The translations under genes and the position numbers were made by a program. From the NCBI GenBank assembly GCA_964611355.1, contig CAZSYD010000011.1:1-64000 (forward strand): 64,000 nt of DNA, written 5' to 3'. The first letter of the stretch is position 1, and each line of letters opens with the position of its first letter. This document shows positions 1 through 64,000 of the stretch, one piece after another. Under the pieces are notes generated by a model. That model was given only the letters and a program-made list of their open reading frames with translations, was not told the origin of the DNA and ran no database searches. Source of the DNA: an uncultured Ignavibacteriales bacterium. Lineage in GTDB: Bacteria; Zixibacteria; MSB-5A5; GN15; JAAZOE01.

Positions 1-1982
1 TTCTTCAACTTCTCCGTGAGTTTTTTGATTTCGTCGCGGAGTTGGGCGGCGGTTTCGAATTCGAGGTTGTCGGCGGCTTTTTTCATCGCCTTACGCATGA
101 AGGCAATCTGATCTTCGTAAGTCATATCGTTGAAAAAGCTCGGTTTTTCAAACTCCGGCTCCGTCACGGTACGACTGTCGGCAAAAGCCGTCGCCTGCAT
201 GATTTCTTCGCGCGTTTTGCGGATCGTCTCCGGCGTTATTCCGTGCTCCTTGTTATATTCAAGCTGTTTTAATCGCCGCCGGTTGGTTTCGGCCAGCGCC
301 TTTTCAATGGAGCCGGTAATCCTGTCGGCATAAAAGATAACCTTGCCGGCGGCGTTCCGGGCCGCCCGGCCGGCGGTTTGAATCAGCGACTGTGCGCTGC
401 GCAAAAAACCTTCCTTGTCGGCGTCAAGAATGGCGACAAGTGAAACTTCGGGCAGATCGAGACCTTCACGCAAAAGATTTATGCCAACCAGAACGTCGAA
501 TCTGGCCAGCCGCAGGTCGCGAATCAGTTCGGTGCGGTCGATGGTATCGATTTCGCTGTGCATGTAATGCGCCCTGATATCCAGCTTGACCAGATAATCG
601 GTCAGATCCTCGGCCATCCGCTTGGTCAGCGTCGTCACCAATACCCTTTCACGTGCGGCAGCCCGATCGCGAATCTCGGCAACCAGATCATCAACCTGCG
701 TTTTGACCGGCCGGACTACGACTTCAGGATCGACCAGGCCGGTCGGCCGGATTACCTGCTCGACTATCACACCGTCGGAACGATCCATTTCGTAATCAGC
801 CGGTGTGGCCGAAACAAAGATGATATTTTTCAGAAGCGTTTCGAATTCGTCAAAGAAAAGCGGCCTGTTATCCAGCGCCGAAGGAAGACGGAAACCATGC
901 TCAACAAGCGTTTCTTTGCGGGAACGGTCACCGGCGAACATCCCCCTCACCTGCGGGATCGACTGGTGCGACTCGTCGATGATAGCGAGAAAATCGTCCG
1001 GGAAAAAGTCGATCAAAGTGTAAGGCCTCTCCCCCGGTTTGCGGCCGGTCAGGTGCCGGGAATAATTTTCAATGCCTGAGCAGTACCCGATTTCGCGCAT
1101 CATCTCTAAGTCGTAACGGGTGCGCGATTCGAGCCGCTGCGCTTCCAGCAATTTCCCGGCTGAACGAAACTGCTCCAGCCTTTCAGCCAGTTCTTTTTCA
1201 ATGGCTTTGACGGCTCTTTCCAACTGCGGGTGTGTCGTAACGAAATGTTTGGCCGGATATATGGCGACCCTTTTTCGTTCTTCGATAATTTCCCCGCTGA
1301 CCGGATTGAAGGCGGTAAGTTTTTCGATCTCGTCGCCGAACATCTCGATTCGGAGGGCATCTTCCCTGTAGGCCGGAATAAGCTCAATTGTATCGCCGCG
1401 CACCCGGAAATTGCCGCGCGAAAAATTGATATCGTTGCGGTTATAATGAATATCTATGAGTTGACGAATCATCCTGTCGCGATCGATCTCCTGACCGACC
1501 TCAAGGAAAAGCAAAAGCTCCTTGTAATCTTTGGGAGAGCCGAGACCATAGATGCAGGAAACCGAGGCGATAATAACGACGTCGCTTCGTTCCAGAAGCG
1601 CCGAGGTGGCTCTCAGGCGGAGACGGTCGATATCGTCGTTCATCGAGGTATCTTTTTCGATGAAAGTGTCGGTGGTCGGGATATACGCTTCGGGCTGATA
1701 GTAATCATAGTAACTGATGAAAAATTCGACGGCGTTGTGCGGAAAGAAAGAGCGCATTTCGCCGTATAGTTGAGCCGCCAGGGTCTTGTTGTGCGATAGA
1801 ATAAGAGTCGGGCGATTACAGGCGGCAATGACATTGGCCATAGTAAAAGTCTTGCCCGAACCGGTTACGCCCAGAAGCGTTTGAAACTTCCGGTTCCGGT
1901 TGAGCCCTTCCACGAGTTGAGCTATAGCCTCCGGTTGATCCCCTTTGGGGTTAAAATTGGATTCCAGCCTGAACTTATCCAT
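1..1982 (-). CDS. uvrB: Excinuclease ABC subunit B (3' end runs off the window)
   Basis: Manual minus-strand translation from ATG at 1982 gives [50 protein letters not shown], a UvrB N-terminus with Walker A. Missing from the ORF track because no stop lies inside the window. Confidence 0.97.
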
Positions 1983-2133
1983 AAAACATAAAATAGTAAA
2001 AGCCGGTTAAATTCCAATCATAAGTTACAAAATGATTTGGAGATTATGTTTTTATGAACCGATGTTTTTGTCTCAAGTATAATGTTGAAATAATAATATA
2101 TTGCCCTTTAACGAAGGCGGCGGCAGTTTTTGC

Positions 2134-2161
2134 TTGACTTGTGGCTTATCATGATTAACTT
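2134..2161 (+). promoter_or_regulatory. Putative sigma-70 promoter for rplU-bamA-skp-lpxD
   Basis: TTGACT-N16-TAACTT about 45 nt upstream of the rplU ATG. Confidence 0.45.
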
Positions 2162-2204
2162 CTTAGTTTGAATTCCGGTCGAACCCTTTGGAGGATTTGC
2201 GCTT

Positions 2205-2522
2205 ATGTACGCTGTGGTAGAAACAGGCGGAACTCAGGTTACGGTTGAAGAAGGCACTCAACTGAAAGTACCGCATATAGACAGTAAAGTCGGCGACAAG
2301 ATTACCCTCGACAAGGTGCTTCTCATTTCCGGCGGGACAGAACCGATAGTCGGTCATCCTTATCTCGAAAACGCCAGCGTGGAAGCGGAGCTTGTATCAC
2401 AGGGCAAAGACGACAAGATTACCGTTTTTAAATTCAAACGGCGTACCAAATACCGCCGCACAACAGGGCACCGTCAGAAGTTTACGGAATTGAAAATCAC
2501 CAGGATCAATTCACCCGGCTGA
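2205..2522 (+). CDS. rplU: 50S ribosomal protein L21
   Basis: MYAVVETGG...KITVFKFKRRTKYRRTTGHRQKFT signature; GGAGG RBS. Confidence 0.97.
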   Translation: MYAVVETGGTQVTVEEGTQLKVPHIDSKVGDKITLDKVLLISGGTEPIVGHPYLENASVEAELVSQGKDDKITVFKFKRRTKYRRTTGHRQKFTELKITRINSPG

Positions 2523-2532
2523 CGTTGGACGT

Positions 2533-4896
2533 TTGATGGAACGCGCCATTAGCACGGACAGGCTGAAAAAAAACCGACTGCCGTCCCTTTTGATATTGGT
2601 AGGGGTCTTTTTACTTATTTTCGGACAGGCTGCCGCCCAGCAGTATAAAATCATCGATATTCGCGTCTCCGGTAACGTGCATGTGTCCGAGAAAACGATC
2701 AGGAACGCAGCCGCATTGAAAATCGGAACTGATCTCACCGGCGCAGCCCTGCAGGATGCCGTCAAGAGCCTGTACGCAAAAGGGGTTTTCCGCGATATAG
2801 TAGTTGACGTCGAGCAGGTTACCGCCGGTGTGGTAATAATTATCAAGGTGTCGGAATACCCCAAGCTGTCCGGAATCAATTTCAAGGGGAACAAAAAGAT
2901 CAAGGATAAGGAACTTAAGAAGCTTCTGGAGCTGGCCGTCGGCGGGTATATCAACGATCACCTGGTCGTCCAGTCCGGAAGCAAAATCGAATCGGAATAT
3001 ATATCAAAAGGTTACTTCATGGCGGAAATCGATGCGGAGTTGAAATATGCTCCCGATTCGGCCAACGCGGAGCTAACCTTCAATATCAGGGAGTATAACA
3101 AGGTCAAAGTCGAGCGAGTCGTTCTCACGGGCAACAAACAACTGAAAGCCGATGATCTTATCAAAAAGATATCCAACCGCAAGCGTGGACTTTTTCGCTC
3201 ATCCGATTTTAAGAAGGAAAAATTTCCCGAGGACAAGGAAAAGATCATCGAATACTGCCGTAAGAAAGGTTTTATTGACGCCTATATAGTATCCGATTCG
3301 TCCGTCGTTGATACGGTCAGGAACAGGATGACTATCTATATCAATATATATGAGGGACCGAAATATTATTTCGGCGAAAGCAGCTTCGCGGGCAATGAGA
3401 TATATACGGACGAAGACTTGGGTAAGACCCTTAAATTCAAGTCGGGGCAGGTATTCAATCAGGAAAAATATGAAGAATCGCTGGGGGAACTGTACGGCGC
3501 CTACCAGGAAGAAGGATACCTGCATATACGTATCCTCGACCAGATACAAACGGCTGATTCGACCGTTAATATCGATTATGACATCACGGAGGGTCTGCCC
3601 TCGGAAGTCAGGCTGATCGAGATTACCGGAAATACAAAGACCAAGGAAAAAGTGATCCGTCGGGAAATGTTGATGCGCCCCGGCATGACCTTCCGACGCT
3701 CGATTTTGATGCGCTCCCTTCGCGATATCACCCAACTGAATTACTTTTCCGACGTGGTTCCCGATGTCCGCGATCTGCCTTCAGGCGATGTGGACCTGAT
3801 AATAAAAGTCGAGGAGAAACCGACGGCCCAGGTTTCCGCCGGAGCCGGTTATTCCGGTCAGGACAAACTGGTCGGAACATTCGGGTTGGGGATTCCCAAT
3901 TTTCGGGGAAACGGACAGAACGTAAATATCAGCGTTGACTTTGGTTCGCGCCGCAGTTCGATTTCGTTGAGCTTCACCGAACCCTGGTTTATGGGTACGC
4001 CGACTCTGGTGGGATTTGAAATCTACAATCTCGACCGCCGCTGGTACGATGATTTTACCGAAGGCCGGCGCGGCGGCTCGCTCCGTCTGGGAAGGCGGTT
4101 GAGATGGCCGGATAATTACTTTCGTGTTTACTGGCGGTACCGTCTGGAAAGCGTCAAGTACCATGATTTTGATGAAGCCTACCTGACGCAAAACGGTGAA
4201 ACGGTTATCAACTCCTATGGTGAGACGGTATACAGACCGTTTGAGAATTCGCTTATGGCATTCAACGAGGAATGGCTGCGTACGTCGGCCATGTCATTTA
4301 CCGTGGAACGCGACAGCCGTGACCTGCCGATTTTCGCCACTTCCGGAGCGCAAATCGCTTATACCGGCGAAGTATCGGGAGGTATCCTCGGCGGAAGGTG
4401 GGAATATTACAAGCACCTTTTCGTGGCCAGCAAATACATCCCCCTGATATGGGGTGCGGCCCTGGTGGGTTCCAGCAAGTTCGGGTACATCAGCACCAAA
4501 GACAACGACCTGATACCATACTCGGAAAGGTTTTCTCCCGGCGGCGTCGATCCCGACGGTACCGTGCGCGGCTATCCGGATGCTTCGCTGTCGCCGAGAA
4601 GCTCGACCGGCTCCATTCTGGGCGGCATGTCGGAGGTTATTTATGATGCCCAGATTCAACTGCCGATCGTCAAAGGACAAATGTACGGACTGATTTTCGC
4701 CGACGCCGGAACGGCCTGGCTGAGTCGAAAAGAAATCAGGCCGTTTTCGCATCTCTACAAAAGCGTTGGCGTCGGTTTCCGCCTGATCGTCCCCAGCGTG
4801 GGCGTGATCGGGTTTGATTTCGGATACGCTCTCGATGAACTTCGCGGAGAAAAAAAAGGCTGGCGGCCGCATTTCCAGATATCGCCAGGATATTAA
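2533..4896 (+). CDS. bamA: Outer membrane protein assembly factor BamA
   Basis: Signal peptide, repeated POTRA motifs (I.I.GN; GNTKTKEKVIRRE), VRGY motif, C-terminal barrel; adjacent to skp and lpxD. Confidence 0.95.
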   Translation: MMERAISTDRLKKNRLPSLLILVGVFLLIFGQAAAQQYKIIDIRVSGNVHVSEKTIRNAAALKIGTDLTGAALQDAVKSLYAKGVFRDIVVDVEQVTAGVVIIIKVSEYPKLSGINFKGNKKIKDKELKKLLELAVGGYINDHLVVQSGSKIESEYISKGYFMAEIDAELKYAPDSANAELTFNIREYNKVKVERVVLTGNKQLKADDLIKKISNRKRGLFRSSDFKKEKFPEDKEKIIEYCRKKGFIDAYIVSDSSVVDTVRNRMTIYINIYEGPKYYFGESSFAGNEIYTDEDLGKTLKFKSGQVFNQEKYEESLGELYGAYQEEGYLHIRILDQIQTADSTVNIDYDITEGLPSEVRLIEITGNTKTKEKVIRREMLMRPGMTFRRSILMRSLRDITQLNYFSDVVPDVRDLPSGDVDLIIKVEEKPTAQVSAGAGYSGQDKLVGTFGLGIPNFRGNGQNVNISVDFGSRRSSISLSFTEPWFMGTPTLVGFEIYNLDRRWYDDFTEGRRGGSLRLGRRLRWPDNYFRVYWRYRLESVKYHDFDEAYLTQNGETVINSYGETVYRPFENSLMAFNEEWLRTSAMSFTVERDSRDLPIFATSGAQIAYTGEVSGGILGGRWEYYKHLFVASKYIPLIWGAALVGSSKFGYISTKDNDLIPYSERFSPGGVDPDGTVRGYPDASLSPRSSTGSILGGMSEVIYDAQIQLPIVKGQMYGLIFADAGTAWLSRKEIRPFSHLYKSVGVGFRLIVPSVGVIGFDFGYALDELRGEKKGWRPHFQISPGY

Positions 4897-4935
4897 CATA
4901 CGAATCGGAAAAAAGAAACGATAAAGGAGAATGTA

Positions 4936-5454
4936 ATGGTTAGACTGTTCAAATTTCCGGCGTTGCTTGTTTCAATAATATTGCTATTAGGTGGTAATGC
5001 GTTGGCCCAGAAGTCCGGCTTTATCGATTCGGAGAAAATCCAGCAGAATTACAAGGAATGGGCCAAAGCACAGGAGCAGTTTAATACCGAGATGAAGGCA
5101 TGGGAAGACGAAGCGGCTCGGATGCAACAGGAATTGCAGGAAGCGGGTGATGAATACCAAAGGCAAAAGCTGATCCTCTCGGCGGAGAAAAAGGCTGAAA
5201 AAGAAGCCGCAATCAACGCCAAGGATCAGGCTCTGGCTTCCTTCACGCGTGAAATCTCCGGCCCCGGCGGACGGGCGGAACAGCGCATGGCGGAGTTGGT
5301 TAAACCGCTCTATGAAAAAATCCAGGCCGCCATCGAAAAGCTGGCTATAGAAAAAAACTACGATTTTATCTTCAACTCGGCCGGCCTGGCTTACGCAAAA
5401 AAAGATCTTGATGTAACCGATGAGGTACTCGAGATTCTGGAAAGCGAAAATTAA
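4936..5454 (+). CDS. skp: OmpH/Skp periplasmic chaperone
   Basis: Signal peptide, GFIDSEKI, long coiled coil, YDFIF...DVTDEVL; lies between bamA and lpxD. Confidence 0.92.
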   Translation: MVRLFKFPALLVSIILLLGGNALAQKSGFIDSEKIQQNYKEWAKAQEQFNTEMKAWEDEAARMQQELQEAGDEYQRQKLILSAEKKAEKEAAINAKDQALASFTREISGPGGRAEQRMAELVKPLYEKIQAAIEKLAIEKNYDFIFNSAGLAYAKKDLDVTDEVLEILESEN

Positions 5455-5456
5455 CC

Positions 5457-6479
5457 CTGGCCTTTACTGTCAGACAATTGGCCGAAAAAGTCGGCGCCAG
5501 GTACCGGGGCGACGGCGAAGTCCTTATCGAATCGGCGGCCCCGATTGAATCGGCCGGGCCGGGGCAGATATCTTTCCTTTCCAACCCCGCCTATAAAAAA
5601 TATCTGACCACCACAAAAGCATCGGCTCTGGTCATCTCTCCGGACACAAATGTCGAGCATTGCAGCGCCATAGTCGGCGATAATCCCTATCTCCTGTTCT
5701 CAAGCATAATCGATTGCCTGTATCCCCCGGTTTATCCAAAAGAATGGGGCGTTCATCCCACGGCGACAGTGGCCGAATCGTGCCACCTGCCGGAAAAGAT
5801 CGAAATCGGTCCCCACGTAGTCATCGAAAATAGCGTGGCTATTGGCGAGGAGACGATCATTAAGGCCGGCACTTTTATCGGCAAAGATACGATCATCGGC
5901 CAAAACTGCCTGATTCAACCGAACGTTTCCATCATGCACGGAAGTAAAATAGGAAACAACGTCACTATCTACGCCGGAACGGTTATCGGGTCGGACGGCT
6001 TCGGCTTTGCGCCTACCGAGCCGGGTAAAGAATATAAGAAGGTCAGGCAAATGGGCTGGGTGGAGATCGGCGATAATGTTGAAATCGGCGCCAACGTTAC
6101 CATCGACCGAGGCGCCATGGGGCCGACCGTCATCGAGCGCGGCGTCAAGATCGATAACCTGGTAATGATCGCTCACAACGTTCGCATCGGGGAGAACTCG
6201 ATTATCGTCGGCCAGGTGGGTATTTCCGGTTCTTCAAAGCTGGGCAAGGCGGTTATTCTGGCCGGACAGGTCGGCCTGGCGGGCCATATCAAAATCGGCG
6301 ACGGGGCCATCGTCGGCGCTCAGTCCGGCGTATCCAAATCGCTTGAAGGGGGCAAAGTATATTTCGGCTACCCGGCCCGGCCGATTATGGAATCGAAACG
6401 GATCGAAGCCGCGTTGCGTCAACTGCCGAAACTTATGAAGCGTGTATCACAACTGGAACGGAGCCCGGATAAAAAATAA
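5457..6479 (+). CDS. lpxD: UDP-3-O-(3-hydroxyacyl)glucosamine N-acyltransferase
   Basis: Hexapeptide repeats, IGSDGFGF, TIDRGA, KIDNLVMIAHNV. Start is either TTG at 5478 or the in-frame CTG at 5457. Confidence 0.95.
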   Translation: MAFTVRQLAEKVGARYRGDGEVLIESAAPIESAGPGQISFLSNPAYKKYLTTTKASALVISPDTNVEHCSAIVGDNPYLLFSSIIDCLYPPVYPKEWGVHPTATVAESCHLPEKIEIGPHVVIENSVAIGEETIIKAGTFIGKDTIIGQNCLIQPNVSIMHGSKIGNNVTIYAGTVIGSDGFGFAPTEPGKEYKKVRQMGWVEIGDNVEIGANVTIDRGAMGPTVIERGVKIDNLVMIAHNVRIGENSIIVGQVGISGSSKLGKAVILAGQVGLAGHIKIGDGAIVGAQSGVSKSLEGGKVYFGYPARPIMESKRIEAALRQLPKLMKRVSQLERSPDKK

Positions 6480-6862
6480 TAAATTACGGTTCAACCGACC
6501 TGTCTTAAGCCGGAATTGCCATCAGGTCGATGGCTCTATTGTCTTCCAAAATATCTGATTATGTCAACATGTTTACCGGCGCGCCAGTCTTTATATTTAT
6601 CCAGTGGTCTCCCCCGCCAAATTATCTCCGGCTAAGGCAAAGGCGATGAAACGGAAACCGTATCAACGCGCATCAACAATCCCTGCTGACGGAAGTAATG
6701 ATCTCCCTGCGGGGAATACGAAAGGCCGTAATCGATATAGACCGGACCGCAGCAGGTTAAAAAACGCCGGGCCGGGACAGCGATTAAAAAGATAATAAGC
6801 CGCCGACAGCACGGCGACCGGCCGGCCGGCGATCCTTGAGAATGCCCGCATGGCAATCTCAA

Positions 6863-7285
6863 TCAGAACGGCAGATCGTCGTCTTCGGCGTCAAGATCAC
6901 CGCCCGGCGGTGGCGGCGGCGGTTCGGAAGTTCCGCCTTCATTGGGCTGTGCGCCTCGACTGCCCAAAAGCTGCATCCGCTGGCCGACGATTTCGGTGAC
7001 ATACCTCTTGATCCCGTCTTTGTCTTCGTAACTCCGGTTTTGAATTCGGCCTTCGATATAAACGGGACTCCCCTTGCGGAGATATTCCTTGGCAATCTCA
7101 GCCTGACGGCTCCAAAGAACAATACGGTGCCATTCGGTTTGTTCCTGCGGCTGGCCATCCTTGTTTTTCCATTTTTCAGTAGTGGCGATACTGAACGAGG
7201 TCACCGCCGCACCAGACGGGGTATAGCGCAGTTCCGGGTCAGCGCCCAAATTTCCGATAAGAATAGCTTTGTTGACCGAAGCCAT
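6863..7285 (-). CDS. ssb: Single-stranded DNA-binding protein
   Basis: [21 protein letters not shown]-terminus and DDDLPF C-terminal tail. Confidence 0.98.
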
Positions 7286-7417
7286 AGTTCCCTCCAGAAT
7301 TTTGCCGCAATATAGACGACCGCACGATTCTTGTCAACCGGATCGGTGCGGTCGCCGTCACAAATTGGTTGCCCGCCGTAATAAAAGCCGTATATTTGCC
7401 GAATATCGGGAGATTTT

Positions 7418-8221
7418 ATGGGCAGGATATCGGATACTAAGACGGCTGTCTCACGGATAATTGATTTTATTGGCAATTTTACCGCCGCCAGCGGTTTTTC
7501 GAGCCTGGTGGTCGGTCTTTCCGGAGGGGTTGATTCGTCCCTGTCGGCCGTTCTGGGGGTTAGCGCGATCGGAAATGACAATATAGTTGGCCTGATAATG
7601 CCGCACAGAAGCTCCTCGCCTGATTCGGAGCAAGACGCAAGGCTGGTGGCGGAGAAATTCGGCATTAGAATCGAAAAGATCGATATTTCGCCCATGATCG
7701 ACGCCTATTTCGGTAACAGGGAAGTCTCGGCTATTCGCAAGGGAAACAAAATGGCTCGAGAACGGATGTCTTTGCTGTTCGACGTGGCCGCTCGCGAAAA
7801 CAGCCTGGTACTGGGAACGTCGAACAAGACGGAAACCTGCCTCGGATATACCACCTGGCACGGAGACGCCGCCTGTTCCCTGAATCCGCTGGGTGGCCTG
7901 TATAAACGCGAGATTCGGCGAATGGCCGAACATCTGGGTATTCCAAGCCATATAATAAAGAAAAACCCGACCGCCGATCTCTGGCCGGGCCAAACCGACG
8001 AGGAAGATCTGGGAATCAGCTACGATACAGCCGATAAAGTTCTTTTCGCCCTGATCGAGGAGGGCGAGCGGACGCTGGCAAATCTGACCGAAACCGGCGC
8101 CGATGAAAAGACCATCAGGTCTATAGTCGATAGAATCAATCGTTTTGCCTTCAAGCGTTCCGCTCCCGCTACCGACCTGCTGGGCGGCGAGATGGTTCCG
8201 ACAAGGGTAGTCCTTTCGTAG
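7418..8221 (+). CDS. nadE: NH3-dependent NAD+ synthetase
   Basis: GLSGGVDS, GNKMARERM, GTSNKTE, PTADLWPGQTDE; no glutaminase domain. Confidence 0.93.
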   Translation: MGRISDTKTAVSRIIDFIGNFTAASGFSSLVVGLSGGVDSSLSAVLGVSAIGNDNIVGLIMPHRSSSPDSEQDARLVAEKFGIRIEKIDISPMIDAYFGNREVSAIRKGNKMARERMSLLFDVAARENSLVLGTSNKTETCLGYTTWHGDAACSLNPLGGLYKREIRRMAEHLGIPSHIIKKNPTADLWPGQTDEEDLGISYDTADKVLFALIEEGERTLANLTETGADEKTIRSIVDRINRFAFKRSAPATDLLGGEMVPTRVVLS

Positions 8222-8231
8222 TATAAAGGTC

Positions 8232-8924
8232 ATGTCGAATCCGGGGAAATTATACCTTGTGCCGACGCCAATCGGTAACCTTGAGGATATAACACAGCGG
8301 GCGCTCAGGGTTTTAAGTGAGGTTGACCTGATTGCGTGCGAAGATACCCGGAGAAGCGGCCGACTTCTGACCCATTTCGGCATTAAGAAGAAAAAAGTCA
8401 GCTATTTTGAGCATAATGAAGCCAAGCGGGTACCTCAAATTATTTCGGCTCTAATGGAAGGCATGTCGGTCGCCGTAATCTCGGACGGCGGCAGTCCGGG
8501 GTTGTCCGATCCGGCCTACCGAATAGTAACAGCGGCCATAGAACAGGCCATCCCTGTGGAGGCGCTTCCGGGGGCAAATGCGGCCATTCCCGCCCTGACG
8601 GCTTCCGGAATGCCGACCGACAGGTTTTTTTTCGAGGGATTCCTGCCGGTAAAATCCGAGAAGCGGAAAAAAAGACTAAGACAGCTAAAGGAATATCCTC
8701 ATACCCTGGTGATTTATGAATCAGTTCACCGGATAAAAAAATCCCTGTCCGATATTACTGAAATCTTCGCCGACAGGCGGGTATGCGTAGCTCGTGAGAT
8801 AAGCAAAATCCATGAAGAATATATCCGAGGAACGGCTTCTGAAATTGCCGGGCGTTTCAAGGATAAAGCACCCAAGGGCGAATTTACGATTATCATAATG
8901 GGAAACAGAGATGCCGAAAAATAA
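8232..8924 (+). CDS. rsmI: 16S rRNA (cytidine1402-2'-O)-methyltransferase
   Basis: LYLVPTPIGNLEDIT, ACEDTR, SDGGSPGLSDP, REISKIHEE. Confidence 0.96.
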   Translation: MSNPGKLYLVPTPIGNLEDITQRALRVLSEVDLIACEDTRRSGRLLTHFGIKKKKVSYFEHNEAKRVPQIISALMEGMSVAVISDGGSPGLSDPAYRIVTAAIEQAIPVEALPGANAAIPALTASGMPTDRFFFEGFLPVKSEKRKKRLRQLKEYPHTLVIYESVHRIKKSLSDITEIFADRRVCVAREISKIHEEYIRGTASEIAGRFKDKAPKGEFTIIIMGNRDAEK

Positions 8925-9861
8925 GGCTCATCTTTTTGAGGATTTCTTCCACGGGCTTCTACCGTTTGATCATCTGATGTTGATATACTGCTGGATAATC
9001 ATCGTCCTGACCGTCAATTTCGCCCATTCGATTGACGATTACCCCGGCGTTCTGGCTTTCCATTTCGGCATGATTGTCCTGGTGGTTCTTCTGGTGCAGT
9101 TTGCCCGGTCAGAAACAAATCGCTTCGTGGTTCTGATAAGGCTTCTTTATCCCGTGTTTGCGCTGACATTCTTATACCAGCACTGCGGCAAGCTGATTCA
9201 TATCATCGCTGCCGGATATTTCGATTACGGGGTAGTGGCGCTGGAAAAGTCAATTATCGGCGCAAACATCACTCTCTGGCTTGATGCAAGGTCAAGCGTT
9301 TTCCTGACGGAACTGATGTCGGCGGGATATTTCTCTTATTATTTTATGATAGCCGGTCTGGCTTTTATTTTGTTTTTCAGCCGTCGGGACAGGGAGATCA
9401 AACGTTTCATGACCGCCACCTGCGCCACTTTTTTCATTTCGTATTTGATCTTTATATTTTACCCGGTGGCAGGACCGCGATTTCATCTGGCTTCCGCGTA
9501 TCAAAATGAACTCACCGGCCCATTCTTTCGTCAACTGGTGAACATGGTCATTAATGGCGCGGCCTTCCGGGGCGGAGCCATGCCTTCCTCCCATGTGGCC
9601 GAAGCCATGGTGGTTATGTATTTTGCCATACGATTCTATGGGAAAAAGGCCTGCTTTTTGGTTCCGATTGTTATCTGCCTGGCTCTGGGAACCGTGTACG
9701 GCAGATTTCACTACGTAACAGATGTCGTTATTGGCATTATCCTGGGAACGATAACCACGTGGCTGACCGTAAAGTTCTATCCGATGGATAAAGAGTCAAC
9801 CAGGGATATAAAACTAACCGATTCTGATATAGGGAAACGATATGTATCGCACAATATTTGA
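8911..9861 (+). CDS. PAP2-superfamily integral membrane phosphatase/phosphotransferase (Aur1/PAP2_3-like)
   Basis: Multiple TM helices; YPVAGPR, AMPSSHVA and RFHYVTDV motifs. Confidence 0.8.
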   Translation: MPKNKAHLFEDFFHGLLPFDHLMLIYCWIIIVLTVNFAHSIDDYPGVLAFHFGMIVLVVLLVQFARSETNRFVVLIRLLYPVFALTFLYQHCGKLIHIIAAGYFDYGVVALEKSIIGANITLWLDARSSVFLTELMSAGYFSYYFMIAGLAFILFFSRRDREIKRFMTATCATFFISYLIFIFYPVAGPRFHLASAYQNELTGPFFRQLVNMVINGAAFRGGAMPSSHVAEAMVVMYFAIRFYGKKACFLVPIVICLALGTVYGRFHYVTDVVIGIILGTITTWLTVKFYPMDKESTRDIKLTDSDIGKRYVSHNI

Positions 9862-10675
9862 AATCGGGCCTTTTGCTCTTCACAGCTACGGCCTGATGAT
9901 TGCCCTGGCCTTCTTTGCAGGTATCTGGTACGTCAAGAAACGCAGCCGGGCCGAGAACCTGCCGTTTGAAAAAATGCTGACGATCGCCTATATCCTTGTT
10001 TTTTGCGGCGTCATCGGGGCCCGTTTGTCGTATGTCTTCCTGCATCTGCCGGAATTCGCCGACGATCCGCTATCGGCTATAAACCCGTTTCACGGCGACC
10101 ATTTCGGTATCGCCGGTCTCAACCTGTACGGAGGAGTAATCCTGGCCGTTCTGGCGACCCTGCTTTACCTCCGGATAAAGAAGCAGCCGCTCCTGCCGGT
10201 CTTCGACCTATTTGCTCCAGCCATGGGTCTGGGAATCGGAATCGGCCGGATCGGGTGTTTTCTCAACGGCTGCTGTTTCGGTATCCCGACCAATCTCCCT
10301 TGGGGCATTACATTCCCGCCAGATTCCATACCCTACGCTTATTTCGGCTCGCAGCCAATTCATCCATCCCAGCTTTATACTTCAGCGTACGGGTGGATAC
10401 TATTCGTTATTCTCCATCGAATTATTAAACGGAAAAGATTCGATGGCCAGGTACTGGCCGCGCTGTTTATGATGGAGTCGGTCTTCAGGTATCTGATTGA
10501 ATATGTCCGGTATTACGAAACCGAGATGAAATTTTCTTTCTTGGGTATGGAGCCGACCTATAATCAACTTGCCTCGCTGCTTCTTTTTATTGGTGGATTA
10601 ATTCTGTATCTAAAGGCGCCGAGAAAACTATATCGCGAAACCGACTTTCCCGAACAACAGGCCAGCATATCCTAA
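9842..10675 (+). CDS. lgt: Prolipoprotein diacylglyceryl transferase
   Basis: HSYGLM, GARL, GRIGCFLNGCCFG, HPSQLY, RYLIEYVR. Confidence 0.95.
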   Translation: MYRTIFEIGPFALHSYGLMIALAFFAGIWYVKKRSRAENLPFEKMLTIAYILVFCGVIGARLSYVFLHLPEFADDPLSAINPFHGDHFGIAGLNLYGGVILAVLATLLYLRIKKQPLLPVFDLFAPAMGLGIGIGRIGCFLNGCCFGIPTNLPWGITFPPDSIPYAYFGSQPIHPSQLYTSAYGWILFVILHRIIKRKRFDGQVLAALFMMESVFRYLIEYVRYYETEMKFSFLGMEPTYNQLASLLLFIGGLILYLKAPRKLYRETDFPEQQASIS

Positions 10676-10677
10676 AG

Positions 10678-11571
10678 ATGGCATCGCCCGAAAAAAGCCG
10701 CCTGCGCGGGGATTTTTGGGCTATCGTATCGGCTTTTGCCACCGGGACCGGCCTTATCGCCGCCAAGGCGGCTCTCCGGACAATCAATCCGATCACCATG
10801 AACGGCTATATGTTCTTTGTCGGGGCGATAATCATATTCTGCGATGCCGTAATCAACGGCAAAGTAAAAGAGACTATTCGCGTGCGGCCCGGCCAGCTTT
10901 TGTTTCTACTTATTGTCTCGATTATTTTCTGCGGGGCCACTTTTTGCCTTTTTTCGGCGCTGTCGTTATCGGAGCCGGCGACGGTATCTTTTCTTTCGCG
11001 GCTGGAACTGGTGGCAACTATTGCTTTTGCCGCTTTGTTTCTTAAAGAGAAAATCAACCTTTCCGAATCGACCGGCCTGATCCTGGTTGTGGCCGGTATC
11101 TTTGTAATGCGTTACAACGCCTCGGTGGAATTGTCCAAAGCGGTTACGCTCGCCACCGCCGCCGGCCTGCTCTTCGGGGCCGGGGAAGTGACTATTAAAT
11201 CGAGGATTGACTGGGTAAACCACCGAGCCCTTATTTTCTACCGTAATCTTTTTATGTCAGCGATATTCGTGCTTGTGGGAACGGCAACGGGAATATTCGT
11301 GTGGGTAAACGACGTCAATCTTCTATTGATTCTTTGCGTGGCCGGGCTGTTTCTGCCGTACATGGGACGACTGGGGTATCTCAAGGCTATGCAGAATATC
11401 AACGTATCGCGGGCGTCGATCATCGTCCAGAGTCAGCCGTTCTTCGCCGCCGGTGCGGCGCTTGTTATTCTGGGTACTTTTCCGCCGGCAAGGGAAATCA
11501 TCGGCGGGCTTTTGATTATGGCGGGGGTGGTTACGATCAGACTGCTGGAGATACGCAGGCCTTCACTATGA
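10678..11571 (+). CDS. DMT/EamA family transporter
   Basis: About 10 TM helices in two repeats; LFLKEK and IIGGLLIMAGV motifs. Confidence 0.85.
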   Translation: MASPEKSRLRGDFWAIVSAFATGTGLIAAKAALRTINPITMNGYMFFVGAIIIFCDAVINGKVKETIRVRPGQLLFLLIVSIIFCGATFCLFSALSLSEPATVSFLSRLELVATIAFAALFLKEKINLSESTGLILVVAGIFVMRYNASVELSKAVTLATAAGLLFGAGEVTIKSRIDWVNHRALIFYRNLFMSAIFVLVGTATGIFVWVNDVNLLLILCVAGLFLPYMGRLGYLKAMQNINVSRASIIVQSQPFFAAGAALVILGTFPPAREIIGGLLIMAGVVTIRLLEIRRPSL

Positions 11572-11744
11572 TTTCGCGTCGAATTACTCCACCCCTTAAA
11601 CAGTTAAATTCCGTACATAATTTTTGATTGAATACTAAATCAGTTCTTTGTATAATTAAAATATGGAATTTCCAGAGAAATATACCCTTACTGAATTTGG
11701 CGAAAACGGTATGATATTAAAGAAGAAGAAATAAGGAATGAGAA

Positions 11745-12311
11745 ATGGAACTAATTCCCGCATTTGAAATTGGATGGCGTAATGGGTGGCTTCTGTTAGC
11801 TTTGCTCTATTTGATAATGGGTATATTGCTTCTCACTTTTCCCAAGTATGTGGTAGCAAAACTTTATGAATATGATAGGTCCAGTTGGAGTAAAAGACAA
11901 CGAGCATTTTATTTTATAGGAAGATTATTAGTTCTTATTTATCTCGTTTTAATAATATTTACTCCGTTAAAAATAGGATCCAATATACTCATTCCTGGGA
12001 TTATTTTATTTGTCGTTGGCTTGACTGGCTTCATTATTGCTCTTTTCACTTTCAAAAATACACCTCCTGATAATTTAGTTACACACGGAATTTACAGAAT
12101 ATCACGCCATCCACAGGTTCTAATGTTATTTATTTTAGGTTTCGGGATTTGTATTTCTATAGGCTCTTGGCTCGCACTATTTATACAAATTCTATCTTCA
12201 TTATTTGGTCGCTCCAGAACTCTGGCGGAAGAACAAGCTTGCTTGGATCGATACGGTGATTCTTATCAAAGTTACATGAAAAATGTGCCCAGATATTTCA
12301 TATTTTTTTAA
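11745..12311 (+). CDS. Isoprenylcysteine carboxylmethyltransferase/PEMT family membrane protein
   Basis: LVTHGIYRISRHP, AEEQACLDRYGDSYQSYMKNVPRY; DNA is markedly AT-rich. Confidence 0.85.
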   Translation: MELIPAFEIGWRNGWLLLALLYLIMGILLLTFPKYVVAKLYEYDRSSWSKRQRAFYFIGRLLVLIYLVLIIFTPLKIGSNILIPGIILFVVGLTGFIIALFTFKNTPPDNLVTHGIYRISRHPQVLMLFILGFGICISIGSWLALFIQILSSLFGRSRTLAEEQACLDRYGDSYQSYMKNVPRYFIFF

Positions 12312-12518
12312 TTATGAGTTTTCAGCGTTTTCAATATGAAGCTGATGAAAAATACATAAGACTTTGAAGATTATGAGACTATTAGATTTTACAAGTCCAA
12401 TCAATCACAATCGACAATTTCTCGTATTCCTGATACAAAAAATTGCAGGCTACGAATCAAATTCCGATCCTGGTCAACGAACAATCACTAACAATAGTTA
12501 TTATCAGTCGCATATGCT

Positions 12519-13598
12519 TTAGTGCACTTCGAGCATCCGGCCGAGCGCCAGCCTCGAGTCCGCCTTTATATCTTCGTCCACGACGATTCTGTCGAAGACA
12601 TCGAGATTTTCGACCACATTGGCCAGGTCGGCCAGCGTCGTTCGATACATATTCGGGCAGACCGGACAGATCGGTCCCGACAGCTCGAAGATTTTTTTGT
12701 CAGGATAAGTATATGCCATTCGATTGATAAGGTTTATCTCGGTGCCGACCGCAATCACTGATCCCGGCGGCTGCTCGGCAATATAATTGACAATAAACTT
12801 GGTGGAACCGACCGCGTCGGCCTTATCCACCACTTCCCAGACGCACTCGGGATGAACTACGACTTTCACGTTCGGATATTGACGGCGCACGTCATCGACA
12901 TGGAACGGCTTGAAATTGGTATGCACGTGGCAATGACCCTTCCATAAGATTAGCTTCGCACCTCGAAGCCGGTCGGGATCGATTCCGCCGCCGTCCAAAC
13001 GAAAATCCCATACGACGATTTTGTCGTCAGGAATTCCCATCCGGCGGCCGGTATTATAGCCCAGATTCCGGTCGGGAAAGAAAAATAGTTTCTCGGCCCG
13101 ATTATAAACATATTCATAAGCCGCTTTGGCGCTTGATGAAGTGCAGATCAGGCCGCCTTCGCGGCCGCAAAACGCTTTCAGCTTGGCATCCGAATTCATA
13201 TAAGCGAGAGGCAAAGTTTTTTCGGCGATGCCGACCTCTTTAAGATATTCCCACGCCTCCAGAACGTCCCCAATATCGGCCATATCAGCCATGGGACAAC
13301 CGGCCAGCGGATTGGGCATGTAAACTTTTTGATGATCGGCGGACAGAATTTCCGCCGATTCGGCCATAAAATGAACGCCGCAGAAAACAATAAATTCCGA
13401 ATCCCTTCGCTCCGAAGCGATCTTCGACAGTTCGTACGAATCGCCTGTAAAATCTCCCAACAGGGCTATTTCCAGTCGCTGGTAATGATGCACGAGGATG
13501 GTCATCCGGCGGCCGTACCGTTTTTTGGCGTCGAGAACGATCTGCCTCAACTCCTCGTCGGTCGCCTGCCGGTATTTATCGGGAACCGTTAGATACAT
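12519..13598 (-). CDS. nadA: Quinolinate synthase
   Basis: HHYQR, GDSYELS, FCGVHFMAE, AGCPMADMA, CHVH, HPEC, CPNM (Fe-S cysteines). Confidence 0.96.
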   Translation of the reverse strand: MYLTVPDKYRQATDEELRQIVLDAKKRYGRRMTILVHHYQRLEIALLGDFTGDSYELSKIASERRDSEFIVFCGVHFMAESAEILSADHQKVYMPNPLAGCPMADMADIGDVLEAWEYLKEVGIAEKTLPLAYMNSDAKLKAFCGREGGLICTSSSAKAAYEYVYNRAEKLFFFPDRNLGYNTGRRMGIPDDKIVVWDFRLDGGGIDPDRLRGAKLILWKGHCHVHTNFKPFHVDDVRRQYPNVKVVVHPECVWEVVDKADAVGSTKFIVNYIAEQPPGSVIAVGTEINLINRMAYTYPDKKIFELSGPICPVCPNMYRTTLADLANVVENLDVFDRIVVDEDIKADSRLALGRMLEVH

Positions 13599-13693
13599 AA
13601 TCAGCCTGCCGATCCATACTCATATTATACGCGTTAACATTACATATTACATAAAAATATATTTGTAAAAATCAAGTTTCCCCCCGTTTAGCC

Positions 13694-13834
13694 TTAATCA
13701 GCCTTATTCAGCTTTTCCCGGGACGCTCCGCATAAAGGGCAGACCTCTGGCGGCTCATCGCTGTCATAAACGCATCCGCATTGGGTGCAAATCCAAGTCA
13801 TGGTCTTTGGCGCCTTCCCGTTTTGTCCGTTCAT
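13694..13834 (-). CDS. Small rubredoxin-like metal-binding protein (46 aa)
   Basis: Manual translation MNGQNGKAPKTMTWICTQCGCVYDSDEPPEVCPLCGASREKLNKAD shows the W-x-CxxCG..Y...P..CPxCG pattern; below the ORF-track length cutoff. Confidence 0.75.
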   Translation of the reverse strand: MNGQNGKAPKTMTWICTQCGCVYDSDEPPEVCPLCGASREKLNKAD

Positions 13835-13879
13835 AGTCGTTACGCTTCTTCCTTCGTGCCACCCGGACCAGAGCCGGGG

Positions 13880-14044
13880 CTATTTATTTTTTTCCAGTTT
13901 CTTCAGCTCTTTGCGAAGTTTTTTCAATCGACTATAATTGTGGTCAGCGCGTGATTTGTCCAGAAGTCCGCCAAAATGATCGTTTTCGATAAGCCTTTCC
14001 AGCTTGGCTATCTCTTCTTTGAGCTTCTCGATCGTGTCACTCAT
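13880..14044 (-). CDS. Small hypothetical helical/coiled-coil protein (54 aa)
   Basis: MSDTIEKLKEEIAKLERLIENDHFGGLLDKSRADHNYSRLKKLRKELKKLEKNK with an AAGGAG RBS upstream. Confidence 0.6.
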   Translation of the reverse strand: MSDTIEKLKEEIAKLERLIENDHFGGLLDKSRADHNYSRLKKLRKELKKLEKNK

Positions 14045-14171
14045 TCTTTGCGCTCCTTCTCCACTGACAAATGCATTGCCAGGGGTTTCGTCATTATGCC
14101 CGAATTTTTGACTGTTTTACTCAAACCATAATATTGATCAAATTAAGAGACTCGCGCCATGAAATCATCGT

Positions 14172-15899
14172 TTATCCCGATTTTTTGTTCATAGCTTTCT
14201 CTATCTTGGCCCAGGTATCGCGCAACGTGACCGTTCGGTTGAAAACCAACGACTCCTTCGAAGAATCGACGGAATCGACACAAAAATAACCAAGCCGCTC
14301 GAATTGATACCGGCTTCCCGGGGCCGCTCCCGACAGAGAAGGTTCGACCCGGCACGACGTCAGCATCTCCAGCGATTGGGGATTAAGACATTGCCGGAAA
14401 TCTCCGCCTTCATCATCGTCGAGCGGATTCTCCCTGGTGAAAAGATGATCGTATAGGCGCACTTCGGCTTCCAATGCGTGCGCCGCCGAAACCCAGTGAA
14501 TCGTTCCCCTGACCTTGCGGCCGTCCGGCGCCGAACCGCCTCTTGTTTCGGGATCATAAGTGCAGTGCAATTCAATTATTTCGCCGGTTTTATCGTTTTT
14601 GACGACATCAACGCACTTGATAAAATAGGCGTACCGCAGGCGCACTTCCCGCCCGGGAGCCAGGCGGAAGTATTTTTTCGGCGGGTCTTCGCGAAAATCC
14701 TCGCGCTCAATATAAAGCACCCGCGAAAAAGGAACCTTGCGCGTTCCGGCGGACGGGTCTTCCGGGTTATTAACGGCTTCCAGTTCCTCCGCCTGCTCTT
14801 CCGGATAATTGACGATAACCACCCGCAGAGGATGTAATACCGCCATAACGCGCTGCGCCCGCTTATTCAAATCCTCGCGCAGGCAATGTTCAAGCAACGA
14901 GATATCGACCATGCTGTCCCGCTTGGCCACGCCGATGCGTTCACAAAAATTGCGAATCGCCTCCGGCGTGTAGCCACGTCTCCGCAGACCCGATATGGTC
15001 GGCATACGGGGATCGTCCCAGCCGGTGACATGATCCCGGTCGACCAGTTCCAGGAGCTTGCGTTTGCTCATCACGGTATAGGTGAGATTAAGACGGGCAA
15101 ACTCGATTTGCCGGGGATGGAAAACGCCCAGTTCGTCGAGGAACCAGTCATACAGTGGCCGGTGGTCTTCAAATTCAAGCGTGCAGATGGAATGCGTTAT
15201 TCCCTCTATAGAGTCCGAAAGGCAATGGGTGAAATCGTACATCGGATAAATACACCATTTATCGCCGGTTCGATGATGCGACGCTTTCTTTATCCGGTAA
15301 ATGGTGGAATCCCGCATGTTCAAATTCCCCGAGGCCATATCGATTTTAGCCCGGAGAACACGGGAACCATCCTCGAATTCACCACGGCGCATCCGCTCAA
15401 ACAGATCCAGGTTCTCACCGACGGAACGATTACGATAAGGACTTTCTTTCCCCGGTTCCGTAAGAGTCCCGCGATATTGCCTGACCTGATCCGGACTCAG
15501 GTCGCAGACATAAGCTTTGCCCAATTTGATTAGCTGCACGGCGTATTCATAGAGCTGTTCGAAATAATCGGAAGCATAGTATAGCCGGTCATCCCAGTCA
15601 AATCCCAGCCAGCGAACGTCCTCCAATATGGAGTCAACGTATTCAACTTCCTCTTTGCTGGGGTTGGTGTCGTCAAATCGCAGGTTGCAGAGGCCGCCAT
15701 ACTGCTTTGCGAGGCCGAAATTCAGGCAGATCGACTTGGCATGCCCTATATGCAGACAGCCGTTTGGCTCCGGAGGGAAACGGGTATGCACCCGGCCGTC
15801 GTTTTTGCCCTTTTTCCGATCCTCCTGGATTATCTCTCGGATAAAATGGAGGGACGGTTTTTCGTTGGCTGGAAGTTTTTCTTTCGGCCTGTCACTCAT
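14172..15899 (-). CDS. glnS: Glutamine--tRNA ligase
   Basis: [40 protein letters not shown]. Confidence 0.97.
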
Positions 15900-17340
15900 T
15901 GGAAACCTTTTCTCCTATATATCGGGCCGCCGTCCTCATTCGCGCAACGATTTCATCGCGGCCAAGCAATTCCAGGACTTCATACAAGCCCGGCCCTGTA
16001 ATCATTCCGGTAACCGCCAGCCGCGTGGGATGTATCAATTCGCCGGTTTTAATACCCAATTCCTCGGCCAGGCCTTTGAGAGTTTTTTCCAGTATCTCGT
16101 GGCTAAAATCTTTAAGGCTATTAAAAAGATCAGCCAGTTTTTGCAGCCTTTCGGCATTCTCCAGCCTGAAATATTTCTTTACCCCTTTGGCTTCATATGA
16201 TACCGGCGACTGGAAGAAATAACGGCCCCGCTCAACGAAATGCTGCAAAAAATCGCACCGATCTTTGAGCAGTCCGATCACGTCCATAAGATACCGCCAG
16301 CGGGTCTCGAGGCCGTATTTGGTCGATAAGTCGGCCTTTATCAAAAGCGGCGCGACCATGACCGCCAACTCGTGATTCGATTTCTTTCGTATATGCTCGC
16401 CGTTAAAATGACGCATTTTTACCGGATCAAAAACAGCGTTGGACTTATTTATTCCCTTAATATCAAAAGCCTTGATTATCTCCGGAATAGTCAGAATCTC
16501 GCGGTTATCTTTCGGCGACCATCCCAGAAGCGCCAGATAATTCAACACCGCTTCGGGTAAAAAGCCGTCTTTGGCGTAGTCGGAAGCGTTGGCCGCCTTG
16601 TCTCGTTTGGATATTTTCTTTTTCTTCTCGTCGAAAATCAAGGGTAAATGAGCCAGCCGGGGCGACGGCAGGCCAAGGGCGTTGTAAATGAGCACCTGCT
16701 TGAAAGTATTGGTCTGGTGGTCGTTGCCGCGAATAATATCGGTAATCCCCATTTCGTAATCGTCAACGGCCACGACAAAATTATAGAGAGGTCGTCCATC
16801 ACGGCGGCAAACGACGAAATCCTCGATATCCTTGTTCTGCCGCACCATCTCGCCATAAACCATATCGTCGAAGCGAGTCTCCCCTTCGGGAACCTTCAGC
16901 CTGAGAACATACGACATCCCGGCGTCGAGTCTCTTTTGAATTTCCTGAGGGGAAAGACGCAGGCAGGTACGGTCATACCTGTAGTCCGCCTTGTCCTTCC
17001 GAGCTTTTTCCCGTTTGGCGGTTAATTCTTCCGGCGTGCAAAAACAACGGTAAGCATTGCCCGATTCAAGCAGGCGGTCGAGATATTTCTTATGCAAATC
17101 GATTCGCTCCGACTGGAAATAAGGTCCCTCGTCCCAGTCAAGCCCGAGCCATTTAAGCGAATTTATAATAGAATCAACCATTTCAGGCGATGACCGTTCG
17201 ACATCGGTATCTTCGATCCGGAGGATAAATACGCCCCCTTTACTTCGGGCATACAGCCAGTTGAAGATTGCCGTACGGGCCACTCCGACATGAAGAAAAC
17301 CGGACGGCGAAGGCGCTATGCGAACTCTTATATCAGACAT
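15892..17340 (-). CDS. gltX: Glutamate--tRNA ligase
   Basis: [25 protein letters not shown], anticodon-binding C-terminal domain. Confidence 0.96.
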
Positions 17341-17444
17341 TTATTTTCAATCATATGGCGGCCAAATGCCGCCAAGAAATATGATTCCAAATATATACGG
17401 GCTTGAGTATCGTCTCAAGCTGTTTTTACACAGGTTTTCGGCAG

Positions 17445-19550
17445 CTATTGTTTAAGAATAAACCGCGCGTCAACCGCCTTGCAGCATTCCTTTTTACCCG
17501 AGGCTATAAAAGGATTGATATCCATCTCGGAGAATTGATCGAAATCCATCACCAGTTGAGAAATGCGCAGGAGCGCCTCTTTTAAGATATCGATATCGAC
17601 CGGGGCAGAGCCGCGAAAACCGGCCAGAAGCGGATATGATTTCAATCCCCGGATCATATCGAGCGCGCGCTGATCTGAAATGGGCGTGACGCCGAAGGCG
17701 ACGTCTTTCATTACCTCGACATAAATGCCGCCGAGACCGAACATAACCAGAGGACCAAAAGCCCGGTCATAAGTCATACCGATAACCGTTTCTATCCCGC
17801 CGGAAACCATCTTCTGAATGACAACCGAGAACCGTTCGCCCTTTTTGAGAATCCCGACCTGCTTTTTCAAATCATTGAATTGCTCGCGAAGCTCTTTCCC
17901 GTTGCGAATATCAACCCTGACCGCTCTGGCCTCGGTCTTGTGCAGGATTTTGGGCGTATTCAGCTTCATTACCACCGGATACCCCGTCTTACCGGCGGCC
18001 TCAATCGCCTCTTTGGCGCTGTAAGCAAAAGTATAGGGAGCGACCGGAATCCCGCAGGCGATCAGGATATCAAGAGCATCCTCGCCAATGATGGCGCCAT
18101 TACCCTCACGGCGGTTTTTCTCAATGATTTTCTCCACGGCTCGCTTGTCGGCTTTAAAGACCGGGAATTTCTCTTTCTTGCGCTGCAGGTACCTTCGATA
18201 TCCGTCAACGTTTTTCAGCGCCTTGGCGATAGCTTCCGGGAAGATATATACCGGAATGCCGCTTTTCATCAACATTTCAATCCCCGGTGAACGAAAGCCG
18301 ACACCCATAAAGCAAACCAGAAACGGTTTGTCGGTTTTTCCCCTTGCGTTTATGATTGACTGCGCCACCTCAGCTTCGTCGATCGTTATCGGCTGGACAA
18401 AGATGGGAATTATGGCATCGTAGGTGTTGTCTTTGGCGATCGCCTCCAGAGCCAGGGCAAATTCGCGCCCGCCTGCGCCGGCAACGAGATCAAGCGGGTT
18501 ATTGAGCGACACCTCCGACGGCAGAAACGATTTCAGCTCCTTTTTTATCCTGGCCGGCAACGGCGCTACGTCCAGACCCATGCTGACCAGGGCGTCGGTT
18601 GCCAGAATGCCCGGCCCGCCCGCATTGGTGACAACGGCTACCCGATTTCCTTTCGGAATCGGCTGACTGGAGAGCATCATGGCGACATCATAAAGTTCTT
18701 CCATCGATGTGGTGCGCATAACGCCGCACTGTTCAAAAAGGGCATCAACGCCGACGTCGGCTCCGGCCAGCGCCCCGGTGTGCGATGACGCCGCGCGGGC
18801 GCCCTGACTGGTTACGCCCGATTTAACCGCCACAATCGGCTTGATTTTCGTTACGTTGCGGGCAATCTTGGTGAAATTTTTAGGATTGCCGAAGCTCTCT
18901 ATATACATCAGGATGATGCCGGTCTTTTCGTCATGATTCCAATACTGCAAAAGATCATTACCGGAAATGTCGGCTTTATTGCCCACCGAGGCGAACATGG
19001 AAAAACCGAGGTTCAGTTGATCGGCGAAATTCAGGACAGCCTCGCCCAACGCGCCCGATTGAGAGATAAAAGATATATTCCCGGGTTTGGGACGAGCTTT
19101 CCCAAAGGTGGCGTTAAGCCGCACCTCCGGATCAGTATTGACCACGCCGAAACAGTTCGGCCCAACCATCCTCATCCCGTAATCCCTGACAATGCCCAAC
19201 AGCCGGTCTTCCAGATCAATTCCTTTGCCGCCAACCTCTTTGAAACCGGCTGAAATAACGACCAAACCCTTCACCCCTTTCTCGCCACACTGCTTGACAA
19301 CGGCCGGCACAGTATTCTTTGGAACGGCAATGATGGCCATATCGACCGCATCCGGTACGTCAAGAATGGTAGAATAGGCTTTTATGGAATGAATCACCCC
19401 CGCCTTTGGATTGACCGGGAATACCTTGCCGTTGAATTCATAATCAATCAGGTTATACAGGATTTCCCTCCCGATCGTGTGACGGCGGGATGACGCCCCG
19501 ATAACGGCAATTGAGTGAGGGTGAAAAATACAATCCAGACTTTTTTTCAT
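17445..19550 (-). CDS. ADP-forming acetate/acyl--CoA ligase (fused alpha-beta)
   Basis: CoA-binding IAVIGAS, GPNCFG, SQSGA, phospho-His motif SHTGALAG, ATP-grasp HKTE...DINP. Confidence 0.9.
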   Translation of the reverse strand: MKKSLDCIFHPHSIAVIGASSRRHTIGREILYNLIDYEFNGKVFPVNPKAGVIHSIKAYSTILDVPDAVDMAIIAVPKNTVPAVVKQCGEKGVKGLVVISAGFKEVGGKGIDLEDRLLGIVRDYGMRMVGPNCFGVVNTDPEVRLNATFGKARPKPGNISFISQSGALGEAVLNFADQLNLGFSMFASVGNKADISGNDLLQYWNHDEKTGIILMYIESFGNPKNFTKIARNVTKIKPIVAVKSGVTSQGARAASSHTGALAGADVGVDALFEQCGVMRTTSMEELYDVAMMLSSQPIPKGNRVAVVTNAGGPGILATDALVSMGLDVAPLPARIKKELKSFLPSEVSLNNPLDLVAGAGGREFALALEAIAKDNTYDAIIPIFVQPITIDEAEVAQSIINARGKTDKPFLVCFMGVGFRSPGIEMLMKSGIPVYIFPEAIAKALKNVDGYRRYLQRKKEKFPVFKADKRAVEKIIEKNRREGNGAIIGEDALDILIACGIPVAPYTFAYSAKEAIEAAGKTGYPVVMKLNTPKILHKTEARAVRVDIRNGKELREQFNDLKKQVGILKKGERFSVVIQKMVSGGIETVIGMTYDRAFGPLVMFGLGGIYVEVMKDVAFGVTPISDQRALDMIRGLKSYPLLAGFRGSAPVDIDILKEALLRISQLVMDFDQFSEMDINPFIASGKKECCKAVDARFILKQ

Positions 19551-19762
19551 ATCGTTTACCTTTGTCCATTTCCTTATTAATTCAATTTAGAGGCTCATTC
19601 AATCGTTTTTGCCTCCAAAATCATAGTATATTCAACCGTTATGTTAATGTCAAACAGAGCGATAACAAAAAGCGTCGCGGGAAGCGAAATTTTTGTAACT
19701 TCTCTCCTGTATTTTTTGTATATAAGGTCAGTAATGTTCAGGCTAAAAAAAGGAAAGCTCCA

Positions 19763-20101
19763 ATGAAATTCAATCACTATGAAAAAGGTGACGTTGACGT
19801 TATAGAGGTCAAGGGGAAGATAATGGGCGGCGACGATTTTGTCCCTCTTGACGACAAATTGTACGCTCTTATCGGCAAGGGCCGCAAAAAGGCGGTCATC
19901 GACCTGTCCGCCTGCGACTGGATCAATTCCACCGGCTTGGGCCGCCTGATTCACCATTCGACAACCTTCAAAGGAATGAACGGTGAGCTTAAACTGGCCA
20001 ACCTGACCGAGAAGATCAATAAGATTATTACGATTACCCGCCTGACTGAGGTCTTTGACGTCGCCGATTCGGTTGATGAGGCCATCGGCAAATTCAAATA
20101 A
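19763..20101 (+). CDS. STAS-domain anti-sigma factor antagonist
   Basis: VIDLSACDWINSTGLG phospho-Ser motif, ITRLTEVF; ATG at 19763 follows an AGGA RBS. Confidence 0.9.
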   Translation: MKFNHYEKGDVDVIEVKGKIMGGDDFVPLDDKLYALIGKGRKKAVIDLSACDWINSTGLGRLIHHSTTFKGMNGELKLANLTEKINKIITITRLTEVFDVADSVDEAIGKFK

Positions 20102-20250
20102 CCAACCGGTAAACGCCAACCCAACAGCCTGTCGCGGTTTATTTGCAAAGACGACGAGGCGGGAGCGATTAGTAGCCCCTGCCCTGACCGGATTCGAAGA
20201 AAAACCGTATCTGCAAGGTTGAAGTTGACTCAGGCTTACATAGCCTCTAA

Positions 20251-22287
<2,037 letters not shown>

Positions 22288-22322
22288 CATCGCCTTTTAT
22301 TTAGGCCACTCCCAAACCTAAT

Positions 22323-22352
22323 AAAAAACCCGACTTCCTGGCCGGGTTTTTT
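22323..22352. terminator. Bidirectional rho-independent terminator
   Basis: AAAAAACCCG-acttcctggc-CGGGTTTTTT between convergent genes. Confidence 0.8.
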
Positions 22353-22373
22353 GGGCGAAATTCGTTTAGTCGT

Positions 22374-23492
22374 TCACAATCGCGCCGCGACGGCCTCGGC
22401 AACTTCGAGCGAACTGTTGCTGCCGCCCATATCATAAGTACGCACTTTTTCTTCTCGAATAACGTCAGCGATGGCATTTTCAAGGCGATCGCCCATATCA
22501 GTTTCCCCTAACCAGCCAAGCATCATCTTTGTAGAAAGCAGCATTGCTATCGGGTTGACCTTATACCGGCCGGCATATTTGGGCGCCGATCCGTGCGTCG
22601 GTTCGAAGACGGCATAGTCATCGCCGATATTTCCCGACGAAGCGAAACCGAGGCCGCCGACCAGTTGAGCGCACAGGTCGGAAACGATATCGCCGAACAT
22701 GTTACTGGTTACCAGTATTGAATAATCGGTTGGGTTCTTGATCAGCCACATGCACATGGCGTCGATGTTGGTTTCCCACAGTTCGATGCCGGGATAGCTT
22801 TCAGCCACCTCGCGGGCGGTGCGCACCATCAGGCCCGAAGTTTCACGCATAACGTTCGGTTTCTCGACTACCGTGACCGATTTGCGCCCGGTTTTTTGGG
22901 CGTATTCAAAGGCATCGGTAACGATATCGCGGCACCCGGTTTTAGTGTTTATCCGCAGCGTTACCGCGATCTCATCGGCCGGATGGTGATCGAAGCGGGC
23001 CATTTTGGAGTTGTGCTTTTTGACCGCTTCGCGGACTTCATCCGGAAACGGATAAAATTCCACGCCCGAATAAAGACCTTCTGTATTCTCTCGGAAAACG
23101 ACAATGTCGATACCATCACGGTAATTGAGCGGATTGCCGGGATACGCTTTGCAGGGACGCATGTTGGTTCGCAGATTAAACTCCTGACGCAGTCGGACAA
23201 TCGGAGAAACGTAAATATGCCCTTTCCCCTGAAGCTCCGGAATCAGGGCCGCTTCCGCCTCCTGCTTGGGAAGCGAAGTGATGGCGCCAAAGAGAGCGCA
23301 ATCGGTCTGCCTGAGAAGCTCCTTGGTCCGGTCGGGAAACGGATTGGCTTCCGTTTTCCAGAATTCCCAGCCGATATCGCCCTGAATATACTCGGCGTCA
23401 AGGTTCAATTTATCGAGAACGATCCCGGCCGCTTCCATAACGTCAACACCCACGCCGTCGCCGGGCAGCCATGCGATCTTGTACTTCGGCAT
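22374..23492 (-). CDS. Isocitrate/isopropylmalate (beta-decarboxylating) dehydrogenase family protein
   Basis: LPGDGVG, FRENTEGLY, NMFGDIVSD, FEPTHGSAPKYAG, NPIAM; substrate cannot be resolved from sequence. Confidence 0.9.
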   Translation of the reverse strand: MPKYKIAWLPGDGVGVDVMEAAGIVLDKLNLDAEYIQGDIGWEFWKTEANPFPDRTKELLRQTDCALFGAITSLPKQEAEAALIPELQGKGHIYVSPIVRLRQEFNLRTNMRPCKAYPGNPLNYRDGIDIVVFRENTEGLYSGVEFYPFPDEVREAVKKHNSKMARFDHHPADEIAVTLRINTKTGCRDIVTDAFEYAQKTGRKSVTVVEKPNVMRETSGLMVRTAREVAESYPGIELWETNIDAMCMWLIKNPTDYSILVTSNMFGDIVSDLCAQLVGGLGFASSGNIGDDYAVFEPTHGSAPKYAGRYKVNPIAMLLSTKMMLGWLGETDMGDRLENAIADVIREEKVRTYDMGGSNSSLEVAEAVAARL

Positions 23493-23507
23493 ATAATTCC
23501 TCTTTTT

Positions 23508-24422
23508 TTACCTTAACAGGATAGTAAACGTGAAACGGTGTGAATTGCCCAAATCGGATTTATAAGGGACAAAAGCATAATCGATTCTAAAGGTATCGTA
23601 CACGAATCCGGCACCCGCGGAAAAATCCCGGCTGTCATAACCGGTCTGATAGCCGGTGCGAAGATACAGCGATTCTTCAATGAGATACTCCGCCCCAAGA
23701 TGAAAATGACCGTCGCCTGATTTTATGTTGACGTAATCAGCGGCAAGATAGAGTTGATCCCGCGCATAACCAACGCCGGTGCGATAGATCGTCGGCAACT
23801 TTTCTTTTTCGTCGATGAAACTGAATTTCGGACCGAAATTGGAGACCGAGGCATGAAAAGCCGGGCCGAGACTCGTATAATAGATCGCCCCCAGGCCAAA
23901 AGCGCCGTTGCTGCCCCGGTGGATATCAATCTTTTCCATCAACCATCCGAGAGACAGACCGGCCTGAAGTCGAGGCGCAACCTCAATCGCGGAAAACAAC
24001 TTAACGGCAAAATCGCAGGCGTTGAAGGTATAATCCGGTTCGCTGGTAGGGGAATCGCCGCGCGCCTCAATGTCTCCCGAAGAAGAAAGCCGAATATGAA
24101 CGCCGAAATCAATTCCCTCAGCGGGGAAAATAGCCGCCAGGGCATTGGTATTCCTATCACGGATAAAGCTGTTATGCGAAAAACCAAACCGTCCCCTTTG
24201 CAGACCGACGATGGAGGCCGGGTTGAATTCCAGGTTAAACGGATCATGATCGAAAAGCTGTGGCGTCTCACCCATAGCAGTCTGCCGGGCGCCGGTCAGG
24301 TTAAGCATTTCCACCATGCCGGTACCGGCCCAAACAACCGGAACTGAAGCCATAAAATAATAAGTTAATGCAAGCAGTAGAATTTTTGCCATCGGTCTGA
24401 TCATTTTCCCATTACCTGACAT
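23508..24422 (-). CDS. PorV/PorQ (FadL-like) family outer-membrane beta-barrel
   Basis: Signal peptide, GARQTAMG...FNPAS motif, LRTGY, FRIDYAF, HRFTF C-terminal strands. Confidence 0.8.
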   Translation of the reverse strand: MSGNGKMIRPMAKILLLALTYYFMASVPVVWAGTGMVEMLNLTGARQTAMGETPQLFDHDPFNLEFNPASIVGLQRGRFGFSHNSFIRDRNTNALAAIFPAEGIDFGVHIRLSSSGDIEARGDSPTSEPDYTFNACDFAVKLFSAIEVAPRLQAGLSLGWLMEKIDIHRGSNGAFGLGAIYYTSLGPAFHASVSNFGPKFSFIDEKEKLPTIYRTGVGYARDQLYLAADYVNIKSGDGHFHLGAEYLIEESLYLRTGYQTGYDSRDFSAGAGFVYDTFRIDYAFVPYKSDLGNSHRFTFTILLR

Positions 24423-25405
24423 TAAAAGACAACATCAAACGAAACCAGAACGTCATCCCCCTCGCCTGCCTTATCGAACAGATACGAGAGATCAATCATA
24501 ACGGCGAATTCTTCCATTCTCTTAAACAAGCCGAACCCGAAAGTCGGATGGAAATCATCCAGACCGGCGCGCAGCATCAAACTCCGATTGACATCGTACT
24601 CGCCGCCAAAATGAGTCTTAAGCATCGAGACGCTGTTGACTTCAACGTCGGCGGCGACAAGATATTTATTGGGGAAGGACAAAGCCGTCCCCAGACGATA
24701 ATTTATCGGGAAATTTTCCGTTACGGTTACGCCCCGTTCGCGGCCGAACCCCTGCCAGAATTCGGTCGTTATCCATCTATAATTAGCGCCGAGATTTTCG
24801 ACCGCAAATCCAGCCCTGAGCAATGGAAAAGTTTCGCCGAGAAAGGTTTTTCTCACATCCAGCTTCACCAACCCTCCCACATCAACCCCCACGGTATAAG
24901 CGCTGATGTTGCCGATGTTGTTCTGAACATAAAATGCTTTCCCACCAAGAATAATCTGAGGGATAACCTGCTTGGCGAAAATTACGCTGATCAGGTTTTC
25001 TCGATGAGAAAATTCTTCACCCGGAATGATATACCCCTGTTCGTCACGAGCTTCCAGGTCGGAAGTCCCCGCATAAGTCCAGGTAACGGCCAACGTCGCG
25101 TCTTCTTTGGCCGGAATGCCGACGGCGGCATAACCCAGGCGACGGTCGAGATGCATCACCCGGTAGGCAAACGAAACGTGATACATGCGCGATTGCGCCG
25201 CACCGGCAGGGTTGTAGAAATAACCGGCGCCCCCTTCGGCGATAGCCGTAAAAGCGCCGCCCATTGCCCCCGGTCTTCCTCCAAGAATTAAATCACGAAA
25301 TGCGCCCGGCTGGCCGCCTTTGCCATCGCTTCCGCAGAATGCCAATTGAGGAAGAAGAACCAGAATCAATAATATTAAAAACTTTTTCATATCTTTCTCC
25401 ATCAC
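24422..25405 (-). CDS. PorV/PorQ family outer-membrane beta-barrel
   Basis: Signal peptide, GGRPGAMGGAFTAIA...YNPAG, C-terminal Phe. Confidence 0.8.
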   Translation of the reverse strand: MMEKDMKKFLILLILVLLPQLAFCGSDGKGGQPGAFRDLILGGRPGAMGGAFTAIAEGGAGYFYNPAGAAQSRMYHVSFAYRVMHLDRRLGYAAVGIPAKEDATLAVTWTYAGTSDLEARDEQGYIIPGEEFSHRENLISVIFAKQVIPQIILGGKAFYVQNNIGNISAYTVGVDVGGLVKLDVRKTFLGETFPLLRAGFAVENLGANYRWITTEFWQGFGRERGVTVTENFPINYRLGTALSFPNKYLVAADVEVNSVSMLKTHFGGEYDVNRSLMLRAGLDDFHPTFGFGLFKRMEEFAVMIDLSYLFDKAGEGDDVLVSFDVVF

Positions 25406-27888
25406 GGCACAATCGCCAGACGGCCCCAGTACTTCTCGCCGGTGGAATATGAAACCTTGAAGTAATATATTCCGGTGGCTACCATGTCACCGTTACCGTT
25501 GTATCCGTCCCAGGTTTCAAAATAATCGGCGTCACCGGCGCGCGGGCGATTTTCCGCAACGACTCTGACCAGATTCATGGCGAAATCATATATTTCAACC
25601 GTAACATCGGCGGAGTTTTCCACGTGATAATGAAGGCTCAACCGGCCGTTGTTGTTAATCGGCGAAAAGGGCACCGGCGCCGCAAAAACTTCGTCTTTGG
25701 CCTCTGTCGACTTGTAATTGCGAATAACCGTCCAGTTATTCAAACTGTCAACATGACGCATGGCCAGTCCTAATTCCGTTCCAACCCAGAGAATAGTATC
25801 AGCCACTTCGACGGAATAAACCTCGGTTCCGGCGATAACCGTATCCAGCGTGACAGGATCGATGATATCGACCCGCGTCCAGTTGTCCCACGGAGAAGAG
25901 GCATAATACAGCCCCTCCGAAGCGGCCGCATAGGCTATACCGTTATGGAAAGCGAAATTCCAGACCTGCAGATCAGGTAACGCTTCCTGCCAGGTAGTCC
26001 CGAAATCGGCGCTGAATGCTATGGCGTTTTCTTGTTCGACGGTATCCGGCACGCGGCGGCAGGCCGCCCAGAGGATAGTATCCGCATCCGTAACCTGTAT
26101 ATCGAGCGCCACCACCCAGTCGCCCGGCAACCCGGAATTGGAATGTCTTCGAGCCACGGCCAGATCATGCTTTTTCGGATCGGTGTTGGCCTTAAAGACG
26201 CGCCATTCATTATTGGTAATCATATATGCGAATCCGGCGCTGGTGCCGGTATAAAGCCTGTCACCGACATAATCCGCGGTAAGAAACTCATAACTGTTAA
26301 GCGTCAGGCCCTTTGTCGGGTCAACTACCGAGAAATTAAACGAAGGAAATCCGACCAGGCCGTTCGAGCTGAGCGATAGGCCATACCGAGTGGCAATGAT
26401 CGAAGTAATGGGATCTTTTACGACTATATCGTTTACTTTGGCGAATATGGCCGTCGAATCGTTACCCAGGCTGTCAATGAGAATACCCGCATAACTGCCC
26501 GATCCGGTCTGCGGTTCAACGCCGACCCAGGTAAAACAATAATGTATGGTGTCTTCTTCCGGGGTGATAAAATCCCCGTCGGTATGCCGCACCAGCGAAA
26601 CAAAAGAACCGGATGTATCGCTTTCGGGGAAAGTAATCAGGGTATCATTGGCATCGTCTATGGTGAAAGGTTCGTTGATATACGGCGCTTTGACCAGACC
26701 GGCTTTTGTCCCGAGGTAAAGAGTATCGCCGGTCAAATCGATTGAATAAACCTGATTGCACGCCGAATCAAGATCAAGATTCATCGAATCGACAAAAAAG
26801 CGCACCCAACTTTGACCGGAATCGACGGAACGAAAAACGCCGCTGTCGCCTGCAGCGACATAAAAGGCCGAATCATGATAAAGCTTGATATCAAAAACGC
26901 CGGCGCCCGGGCCGTTGAAATAATCAACAGAAACCTTATCCCAGGTCTCCGCTGAATCGGTCGAATAATAAAGCCCGGCCCCGTTGCTGTCTTCGGGATT
27001 GAACACGCAGGCCCATAATTTTCCATCAAAAACGGCCAGCTTCCTGACAAGGTTGGCGCCCAAACCATCAGCCGTATCAACAGTAAACAACGGCGTAATA
27101 ATGCTGTCAACCGTTCGGGTAACCCCGCCCTCGTGCGCAAGATACACGGTACTGTCATCGCTGATAATATCGTAGATCCGATCCCCGCCCAGTTTGACCC
27201 GTTTGGGCAGGTAAATGAATTTGTATACCCCTTTGGCCGCTCCGGCCAGAAGCACCAGCGTGTCCTCGTGAAATGTGTCAACGACACAGGAATAAAACCT
27301 TCCCGATGCCGAGTCGGCCCATTCATTGGCTATCCAGTCGAGAGAATCGAGCGGCGAGTAGAAAAGATGAGTCCAGTTTTCCCCGAAGTCGTGACTGACG
27401 ATCAGGCCGCCGTGAAAACAGGCGGCATAGGTGCTGCTATCGGTACCGGCAATATCATAGGCCAGTTTGCCGAAATTGGAAGCTTCCGACGGGGTAAACG
27501 ACTGCCAGCTACCGCCGCCGTCGGTTGACATATTAAAGCCGTCTCCGAAAGGGTAATTGAAGCCCTGAAACGCTTCAAAATGCGACCCGGCCACCCAGAT
27601 TTGCCCGGGACGGCCGAATATGGCCGACGGATTATTGGAGTTAAGTCCAAACTCGGTAGTATCAGCGGTATAAGTTACCCAGGTTTCACCCTGATTATCC
27701 GAGCCGCTAAGGCCCTTTCCACCGGCCAGCCAGAGAATACCGTCATGATATAAAATATCGACGAATGAATTTCCAAGAAGAGATGAATCGGCAACTGCAT
27801 CAACTGAATAGATCATCCAGCCATATGCCGGTTGGATTTGAAAAGCAAGCAGCAATAATGATAAAAACAGAACCGGTTTTTTCCTCAT
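25402..27888 (-). CDS. Secreted BNR/Asp-box beta-propeller protein with C-terminal FlgD-Ig (CTD-like) domain
   Basis: Signal peptide MRKKPVLFLSLLLLAF; Asp-boxes STDGGGSW, SHDFGENW, STDSAETW, SVDSGQSW, SADFGTTW; tail PVPFSP...WDGYNGNGDMVATGIYYFKV. Confidence 0.8.
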   Translation of the reverse strand: MRKKPVLFLSLLLLAFQIQPAYGWMIYSVDAVADSSLLGNSFVDILYHDGILWLAGGKGLSGSDNQGETWVTYTADTTEFGLNSNNPSAIFGRPGQIWVAGSHFEAFQGFNYPFGDGFNMSTDGGGSWQSFTPSEASNFGKLAYDIAGTDSSTYAACFHGGLIVSHDFGENWTHLFYSPLDSLDWIANEWADSASGRFYSCVVDTFHEDTLVLLAGAAKGVYKFIYLPKRVKLGGDRIYDIISDDSTVYLAHEGGVTRTVDSIITPLFTVDTADGLGANLVRKLAVFDGKLWACVFNPEDSNGAGLYYSTDSAETWDKVSVDYFNGPGAGVFDIKLYHDSAFYVAAGDSGVFRSVDSGQSWVRFFVDSMNLDLDSACNQVYSIDLTGDTLYLGTKAGLVKAPYINEPFTIDDANDTLITFPESDTSGSFVSLVRHTDGDFITPEEDTIHYCFTWVGVEPQTGSGSYAGILIDSLGNDSTAIFAKVNDIVVKDPITSIIATRYGLSLSSNGLVGFPSFNFSVVDPTKGLTLNSYEFLTADYVGDRLYTGTSAGFAYMITNNEWRVFKANTDPKKHDLAVARRHSNSGLPGDWVVALDIQVTDADTILWAACRRVPDTVEQENAIAFSADFGTTWQEALPDLQVWNFAFHNGIAYAAASEGLYYASSPWDNWTRVDIIDPVTLDTVIAGTEVYSVEVADTILWVGTELGLAMRHVDSLNNWTVIRNYKSTEAKDEVFAAPVPFSPINNNGRLSLHYHVENSADVTVEIYDFAMNLVRVVAENRPRAGDADYFETWDGYNGNGDMVATGIYYFKVSYSTGEKYWGRLAIVP

Positions 27889-28042
27889 GAAGGCCTTCCA
27901 AAAAAACACCGCTCGCCCGTCCAAAGTACAGGCAGCGGCAAAATCGTTTCAAGCTTCCGGTATAACAACCTCACAAATCACATTAGATATTGTCTCTTCG
28001 CACCCTCCGATCGTATGGAATAAATCCATTTGACGGTTAAAG

Positions 28043-28966
28043 TCAAGCGGTAAATGGTTGCCCTGCCAGATACTCGACAACCATACCGTGCCGCAGCCCC
28101 CGCGGGGTCGCCGTGGCTTTATGTATCTTCAGTATCTTAAACAAATATCCGAGCCAGAAGGATCCGGAAAAAATGATTTCGGCCCGCTTTTTATCGACAG
28201 TTAGAAGCTGTCGGCGGCAGGGCAGGTTCAATTCGGAAAACAGGCGGGTAAAAATATCTATTTCATCCGCGGTTATAATTACACTCCTCCGCAATCTGTG
28301 AATATCTTTGTCTTTGAGAAAAGCCAGCGCCGCTGACGTTCCCCCTACCAGAGTAACCGGGTGTTTTAGATAAGGAAGAATGGTCGAAATTCTCTTATCG
28401 TAGCGGGAAAGGTAGTTATCGAATTGAGGGAATATTTCCGGGCTGACTTCTCCGGTGGCTTCAAACCTTTCGGTCAGGCTTACTGCACCGTCCGGCAGTG
28501 AGACAAAAGCAAGCCTTTTACCGCCGCAATAAACCACCAGTTCAGTCGAACCGCCGCCCAGATCGATGACCACGGCCGTCCGGTTCGATTTCAAACGGCC
28601 GACTGCGCCAACGAAGGAAAGATATGCTTCCCGGTTCGCCGAAAGGACTGCCACCCGGCAATTGAGATCAGTTTCAAGCCTCTTCTTCACTTCGCGGCCG
28701 TTTTCGGCAAGCCGAAGCGGACTGGTGGCGGCAATCAACACTTCCTCGGCGCTGTTGTGTATGGCGTGTTTAATCTGGCGCTTCAGAATCCGGCGAAGAG
28801 TATCATAGCTTTCATCGGTTATGCGCCGCCGTCCTTTTAACTTACCGCCGATACGGGGAGAATTGCGTTCGAAATGAATCTCGTCTATTTTCGTCTTTCG
28901 CCGTATTTCAAACAGTGAATAAAGAACGGAATTGGTACCGATATCAATAGAGGCGATTGTCTTCAT
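28043..28966 (-). CDS. Ppx/GppA family phosphatase
   Basis: ASIDIGTNS, REAYLSF, IDLGGGSTE, GLRHG. Confidence 0.88.
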   Translation of the reverse strand: MKTIASIDIGTNSVLYSLFEIRRKTKIDEIHFERNSPRIGGKLKGRRRITDESYDTLRRILKRQIKHAIHNSAEEVLIAATSPLRLAENGREVKKRLETDLNCRVAVLSANREAYLSFVGAVGRLKSNRTAVVIDLGGGSTELVVYCGGKRLAFVSLPDGAVSLTERFEATGEVSPEIFPQFDNYLSRYDKRISTILPYLKHPVTLVGGTSAALAFLKDKDIHRLRRSVIITADEIDIFTRLFSELNLPCRRQLLTVDKKRAEIIFSGSFWLGYLFKILKIHKATATPRGLRHGMVVEYLAGQPFTA

Positions 28967-28994
28967 TTCACTTTCGCAGATGTCGTCATACGAT

Positions 28995-29022
28995 AAACCC
29001 GGCCATAACAGGCTGGGTTTTT
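28995..29022. terminator. Hairpin, possible terminator downstream of etfA
   Basis: AAACCCGGCC-ataaca-GGCTGGGTTTTT. Confidence 0.5.
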
Positions 29023-29049
29023 GCTAATCAAAAGCTCTTGTAATTTGCC

Positions 29050-30009
29050 TTAACCGAGGGCTTCTTTGAATTTCCGGGTAAGGGCCGGCACTACGTCAAA
29101 CAGGTTACCTACAATGCCATAGTTGGCGATATTGAAAATCGGCGCATCCTTATCGCGGTTGACGGCGACAATTGTCTTCGACGAACGCATACCGACCAGA
29201 TGCTGAATCGCACCCGAAATGCCAATGGCGAAATAAAGTTTGGGGTTGACCGTTTTCCCGGTCTGCCCTACCTGATGCAGGTACTCAACCCACCCGGCAT
29301 CCACGATAGCGCGTGAAGCTCCCACCGCGGCGCCCATTGTCTCGGCCAGTTCTTCGATGAGCTTGAAGTTTTCCGAACCGCGAATACCCCGTCCCCCCGA
29401 AACGATTATATCGGCCTCGGTCAGGCTGACCCTGCCGCCCGAAGCAGACACGCGTTCGGTTACTTTGGTATTGGAGGTCAGAAGCGACTCATCGATGGTT
29501 TCAGTGATAATTTCGCCGCCGGCCTCGTCAGCCGCTTCAGGCAGAGCCTTGGGTCGCAGCGTAATAAAAAACGGCCCGTGCCGGTTATTTTGGATTTTCA
29601 GAAAAACGTTTCCCCCGTACGCCGGGCGCAAAGCGGTTACAACGTCTCCTTCCATCGAGAGACCGGTACAGTCGGAAGCCATTGCTCCGCCGCACATGGC
29701 GGCCAGACGAGCCATCAACGCCTTGCCATAAAACGTAGCACTGGCAATAACGACATCCGGCCGCTCGCGATCTATGAGAGCTTTGAGTATCCTGGCGCAG
29801 GGTTCATCATGAAAATGCTTCAAATCCTCATGAACATAAACAAAAACCTTAACGCCCCTGGAAGACAACCTGGAGGCCATTTCACCGGCATCGCCGCACA
29901 GCAGCGCCGTCGATACCTCGCCTCCCAGCGATCGGCCGGCATGAATCGGTTCAAAGCTTACGTTTGATAATGAATTATCTTTTTGTTCGGCTATAGTCAG
30001 GACCTTCAT
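29050..30009 (-). CDS. etfA: Electron transfer flavoprotein alpha subunit
   Basis: IVSGGRG, GASRAIVDAGW, QVGQTGKTVNPKLY, GISGAIQH. Confidence 0.95.
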   Translation of the reverse strand: MKVLTIAEQKDNSLSNVSFEPIHAGRSLGGEVSTALLCGDAGEMASRLSSRGVKVFVYVHEDLKHFHDEPCARILKALIDRERPDVVIASATFYGKALMARLAAMCGGAMASDCTGLSMEGDVVTALRPAYGGNVFLKIQNNRHGPFFITLRPKALPEAADEAGGEIITETIDESLLTSNTKVTERVSASGGRVSLTEADIIVSGGRGIRGSENFKLIEELAETMGAAVGASRAIVDAGWVEYLHQVGQTGKTVNPKLYFAIGISGAIQHLVGMRSSKTIVAVNRDKDAPIFNIANYGIVGNLFDVVPALTRKFKEALG

Positions 30010-30194
30010 GACAACACACTCATCCTTTCTCGGGAAATAATCTATAGACAGCCTCGGTTAATCTTCGAAACGGAAACGTTTTTTCATGGTTTCGGAAAAT
30101 ATAACGGTTGAAATCAAAGGAGCAACCGATTTTTCGCAGAGCGGCGTCCGGCCATTTCCGAAGTCATATTGAATGCAGTTGGAATCTTATTCAT

Positions 30195-31154
30195 TCAGGT
30201 TGCCATATACTCGTCCAAAAGCGTCTTAAGATCGGACAATGTATCAATTTTTGTCGCTTTCCGCCGCAAAATACTACCGCCAATCCAACCCCTCATGTAT
30301 CGCGGCAGAATACCGCGCATCTTCAGAATCGCCCGCTTTTCGCCGTTGGCATCGGCCAGCAACCGGGCGTGTTCCAATATAATATCAATCTTTTCTTCAA
30401 GCGTCGGTGGAGCCGGACTGTTGCCGGTTTTGAGATAGTAGTTAATCTCTTGAAATATCCACGGGTTGCCGATGGCGGCACGGCCGACCATGACGGCGTC
30501 ACAGCCGGTCTGATCGAACATCCGCTGCGCATCTTCGCCGCAGGCGATATCGCCGTTACCTATTACCGGGATTGAGACTGCTTCTTTCAACCTTTTAATA
30601 TCTTCCCAACGGGCTTTTCCACCAAACCCGGCGCTTCTCGTCCGGGCATGAAGAGTTACCGCCGCCGCCCCTGCCCTTTCTGCAATGTATCCCGCATCGG
30701 CAAAAATCCTGTCCGATTCGTCCCAACCGGAACGAATTTTTACTGTTACCGGCAGGTCTGTGGCCGCCACGGCCGCCTCGACCAAAGCCCGCGTTAAATC
30801 CAGGTCCCTGAGGATCGCCGCCCCGTGATTATTTCTCACAATTTTCCGGACCGGGCAGCAGAAATTAAGGTCAATTATATCCGGTTTCCATTTTGAAACA
30901 ATCAGGACTGCCCGGTGTATGATTTCCGGATCGTTGCCGAAAAGCTGGAACCCGATTGGCCGCTCCAGCGGGCCAAAGTTAAGCAGCTCAATCGATTTTT
31001 TATTATTACGAATAATTGAGTCGCTGGAGACCATTTCGGTATAAACGACGGCCGCTCCAAAGCGGCGAGCCAAAAGCCGATAGGCAGACGTTGATATGCC
31101 GGCCATAGGGGCACAAAAGACATGTCCCACGATATTTAAGTTTCCTATCGTCAT
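30195..31154 (-). CDS. dusB: tRNA-dihydrouridine synthase
   Basis: APMAG, YTEMVS, DLNFCCP, VTVKIR, HARTR, GNGDI, VMVGRAAIGNPWIF. Confidence 0.93.
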   Translation of the reverse strand: MTIGNLNIVGHVFCAPMAGISTSAYRLLARRFGAAVVYTEMVSSDSIIRNNKKSIELLNFGPLERPIGFQLFGNDPEIIHRAVLIVSKWKPDIIDLNFCCPVRKIVRNNHGAAILRDLDLTRALVEAAVAATDLPVTVKIRSGWDESDRIFADAGYIAERAGAAAVTLHARTRSAGFGGKARWEDIKRLKEAVSIPVIGNGDIACGEDAQRMFDQTGCDAVMVGRAAIGNPWIFQEINYYLKTGNSPAPPTLEEKIDIILEHARLLADANGEKRAILKMRGILPRYMRGWIGGSILRRKATKIDTLSDLKTLLDEYMAT

Positions 31155-31263
31155 GCCGACAATATAATAGGCCAGACGGTATATGGCAATATATGCATAA
31201 GTCGCTCAATTAGCGGAAGATAACTCGGAATAAACGCCTGTCCTGCGATAGGAGGAAGCGGAG

Positions 31264-31953
31264 ATGCCGGAGATTATAATCAAGTTCAATGATAAAGTTA
31301 TTGAACGCGTGGTCACGGAAAAGAAACGGATCAGTGTCGGCCGAACCAAAGATAACGACATTGTTCTTGAAAATCGGGGAGTATCCCGAAAACATGCCCA
31401 GATTGAGTTTAACAATGATGCGGCTGTGGTTATCGACAACGAGTCTCTAAACGGTACTTTTGTAAATAACCGACGCGTTTCCGAGGAACTCCTCCGTGAC
31501 AACGACAGTATCACCATTGGCAAATATTGCCTGGAATACCATCAGAACATCAATTCGCCTGACACCGTCAATCAACTGGATGGAACCATGGTCCTCAAGA
31601 CCAAACAGCAAAAGAAATTGATGGAAAACGATAAGATTGACCGGCGTATCGTTTCCCGGGTCGGCGGCAGCGTAATTGTGGGTCTGGATAATACCGACAT
31701 TTCCCAGTACCGGCTGGATCGCGAAGTGACCACTCTGGGTAAAGCCAAATTTGTTCATATCAGGGCGCGCGGGTTTATGCTTTCCGGTATTCAGGCTAAA
31801 ATCGTCAAGGATGGCGATGTTTATTCAGTGGTTAATCTGGGACGCAAGGGCAAAATCAAAGTGAACGGTGAGTTTATTGACCGGGCTCAGTTAAAAAACG
31901 GAGATATTCTACAGATTGGAAAATCGACTTTTCGCTTTATAGAGGAAAGATAA
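31264..31953 (+). CDS. Tandem FHA-domain protein
   Basis: First FHA intact (VGR...VSRKHA...SLNGTFVN); second FHA degenerate (LKNGDILQIGK); AGGAGG RBS. Confidence 0.9.
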   Translation: MPEIIIKFNDKVIERVVTEKKRISVGRTKDNDIVLENRGVSRKHAQIEFNNDAAVVIDNESLNGTFVNNRRVSEELLRDNDSITIGKYCLEYHQNINSPDTVNQLDGTMVLKTKQQKKLMENDKIDRRIVSRVGGSVIVGLDNTDISQYRLDREVTTLGKAKFVHIRARGFMLSGIQAKIVKDGDVYSVVNLGRKGKIKVNGEFIDRAQLKNGDILQIGKSTFRFIEER

Positions 31954-31956
31954 TCG

Positions 31957-32685
31957 ATGCGGGTGGCCATTTTATCCGATGTTCACGCCAACCTGGAGGC
32001 CCTGAAAGCAACTGTTCAGGATATTGAAAAACAGAATGTCGAGAAAATTCATTTCCTGGGCGACGCTGTCGGGTATGGCGCCGACCCCAATGCCTGCCTT
32101 AAACTGATAAACAATATTTGTGATATAAAGCTTCTGGGAAATCATGACTATGTTGCCCTTGGCCTGCAAAATCCCCTGTATTTCAACCAGATGGCGCGGG
32201 AATCGATACTATGGACACAGCAAACGCTGAAGCGAAAATCGATAGAGATAATGTCTGATTTCGAAATGGAGGAAACCTTTCTCGATTATCATCTTGTACA
32301 CGCCACTCCGGAGAATCCTCAGGACTGGAACTATCTTCTGACTGTCGACGACGCCCAAATCAATTTTAAATCTTTCCCGCAGGATTTCTGCTTTATCGGC
32401 CATTCGCACATTCCGGTCATTTTTTGCCTTAAACCGGATGGCGGCGTTGTCGTTATAAACGAAACTCGACATGAAGCAATACCCGGCTGCCGTTATATCA
32501 TCAACGTTGGTTCCGTGGGTCAGCCGCGCGACGGTAATAAGGACGCCTGCTACCTGATCGCCAATACGGATGATAACAGCTTTGAATTCCGGCGTGTATC
32601 CTATGACCTGGAAAAAGCTCAAAAGAAGATGGAGAAAGCCAACCTGCCGAAATTTCTTATATCCCGTCTGGCCAGCGGCCAATAA
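31957..32685 (+). CDS. Calcineurin-like metallophosphoesterase
   Basis: SDVHAN, LGDAVGYG, GNHD, GHSH, NVGSVGQPRDG. Confidence 0.92.
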   Translation: MRVAILSDVHANLEALKATVQDIEKQNVEKIHFLGDAVGYGADPNACLKLINNICDIKLLGNHDYVALGLQNPLYFNQMARESILWTQQTLKRKSIEIMSDFEMEETFLDYHLVHATPENPQDWNYLLTVDDAQINFKSFPQDFCFIGHSHIPVIFCLKPDGGVVVINETRHEAIPGCRYIINVGSVGQPRDGNKDACYLIANTDDNSFEFRRVSYDLEKAQKKMEKANLPKFLISRLASGQ

Positions 32686-32701
32686 ACGTATGAGATGAAC
32701 A

Positions 32702-35062
32702 ATGCGGAAAAACCTCTCATCATATTTGCTTTATGCGCTGATTACGATCCTGGTTATCAGTCTTTACCTCGGTGACTTCTCCGGGTTGAGAAAACTCGAG
32801 TGGAAGATTGACGATCTGATGTATACCTTTCGGAGCAAAGATACCTCCTCGCCCGACATAATTCTGGTAAATATCGACGATACCTCCCAGGACAAACTGG
32901 GTAACTGGCCCTGGTCATACGACATGCTGGCTGATCTGATAGCTGTCTGCAATACAGGCCGGCCAAAGGCGATGCTGGTCGATCTTGACCTGGCATCCCG
33001 CGTCTCGGAAGACACCACCGGCAATACCCGGATCCTGGCGAACCAGATTTCCTGGGCCCAGAACATCGTTCTGCCGTACGATATTGCCCTGGCGGAATAT
33101 TCTCATCAGCGTATGTCGAAACCGGAGTATCTCTGGAAAAGCGCCATCCAGACCGACTATGAGAGCAACATTTTCGAAGAGGATGCGGCACTCAATATCC
33201 GGAAACCGTTTTTACCTTCCGGCTTGATCTGTCAATATGCTGACGGCCTGGGTTTTATATATACCGAGTATGACGATGATCGCAAGGTGAGATGGGCTCC
33301 CCTGGCAGCCAATTACGGCGGATATTATTACCCTTCGGCGCCGCTGTTGACGGCCACCACGTTTCTCGGTTTCAAACCGGAAGAGATTACGCTTAAAGGC
33401 GGCGAAATCGTAGAATTCGGTCCATACACGATACCAACCGACAGATCAGCTCGCGTATTTATTAATTACAATACTCCCGGTTCAACCTTCCCCGAATACA
33501 GCGCCGCCGATCTGTTTGACGAAAAATTCAACCTGAGCGGCCTGAAAGGAAATCTTGTAATAATCGGGCTGACGGCCGGCAGTGCTGGTGAGCTTTATGC
33601 CACACCGGTTTCGCCCGGAATGTCACGCGCGGAATTATCGGCCAATGTTATCGAAAATATAATCCATGAAAACTATATTCAACAACTCAATATGTCGGCA
33701 GGCATCAACATTCTAATTCTAATCGGCTTTGGCGCTTTCTGTGCCTTCTTTTTACCTCGGATTCCGGTTCTCTACCGCATGATTGTCCTCACCGTCTGCC
33801 TTTTTATCATGGCTAATGTATGTTATGTGCTGTTCAACTCGCACGACATGCTGTCCCGACCGCTATATTTGGGGCTTGAACTGGTGCTGTTTATAATCGC
33901 CGCCCCGCTTATCGATCAGGCTCGATTCCGCCGGGGATTCGGTTTCGGTACGCCGGCTCCCTCCGTGAAAAATACCAAAGATAGAAAACCGTTCCAGCAG
34001 GAAGAAGTACCGGTTCGCGAGCTAAAAGACACCGACGATGAGGCTAAGTTCCAGGAAACTGAAATACTTGGAGCTTCCCCTGATCCGCCGCAAGCCCCCC
34101 CTGCGGCCACGGCTCAAAAGATGCAATCATCACCGCCGCTGTCGATAGATTCGGGCCGCTTTGACGATCAATCTCCGGCCCCGACGCCGATCCCGGGATC
34201 CGACGAAATAGACCGGCTTAAAAATCTCGGCCGGTACCAGGTAGCGGGAGTGCTGGGTAAGGGCGCCATGGGCACCGTTTTCAAGGGCGTAGATCCGGCT
34301 ATCGGCCGTCCCGTGGCGCTTAAGACGATCAGGCTCGATTTCGTATCGGACGAGACCGAAATGGCTGAACTCAGGGATCGTTTGCTGCGTGAAGCACAGG
34401 CCGCCGGCAAATTGTCGCATCCCAATATCGTCACCATCTATGACGCCGGTTCGGAGGGAACGCTCCAGTATATCGCCATGGAGTATCTCGAGGGACAGAC
34501 CCTGGAGCAGTTGATCAAGAAACAAGTTCAGTTTTCATACAAGATCATAGCCAATATAATCACCCAAATATGCAAAGCCCTGGAATACGCGCATGACCAG
34601 GGAATCGTTCACCGCGATATCAAACCGGCCAATATTATGGTCCTTCCCAATTATTCCATTAAAGTAATGGATTTCGGTATCGCCCGGATTGACACCTCGT
34701 CAATGACCCGGACCGGTATCGCCATGGGCACGCCAAATTATATCGCCCCGGAACTCCTGCAGGGTAAAAACGTTGACCGCCGGTGCGATATTTTCTCATT
34801 GGGCGTCGTAATCTACGAGCTTCTCACCGGACGACGCCCGTTCAAAGGCGAAAACCTGACGGCTCTGGTTTATAGTATCGTAAATGACGACCCGCCGCCG
34901 CCCTCTTCGATCAACGAGAATCTGCCGTTGATATTTGATCATATCACCGCCAGGGCACTCAGTAAAAACCCGGTTGATCGATACCAAAAGGTTTCCGATT
35001 TGCGCCTGGCGCTGGCTGATTTTGTAGAATCGTTTGAGGGAGCCAAAAAGGTAGGTCTATAA
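32702..35062 (+). CDS. CHASE2-domain membrane Hanks-type Ser/Thr protein kinase
   Basis: CHASE2 (IILVNID..LGNWPW), three TM helices, Pro-rich linker, kinase motifs LGKGAMG, VALK, HRDIKPAN, DFG, APE. Confidence 0.92.
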   Translation: MRKNLSSYLLYALITILVISLYLGDFSGLRKLEWKIDDLMYTFRSKDTSSPDIILVNIDDTSQDKLGNWPWSYDMLADLIAVCNTGRPKAMLVDLDLASRVSEDTTGNTRILANQISWAQNIVLPYDIALAEYSHQRMSKPEYLWKSAIQTDYESNIFEEDAALNIRKPFLPSGLICQYADGLGFIYTEYDDDRKVRWAPLAANYGGYYYPSAPLLTATTFLGFKPEEITLKGGEIVEFGPYTIPTDRSARVFINYNTPGSTFPEYSAADLFDEKFNLSGLKGNLVIIGLTAGSAGELYATPVSPGMSRAELSANVIENIIHENYIQQLNMSAGINILILIGFGAFCAFFLPRIPVLYRMIVLTVCLFIMANVCYVLFNSHDMLSRPLYLGLELVLFIIAAPLIDQARFRRGFGFGTPAPSVKNTKDRKPFQQEEVPVRELKDTDDEAKFQETEILGASPDPPQAPPAATAQKMQSSPPLSIDSGRFDDQSPAPTPIPGSDEIDRLKNLGRYQVAGVLGKGAMGTVFKGVDPAIGRPVALKTIRLDFVSDETEMAELRDRLLREAQAAGKLSHPNIVTIYDAGSEGTLQYIAMEYLEGQTLEQLIKKQVQFSYKIIANIITQICKALEYAHDQGIVHRDIKPANIMVLPNYSIKVMDFGIARIDTSSMTRTGIAMGTPNYIAPELLQGKNVDRRCDIFSLGVVIYELLTGRRPFKGENLTALVYSIVNDDPPPPSSINENLPLIFDHITARALSKNPVDRYQKVSDLRLALADFVESFEGAKKVGL

Positions 35063-35092
35063 AAAAGGGCCGAAATGCGGTTTTCGCGGCTA

Positions 35093-35542
35093 CTATTCCT
35101 GATTTTCTTCCGGTTCGATAATATCCTCGGTCAAAGACAGCGCCACGCCGGACAGCATAACTTCCACACCCAGCTTGGTAAAATCGGAGGATATAAGCTT
35201 CCGATTAATACCGGCGTAAAGCGAGCAACCGGCAACCTGTTCCACCACCAGTCCGGAAAGGGTACCGTTTGTTTCAGCCACAAAGGTAACCTCGCCAAGT
35301 TCCTCGGAACAAACATATCCGCTGCAGTTATGCAATTGTAGATGCGAGCTGGCCGTATAAACCACTACCAGCATTCCATCTTTGTCGCCCAGTTGGATTT
35401 TGGGGTATATTTCGAGTGTCAGGACTCTTTTTTCTTCGCGATTTTCCAGCCGGATGCGATAATGGTCGTCATGAAAGGTGTACCGTTCCACGCCCAGGAC
35501 CGAGACAACCCGGGCGGCGTCCTTCTCGGTAAATTTATTCAT
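35093..35542 (-). CDS. Hypothetical protein
   Basis: 149 aa ORF whose start overlaps the tatA stop (ATGA). Confidence 0.7.
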   Translation of the reverse strand: MNKFTEKDAARVVSVLGVERYTFHDDHYRIRLENREEKRVLTLEIYPKIQLGDKDGMLVVVYTASSHLQLHNCSGYVCSEELGEVTFVAETNGTLSGLVVEQVAGCSLYAGINRKLISSDFTKLGVEVMLSGVALSLTEDIIEPEENQE

Positions 35543-35739
35543 TTCTTTTTTTCTTCCTGTTCGTTGGTGTCGGATGAATCCACTGAGATTTCGTCCTTTG
35601 TATCCTTGAGGGCTTTTTTGAAATCACGAATGCCCCGGCCCAGACCGGAGGCGATATCAGGGATTCTTTTGGCGCCAAAGAGCAGCAGCACGACCAGGAA
35701 AATAATCAAAAGCTCCTGCATGCCGATTCCGCTAAACAT
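35539..35739 (-). CDS. tatA: Twin-arginine translocase TatA/E subunit
   Basis: GIGMQELLIIFLVVLLLFGAKRIPDIASGLGRGIRDFKK. Confidence 0.95.
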   Translation of the reverse strand: MFSGIGMQELLIIFLVVLLLFGAKRIPDIASGLGRGIRDFKKALKDTKDEISVDSSDTNEQEEKKK

Positions 35740-35763
35740 AACCACACTCCTGACCGGAAGGTC

Positions 35764-36030
35764 TTATAAATACCACCATCTAAAATATACTATAACCAGT
35801 ATTACGGTCAAGATGGAAACAAAGTTGATTTTTACCATCAAGCCGAATGTAATAGTAATGGAGAAAAAATCCAATCGGGTGGTATCCAATCCGATCTGAA
35901 TTGATTTGGAAAAAAGCGTCTTGGCGGCGCCCGGCGGCAGAAAAGTGCCGATGATATCTCCTATCAACCCGCCGATGACCGCACCCAGTATCAGCGCCGT
36001 TACAATAAATATTACTTCGCGTCTTTTCAA
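35764..36030 (-). CDS. Small membrane protein, DUF4321-like
   Basis: Two hydrophobic segments, GAVIGGLIG and ITFGLMVKIN patterns. Confidence 0.65.
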   Translation of the reverse strand: MKRREVIFIVTALILGAVIGGLIGDIIGTFLPPGAAKTLFSKSIQIGLDTTRLDFFSITITFGLMVKINFVSILTVILVIVYFRWWYL

Positions 36031-36060
36031 TTACCTCTCCCGCCGAAATAAACAGGCGCT

Positions 36061-36771
36061 TTATCCGGCTTTGGCCGGCCGTTTTTCGAAACAGGCCACC
36101 AGCGAATTAAAGATATGCAGGCCGTCGTCGGAACCGAGTATTTTCTCCACCGCCCGTTCCGGATGAGGCATCATCCCCAGGATATTCCCCTCGCGATTGG
36201 TTATCCCGGCGATATTCATAAGCGAGCCGTTCGGATTCGCCTCCGGAACCACGTTTCCATCAACGGTGGCGTAAGTAAAAAGCACCTGCGCCTTATTTTT
36301 CAACTTTTCAAGTTCAGGCTGGAAATTATAATAGTTCCCGTCACCGTGGGCAATCGGTATTTTCAGCGTTTTCCCCGGCGGGCAGACGCCGGTGAACGGG
36401 GTATCGTAATTTTCGATTTTCAGATAAACATGCTTGCAGGAAAAACGTAGGTGCGCGTTGCGCATCAGCGCCCCCGGAAGAAGTCCCGATTCCACCAAGA
36501 CCTGAAAGCCGTTGCAAATACCTATAACAATGCCGCCCGAACGGGCAAAGCGCTCCACCGATTTCATAATCGGCGAAAATCGGGCAATGGCGCCCGATCT
36601 AAGATAATCGCCGTACGAAAATCCGCCGGGGAGAATTATCACGTCGCAGCTTTCCAGCGATTCCGATTTATGCCACAGGAAAACCGCCTCCTGACCGAGA
36701 ACGAATTTGACTGCCGCGTACGAATCGTAGTCGCAATTGGAACCGGGGAAAGTTACGATACCGAATTTCAT
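36061..36771 (-). CDS. purQ: FGAM synthase glutaminase subunit
   Basis: [31 protein letters not shown]. Confidence 0.97.
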
Positions 36772-37013
36772 GATATCATTTCCACCCGATAAGTCTCAAT
36801 AACCGGATTCGATAAAAGCCTGCGGCAAACTTCGTCAATCCTCTTATCCAGATCGGGCCGCGATTCGCATTCCAGTTCAAAGAAACGCCCGCTGCGAACG
36901 GAACTGAATTCATCGTACCCCATATTCCCCATCGCCTGCGCGATTGTCTTTCCCTGGGGATCAAGAACGCCGTCCTTTAGCCGGACATATATGATCGCTT
37001 TTTTCTTGTTCAC
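36768..37013 (-). CDS. purS: FGAM synthase PurS subunit
   Basis: [10 protein letters not shown]...LLSNPVIE. Confidence 0.95.
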
Positions 37014-37050
37014 TCAGTCATTCCTCTCAAAATCAGCCGATTTTACCGGA

Positions 37051-37770
37051 CTAATCTTCACCGTTGCCGCCGGAACTTGCCAGCCTGACAATTCTAAATC
37101 CTTCCTTTACCAGGCCTATTATAATATACACCACAAAAAACGGGAACATCAAAAGGCGGGGATTGATCAACGCCGCCAGCGCCAGCCCGACGATATATAT
37201 TATCTTTATGCGGTTTTCGCGGGTGTTAAAATTGTCAGGCAGAGAGTCATATTCGATCTGCGAAACCATCAGGGTCGAAAACAATATCATCATTGTAATC
37301 AGGTATTCGCCATATTCAACCCTGCCCCATAAGTGATAACACAGAATAATGTAGCTGGCCAACGTCAGGGCGGAAACCGGCACCGTCAGGCCGAGGAAGT
37401 TTTTCTTCTCTTCCGAATGAGCCAGCAGGTTAAAACGGGCCAAACGGTATCCGGACGCGGTAATATATACCAGCCCGATAATCCAGCCCCATTTTCCGAA
37501 GGTATGGAGCTTAAAGGTGTAGATAAGAAAAGCGGGGGCAACTCCGAAAGAAACCATATCAGCCAGCGAGTCAAGCTCTTTGCCAAGCTCGGAAGCGCCG
37601 CCTGAAAGGCGGGCGATTTTGCCGTCGAGCGCATCAAGAAATCCGGCCAGGATAATCAACCAGGCGGCCGTGGTCGGTTCGCCTTCGGCGGCCGAGATAA
37701 TCGATAAAAAACCGCAGAACACACTGGCAACGGTAAAAATGTTGGGGAAAATAGGGCGATAGTTAGGCAT
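37051..37770 (-). CDS. pssA: CDP-diacylglycerol--serine O-phosphatidyltransferase
   Basis: PNIFT, DALDGKIAR...GKELDSLADMVSFGVAP, RLARFN; adjacent to psd. Confidence 0.93.
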   Translation of the reverse strand: MPNYRPIFPNIFTVASVFCGFLSIISAAEGEPTTAAWLIILAGFLDALDGKIARLSGGASELGKELDSLADMVSFGVAPAFLIYTFKLHTFGKWGWIIGLVYITASGYRLARFNLLAHSEEKKNFLGLTVPVSALTLASYIILCYHLWGRVEYGEYLITMMILFSTLMVSQIEYDSLPDNFNTRENRIKIIYIVGLALAALINPRLLMFPFFVVYIIIGLVKEGFRIVRLASSGGNGED

Positions 37771-38413
37771 CTTCGACCAGCTTTCCCACGATGCTTTCGC
37801 CCGCCTTGACATGTTCCCCAAGTTTCACACAGGGGACAAAACACTCCGGGAAGCTGATCTCGGTCCGGGAGCCGAAGCGTATCATGCCATATAGCTTACC
37901 GGCCTGAACAACGTCCTTTTCCCCGACACGACAGACAATTCGCCGCGCGATAGAACCGGCTATTTGAGCAACCCGGAATTTGCCCCATTTTCCTGAAATG
38001 CCGATGTCTGTTCGTTCGTTATATTCGGAAGCCTTGTCCTTGAAAGCGGAAAAGAATCTACCCGGACGATGCCTGACAAAATCGACCGTTCCCGAAGTTG
38101 GAATCCGGTTAAGATGAGCGTCGAGAACCGAAAGAAATATATCCACCCGATGCCCCCGGCCCACGAAATCATCCTCGATCGGTTTTACTTTCACTACCCG
38201 GCCGTCGGCAGGAGACAAAATCATTCTCTCATCCGCAGGTATTTCGCGGCGAGGGTTGCGAAAGAAAAAAGTACAAGCCAAAGCAAAAAGAATCATTAAA
38301 GTACCGATGACAAAAAGCGATACCCAATGGTGAACCGGATACAGTCCGGCCAGAATCGCTCCCGGCACGAGAGAACCGATTATAAACGGATAACCTTCTT
38401 CGGCGATTTTCAT
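37763..38413 (-). CDS. psd: Phosphatidylserine decarboxylase proenzyme
   Basis: FFRNP, SPADG, QIAGSIARRI, self-cleavage motif FGSR. Confidence 0.93.
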   Translation of the reverse strand: MKIAEEGYPFIIGSLVPGAILAGLYPVHHWVSLFVIGTLMILFALACTFFFRNPRREIPADERMILSPADGRVVKVKPIEDDFVGRGHRVDIFLSVLDAHLNRIPTSGTVDFVRHRPGRFFSAFKDKASEYNERTDIGISGKWGKFRVAQIAGSIARRIVCRVGEKDVVQAGKLYGMIRFGSRTEISFPECFVPCVKLGEHVKAGESIVGKLVEDA

Positions 38414-39702
38414 CCAAACACCCGCCTGAATATCTTCGGTACGTTACGAAGGTAGTAATCAAGAGTGAAGCAATCGTCAATCTCTTCTTTGGAAATAAGT
38501 TTCGTAATACGGCGATCAGCCTTGACGAGATCGACGAACTTCCCTTTGCCGTTATGCACCTTCATGGCGTTTTCCTGAACCAGTTTATATGCCTTCTCGC
38601 GACTGCCGGCCGGGCCGGTCAGCTTGAGCAGAAGTCTTTGCGAAAAAACCAGCCCGCCGGATATGAATATATTTTCACGCATCCTCTTTTTATTCACGAC
38701 CAGGTTTTCAAGAATGCCGATAAACTTGTGCAATATGTAATCGATCAGGATACAACTGTCAGGGATGATAATCCTCTCCACCGAACTGTGGGTAATATCG
38801 CGCTCATGCCAGAGTGGGACATTCTCCATGGCGGCAAGGGCATTGCCCCTCATCACACGGGCCAGCCCCGCCACCCGTTCGGAAGTGATCGGGTTTTTCT
38901 TGTGCGGCATCGCCGAGGAACCTTTCTGCCCCTTTGCGAACCCTTCCTGAAGCTCGCCGATCTCGGTGCGCTGCTGATGACGAATCTCAGTGGCGAATTT
39001 CTCGAGCGACGAGGCTACCAAAGCCAGCGAAGTTAAAAAAGCCGCGTGGCGATCGCGCTGAATAATCTGGGTCGATACGGCGGCCGGTTTTAATTTCAAC
39101 TCCCCGCATACCTTCCGTTCCACAACCGGATCAAGGTTGGCGAAATTGCCGACCGCCCCCGAAATCTTGCCGACCGAAATATCTTCTACCGCTGCTTTGA
39201 ACCGTTTGCGCCCGCGCGACAATTCGGTGTACCACATGGCGAACTTGAGTCCCAGGCTGGTCGGCTCAGCCGGAATGCCGTGCGTTCGGCCCATGACCGG
39301 GGTCATTCTATGTCTTTTCGCCAGCGAGCGGATAAGAGAAAGAGTCCTTACGAGCTTCTTGTCAATCAACGCTGAGGACTGTTTCATTTGCAGAGCAAGC
39401 GAAGTATCCAGAACGTCGGACGAGGTCATGCCGTAATGGATATACTTTGCTTCCGGGCCGACGATTTCCGCCACTGAGGTCAAAAAAGCGACAACGTCGT
39501 GATCAACCTTCGTTTCAATTCGCGCTATACGCTTAAGGTTGAAATCCGCCTTCTTCTCGATGACCCGAAACGCCTTTTGGGGAATAATCCCCAGTTCGGC
39601 CGAAGCCCGGCAGGCGGCTATCTCGACTCTCAGCCAGGAGCGAAATTTATTTTCCTCAGTCCAGACGGTCCCCATTTCAAGCAAAGTATATCGCGCGATC
39701 AT
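38410..39702 (-). CDS. purB: Adenylosuccinate lyase
   Basis: HDVVAF, HYGMTSSD, GRTHG, GSSAMPHKKNP. Confidence 0.97.
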   Translation of the reverse strand: MIARYTLLEMGTVWTEENKFRSWLRVEIAACRASAELGIIPQKAFRVIEKKADFNLKRIARIETKVDHDVVAFLTSVAEIVGPEAKYIHYGMTSSDVLDTSLALQMKQSSALIDKKLVRTLSLIRSLAKRHRMTPVMGRTHGIPAEPTSLGLKFAMWYTELSRGRKRFKAAVEDISVGKISGAVGNFANLDPVVERKVCGELKLKPAAVSTQIIQRDRHAAFLTSLALVASSLEKFATEIRHQQRTEIGELQEGFAKGQKGSSAMPHKKNPITSERVAGLARVMRGNALAAMENVPLWHERDITHSSVERIIIPDSCILIDYILHKFIGILENLVVNKKRMRENIFISGGLVFSQRLLLKLTGPAGSREKAYKLVQENAMKVHNGKGKFVDLVKADRRITKLISKEEIDDCFTLDYYLRNVPKIFRRVFG

Positions 39703-39703
39703 A

Positions 39704-40351
39704 TCAACCCTTGTCTACTTTTTCCCAATCGGCCAGGAATTTCTTTAGCCCGATATCGGTCAACGGATGCTTGATAAGCTGGGAGATTACCTTAAACGGC
39801 ATTGTACAGACATCAGCGCCCATTTCCGCCGCTTCAATCACATGCTGCGTCGTTCTTACCGACGCCACCAGAACCTTGGTGGAGATATCATAGTTCCTGT
39901 AAATTGTTACCATCTGTTCGACCAGATCCATACCGTTATGGGAAATATCATCCAGACGGCCGACAAACGGCGAGGCATAAGTGGCCCCCGCCTTGGCCAC
40001 GAGCAGCGCCTGCATCGGATTGAATACCAGAGTGGCGTTGGTCTGAATACCTTCGGCGGTGAGGCTCTTGATAGCTGCCAGGCCTTCAAATATACTCGGT
40101 ATCTTGACGGTGATATTTGCGGCGATCCTGGCCAGTTCCTTCGCTTCCCGGATCATGCCTTCGGTGTCGGTGGCGACCACCTCGGCCGAGACCGAACCGT
40201 GTACAACCCTGCATATTTCCGTCAGGATTTCCCGGTAAGAGCCTTTTTCTCTGGAAAGCAGCGTAGGATTGGTGGTTACTCCGTCCAATACGCCCATGGC
40301 CGCCGCTTGCCTAATCTCATCAAGGTTGGCGGTATCGATAAAAAACTTCAT
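39704..40351 (-). CDS. tal: Transaldolase / fructose-6-phosphate aldolase family
   Basis: FFIDTAN, GVTTNP, VKIP Schiff-base Lys, [17 protein letters not shown]. Confidence 0.88.
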
Positions 40352-40363
40352 TTCCGTCTCCTT

Positions 40364-41101
40364 CTAATATCCCACGGCAACCAGATACAGCCCCCGGGCC
40401 GGAGCCACCTTCCTGATGGCGGTGTGGTCGCCGCTGTTGAAAATCCCGATGAACTGTTTCATGGTAATATCGCCTCGCCCCAACTCCATCATCAGGCCAA
40501 CCAGCGACCGGATCATGGTATGAAGGAAACGATCGGCGGTTATTTCGTATTTCAAAACATTCCCTTTCCTGCGCCATTGTGACTGGTAAACCAGACACCG
40601 ATTATCAACCTTCCGGGATGAGAGCACGCAGAAAGTAGAAAAATCATGTTCGCCCCTTATATAATCAGCAGCCGATTCCAGCATTTTCAGATTCAGGTCA
40701 AAACCAATATCCCAGCGCAGACCATGACCAAGAGCCGATCGTTCCATACCTATCTGGTACCGGTAACGCCGGTAAACTGCACTATAGCGGGCATCAAAGT
40801 CAAGTGAAACTTCCTCCGCCCTGCGAATCAATATATCGTCAGGTAAGTAGAAGTTCAACCCATCCCGATACTTTTCCACTGATAGACGTCGCTTTGTCCT
40901 GAAGCTGACTACTTGCCCTAAGGCGTGGACTCCGGCGTCGGTTCGCCCGGCGGCATGTACGGTTATCTTTTCCCTCGTTAGTTTATTCAGCGCAGTCTCT
41001 ATTTCTCCCTGAACGGTTTTCTGATTCGGCTGGTATTGCCAGCCGGCGTACGCTGACCCATTGTATTCAATAACAAGCTTGACGTTTTTCAGCTCTGCCA
41101 A
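40364..41101 (-). CDS. truA: tRNA pseudouridine(38-40) synthase
   Basis: GWQYQ, AGRTDAGVHA, FLHTMIR. Confidence 0.96.
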   Translation of the reverse strand: MAELKNVKLVIEYNGSAYAGWQYQPNQKTVQGEIETALNKLTREKITVHAAGRTDAGVHALGQVVSFRTKRRLSVEKYRDGLNFYLPDDILIRRAEEVSLDFDARYSAVYRRYRYQIGMERSALGHGLRWDIGFDLNLKMLESAADYIRGEHDFSTFCVLSSRKVDNRCLVYQSQWRRKGNVLKYEITADRFLHTMIRSLVGLMMELGRGDITMKQFIGIFNSGDHTAIRKVAPARGLYLVAVGY

Positions 41102-41910
41102 ATTAATCTATTCCCCAATAAATAGGTCAGCATCAGTAATGTCGTCAGTCCGAGTACCGCCATATCATATCCGCCATATTTCAGAGGATACAGCGAACTT
41201 CGCGGTTGGCCGCTCCTGTAGCCACGGGTTTCGATCGCAACCGAAAGATCGTCGGCCCGGCGCAGAGCCGAAAAAAAGATCGGCAAAATAAGAGCGACCG
41301 ACCTTTTGATTCGGGTTCGGAGACCTCCGGAAAAGTCTATGCCCCGAATAAACTGGGCCTTGCGGATTGTTTCGATTTCATCGGCCAGAACAGGGATAAA
41401 ACGCAGAGCTATAAATAATATCATCCCGAGATCATAGATCGGTATCCTGAACAGCCTAAGCGGCTTTAACAGAGAAACAATCGCCTCGGAGATCGACAAC
41501 GGGCTGGTCGTCAGTGAAATCACAAAAGTGGCAAGGACAAAAATCAGGATTCTGGTCGAAAAAGTCGTCGCCATAACAAGCGCCGTCCGACTGATTACAA
41601 ACGAACCGACCGAAAATACTATTTGCGGATCACCCCGACCGGAAAAGATCAGGTGGAAAAGGGCGGTAAAAATAATAAACAATGCCACCGGCTTCAGGCT
41701 GCTTATAATAAGCCGCCATTCCAGCCGACACAGGCCAAGCACCCCCAGCAACACCGCCGTCAAAACGGCATAAAACAACAAGGAGGTATCAACCAGCGCC
41801 GACACCATTATAAGAAGCACAACAATAATCTTGGTCCGCGGATCGAGCCGATAAATAAACCCCGTTCCGGGGCAATACCGGCCAATCATAAACCTGTTGC
41901 GATCGATCAT
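41089..41910 (-). CDS. ecfT: ECF transporter transmembrane component T
   Basis: LDPRTK, IALRFIP, AQFIRG, AIETRGY. Confidence 0.9.
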   Translation of the reverse strand: MIDRNRFMIGRYCPGTGFIYRLDPRTKIIVVLLIMVSALVDTSLLFYAVLTAVLLGVLGLCRLEWRLIISSLKPVALFIIFTALFHLIFSGRGDPQIVFSVGSFVISRTALVMATTFSTRILIFVLATFVISLTTSPLSISEAIVSLLKPLRLFRIPIYDLGMILFIALRFIPVLADEIETIRKAQFIRGIDFSGGLRTRIKRSVALILPIFFSALRRADDLSVAIETRGYRSGQPRSSLYPLKYGGYDMAVLGLTTLLMLTYLLGNRLIWQS

Positions 41911-41932
41911 AATACCCTCAGTAAGCTGAGTA

Positions 41933-41962
41933 AATATAACACGCTTTTCTTTAAGGTGTCAA
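41933..41962 (-). promoter_or_regulatory. Putative sigma-70 promoter for the ecfT-truA-tal-purB operon
   Basis: Minus strand TTGACA-N18-TATATT just upstream of ecfT. Confidence 0.55.
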
Positions 41963-42053
41963 TAGAGAGAAGTTCGAGGTTGCAGTATTATTCGTCTAAT
42001 TAACGGAAAAATAATAATGATTCAAGATTTTCACCGGTCATCTATTCATAAAC

Positions 42054-42080
42054 AAAAAACCCGCCGGGAAGCGGGTTTTT
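42054..42080. terminator. Rho-independent terminator downstream of the S8 peptidase
   Basis: AAAAAACCCGC-cgggaa-GCGGGTTTTT. Confidence 0.8.
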
Positions 42081-42131
42081 CTTCGTGTGAACGGGAGTAA
42101 AATGGAACTACTAAAAAGGAGTGTCGTGATT

Positions 42132-45047
42132 TTACTTGAGAAATATCATTTTGCGAGAAACCGTCTCGCCGCTCGATGTCAACCGGTAGAAGTAAATCCC
42201 TGACGAAACGGTCGCCCCCGATGCGTCCCGACCGTCCCAGATTACCATGTGCCGACCGGCCTGGATAACGCCGTCAACAAGCGCACATACTTTTTGTCCG
42301 GCGATGTTATAAATAACCAGCGAAGCATGCTTTGAAGCCTTGAGGTTGAAGCTGATGGTAGTCGTCGGATTAAACGGATTGGGATAGTTCTGATCCATTT
42401 CAATCATCGAGGGCATGGCAAGACTTTCCTCTTCGGCGTCAAGCAGAAGGTCATATTCATCCATAGCCGCCCGGGCCTGCGCGCGCAAATCCTCGACCGA
42501 AACGCCCGCCACCATTGCCACGGCTACCTTCTCGCAGGCAAAGCCGTCAATCAGCGCGGCGGTGTGGGATACGACAAAGTACCAGTCCGCCGGTCCGTCT
42601 CCGTTGATTTCTATACCGGATTGATCAATCATATCATATTTTTGCAGCCCGGTGAAACCGGTTTTCCCTGAGTCGTCATTTGCTGCCGCCAGATAGGCGA
42701 ACTCGTTTGTTGAAAGTCCTACCATGCCGATATAATACCCGTTTCCGGCATTATACTGATAAATCATACCCATCATGGTATCAAAACCGATTTGATCGTT
42801 GTAACGATCGATATCAATGTCACAGAAGAGACCAACCGAGAGTCTTTCTATGCGCGACGGCGTCGGGTTGATTACATTAAACTCAATAATTACGAAATCC
42901 TGGCCCGTCCGATAGATCGACTGATTCACTTCCACCGGAATAGGGACAATGGCGTTATCGTCCGAGAAACTAAGATAGAGAGCCTCCTCGCCGGTTGTTG
43001 TCTTTTTCTCCAAATCCGGAATAAAATCGCTTTCCTTAAAGCCGCCGTCGGAATTCCTGACGGCGTCGGAGACCTGTTGTCCGCTGCGGCCGATTATCAA
43101 ACCGGCCTCGTACAGAAGATTGTCGCTCTGACCAAACCGGAAACCGGCTCCACCGGCCTGATATATGGAACTCAATCCGAATCCAAACTGACCGAAATCG
43201 GAAGCGGAAAAGCTGATGTTGTTGCTGCCGGCCGGGTAAATCTGTCCGGGAAGTTCATGCCCTATCACGATTGTATAGGTTACTGTATTTACGCTGATGC
43301 CGTTGGGCGGAACCATATGGACATTTATATCCACCGGTTGACCGGAAATCGCCTCAGGCGACACATGGAACCGAAACGGCGTCAGGCTGATGGCGTAATT
43401 GGAACCGCCGGCAAAATAAAAACGAATCGTATCGGGATATATTGATATCTGATCGGAAGCGGCGCCAAGCCATACGTCGATTGAATCCGTCATTCCACTG
43501 GGATCATTCAGGGTCAGGGACAAGTCGCCCTCTTCGCCCGGGTCGGCATAACTATCGCCACCGGAGCTTATGTAATGATTGTAAACCTGAAGCGGCGGGA
43601 TAGTCGGGTCTGAAATATAGTCAATAAGACGCGCGGCATCGATCAGCCCGTGTCCGTAGCTGTTGTCTTCGCCCGCCGGACCAAGATCGGTTGTCGCCGC
43701 CAGAAGAGCGTATTTTATCTCCTCTACTGTCGCCTCGGGATTGTATTGCCGAACCAGCGCCGCCAGACCGGCCACAAAAGGAGCCGCCATCGAAGTGCCG
43801 GACATTATTTTGTAGCCGCCATCTTTATAGGTGGAATAGATGCCGACGCCGGGCGCGACCAGTTCCGGCTTTATGGAGTTATCGCAGTTAGCAGGCCCGC
43901 GGCTGGAAAAATCCGCCACTACCAGTGTCGAAGCATCGATAGCGCCGACTGACAGAGCATTAATCGGCGAACTGGCCCGGTCGGCGGGATTCCTGATACT
44001 CCGTTCGGTCGGGCCCTCGTTGCCGGCGGCAAAGATAGTCACGATACCGGCCGCCTCGACATTATCGATAGCTGTCCAGAAAGTGTTGTCGCAATCGTCG
44101 AAAACGCCCTTGGGAACACCCCAGCTGTTGCAAATAACGTCAGGAACGTCGTCGGTGGTGGTAATATCGCCGTCCGGATTGAGAGCCCAGTCAAAAGCGT
44201 CGAGAATATCGGCGATGGTGGTATTGAAGTCCGCCCCCTGGTCTATAACGGCGGCGGAAATCCATTGCGCCCCGAAGGCAACCCCGATCGTATCCTCATC
44301 CGTTCCGCCCACCATAATACCCATGACATGCGACCCGTGACCGGCGCCGTCGTCGGGAACATCGTCCCCGTGAGGAGCAAACCAGGCCGCCTCGGAGGCG
44401 GCGCCGTTGTTGCCGCGCCATTTGGGGCCAAGAGCAGGATGGTCGCCGTCGACTCCGGTATCGAATGAGCATATAAGAGTCCCGGCGCCATTAAGACCGA
44501 TATCCCACAAAGACCGAACATTGATGGTTTCCAGGGCGGAATTGGCAAGAGATTTTTTGGCAAAAGCGTTCACATCGTTTTCATCGACCGGAGCAATCAG
44601 GGAAACGGCGCTGTTTGAATTTATAAGACGCAAACCGGGCAGTGGAAGAAGAGAATCGACATAATCGGCCCTGGCGCGAATCAGTACTGTTTTAGAAACG
44701 GTAAAAAACCTGTATGATTCAACTCCGCCGGACGCTTTCATCCGTTCCAGTTCAGGAATAAGATCATTCTCAAGATTTTCCCTGTTTCGGGAAAGGCGGT
44801 TCATCACTTCGCGATAATTGCCTGCTCTGTTTAACTTATCCCGACAGCGGCCAATCTTAAGCGCGGTAAGATCAAGATCATTTTCAAAACTGAGGAGAAG
44901 CTCTATATAAGAAGATGGGGAAGCTTTTCCGACGGCCGTTTTTACAGATTCCTGGACTACTATTGCCGATTGGGCCGGAATGGTCAAGAGAAGCGCTATT
45001 GAAAGAAACGTCAGAGAGGTCCGAATGGCCGCCTTATGGTTCATCAT
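42132..45047 (-). CDS. Secreted S8 subtilase with C-terminal FlgD-Ig/CTD-like domain
   Basis: Signal peptide; triad motifs FDTGVD, HGSHVMG, SGTSMAAP; AAGNEG; tail QNYPNPFNP...WDG...SSGIYFYRL. The GAGGAG RBS favours ATG at 45047/45044 over 45122. Confidence 0.92.
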   Translation of the reverse strand: MMNHKAAIRTSLTFLSIALLLTIPAQSAIVVQESVKTAVGKASPSSYIELLLSFENDLDLTALKIGRCRDKLNRAGNYREVMNRLSRNRENLENDLIPELERMKASGGVESYRFFTVSKTVLIRARADYVDSLLPLPGLRLINSNSAVSLIAPVDENDVNAFAKKSLANSALETINVRSLWDIGLNGAGTLICSFDTGVDGDHPALGPKWRGNNGAASEAAWFAPHGDDVPDDGAGHGSHVMGIMVGGTDEDTIGVAFGAQWISAAVIDQGADFNTTIADILDAFDWALNPDGDITTTDDVPDVICNSWGVPKGVFDDCDNTFWTAIDNVEAAGIVTIFAAGNEGPTERSIRNPADRASSPINALSVGAIDASTLVVADFSSRGPANCDNSIKPELVAPGVGIYSTYKDGGYKIMSGTSMAAPFVAGLAALVRQYNPEATVEEIKYALLAATTDLGPAGEDNSYGHGLIDAARLIDYISDPTIPPLQVYNHYISSGGDSYADPGEEGDLSLTLNDPSGMTDSIDVWLGAASDQISIYPDTIRFYFAGGSNYAISLTPFRFHVSPEAISGQPVDINVHMVPPNGISVNTVTYTIVIGHELPGQIYPAGSNNISFSASDFGQFGFGLSSIYQAGGAGFRFGQSDNLLYEAGLIIGRSGQQVSDAVRNSDGGFKESDFIPDLEKKTTTGEEALYLSFSDDNAIVPIPVEVNQSIYRTGQDFVIIEFNVINPTPSRIERLSVGLFCDIDIDRYNDQIGFDTMMGMIYQYNAGNGYYIGMVGLSTNEFAYLAAANDDSGKTGFTGLQKYDMIDQSGIEINGDGPADWYFVVSHTAALIDGFACEKVAVAMVAGVSVEDLRAQARAAMDEYDLLLDAEEESLAMPSMIEMDQNYPNPFNPTTTISFNLKASKHASLVIYNIAGQKVCALVDGVIQAGRHMVIWDGRDASGATVSSGIYFYRLTSSGETVSRKMIFLK

Positions 45048-45080
45048 GTCTCCTCGGCAAGTAGTTCCATGACCCCAAAA

Positions 45081-45096
45081 AGCAACCGTCATGCCG
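45081..45096 (-). promoter_or_regulatory. Putative sigma-54 (-24/-12) promoter of the S8 peptidase
   Basis: Minus strand CGGCATGACGGTTGCT, exact GG-N10-GC spacing and close to TGGCACG-N4-TTGCW, about 35 nt upstream of the start codon. Confidence 0.7.
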
Positions 45097-45332
45097 CTGC
45101 CGGAAGACGCGCTATTGACCATGAATCAGGCAATTTCTACTGCACGGACTATTCCGGTAGTAGTCTTAACCGACTATTTTACAGCAGGTTGAAACGTTGC
45201 CGGTAAGGGCCGAGGGGACTCGCAATATCGTTCATATTATGCAGACAGGTTCACAGGATGCCCGTATATGCATATATTTCTTATATCTTAATTGCTTGAT
45301 AAATAGTTGCCCCACCGGTTATATTTCCTGCC

Positions 45333-47468
45333 ATGACAAAGCAGGTAATCTCTCCTGTTTGGTGGCTGATACTGATTGCTCTGGCGGTCAAAACGGGGTA
45401 TTTGCTCTTTGGCTTGCCGGAGCCGTCGTCGCCGGAAGCTCTATCCGTAGATGCTCTGTATCATTACCGCTGGGCTTCTCTTATTGCATCGGGCGATATA
45501 TTCGCCAACGCGCCCTATTTCAGGGCTCCCCTGTATCCATTCATTCTGGCTTTTCTACTGAAGGTTTCCGGAAACAGCCTGATTTTTGTCCGAATCATAC
45601 AACTGCTTGCCGGGTGTCTCACGCTGCTTTTTACCTACTGGTTGGCCGAGAAAATATCAAACCGGAGAATCGCCGCCATTGCCCTTATCATATTACTTCT
45701 TTACCCGGTGATGACCTTTTTTGAGGGAGAACTGCTTCTTGATTCGCTCTTTTCGCTTCTCGCCCTGATATCGCTTTATTATCTCGTCCCCGATAACAAC
45801 CGTAACAACAGACCTATTTTGGCCGGTCTGTTTTTCGCTCTGGCGGCTTTGACCCGTCCGGTTGTACTTGTCTTTGTCCCGATTGTATTAATCTATTTAC
45901 TCTGTCGGGGAAAACGCGAGGAGAAATACGGAAACGGCCTCCGAGCCGCGGCGGCGTTTTTGTTCATAACCGTTATGGTCATCGCGCCGGTAACGCTGGT
46001 TAATTATATCCGCTCGGATCAGTTCATTCTTGTTTCGTATCAAGGAGGCGTAAACTTTTTTATCGGCAATAATCCGGATGCCGACGGTCTTTCAGCCAGC
46101 CTTCCGCCGGTCGGGCGTGACTGGAGTCTCGATGATGCCGCTTACTTCGCTTTTAAGGATACCGGCCATAGAATCCTGCATGCGGAACAATCGCGGCATT
46201 GGTACTTGAAGGGGATAAAATATATTTATTCCGACCCATCAGGGTTTATCAGACTTTTCGCAAAAAAATTCTATTTCCTATTTTCCGGACACGAGATTTC
46301 CAACAACCTGCCGCTTAAGGAGGCCGTCTTTGATAATGGTTTTTTGAAATGGCTGCCTGTCAGGTTATCTCTCTTGCTTTCTCTGGCCGTTCTGCCCCTC
46401 TTTTTCTATCGCAAAGATACAAGCCGATATCTTTTCTTATACTCCATCGTTTTGATTTACGGATTGACCGTTTCGTTCTTCTTTGTCACTTCGCGCTTTC
46501 GTCTGCCGTTAATCCCCGTCCTTGCTATTTTAGCCGCCATTGGCCTGGTCTCGATATATGAAGCTATACGATCCGGGCGGATTGGTTACCGCTTTTTCTG
46601 GGGCCTTATCTTCGCCGGAGGTATATATATCCTTGCCGGAGCCGGCCTTTATCAAGATTCGTCTTCCAATCCGCAATACGCCATGTTTCTCAGGGGAAAT
46701 CGTTCTCTCCGACAGGGTAATTACGAAGGTGCTGTCGCCTGTTTTGACAGCCTATCCCGCACGAAACCGTATTTCAAGAACACCTACCTTAACCTCGGCA
46801 TCGCCAATCTCAAACTGGGAAATACCGGTGCCGCCATTGAGGCCTTTCGAAGCGAGCTTGGCTGCAACCGCGCCTCCGCCGAGGCATATAATAACATTGG
46901 CGTAATTTCCCTGCTGCAAAGGCAGTATGATTCGGCCGCTGCCTGCTGCGAAAAAGCGTTGGATATCAAGCCGTATTATACGGAAGCGGCGGTGAATTAC
47001 CTGCGCTCCGCCGCAGGCATTACCGGCCCGGAACAACTGGACTCAGTGGAGATCAAGAGACGCAGTCTCAGGCTGTTTTTTGACGCCAGTCCGGTCTATC
47101 TCGTAGAAGAAGCTTTATATTTTACTAAAAACAGGCGATACGCCGAGGCCATCAATAACCATTTGAGGGTCATTGAAATCATTCGCCAACACAAACCGTC
47201 AGTTTCATTCGAATCGAAATTCAGCGTGCATGCATCTCATAGTCATGATAATCTTCTCAGGCTCGCCTGTTATCAATTGGGATATCTCTATGGCCTGATC
47301 GGCGAATACGAGAAATCGATTCAATTTTCCCAACGCGCGATTGAACTTGCCCCCAATATGAAAGATGCTTACATAAATCTTATTTCCGCTTATCATTCAA
47401 TCGGGGACCGCCGCCGAGCGGATTCGGTCATGGCGGTTTATCGTTCAATCTGGCCGGGCGACTTCTAA
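45333..47468 (+). CDS. GT-C (ArnT/PMT-like) membrane glycosyltransferase with C-terminal TPRs
   Basis: SVDALYH acidic loop, RAPLYP, LAALTRP, NFFIGNNPDADG, RFRLP; TPR motifs YLNLG, AYNNIG, AYINL. Confidence 0.85.
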   Translation: MTKQVISPVWWLILIALAVKTGYLLFGLPEPSSPEALSVDALYHYRWASLIASGDIFANAPYFRAPLYPFILAFLLKVSGNSLIFVRIIQLLAGCLTLLFTYWLAEKISNRRIAAIALIILLLYPVMTFFEGELLLDSLFSLLALISLYYLVPDNNRNNRPILAGLFFALAALTRPVVLVFVPIVLIYLLCRGKREEKYGNGLRAAAAFLFITVMVIAPVTLVNYIRSDQFILVSYQGGVNFFIGNNPDADGLSASLPPVGRDWSLDDAAYFAFKDTGHRILHAEQSRHWYLKGIKYIYSDPSGFIRLFAKKFYFLFSGHEISNNLPLKEAVFDNGFLKWLPVRLSLLLSLAVLPLFFYRKDTSRYLFLYSIVLIYGLTVSFFFVTSRFRLPLIPVLAILAAIGLVSIYEAIRSGRIGYRFFWGLIFAGGIYILAGAGLYQDSSSNPQYAMFLRGNRSLRQGNYEGAVACFDSLSRTKPYFKNTYLNLGIANLKLGNTGAAIEAFRSELGCNRASAEAYNNIGVISLLQRQYDSAAACCEKALDIKPYYTEAAVNYLRSAAGITGPEQLDSVEIKRRSLRLFFDASPVYLVEEALYFTKNRRYAEAINNHLRVIEIIRQHKPSVSFESKFSVHASHSHDNLLRLACYQLGYLYGLIGEYEKSIQFSQRAIELAPNMKDAYINLISAYHSIGDRRRADSVMAVYRSIWPGDF

Positions 47469-47483
47469 CCGGGATTAAGGCAC

Positions 47484-47512
47484 AAAAAAGCCCGCCTTCC
47501 AAGCGGGCTTTT
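47484..47512. terminator. Bidirectional rho-independent terminator
   Basis: AAAAAAGCCCGC-cttccaa-GCGGGCTTTT between convergent genes. Confidence 0.85.
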
Positions 47513-47558
47513 GCGTTTCCATTTAGTCTATGCAGTCCCGTGCCGACTATTAGAAATT

Positions 47559-49760
47559 CTAATCCTTGTCTCGCACCACCGGAGGATCAATAGCGATGCC
47601 CAGTTGCTGCAACAACTCGGGATGCTGTTGCGCCTCCTGTTCCACCCTTTCAAAATAATCCCTGATTTTCTGGTGGCGCTCAGCCAGGTTGTCCGCGGCG
47701 GAACCTTTGGCGAATATTCCCGGGGTTACTTTCGCCGCTCCCTGAGAACTCAGCCACTTGTTCGTCAACCAGCCCAAAACAGAGGTAAACAACTGCTGGG
47801 TTTGGGCCGAGTCGGTAGCGATCGGCGTAAAGGTAACTGCAACCGATCTCAGATCGCCAATCGACTGGGCCACGCCCATGACCTGACCGTTCAGAAGAGA
47901 AAGGGTTCCGTGTTTGGAGTGGTACAGATAAACCGCCGTGGCATTGCTGGTCCTCGTTCCCGCTCCAACCTCAGGCATGGCATCCAAAAACAGTGTGTCA
48001 ACGAAAGGAATCTGTCGGAAGTATTTATTCTTGTCCAATAGGTAATATCGTTCCGTCAAGTAATCGACGTTAATATCTATATCCGGGAATATCTCCGGGA
48101 CAAGAGAATAACATCCAATAAACTGCTGGTTCCAGACAGGTGGCTTATGGGGGGGCCGCACGACATTACCCAAACAATCATACAACCAGCCTTCATGGTA
48201 TATATGCGTCATACCGAAGTGTTCCGCGAAATCAGCCGAAAGCTCATAAATTCCCGGTAGCTTATCCTGGTTACCATCTGCAAGATTGCGGCCCATAAAC
48301 CACCCCGAAGATCCCATATCCATAGCAAAATAAACATGGCCCAAAAGACCAAAGGTCATGTTTTCCTCTGGTCCACCCTGAGCATCGTCATTATAGAAAA
48401 GCTGAACCTTATGCGACAGGAGATCGACCAGGTTGGGTTTTACGCTACCCCATTTCGGCGGCCCGATGTATTCTTCGTATGGCCTTGTAGTAAGAGAGAA
48501 ATAATCGGTGGTAACCTCAGGCGGATACCCTCCCTGCTCCACGACGTAATCAAATCTGGAGAACGTATCAAAAGGAGTATAGGCTCCAGAGTGGATGTCA
48601 TCCAGGGCGGCATTTATATAATTTTGGAAAATCCCTTTCACCAACTGCAGGCTGTCCGGGTACCACCGGCCGGCCACCTTGGTGTAATAGGTCTCATCAT
48701 ACACAGCCACATCCCGTTCAAACAACGCCTCGAGCACAAGAAATTGGCTGAAAGCCGGCGAGGGATCAGGAATAAAGCCGTCGTCACGGGAGCGAACCCA
48801 GAAGATGAATTTGAACTGGGTGGTTTTGGTAAGACTTTCCAAATCCTTGAAAACGTCATAAATAGTGACTTCCTCGTCCGTTACCCAGACGTCCGTGGAA
48901 TCCGTATCATATTGGGGGCCTTCCGAATGCACAAGCGGCTGCGGAAGATCGCCAACCGCCGTCGGAAGAGCATCCAGATCAAGAACCTGAACATCGATGC
49001 AACTGGTGAAGGAATCGGCGCTAGGGTCCCAAACGCAATTTTCTTTGGCTATATTAACGAAAATCTTCGCGGTATCGGGAAATGGTCCATATAGGCGCCA
49101 TTCGAATTCCAAAGGCGGTATCGCTCGACCCCAGTCGGTCGAATCGGCGCCGCTCCAGACAACCTGAATACCGGGCGCCGGAGATTTGTCATCCTTGGCA
49201 TTGATATAAACCCGGTTGCCGCGGTGGTGAGTATTGGGGTAATGGTTATTCCGGGAATACCGCCGCCATTTCATATCCGACAGGGCGCCCAGGTTATCCT
49301 GTGCCTGTATGAAGAAATACTGGTTAATAAAGGAATCAACCGGGTAATCGACATCAGCATACAATCGTACGGTGGCTGTTGACTGGGGATGATCAAGATC
49401 AACAGGCCGGTATTTCCAGCCAAACTGATCGTCGGTGGCTTGATCGGCAAAAACCTCAACCGAAACCCGCTGACCGTTTATCGTCAGCAGCGACTCTACC
49501 ACAACAGCGTACCGGAAAAAAGAGATAAAACCGTCGATGTCAGTCGCATACCAGTTCAAATCCGGATTGCGTGAAAACTGGGCGCCGTCCGGGGGCGTAT
49601 TGGCGATATATACTATGGGTTTCTGATTTTCAAAAGCAGTGCCCGATCGATCCGGCCCGCATCCGACAAAGACTGCCACGAGCAACAGGACCGAAACAGG
49701 TAAAAAGATAAGAATCTTTTGGGCCGAGAACATATTTTTTCCTTCCGCAGTCGTTGTCAT
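47559..49760 (-). CDS. Large hypothetical lipoprotein
   Basis: Hydrophobic signal with lipobox FVGC, Ig/FN3-like strands (WYATDIDG, FIQAQDNLG, FWVRSRDD); GAGGAG RBS. Confidence 0.75.
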   Translation of the reverse strand: MTTTAEGKNMFSAQKILIFLPVSVLLLVAVFVGCGPDRSGTAFENQKPIVYIANTPPDGAQFSRNPDLNWYATDIDGFISFFRYAVVVESLLTINGQRVSVEVFADQATDDQFGWKYRPVDLDHPQSTATVRLYADVDYPVDSFINQYFFIQAQDNLGALSDMKWRRYSRNNHYPNTHHRGNRVYINAKDDKSPAPGIQVVWSGADSTDWGRAIPPLEFEWRLYGPFPDTAKIFVNIAKENCVWDPSADSFTSCIDVQVLDLDALPTAVGDLPQPLVHSEGPQYDTDSTDVWVTDEEVTIYDVFKDLESLTKTTQFKFIFWVRSRDDGFIPDPSPAFSQFLVLEALFERDVAVYDETYYTKVAGRWYPDSLQLVKGIFQNYINAALDDIHSGAYTPFDTFSRFDYVVEQGGYPPEVTTDYFSLTTRPYEEYIGPPKWGSVKPNLVDLLSHKVQLFYNDDAQGGPEENMTFGLLGHVYFAMDMGSSGWFMGRNLADGNQDKLPGIYELSADFAEHFGMTHIYHEGWLYDCLGNVVRPPHKPPVWNQQFIGCYSLVPEIFPDIDINVDYLTERYYLLDKNKYFRQIPFVDTLFLDAMPEVGAGTRTSNATAVYLYHSKHGTLSLLNGQVMGVAQSIGDLRSVAVTFTPIATDSAQTQQLFTSVLGWLTNKWLSSQGAAKVTPGIFAKGSAADNLAERHQKIRDYFERVEQEAQQHPELLQQLGIAIDPPVVRDKD

Positions 49761-49770
49761 GACTTACTCC

Positions 49771-50751
49771 TCAAAAGGCTACACCAAATGAAAACCGGTG
49801 AATTTCACGCAAAAAGCCGAAATCCTGGTATCCATAATCTATTCTTATCTCACTGGCTTCTCCGAGCGGCCATTTCAAACCGGCCCCGGCAGTGAAACCA
49901 TCGGAATCGTAATTAAAACGGTTGCCAACTCGCACCGAGAATCGATCAAGATACCAGTACTCCAAGCCGGCGTTGTAGGTTTCGAGATTGTCCGACGGAT
50001 GCGCGCCCTCGACGCACAGGGTCGCCAGATTATCGGGACTCTCAACAAGATTGAAAGAGCCGCCGAACTTGAAATTCATCGGCAACGAGTACGTTTGCTG
50101 TATCATCTTCAAATCAGGACCGAAATTGACAATGCTGATGGCGATCTTGAATCCCCGATACCCGGTGTCATACAGCGTACCCACATCAGCCGCCCAGCCC
50201 TGAGCCGATTCCGTATCATAAAACTCGCCGATATATTTCAATGTGCCGCCGACGGAGAAATGCTCGGTCAGACTTCGAGCCACACTGACCGAAAAGGCGA
50301 AATCATAAGCCCTGAAAAATTCGCCTGTCCCCTCAGGATGAGAGTGGGTGGTTAAGGGTATGTCACCGCTATTGAGAAAATAAAAACCCAGCCCAAGGAC
50401 GCCGGCATACTCCTCAAGAGGAAAGGCGATTCCGGCAAACTCATAGGCGATGTCGGCCGGATAATCGACATGAGTAAACATCGCCTCATTGCCGAAAAGC
50501 TGGGTAAGACCGGCCGGATTATAATATATAGCCGACACATCATTAGCCATAGCGAGATATGCCCCGGCCATGCCTGTCGCTCGGGCTGAAACACCTATAT
50601 CGAGGAACTTAGCGCCGGTCGTGGCGACCTTCGCCTGACCATATGCACCGGAAGGCAACTGGACTGCCAACACCGCGGCCAGAAACAAAAGCAGCACCCA
50701 TCGTCCTGTCAAAAACTTCTTTATGCCTGACATTTGCATGCTCCCATTCAA
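49771..50751 (-). CDS. PorV/PorQ family outer-membrane beta-barrel
   Basis: FLDIGVSARATGMAGA...YYNPAGL, HPSD, RIDYGY, HRFSFGVAF. Confidence 0.85.
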   Translation of the reverse strand: MNGSMQMSGIKKFLTGRWVLLLFLAAVLAVQLPSGAYGQAKVATTGAKFLDIGVSARATGMAGAYLAMANDVSAIYYNPAGLTQLFGNEAMFTHVDYPADIAYEFAGIAFPLEEYAGVLGLGFYFLNSGDIPLTTHSHPEGTGEFFRAYDFAFSVSVARSLTEHFSVGGTLKYIGEFYDTESAQGWAADVGTLYDTGYRGFKIAISIVNFGPDLKMIQQTYSLPMNFKFGGSFNLVESPDNLATLCVEGAHPSDNLETYNAGLEYWYLDRFSVRVGNRFNYDSDGFTAGAGLKWPLGEASEIRIDYGYQDFGFLREIHRFSFGVAF

Positions 50752-50790
50752 TCTATTTCCAAGGGCGTGTTTTCATGGTTTATGAACTCA

Positions 50791-53700
50791 TCAAAATTGT
50801 AATCCCAAACCGAGAATAATCTGACGACCACGGCCCCAGCGACCCGGGTTGGCCTGGCGTTCGGTACCGCCGCCGACGATGCCCGACTGATTGTTGTCGG
50901 TGTCCGGAAGACCCGTGGTGGAGTAAACTGACAGAACATTCTTATTATCAAAGAGATTCTTGACCCAGGCCTTGAAAGTCCAATCCATTCCCGAAATGCG
51001 GAATCGCTTATGTAACTTAACATCAGTAAAGGCGGTTGACGGGAGCCGCATCGAGTTTTTCATCGGCTTCTCGCCGACATCAAGCGTTATACCGGGAAAA
51101 CTCTTGTCGGGAGTGAAAGGGAAACCGGTCTGAAAACGCCAGTAAATCGACATATCCCAATCATTCGGTATGGAAATACCAAACACCCTGGGATGATCCC
51201 GATCGGTAAAATAAAATTGCAACCAGAGCGAGACGCGATGGCGGATATCCCAATCAAGCGGGTTTTCATCGATGGAAATCTCATCCTGCGCCAGCAAACG
51301 CTCATAGTTTTCCGAATCGGAGGAGGATTTACCGTATGCAAACAAATACTCATAACTAAGGGTACCGTTGACAAACCGCGACGCCTTTCGCTCCAGTTCC
51401 ATCTCGACGCCACGGACACGAGCGTAGTCGGTGTTATCATAGTACGAAAAAGCGCTTGCCCCCTGACCATATACCGAAGTCGCGATAATATCAAAGTAAT
51501 CCTTGTAAAAACCGGATAGCTTCATTGAATATTCATCAGTGAAAGCGAAGTTGACGCCGAAAGTATAGTTAACCGTCTTGGTGTAATCAAGGTTGGGATT
51601 GCCGACCAGATTAACTGACCCGCTGCCGAACGGGTTGGCATTTCGGTACATCTTGGCATAACTGGGCAACTCATAGAAATGGCCGTAGTTGAATCGGATC
51701 ATGGCCCTTTCCGAGATCGGGTAGTTGATTGACACCCGCGGTGAAAGCTTGTCTCGGATATCCGTTAATTTGCTACCGGTGATATCCTGGACGGTGGAAA
51801 CACCTTTCAGGTCGGACTGAAGGAAAATGTCGGCGCGCAACCCCAGCGAGGCCACCAGCGAACCATACTCAATCTTGTCGCGCAAGTACACGACCAGAAC
51901 CTTGGGCTCACGCTTGTAGAAATCCCGAATCGTCCCGCGTCCAAAGTACGGATTAGCATTGTAAGGGAGACTGTCGGGTTCGTTGCTGTACTGCTGCAAA
52001 CGCTGAATGGCCATCACGCTGATATCCTCCCGCCGGAATTCAAGACCGGCTTTTATCTCTTGCGCGCGACCAATGGCTTTCTTAAAGTTGCCCTTTAATG
52101 TATATTTATCGACCTTCTCCTCCGTCCAAACATTGGTATATCCACCCTGCTCGAAACCGTACAGGAGAAAAGCGGTGCCGTTATCCCCTCCCTGGTCATG
52201 ACGGCCGTTCTTGTTTATGTCGACAAACGGTTCGCCGGGATCATATCTGTTATTCGGCGCATCATAAACGCCGTTGCCGTTGTAATCGATGTAGGGAATG
52301 CCGGGTTCCCAATAATTCCGGCCGGGCGAAGTGTATTTGTTGTCCCGATTGAAGTCCTGATTGGGAGGAGTATTCAGCGCCGTCACAAAACGATCAACAC
52401 CGGGATCATATATACCATTACCATTGATGTCCGTAAACGGCTCGCCCAGCGAGGAGTCGCCGTCAATATACGGCTCCTCACGGGAGGTGACAAACGGAGT
52501 AGTGACATCCTGATATTCACTATCGAAGGTATTGTTGCCGTTAACGTCTCTGGTCAGGCGATCCCCTATGTCCCAGATGCCGTTACCGTTAAGATCGGCA
52601 AAAGGCTCACCTTCGAATTGGTCCATTATCCCGTTATTGTTCAGGTCGAAAAACGGATACCAGTAACCTCCTATCTGGGCGTCTTCCGAAATCCAGACGT
52701 CGCCTCCGTTACGAAAAGGAACATATATACTCCCCCAACTGACCGAATCGGGGAAAATATGCAAATGCGGTTCAGCTTCGTCAAACTGGTTATTGCCATT
52801 GAGATCATCATAGGTTTCGTATTCATCAATAAACAGGAACTGGTCCGGGTTGAGGCCTTCTCCGGGATGTTCCGGATCACCCGGTTTCTGCGTATAGCGG
52901 GAACCCCAATACGAAAAGTTGACTTCATAGTCGGTTGATTTGGAAAGAACCTGCTTAAGCTGCAGCGAAACGGTATTAGTACTGTAATCATAAATCGGCG
53001 CCGTAGCCGGTGTATAGCGATAAACCCACCAAAAGTCGGTTTCATGCCGCCAACTGCCCTTGTACAGAGCTTTGGCTTTTATGTTGCTTGTGGGGGTAAA
53101 AGCCAGCGTGAAATCGAGGTTATAAAGGTTGTTCTGCCGATCCGGAATATGGATGCCCAGAATATCCATTCCCGAATACGTCTTCCGCGTGGCCGGTGTG
53201 TTATACCGCGAATACGGATTGCCGGTATCCTGCTTCACCGCCCGGCTGTACAGGTAGAAAGTGAAATCCTTACCTTCGAAATAATTGATCCCCACGGCCG
53301 GAAGAATACGACTTGTCAGGACCGGATCAGGTCCGCTGATGCTGAATTCAAGTTGATCATAATTTTCCGAATACTTATTAAGGTTTTCAGCTCCAAAATC
53401 GTCCGTATAATACTCTAGCCGAGATCTGGTTTTTGCGGGTGAGCCTTCCGGAGAAGTAATCTTAACAACACCGGAAAGCGCCTCTCCGTACTCGGGATCA
53501 AAACCATCTTTGATAACCTGCAACTCAAGAACCGCCGAGGAAGAGATGTTAATACCGGCATCGACCGGGGCGCGTCCCCCGAGAGGATCCGAATAGTTCA
53601 CGCCGTCAACCAGGTATGTCGTTTCGCCGCGACGGCCGCCGCGGATATGTAATTCACCCTCAGCATCCGTGGTTATACCGGTCTCGCGCGCAAGGAGATC

Positions 53701-54165
53701 ACCCACGCTGGCCACCGGGGCGATCTGGATTTCTTTTTGCGTCTTAATCGATACCGTACCGGTCACATTAACGTCGATTCCCTTGCGGGTACCTGTAACG
53801 ACAGTCACCTTGCCGGTTTCAATCACGGTCTGCTTCATTTGGATATTAATCTCCGAAGTCTGGTCAGTATTGACCTCGACGTCTTCCACCAGAACCGATT
53901 CATATGACAGCAATGTCACCTTGAGATTGCAAGTACCGGGTTGAACTGACAGGATGATGTAGTTTCCATCGATGTCAGTCTTGGCCCCGATATTGGTCCC
54001 CTCAATCTGAACCGATACGCCAAACTTCGGTTCGCCGGTATTCTTGTCAGTGATGGTTCCTTTTATCCGCCCGACCTCGGCGGAAAACACCGAGCCGGCC
54101 GTCAGCAACAGCGTTACCGTCAAAACAAGGGCAAAAAACGCCGTCTTTGGAACTCGGCTAAACAT
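50791..54165 (-). CDS. TonB-dependent receptor with N-terminal carboxypeptidase-regulatory-like domain and Ca-binding-repeat insert
   Basis: GRIKGTITDKNTGEP, plug HIRGGR..ETTYLVDG and GFDPEYG.ALSGVV, GNPNL, KNLFD, C-terminal GRQIILGLGLQF; ATG at 54165 follows GAGGAGG. Confidence 0.92.
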   Translation of the reverse strand: MFSRVPKTAFFALVLTVTLLLTAGSVFSAEVGRIKGTITDKNTGEPKFGVSVQIEGTNIGAKTDIDGNYIILSVQPGTCNLKVTLLSYESVLVEDVEVNTDQTSEINIQMKQTVIETGKVTVVTGTRKGIDVNVTGTVSIKTQKEIQIAPVASVGDLLARETGITTDAEGELHIRGGRRGETTYLVDGVNYSDPLGGRAPVDAGINISSSAVLELQVIKDGFDPEYGEALSGVVKITSPEGSPAKTRSRLEYYTDDFGAENLNKYSENYDQLEFSISGPDPVLTSRILPAVGINYFEGKDFTFYLYSRAVKQDTGNPYSRYNTPATRKTYSGMDILGIHIPDRQNNLYNLDFTLAFTPTSNIKAKALYKGSWRHETDFWWVYRYTPATAPIYDYSTNTVSLQLKQVLSKSTDYEVNFSYWGSRYTQKPGDPEHPGEGLNPDQFLFIDEYETYDDLNGNNQFDEAEPHLHIFPDSVSWGSIYVPFRNGGDVWISEDAQIGGYWYPFFDLNNNGIMDQFEGEPFADLNGNGIWDIGDRLTRDVNGNNTFDSEYQDVTTPFVTSREEPYIDGDSSLGEPFTDINGNGIYDPGVDRFVTALNTPPNQDFNRDNKYTSPGRNYWEPGIPYIDYNGNGVYDAPNNRYDPGEPFVDINKNGRHDQGGDNGTAFLLYGFEQGGYTNVWTEEKVDKYTLKGNFKKAIGRAQEIKAGLEFRREDISVMAIQRLQQYSNEPDSLPYNANPYFGRGTIRDFYKREPKVLVVYLRDKIEYGSLVASLGLRADIFLQSDLKGVSTVQDITGSKLTDIRDKLSPRVSINYPISERAMIRFNYGHFYELPSYAKMYRNANPFGSGSVNLVGNPNLDYTKTVNYTFGVNFAFTDEYSMKLSGFYKDYFDIIATSVYGQGASAFSYYDNTDYARVRGVEMELERKASRFVNGTLSYEYLFAYGKSSSDSENYERLLAQDEISIDENPLDWDIRHRVSLWLQFYFTDRDHPRVFGISIPNDWDMSIYWRFQTGFPFTPDKSFPGITLDVGEKPMKNSMRLPSTAFTDVKLHKRFRISGMDWTFKAWVKNLFDNKNVLSVYSTTGLPDTDNNQSGIVGGGTERQANPGRWGRGRQIILGLGLQF

Positions 54166-54344
54166 AACCTTACCCTCCTCGCTGGGACAGCTATATCTAT
54201 TTACTTTGGTGTGAGGGATATCAACCCGTCGAAAAAAAATTCTATTCAACAAACCCCGGCAACCAAACCTTTCTAAACCTTAAAACAGCCGCTAACCTGT
54301 CCACCCTGTCCCGTACGGTCTATCGAAGGCCGCTTAGACCTAAG

Positions 54345-54374
54345 ATAATACGATATTTCGCTGCCTGCCGTCAA
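54345..54374 (-). promoter_or_regulatory. Putative sigma-70 promoter of the TBDR operon
   Basis: Minus strand TTGACG-N18-TATTAT. Confidence 0.4.
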
Positions 54375-54446
54375 GTGGTTTTTTGCCCTTTTCGCCACCT
54401 CGCACATCATTAAGACTAACATGGCAACATGATTGTTCAACTAATT

Positions 54447-55223
54447 TTAGGCCAAAGACAAATTTTTAAAATGGATTTCCCGCCGCCTGATAACCGTCAA
54501 TTCCGAATTTGAGAACCGTTCCGGCGATAATTGAATCTCCAGGGTCTTTTCAAACGCCCTGACCAATACCTCTGACAGCTCTTCCCGACTCCCGGGCAAA
54601 ATGGGAATCACGGCCTTTTTTGTTTTCCAAGGCTCCTGTAAAATGGCCGGATGGCTGCAAGGAGCGGCTATTTTAATTGCGCCGTGCTGCAAAAGAGCCC
54701 TGCGGCCGCGACGCTGCGACCCGGCGGCCACTTTCTGCCCTCCGACAATAATTTCGTACCGCGATACCGCCGCAAAACACCCCTTCTGAAGCGCCTGTGA
54801 CCCGGACAATCTTACCGGGTTATCTCCTCTCGAAAATGATGCTTTCCACCCAATCATTTCATAAAACATGACTATCGCCTGTGATATTATGCGATAGCTG
54901 TCGCTAAGACTTTTCCCCAGAACGGGATAGCGAATAAAATTGCCGGCCACCGCATAGGTCAGTTCGTCATCGTCATGTAGTAGCGCCCGCCCGCCGGTAA
55001 CCCGCCGTATAACCGGCATACCGCCGAGTTTGCCCGTATCAACCGCCCGATCAAATTCCTGGTGATAACCGATAGTAATCGCCGGCTCGCTCCATCCGTA
55101 AATCCGCAATATCGGAACCGATTCCCCCGACTCCGCGATATCCGGCAGACAGGCATCCGCCGCCATATTGAACGACGGCGACCTCTTTTCATACGGTATC
55201 AACCGACAGGTCTCCACCAACAA
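54447..55223 (-). CDS. Lipoate-protein ligase A / LipM-like octanoyltransferase
   Basis: NMAAD, LRIYGW, RRVTGGRALLHD, KVAAGSQRR, LQHGAI. Confidence 0.88.
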   Translation of the reverse strand: MLVETCRLIPYEKRSPSFNMAADACLPDIAESGESVPILRIYGWSEPAITIGYHQEFDRAVDTGKLGGMPVIRRVTGGRALLHDDDELTYAVAGNFIRYPVLGKSLSDSYRIISQAIVMFYEMIGWKASFSRGDNPVRLSGSQALQKGCFAAVSRYEIIVGGQKVAAGSQRRGRRALLQHGAIKIAAPCSHPAILQEPWKTKKAVIPILPGSREELSEVLVRAFEKTLEIQLSPERFSNSELTVIRRREIHFKNLSLA

Positions 55224-55263
55224 ATTATAAAGGATTTATTGAAGGAAGTAAATCCGGAGCGGT

Positions 55264-55292
55264 AAAAATAAAACGCCGCCGTCAGGGCGGCG
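55264..55292 (-). terminator. Rho-independent terminator after the sigma-54 activator
   Basis: CGCCGCC-gtcag-GGCGGCG stem followed on the minus strand by TTTTATTTTT. Confidence 0.75.
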
Positions 55293-55324
55293 CGATGGAT
55301 ACGGATTATTATCCGGACACGCGA

Positions 55325-58261
55325 TTAGTTTATACTATTAAGCCGTTTGGGATTAATGCCATACTGCTTCAGCTTCAGACGCAACGTGGATTCCGGGATA
55401 TTCAGGGAGTCGGCGGCCCTCTTTTTTACACCTCCCTGTTCCTTCAAGGCCTTGATAATAAACCGTTTCTCGTATTCCGCCAGGTAATTGTAAAGCGAAA
55501 ATCCGTCCCTGGTATAGAAAGCCATCTCATCCGGACCATCTTCGATATTGGCTTTCCCTTCCCCAAGAATCCTCGATGACAAAAGCGAGGGGTTTATAGT
55601 TCCCTCGTTATTAGCCAGAAGAACCAGCTTCTTGATTTCATTTTCCAATTCCCGGACGTTCCCCGGCCAATCCCAATCAATCAAATATTTCAAAGTATCG
55701 GGCGAAATTCGGCATTTGCTGCCCGACAGGAAATGATCTACAAGAAGCGGTATATCCTCTTTGCGATCTTTCAGTGATGGAATCGTGAAATTAAGAGCGC
55801 ACAAGCGGTAATAAAGATCGCTGCGAAATCGTTTCTCTTCCATTTCCACTTTGAGGATTTTATTGGTTGCGGAAATGACTCGAACATCAACCTTGCGTGG
55901 CCTGGTATCGCCCAGCCGGGTTATTTCCTGATTCTCCAAGACCCGTAACAACTTAGCCTGAATGGACTGCGGCATATCGGCGATTTCATCCAGGAAGAAT
56001 GTTCCCCCGTCGGCTTCTTCGAACAGACCCGGTTTATCCCGGTCGGCTCCGGTGAATGCACCCCTCTTATATCCGAAAAGTTCCGATTCCAGAAGCGATT
56101 CTGGAAGAGCCGCGCAATTGACCGATATGAAACGCTTGCCGCGACGGTTTGAATTATAATGAATCGCCTTGGCCAGAAGGTCCTTGCCGGTGCCTGTTTC
56201 CCCGCTGATCGAGATCGGCATGTTGGAATCAGCCACCTGCCTGACCCTCGACAACATTTCCATGAATGGTCGCGATTGAGTAATAATATTCGGAAAAACG
56301 CATCGTTCCATAAGTTGGGCTTTAAGACGATAATTATCTTCGAGCAGTTTCTCTTTCTGATATTCGGAAGTTTTGAACGCTACCAGATCAGCAAAACCGA
56401 CCGCAAAATCAATTTCTCTTTGCGAGAAAGGATTAAATCCGCTGCCATTATCGTTTGCCATTCGGTCAAGATAAATGTAACCGACAACATTGCGTCCAAG
56501 AATAAGAGGCAAAATCAGCAGGCTGGCGGCCTGGCTCGAGCCGGTCGACAGCAGGTCGACGAAATCGGCGTCATTAGTACAGTCAAGCGCCAGGGTAGGA
56601 ACATCCGATGCCACCCGGTCTTTTAAAAGTCCATCGAACCTTTTCATTACGTCGTCGAAGTCCTTTTCATCCAATGCGTGGGCAGCCGATATTTCCGACC
56701 TTTGACCCTGCACCGTATTGACGATAAAACCCCTGTCTGCCGCTGTTCTTTTGATCAGGACTTCAAACAAAACCTCAAGCGGTCCGTTCTTCAAATTTTT
56801 GTAGTCGGAACCGGATATGATTTTTCCAAATATCTTGAATTCATTATCCCGGGACAGGGCTTTATTAATGGCGCTTTCCGACAAAGCCCGCAGAAACTCG
56901 TTGGCTTTATTGACCCCCGCCGGGTCACCGACGGATCGGAAACCGTTGACTGCCTTTTTAAGATATTCCAGAGCTTCACCGTTCCTGCCGGCGCGATGCC
57001 ATAGACGGCCCATTTCAAATTGACATCCGGCCACGTAAAAAGCACTGCCTAACCGCTCAAACAGTTTCTCGCCTTCCCGCAGCAAAGAGACGGCTTCCCG
57101 ATTATCGTAACTCGAGTCGGCCAGCGCAATCTGACCGTAAGCGATAATCGAACGTCCCAGTTCGTAATTGTCTCCTGTCTGACGAAGGATTTCAATACCC
57201 TGCAGGCTGTACCGGCGGGCATCCGCGATCTCATCACGGGCCAGAAATCCCCGCGCTATTACCCGATGGGCAAGCCCAATCTCAGCCTTCTCGCCGATCT
57301 TTTGCGCCAGATCGAGCGATACCTGGGCCAGACGCATAGCATTGTCGTTATGGTTAAGTTCGAGTTCGACCTCGGCCAGCCGCCGCATAGATTGACTAAG
57401 GAGAGCCGATTCCGGGGCCATACTTTTTCCGATTTCAATGGCCTGTTCGAGGAACTTTCTAGCGGTGACATAATCCTGTTTTTCGAAAGCCAGTTCGCCC
57501 TGATATTCCAGGCAGATAGCCAGTTCCCGCTTAAGATGGTTTTTATCTATAACCTCTCTTGCCGAGTTAAGCTCGGATTCAGCCATATGGAATTGCCGGC
57601 GACGAAGATACAGGTAACCAAGCGACAGATGATCGGCAGCCAGTAAATGCGGCAGATTTTGTGCACGGCTTATATTAAATGAAAGACGAAGATTTTCCTC
57701 GGCTTTATCCATTTCTCCGGTCAGCAGGTAGATTCGCCCGAGATTCCCCAATAACTGCACCTTTTTGACCGGGTCGCAGGCGGCATACGGAATAGCATCG
57801 CTGACGTATTCGGCCGCCCTCACATATTCGGATTGTATATAACAGATTCGGCCCAGCGCGTTATAGGCGTCAACAATACCGAAATCATCCTTAGCTCTGC
57901 GGAAAGACGCCAGCGCATCGCCGGCTGCGACCTGAGCCGGTTTTAGTTCCCCACAAGCAACATGCGCCTTATAGAGCAAAAGCTGCAGGTGGCCGATCCG
58001 GCTATTAAGGTTTGTCGAGGCCAGAATGTCGAATGCCTGACGGCATAAGGTAATGGCCAATTTATACTCATTTTGAAAAACAGCCTTCCTGGCATGAAGA
58101 AGGGAATATAGCCCCTTATTAACCCCTCCAGGGTTATATCCTTCCTTTTCCAACCCCTTCAGGGCCGATACGGCTCGCTCCGGATCCCTCTGGTGAAAGT
58201 ATTCCTCTATTTTAAGCAGCCGGGCATCCAGCCCTTTCGATTTTCGTGAGGTTCGGTTCAT
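55325..58261 (-). CDS. Sigma-54-dependent enhancer-binding protein with TPR array, GAF-like domain, AAA+ and Fis-type HTH
   Basis: About 450 aa of TPR helices ([31 protein letters not shown]), GAF-like [60 protein letters not shown]. Confidence 0.95.
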
Positions 58262-58330
58262 AACCCTTCCGTCTTGAAGTTAGTTACTCTCCGGTAAAAT
58301 ATCCGTATAGCTGTTTCGGTCTTGACCGAA

Positions 58331-58648
58331 TTACTCCCTCGAAAAAACGGATTCCACGGGATCGGACACCGGATTTACCTGGTTCGCATTATAGTCGATG
58401 GCGTCATAAAGCAGATTCCACCAGAATAGTGATGACCCGAAGGTCGTAGTTCCAGAACCCAACCCATCCTCGCCACCGTCATAGTCACCGTTGTTATTAT
58501 TACCAATCGGCGAACCGATAGTATCGAAATCATCCCAGACAGGATCTTCGGCCCACGGATGTTCGGCCGCGGTTATGGGAGTAAGGAAAAAACCAACCCC
58601 GATAATGATGGCAAGGATTAGAAACCCGAGTAGTTTCGATACCCTCAT
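58331..58648 (-). CDS. Small secreted acidic peptide/protein precursor (105 aa)
   Basis: GAGGAGG RBS; Sec signal MRVSKLLGFLILAIIIGVGFFLTPITAA followed by EHPWAEDPVWDDFD and a Gly/Asp/Asn-rich tail. Confidence 0.8.
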   Translation of the reverse strand: MRVSKLLGFLILAIIIGVGFFLTPITAAEHPWAEDPVWDDFDTIGSPIGNNNNGDYDGGEDGLGSGTTTFGSSLFWWNLLYDAIDYNANQVNPVSDPVESVFSRE

Positions 58649-58747
58649 GGTATCAACCTCCTCTTAGGTTCAAAGCAAAATGCTTCCAAATAAGGATACC
58701 GATATACAAATCGATCTGCCTTCTTATCGCAGCTTTTGCTTTACTAT

Positions 58748-58776
58748 AACTTACACAATGACAATAAAATTGTCAA
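58748..58776 (-). promoter_or_regulatory. Putative sigma-70 promoter of the peptide gene with overlapping palindrome
   Basis: Minus strand TTGACA-N17-TAAGTT; inverted repeat TGACAAT-aaa-ATTGTCA at 58759-58775. Confidence 0.6.
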
Positions 58777-58939
58777 GCTTTTTTTGATATTTCGCATTAT
58801 CTGCGACAGAAAAACCGCATTCATAAGGGAAAAATCGTGATTCGCATTCCAAAACGCCGTATATGATACCTTTGCACCGATATTCACTTGATTTTCGACA
58901 AAAAAGCGTTTATGTTGCCATATCCGGAGTGTGATCCCA

Positions 58940-59599
58940 ATGCCGATATCCTCGTTAGTTGCCAAAAAAATAGTTTTTTTCGGAAAGCGTCTCTACGCCC
59001 GGGGATTGATTGCCGGAGGGGACGGCAATATCTCGGCAAGAATTGGTTCGGACCGAATCATGATTACACCGTCAGGTGTTTGCAAGGGGTTTTTATCGCC
59101 CGACGATCTGGTAATAATCGACGGGCAAGGCCGTCATTTGAGCGGCAGGAATAAGGCTTCCTCGGAATCTGCGATGCACTTACATATATATCAAAAACGC
59201 AGCGATATCGCCGTTTGTGTTCATGCTCATCCGCCATATGCGACCGCCTTCGCCGTGGCCGGAATACCGCTTTCCGAAAAAGTCCTGCCTGAGGTTGTTA
59301 TATTTGTCGGCGATATCCCGCTTACCGATTATGCACCCCCGGGAACCGAGCTCGTTGCCCGCTCACTGGACAAGTATATCGCCGACCACAATGCTTTTCT
59401 CCTTAAGAATCACGGCCTGGTAACGGTCGGGCGGACATTTGAAGAAGCTTACAACCGTATGGAAACCATCGAGCATTTCGCCCGGATATTGCTTCTTGCC
59501 CGGCAACTGGGAAATGTAGACTATTTGGACGGCGAGGAAATAGCACGACTCGAAAAAATAAGACAGCAGATACCCCGCAACACGGACAAAATGGGTTAA
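58940..59599 (+). CDS. Class II aldolase/adducin family protein (FucA/MtnB-like)
   Basis: GNISAR, ITPSG, SSESAMH, HAHPPY, LKNHG. Confidence 0.9.
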   Translation: MPISSLVAKKIVFFGKRLYARGLIAGGDGNISARIGSDRIMITPSGVCKGFLSPDDLVIIDGQGRHLSGRNKASSESAMHLHIYQKRSDIAVCVHAHPPYATAFAVAGIPLSEKVLPEVVIFVGDIPLTDYAPPGTELVARSLDKYIADHNAFLLKNHGLVTVGRTFEEAYNRMETIEHFARILLLARQLGNVDYLDGEEIARLEKIRQQIPRNTDKMG

Positions 59600-59630
59600 G
59601 GCTGATGAGACAGCCGCCCGGGAATCGATT

Positions 59631-60806
59631 ATGATAAAGAAATTAATGCTGGAAAAAGCCGACAGGCTCTACCATCTGCCGCCGGTTCTTGATGAATTCC
59701 TGCCCAAAAGGGAACGAAAAAAAATGCTGGGCCGCGAAGTGCTCGACCTGGCCCGATTTCAATGGCCCGCCGACGGCCAAAAGGAGTCATACAATAACGA
59801 TTCCCTACCCGCTGCCGGCGACGAAATCCTCGGACTGGCCGAGGAAACCGCGGCCTGGTATCATGATCGGTTTGGCGTAAAAATCAACCCGGCCAAAGAG
59901 ATCATTATCGGCGGATCGGTTCGTCAGATTCTGGGCTTGTTTTCACTGGCCTTTTTCAATCCGGGCGATATTATCCTGATTCCCGATCCCGGCATCTGGC
60001 ATTATCGCGCCGCAGCCGCACTGGCCTCGGCGGAAACGGTTCCTTACCACCTGAGTGAAAGAAATCGCTTCAAGCCGGCGCTAAATACGATTTCCGGTAA
60101 CCTGGCCCGAACGGCCAAGGCTATGTTCCTCAACTCGCCCCATAATCCCACCGGCGCCGTGCCGGCAGGGGAAGAACTGAGAGAGATCCTGCGTATGGCG
60201 GCGCGTGAAAATCTTCTCCTGATAATGGACCACGTTTTTGAAGGACTTATCGACGGCAACGATTCGACTTCTTTGTATGCTCTCCCGGGAGGAAGAAAAG
60301 CCGCTCTGGAACTGTATTCATACGCCTATAATTTCGGTCAGACTCTCCCCTCTGTCGGCTTTGCCGTGGGGCAACCGGCTATCATTACCGGGCTAAAAAA
60401 GATAATATCCGCGTTTGGTTACATCGCTACCAAATGTCAAATCAGAGCAGGCCTGAGCGCCTGCGATGACCCGAAATCCGGTTTGGAAAAAATCCGCAGC
60501 CGATTCGCCGGCAATCGTGAAATGCTCGACCGGCTCTGCAAAAAGATACGCCTGATACCAGCCGAATATCGTTCCGGACCGTTTTACTGGGCGAAGTTGC
60601 CGGGTCGGAAACAGTCACATCGTTTCTGCCGCCTACTATACTTAAAATGCGGAATACTGGCTGTCCCCGGTATCGCCTTCGGGGAAAACGGCGAGGGATA
60701 TATACGGTTTTCATTAACCGGACGGACGGACAATTATCAAAAAGCTCTGGAGGCCACGGGGAAACTGTTTCAGACAACCAGCGAAAGGAAAACGGTCAAT
60801 GGATAG
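59631..60806 (+). CDS. Class I/II aminotransferase homolog (DapL/MtnE-like), apparently lacking the PLP lysine
   Basis: NPGD, FLNSPHNPTGA, PGIAFGENGEGYIRFSL; the usual SLSK..GWR motif reads SYAYNFGQTLPSVG. Confidence 0.85.
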   Translation: MIKKLMLEKADRLYHLPPVLDEFLPKRERKKMLGREVLDLARFQWPADGQKESYNNDSLPAAGDEILGLAEETAAWYHDRFGVKINPAKEIIIGGSVRQILGLFSLAFFNPGDIILIPDPGIWHYRAAAALASAETVPYHLSERNRFKPALNTISGNLARTAKAMFLNSPHNPTGAVPAGEELREILRMAARENLLLIMDHVFEGLIDGNDSTSLYALPGGRKAALELYSYAYNFGQTLPSVGFAVGQPAIITGLKKIISAFGYIATKCQIRAGLSACDDPKSGLEKIRSRFAGNREMLDRLCKKIRLIPAEYRSGPFYWAKLPGRKQSHRFCRLLYLKCGILAVPGIAFGENGEGYIRFSLTGRTDNYQKALEATGKLFQTTSERKTVNG

Positions 60807-61197
60807 AATTCGTCTTGTCAATATGACCTTTTATGGTTATCATGGTATTTCTGCCGCGGAGAAAGAAACCGGCCGTCGATTCGAGGTGGACTGCGAGCTG
60901 GCCGGTGATCTGGCCGAAGCGGGGAAAACCGACCGCCTGAACAACACTATCGATTATGCGGCGGTTTATGATCTTATCGCCGACGTGGTTCAAAACAGGT
61001 CATTCTCCCTGCTGGAAGGGCTGGCGGCCAACCTGGCATCGGAGGTACTGGCGGCCTTCCCGGTTATTGAGGTAACTATACTGGTGAGAAAACTTATGCC
61101 TCCGATAAACGGTTATATCGACCATATCGAAGTTGAAGTTACCCGGCGGCAGTCCGACCCTGAGAAATTATTACCTCCGGAGGAAACCGATGGGTGA
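60799..61197 (+). CDS. folB: Dihydroneopterin aldolase
   Basis: FYGYHG..AEK..G, DRLNNTIDY, LLEGLA, VRK. Confidence 0.95.
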   Translation: MDRIRLVNMTFYGYHGISAAEKETGRRFEVDCELAGDLAEAGKTDRLNNTIDYAAVYDLIADVVQNRSFSLLEGLAANLASEVLAAFPVIEVTILVRKLMPPINGYIDHIEVEVTRRQSDPEKLLPPEETDG

Positions 61198-61693
61198 AAT
61201 CGTCTATTTATCGCTCGGCTCCAATCTTGGGGATCGGGGAAAAAACTTGGAAAAAGCCACGCAGGGGCTGTCCGATATGATGGGGATGAAGCTTTTGGCC
61301 GAATCATCCATATACAACTCTATCCCGATCAGATGTCCGGCCGACACCTCTGATTTTCTAAATAAAATCGTCAAAATGGATTGCACCCTCAAGCCGGTGC
61401 AACTCCTTGATAACACCGAACGAATGGAGATTTCGCTGGGACGAACCGAAAAGGGATTTTTTTCCGATCGAGTCATTGATATCGATATAATCCTTTTCTG
61501 CGGCCGGATTTTTAAGAATGAACGGCTCGAAATCCCGCATCCTCGAATGGGCGAACGGGCTTTTGTACTGATACCTTTGTGTGAAATGGATCCGGATATT
61601 GTTGATCCGTTGACCGGGGCAAAATTCGCCGACATGCTGAAAAAAACCGGCGACCAGGGCGTAACCATCTACAAGGAAAAGGCCGGTGGCTGA
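61190..61693 (+). CDS. folK: 2-amino-4-hydroxy-6-hydroxymethyldihydropteridine diphosphokinase
   Basis: YLSLGSNLGDR, FLN, RVIDIDII, IPHPRMGERAFVLIPL. Confidence 0.95.
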   Translation: MGEIVYLSLGSNLGDRGKNLEKATQGLSDMMGMKLLAESSIYNSIPIRCPADTSDFLNKIVKMDCTLKPVQLLDNTERMEISLGRTEKGFFSDRVIDIDIILFCGRIFKNERLEIPHPRMGERAFVLIPLCEMDPDIVDPLTGAKFADMLKKTGDQGVTIYKEKAGG

Positions 61694-62348
61694 CCGGCTC
61701 CCGCAGTATATCGCCGTTGAGGGCGTTATCGGGGCGGGCAAGTCCAGCCTGGCGCAGCTTCTGGCCGGACGATTAGAAGCCGATCTTCTTCTCGAAGATG
61801 CAGCCGACAATCCTTTTCTGGCTGATTTCTACAAGGATCGCAGGCGGTATGCCTTCCCCACACAGATGTTCTTCCTTCTTTCCCGCTACCGGCAACAGCA
61901 GCAGCTTTTGGAACGCGACCTGTTCGTGGAACGGATTGTCTCCGACTATATCTTTGAAAAAGATATCCTGTTCGCCTCGGTAAACCTGCCGGAACGGGAA
62001 ATCGGCCTTTACCGGAAAATCGCTTCGGTTCTCAGGCGCGACGTTTCCCCGCCGGATCTTGTAATATATCTGCAAGCCTCGACGCGGGTCCTGATGGAGC
62101 GCATACGAAAAAGAAACCGCGCCTTTGAAAAACCAATCGATGACGATTACGTCGACGAATTAAACGAGGCCTACAACTCGTTTTTCTTTCACTACAACGA
62201 CGCCCCCCTGCTGGTGGTCAGGACCGACGATATAGATTTCGTCGCCAATCCGGCGCATCTTGACGATCTTGTCGAACAGATAAAAAGGCCGCGCACGCGG
62301 GTTATGTATTACGCTCCGACCGGCGACCTCGACAAACTGGCTATGTAG
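61686..62348 (+). CDS. Deoxynucleoside kinase
   Basis: IAVEGVIGAGKS, NPFLADFY, PDLVIYL, RIRKRNRAFE. Confidence 0.92.
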   Translation: MADRLPQYIAVEGVIGAGKSSLAQLLAGRLEADLLLEDAADNPFLADFYKDRRRYAFPTQMFFLLSRYRQQQQLLERDLFVERIVSDYIFEKDILFASVNLPEREIGLYRKIASVLRRDVSPPDLVIYLQASTRVLMERIRKRNRAFEKPIDDDYVDELNEAYNSFFFHYNDAPLLVVRTDDIDFVANPAHLDDLVEQIKRPRTRVMYYAPTGDLDKLAM

Positions 62349-62355
62349 GAAAAGC

Positions 62356-63120
62356 ATGTCGGCAACCGCAAAGAACAAAAAAACCACCACGCGAACCTTT
62401 CTGCTGAAAAAGCAAAAAGGCGAAAAGATTGTCGTCCTGACAGCCTACGATTACTACACTGCGCGCATCCTTGAAAACAGCGGCGTCGATTCGCTTCTGG
62501 TCGGCGATTCGCTTAACATGGTGCTATATGGAAAAAAGAGCACTTTGTCGGCGGAAATGGAAAAGATGCTGTTCCACACCCGGGCGGTGGCCGACGGTTC
62601 CGAGCGGGCGCTGGTGATTGCCGACATGCCGTTTATGTCTTACCAGCCCTCGATGGAAACGGCGATCCTCAACGCCGGACGATTCCTGAAAGAAGCCGGG
62701 GCCGAGGCGGTCAAGCTGGAAGGCGGCATTGAGATTATTCCTACCGTCAAGCGCTTGATCGAACTTGGCATTCCGGTTATGGGGCATATTGGATTAACGC
62801 CGCAGTCGATCAATCGCTTCGGCGGCCCGCGCGTTCAGGGTCGCGAAAAAGAAAATCGAAATTACCTTATCGAATCGGCCAAAGCTCTCGATGAAGCCGG
62901 TTGTTTTTCATGCGTTCTGGAACTTGTTACCTCACCCGTGGCTCAGGAAATTACCAAAAAAGTAAATATGGCTACCATCGGAATCGGTGCGGGCAAACAT
63001 TGCGACGGGCAGGTGCTGGTCATAAATGATATTATCGGAATGTACGGCGAGATGAAACCCCGTTTCGTCAGGCAATATACCGACGTTGCCGCCGAAATCG
63101 AAAAAGCGGCCCGGCAGTTC
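62356..63120 (+). CDS. panB: 3-methyl-2-oxobutanoate hydroxymethyltransferase (3' end lost in gap)
   Basis: LTAYD, LVGDS, DMPFMSY, VKLEGG, GHIGLTPQ, GIGAG..CDGQVLV. Confidence 0.96.
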
Positions 63121-63220
63121 NNNNNNNNNNNNNNNNNNNNNNNNNNNNNNNNNNNNNNNNNNNNNNNNNNNNNNNNNNNNNNNNNNNNNNNNNNNNNNNN
63201 NNNNNNNNNNNNNNNNNNNN
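63121..63220. other. Assembly gap (100 N)
   Basis: Run of N characters. Confidence 1.
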
Positions 63221-63850
63221 CGCGATACGAAGGGAGATTTGAAAAAAATCAAAGAAGTCGGCGGCCAGGTCGTTTTTATTCCCAGGATGTCGGATATGTA
63301 TCCGGATGATTATGAAACGTGGGTTGCGGTTGAGAAACTGACTCAAACGCTGGAAGGCGAATTGCGCCCGACTCATTTTCGGGGCGTAACGACCATTGTC
63401 GCCAAGCTGTTTAACATCATCCGGCCGGACGTGGCTTTGTTCGGGATGAAAGATTACCAGCAGGCGATAGTATTAAAGAAAATGACTGCCGATCTGAACT
63501 GGCCGATAAAAATTATCGTCTGCCCTACTGTGCGGGAGAAAGACGGTCTGGCGTTATCATCACGCAACAATTATCTTTCTCCCGAACAGCGCCGGGAAGC
63601 ATTGGCTTTATATAAATCTTTGACTGCCGCAAAACGGATGATCCGCAACGGGGAAACAAGCATATCGGCTATTCGCAAAAAGATGCGACAGGTAATTAAA
63701 AAGACCGCACCGTCGGGAAAGATTGATTATATCGCTTTCACCGAGATGGAGAGTCTAAAGGCGGTCAAGACGGTAACGAAAAACATTGTTGCGTCATTAG
63801 CCCTCCGCCTCGGCCCGGTGAGGTTGATTGATAATATGAAGGTTGGTTAA
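63221..63850 (+). CDS. panC: Pantoate--beta-alanine ligase (5' end lost in gap)
   Basis: RPTHFRGVTTIVAKLFNI, FGMKDYQQ, REKDGLALSSRN, RLIDN. Confidence 0.95.
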   Translation, partial: RDTKGDLKKIKEVGGQVVFIPRMSDMYPDDYETWVAVEKLTQTLEGELRPTHFRGVTTIVAKLFNIIRPDVALFGMKDYQQAIVLKKMTADLNWPIKIIVCPTVREKDGLALSSRNNYLSPEQRREALALYKSLTAAKRMIRNGETSISAIRKKMRQVIKKTAPSGKIDYIAFTEMESLKAVKTVTKNIVASLALRLGPVRLIDNMKVG

Positions 63851-64000
63851 TAGTGCGTAAATTCTACCCGTAAATGAGTTGGGCGCCGGGGGATGATTTA
63901 CAATTGTAAATTGACTTCTCAGGATTAATATCAATAACCCACCAGCCGTTGCCGCTCTTGGTGGGGTACTAAGTCGCACTGTATAATAAAGTTGCCCTTT

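Follow-up and report, generated by a model that had tools for sequence, protein, structure and literature searches.

A two-gene cassette, in which the gene for a small, putatively Sec-exported protein with an HPW motif precedes that for a sigma-54 activator with a TPR sensor domain, has the look of a peptide-signalling system, not described before, in a bacterium with two membranes. The host is an uncultured sediment bacterium represented by a Zixibacteria MAG, and the window, the whole stretch of DNA analysed, is 64,000 nucleotides long. That the two products are a cognate signal and receptor pair, with the peptide controlling a sigma-54 circuit by the steps given below, is considered here to be an evenly balanced proposition. 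An earlier sequence-only reading had envisaged that the propeptide is exported and processed, and that the HPW-containing peptide is re-imported and binds the TPR groove to switch sigma-54 transcription, in the manner of Gram-positive RRNPP systems; that interpretation as a whole is partly supported.

The cassette and its control elements

The 105 aa ORF (58331-58648, minus strand) lies 69 nt upstream of the 978 aa activator ORF (55325-58261, minus strand) and is co-oriented with it. This layout, the strong ribosome-binding site, the signal-like N-terminus and the AEHPWAED motif had all been described from the letters of the DNA and are confirmed, as is a terminator closing the two-gene unit, now placed at 55273-55293 and earlier at 55264-55292. 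The pairing is not due to chance, since it recurs at all 30 ortholog loci. The features, in the order of transcription, are as follows.

58792-58806, minus strand: Dyad 1, TCGCA-N5-TGCGA, a possible operator or site for an EBP, immediately 5' of the -35 box (conservation)
58748-58776, minus strand: sigma-70-type operon promoter, TTGACA at 58771-58776, 17 nt, TAAGTT at 58748-58753 (f1 alignment)
58727-58741, minus strand: Dyad 2, GCA-N5-TGCGA, an imperfect copy immediately 3' of the -10 element (f1 alignment)
58657-58662, minus strand: ribosome-binding site AGGAGG, 8 nt 5' of the ATG (GGAGG kept in 13/13 family-f1 loci)
58638-58654, minus strand: inverted repeat whose arms, GATACC and GGTATC, enclose the start codon (sequence; f1 alignment)
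58331-58648, minus strand: gene for the small, putatively exported protein, 105 aa (reading frame, matched by an ortholog 5' of the activator at 30/30 loci)
58568-58648, minus strand: predicted Sec signal peptide, residues 1-27, comprising MRVSK, a hydrophobic run and TPITA (N-terminal pattern)
58541-58567, minus strand: codons for AEHPWAEDP, residues 28-36, the sole conserved segment of the small protein
55325-58261, minus strand: sigma-54 enhancer-binding protein (EBP) gene, 978 aa (Pfam)
56822-58261, minus strand: TPR sensor domain, residues 1-480, candidate peptide-binding part (Pfam, AlphaFold model and structure matches)
55273-55293, minus strand: Rho-independent terminator closing the operon (8-pair stem, 7 of them GC, and a T run)

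The operon promoter has an invariant CTTGACA and a kept -10-like element in 13 of 13 f1 loci and is present in loci of family f3 too; a consensus scan missed it, the -10 hexamer matching at 3 of 6 positions. Dyad 1 is kept in all 13 f1 loci and is found also in f3, f7, f8 and f15 loci, while Dyad 2 is present in most of nine loci compared (from seven f3 genera), with no clear copy in locus L106. The arm of the inverted repeat that is 5' of the ATG is kept in f1, and the other arm is encoded by the MxVS N-terminus. Because the canonical sigma-54 promoter pattern GG-N10-GC is missing upstream of the small ORF from 26 of the 29 class-1 loci scanned, occurring only in three loci of genus g19, the cassette was rejected as a plain sigma-54 autoregulated operon.

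No Rfam family matched in the cassette region, and the cassette sequence was matched in DNA of salt-marsh metagenomes, one of them probably the source, and in none of the RNA runs searched. Two genes downstream of the cassette, the window has a gene that Pfam assigns to the CarboxypepD_reg/TonB-dependent receptors; ORFs of similar size lie downstream of the cassette in 9 of 21 loci, the Pfam scan having covered the ORFs of the window alone.

The small protein and its motif

The small protein begins with MRVSK and an approximately 18-residue hydrophobic run, after which come TPITAA, EHPWAEDP, a stretch rich in D, G and N, an aromatic patch (LFWWNLLY) and a variable tail. Its n/h/c pattern suggests signal-peptide cleavage just before the motif, and hydrophobic runs of 12-24 residues are present in 36 orthologs. 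P31 and W32 of the motif are invariant in 28 of 28 aligned orthologs, and more widely neither the Pro nor the Trp varies at any of 36 loci examined in the order or any of 19 in other families, where the His is present at 30 and 17 loci, respectively. With acidic flanks, the motif is the only conserved part of a protein that is otherwise variable, so the prediction that an HPW-like motif would prove to be conserved was borne out. Neither Pfam nor NCBIfam has a family for the small proteins, and a profile search yielded 17 database relatives, none of them named. A hydrophobic or aromatic patch is retained after the low-complexity region in classes 1 and 2 (the paralog classes described below), which hints at a role for the whole protein, unlike that of a mere propeptide.

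The activator

The architecture previously read from the sequence, TPR array, GAF, intact AAA+ and Fis-type HTH, stands on both Pfam and direct inspection. TPR_MalT (69.9 bits) and TPR_12 match at about 115-321, GAF at 500-628 (24.6 bits against a cut-off of 22.4) and Sigma54_activat (PF00158) at 659-824 with an E-value of 4.8e-68, with AAA_lid_14 and then the Fis-type HTH_8 at 927-967 following; GAFTGA, a Walker A GETGTGK and a Walker B FLDE can be read in the sequence. Pfam detects no receiver domain, and the best partial NCBIfam matches are all far below their cut-offs: PrdR (333.5 vs 795), NorR (314.9 vs 476) and NifA (303.6 vs 528.85), with LuxO at 214 bits vs 800. The genome has rpoN and about 18 other EBP-like genes.

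An AlphaFold model of residues 1-480 (pLDDT 91.4) has 23 helices, with a TPR superhelix spanning residues 1 to about 470. The 50 Foldseek matches listed from the PDB include LGN/Pins, TSK, APC5, APPBP2, OGT and MalT domain III, and there is no RRNPP receptor among those 50. The nearest solved TPR structures hold extended peptides in their groove, as with the histone H3 tail in TSK, LGN/Pins, and the degron in APPBP2.

Three classes of pair and their distribution

The class-1 small ORF with its motif is upstream of an activator of about 980 aa at each of the 30 ortholog loci, which come from four families of the order, and, in a sample of 20 loci from six further families, at 19. All 41 genomes of the order that were searched, G000 among them, have an activator ortholog, and in a phylum-wide sample of 201 genomes homologs of the TPR domain and activator (E <= 1e-30) are present in 175.

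Two further paralogous pairs of small ORF and activator are encoded in the genome, and the supposition that a small signal-peptide ORF would be a consistent neighbor held at 30/30, 20/20 and 15/15 loci for classes 1, 2 and 3. The class-2 activator is about 750 aa and has no GAF; its small ORF is 1-5 nt upstream at 17 of the 20 loci and overlaps the activator start in the other three, and the motif is [DE][DE]HPWGG, with PWG in 19 of the 19 picked by a filter. The class-3 activator, about 715 aa, also has no GAF, and the 15 counted loci are those with a recognisable activator; 14 of the 15 small ORFs have an acidic-x-[GP]-W motif, which at 6 of the 15 loci is within the last 7 residues, and one small protein has the motif twice. 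A C-terminal motif is the layout of the Phr, PapR, NprX and AimP propeptides. In classes 2 and 3, TPR is the sole sensory domain.

The motifs are class-specific: HPWD/E in class 1, HPWGG in class 2 and D/E-x-G/P-W-x-x-P in class 3, so that, as had been anticipated, the motif differs between the receptor paralogs. A link between TPR column 312 and the motif residue that precedes Pro-Trp is suggestive but was set aside: A312G follows the change of the motif His to Asn with one exception, and only two or three independent events are involved.

Predicted binding and a proposed route back into the cell

A complex prediction for the TPR domain with the mature small protein gave a score of 0.56 (runs 0.56, 0.64 and 0.45), against 0.18 for the best of three controls, in a band of scores where most passes are false unless binding was already likely on other grounds. 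In the benchmark, 116 of 157 solved complexes came up to the mark, as against 2 of 215 mismatched pairs; the passes with scores of 0.60 or less comprise 18 of the 157 solved complexes plus both mismatches. The runs share at least 28% of their contacts, and the pLDDT of the partner is at least 33. The prediction, whose output names no contacts, thus lends weak support to binding of the small protein by the TPR domain, as the earlier reading had proposed.

Sec delivers its substrates to the periplasm in diderm cells. The genome has one OPT oligopeptide transporter and no OppA-type binding protein above the Pfam cut-off (SBP_bac_5 at 26.5 bits vs 32.4). Counting against the proposed circuit, both a route of exit from the cell and a processing protease lack a candidate.

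Candidate outputs

The dyad CGCA-N5-TGCG flanks the cassette promoter and is also upstream of sigma-54-type promoters of two small RNAs, sRNA-A and sRNA-B, and of a TonB-ExbBD operon. The full form, TCGCA-N5-TGCGA, has four copies in the genome, one at the cassette promoter, two upstream of sRNA-B and one upstream of sRNA-A. Five of the 30 core dyads are 60-260 bp upstream of a GGCA[CT]-N5-TTG site, where random placement gives a mean of 0.295 and none of 2000 trials reaches five. The candidate target promoters themselves are GGCA[CT]-N5-TTG[AT] with fixed spacing, the dyads being 80-230 bp upstream, and at -12 TTG[AT] replaces the canonical TTGC, a point against the proposed circuit. Assignment of the dyad to this activator draws only on its occurrence at the activator's own promoter, which makes the activator a candidate binder. 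Counting against the assignment are the 18 or so other EBP-like genes of the genome and the class-2 HTH, whose recognition helix is similar to that of this activator. An N6 dyad at 63674 in the window is regarded as due to chance because it is within a coding region.

For sRNA-A, dyad and promoter are kept in all 29 loci that reach far enough upstream (30 were aligned, one being short), and five base pairs show compensatory changes. For sRNA-B, both dyads are in 13 of 13 loci and the GGCA promoter box in 11 of 13. The TonB operon has the order TPR-ExbB-ExbD-ExbD-TonB, and its dyad and promoter are kept in 16 of 19 loci; the TPR protein that it encodes looks exported. Control of TonB by sigma-54 has been predicted, without confirmation, in Flavobacteriia, as one paper notes (PMC12316311).

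sRNA-A is in 113 of 151 genomes and in none of 14 genomes from four families that are also without the activator; against the proposed circuit, five families have the activator and HPW ORF yet no detectable sRNA-A. What sRNA-A may act on has a lead, with mixed results, in the C-rich leader of the class-2 cassette: by RNAduplex against shuffles, z is -2.1 or lower in 7 of 13 genomes with usable leaders, and the pairing is mostly non-significant in family f1.

A proposed circuit

In the proposed circuit, Sec would export the small protein, and its acidic HPW segment would be the signal epitope, probably freed as a short peptide. The peptide would re-enter the cytoplasm, and here one can speculate that a TonB-energised step takes it across the outer membrane and the single OPT transporter takes it further. 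It would then bind the concave groove of the activator's TPR superhelix, for which the in-silico support is weak, and binding would switch the AAA+ domain. The Fis-type HTH, to judge from the dyad at the activator's own promoter, would bind CGCA-N5-TGCG dyads; from the sites observed, activator and sigma-54 may transcribe the two sRNAs and the TPR-ExbB-ExbD-ExbD-TonB operon, and the activator may also autoregulate the sigma-70-type promoter of its own operon.

As each genome may have three paralogous pairs, each with its own motif, three separate channels would result. The extended version is tentative and somewhat doubtful: up to three orthogonal Gram-positive-style peptide channels in diderm Zixibacteria, in which HPW-type peptides are Sec-exported, re-imported via a circuit-induced TonB system plus OPT, and bound directly by the TPR groove, with the activators driving Qrr-like sRNAs and feeding back on the signal operon. 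If true, no peptide quorum sensing through a cytoplasmic receptor would have been known before outside Bacillota, and none anywhere with a sigma-54/sRNA output; sigma-54 activators would gain a new kind of input, and uncultured Zixibacteria their first defined regulatory circuit; a phylum-wide diderm version would mean that the signalling logic arose independently, or that it is far older and wider than thought. The literature search found no paper describing the system and none joining Zixibacteria with sigma-54. Among the matches listed, as far as those records go, peptide signalling via cytoplasmic TPR receptors is confined to Bacillota and their mobile elements, none has RRNPP and sigma-54 together, and none has a TPR-sensor EBP paired with a peptide.

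Alternative explanations

An unlikely alternative is that the whole HPW protein acts in the periplasm as an envelope partner while the TPR domain senses something else, their shared operon reflecting a single physiological response. Its associates might be the co-regulated TonB-ExbBD, the exported-looking TPR protein of that operon, or the adjacent TonB-dependent receptor, and inclusion of the TPR-ExbB-ExbD-ExbD-TonB operon in the candidate regulon speaks for it, as do the CarboxypepD_reg/TonB-dependent receptor gene two genes from the cassette (with like-sized ORFs in 9/21 loci), the patch of hydrophobic or aromatic residues that class-1 and class-2 proteins keep past the motif, and the lack of an Opp-type binding protein above the cut-off. 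Yet every one of the three activator classes has retained a small ORF of its own, with a motif peculiar to the class, and this is difficult to account for unless the two gene products are directly specific for each other; six class-3 small proteins have little beyond a signal peptide, a linker and the C-terminal motif, class-2 and class-3 activators have no sensory domain besides the TPR, and the complex score exceeds, if weakly, those of the controls. Another alternative is a metal-binding peptide, whose mature N-terminus X-X-His would be an ATCUN-type Cu/Ni site serving control of TonB-dependent metal uptake. The His is about three residues past the predicted cleavage site at many loci of the order, and the candidate regulon holds a TonB system, but the motif is 5-30 residues past the hydrophobic run at the 19 loci of other families and 12-23 in class 2, and several loci have Asn, Asp, Gln or Tyr in place of the His, Pro-Trp being constant. 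Position and variability of the His largely refute an ATCUN site as a general feature, which was rejected, and leave this explanation scarcely credible.

Quite improbable, too, is a switch coupled to secretion, where the TPR domain holds the HPW segment of the precursor before export, with the activator on or off, and export frees the activator. The logic resembles that of the secreted regulators ExsE and FlgM and of TPR chaperones such as IpgC, and it makes needless the two unexplained steps of outer-membrane crossing and re-import. Translational coupling in class 2 (gaps of 1-5 nt in 17/20, overlap in the other three) would fix the stoichiometry, and the complex prediction, weakly above its controls, used the unprocessed mature chain. 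Sec export, however, is fast, co- or post-translational, so that a steady cytoplasmic pool is not expected, and the known ExsE/FlgM-type regulators rely on dedicated secretion machines, not on Sec. The C-terminal motif of the short class-3 proteins suits a released peptide better, and such a switch would not account for the co-regulated TonB system or the OPT transporter.

Relation to known systems

The proposed peptide-controlled circuit shares several traits with the RRNPP(A) systems (Rap-Phr, NprR-NprX, PlcR-PapR and AimR-AimP). In both, the gene for a small Sec-exported propeptide (export being inferred for the cassette) adjoins, in the same orientation, that for a cytoplasmic TPR receptor controlling transcription, and in both only a short motif of the propeptide is conserved and varies between paralogous receptors; the C-terminal motif at 6 of 15 class-3 loci is a further likeness. 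RRNPP(A) systems belong to Bacillota and their phages, whereas the cassette's host is of the diderm phylum Zixibacteria. Their effector is an N-terminal XRE-type HTH or a phosphatase domain, in contrast to the AAA+ sigma-54 activator with C-terminal Fis-type HTH found here; the class-1 and class-2 motifs lie close to the start of the mature protein, and this genome has no OppA above the cut-off. 'RRNPP-like' is for the logic only and not family membership, because the TPR domain resembles the LGN and MalT-domain-III superhelices and not RRNPP receptors.

Like MalT, the protein is a transcription activator with a TPR superhelix for sensing a ligand or partner, and MalT domain III matches that superhelix with a TM-score of 0.76 on the target. 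MalT itself, a STAND ATPase that works with sigma-70 and responds to maltotriose, has a LuxR-type HTH; unlike the cassette, it has neither a paired exported peptide gene nor a sigma-54 AAA+ module. The C-terminal 480 residues of the activator, with GAF, AAA+ (GAFTGA) and Fis-type HTH, are like those of NifA, NorR and FhlA, which lack the 470-residue TPR superhelix and a paired HPW gene; paralog classes 2 and 3, for their part, lack the GAF.

The outputs recall LuxO-Qrr, where an EBP at the end of a signalling pathway drives sRNAs from sigma-54 promoters with upstream dyads, and LuxO and sigma-54 are required for Qrr1-5 according to a published abstract (10.1101/2021.07.01.450815); here the two sRNAs have promoters of the form GGCA-N6-TTG preceded by the dyad. 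As there is no Rfam match at the sRNA-A or sRNA-B locus, they are not Qrr. LuxO is a response regulator that receives its phosphoryl input from membrane kinases responsive to small molecules, whereas here the activator carries its sensor as a fused TPR (plus GAF) part and has a peptide gene as its partner. As proposed, the circuit works like RRNPP plus LuxO-Qrr and belongs to neither family.

The two-gene cassette and its conservation

The cassette, a gene for a small, putatively exported protein with an HPW motif followed by one for a TPR-containing sigma-54 activator, had been described in the sequence-only reading as a two-gene unit, and all of its parts were recovered. ORF reading of the window gives the two genes, with a terminator behind them:

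58331-58648, minus strand: small ORF, 105 aa
55325-58261, minus strand: activator ORF, 978 aa
55273-55293, minus strand: terminator, 8 pairs followed by a T run

The small ORF has the RBS AGGAGG 8 nt before its ATG and is separated from the 978 aa ORF by 69 nt. As read from the sequence, its product begins MRVSK and continues with a hydrophobic run, TPITAA and EHPWAEDP, beyond which a D/G/N-rich stretch leads to an aromatic patch and a variable tail; the position of signal-peptide cleavage is one that we infer. In Pfam the activator matches TPR models (MalT-like) and, with a score barely above the cut-off, GAF; behind these come the GAFTGA-bearing sigma-54 interaction domain, an AAA lid and an HTH of Fis type. 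That the cassette itself is real is beyond reasonable doubt. An inverted repeat of 6 bp, GATACC / GGTATC (58638-58654, minus strand), has the small-ORF start codon in its loop; family f1 keeps its upstream arm and also the MxVS N-terminus, whose codons form the other arm. The repeat may serve translational control.

With the TPR region (residues 1-480) as query, an ortholog of ~980 aa was found in 41 of 41 genomes, the window's own and 40 relatives from four families of one order. At all 30 loci fetched it has directly upstream a co-oriented ORF of 91-124 aa, with a signal-like N-terminus and then [GA][DE][HN]PW[DNE][ED], one locus having ADPWDE. The HPW-like motif is conserved, as had been anticipated, in proteins that otherwise diverge: M1, P31 and W32 are the only invariant columns in an alignment of 28, and mean column identity is only 24%. 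Across the phylum TPR-region homologs (E <= 1e-30) are present in 175 of 201 genomes sampled, with none found in families f9, f13, f14 and f17. The expected adjacency of a small secreted ORF extends to six further families, where 19 of 20 sampled upstream regions have one with [EGD]HPW[DENS][DE] (DADPWNE in family f12); the sole region without it belongs to a 794 aa paralog of f10.

Paralogous pairs

Two further TPR-AAA+-HTH activators, both lacking GAF, are encoded in the window's genome, on contigs C56 and C49, and immediately before each is a small signal-peptide ORF of its own. Among relatives, class 2 (~750 aa) has a small ORF with [DE][DE][HQD]PWGG at 20 of 20 loci, at 17 of which it stops 1-5 nt short of the activator, while at the other three it runs into the activator's start; an automated motif filter picked 19 of the 20, with PWG in 19 of 19. 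Five of 20 fetched class-3 (~715 aa) pieces had no recognisable activator ORF. All 15 usable loci have a small signal-peptide ORF, and 14 have a motif of the type acidic-x-[GP]-W-x-x-P, which is within the last 7 residues in 6 of the 15 proteins and doubled in one. The shortest small genes encode little beyond a signal peptide, a linker and the C-terminal motif. The form of the motif thus differs from class to class and goes with the class of the receptor, a link across paralogs that the sequence-only reading had proposed to test. The doubled case, an 82 aa protein before the class-3 activator of locus L078 (G004:C535), has GDDGGWIQP twice, the second copy being C-terminal, and is reminiscent of the tandemly duplicated pheromone propeptides of PMC11343458.

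Promoters, candidate operator dyad and candidate targets

In the upstream alignment of 13 family-f1 loci CTTGACA is invariant and a -10-like TAAGTTA conserved; a dyad, TCGCA-N5-TGCGA, directly adjoins the -35 box, and right behind the -10 element is another, imperfect copy. Most of nine f3 loci share the two-dyad layout (L106 has no clear second copy). The dyad is also found at cassette promoters in f7, f8 and f15, and is absent from 11 of 12 sampled in f11, f12 and f16. In genus g19 alone, loci L108, L109 and L110 have a canonical sigma-54 promoter, TGGCGTG-N4-CTTGCT, just upstream of the first dyad and ~590 nt upstream of the activator start, which suggests added positive autoregulation. At the class-2 cassette the promoter is a plain TTGACA-N17-TATATT and there is no dyad (C56 ~4870-4985, equivalent to L015 ~1870-1985; L058-L076); the sequence upstream of its small ORF, C56 ~4650-4800, resembles tRNA genes, its alignment showing T-arm- and D-arm-like segments.

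The window's genome has four full dyads, one at the cassette, two on C23 and one on C34, and near-copies on C34 and C18. Those on C23, C34 and C18 are each followed, 96-232 bp further on, by a GGCA[CT]-N5-TTG[AT] element. Five of 30 core dyads are 60-260 bp upstream of a GGCA[CT]-N5-TTG-type promoter, against a mean of 0.295 on random placement, with none of 2000 trials reaching 5. Two of the sites precede conserved candidate small RNAs:

C34:~1803-1899, minus strand: sRNA-A, ~100 nt after a GGCA[CT]-N5-TTG[AT] element, ending in a terminator hairpin
C23:~2318-2425, minus strand: sRNA-B, with dyads and a GGCA-type promoter in aligned loci

The sRNA-A stretch aligns across 30 loci, with up to 99% identity between genera. 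The 29 that extend upstream all keep a promoter ~12 nt ahead of the conserved 5′ end, together with an invariant dyad ~105 nt upstream; most loci keep a second dyad farther upstream. The fold of sRNA-A has two hairpins, and 5 of 17 pairs show compensatory changes. sRNA-B has two invariant dyads 52 bp apart at 13 of 13 aligned loci, 11 with the sRNA-A promoter type, and beyond the window's genome was found only in family f1 (12 of 13 genomes); a 20-nt match in f3 is probably spurious. Downstream of the C18 site is an operon with genes for proteins of 86 aa, 637 aa (a TPR protein) and 356 aa and for ExbB, two ExbD and TonB; 16 of 19 usable loci of relatives keep the dyad-plus-promoter arrangement.

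The candidate target promoters are one base off the textbook sigma-54 consensus, C(-12) being A or T; rpoN is present, and the elements are probably sigma-54 promoters. The dyad is presumably bound by the cassette activator rather than by another enhancer-binding protein (EBP). A covariance model finds sRNA-A in 113 of 151 sampled genomes and in 0 of 14 from four families that also lack the activator; nor does it find it in f10, f11, f12, f16 and f19, although the activator is present there. Both sRNAs have conserved G-rich and GGA-containing loops; with a CsrA gene present at C9:16610-16762, they may act by titrating CsrA. The 100-130 nt leader of the class-2 cassette has C-rich tracts with complementarity to the G-rich loops conserved in sRNA-A, a hint of cross-talk between channels; a duplex test against shuffles had a mixed outcome.

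Possible peptide binding and the proposed route of the signal

The TPR domain is modelled with high confidence as a 23-helix superhelix (pLDDT 91.4). The closest solved structures among the matches listed are TSK with H3 tail, LGN/Pins, APPBP2 with degron, APC5 and MalT domain III, the first four being peptide-binding TPR superhelices. The proposed pairing was modelled with the TPR domain and the mature small protein, using custom alignments. The prediction scored 0.56, against 0.18 for the best of three controls, and was graded 'weak support': of 157 solved complexes 116 reached the mark, as did 2 out of 215 mismatched pairs, and at scores <= 0.60 those that passed were 18 solved complexes plus both mismatches. 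Contact agreement between runs was at least 28% and partner pLDDT at least 33. At column A312, beside the invariant Q313, Gly is found in each of the five loci with Asn for His in the motif and also in one His-type locus; with two or three independent events, this apparent co-variation is a lead rather than evidence.

Whether the HPW peptide is the ligand of the TPR domain, as the sequence-only reading had it, seems to us evenly balanced. The weakest link is the route of the signal. No OppA-type binding protein scores above the cut-off in the window's genome; candidate parts for re-import are its single OPT-family oligopeptide transporter, encoded 2.7 kb away from sRNA-B, the TonB-ExbBD system within the candidate regulon, and a TonB-dependent receptor. 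TonB-dependent oligopeptide uptake occurs in the FCB group (RagAB). A receptor gene is behind the cassette in the window, and ORF sizes point to the same arrangement in 9 of 21 loci. Alternatively, the small protein may act as a periplasmic partner, or it may be sensed before export.

Following the cassette on the minus strand (50791-55223) are a lipoate-protein-ligase-like gene (54447-55223) and the CarboxypepD_reg/TonB-dependent receptor gene (50791-54252), before whose start no dyad or sigma-54-type promoter was seen. In the region C23:2670-6944, two paralogous secreted-looking proteins of ~270 aa are encoded on the opposite strand, between sRNA-B and the OPT gene.

Comparison with known systems

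No published description of the cassette system was found in the literature searched, at the level of titles and abstracts, and none of the curated EBP families takes in the activator at its cut-off. The likeness to RRNPP systems that had been claimed holds for the logic of a propeptide paired with a TPR receptor but not for the parts: the TPR fold is unlike theirs, no RRNPP receptor being among its best 50 structural matches, and the effector is an AAA+ module. With LuxO the system would share a sigma-54 activator driving small RNAs; unlike LuxO, the activator has no receiver domain, and sRNA-A and sRNA-B, with no Rfam match, are not Qrr. The cassette system thus unites RRNPP-type and LuxO-type designs in logic and is a member of neither.
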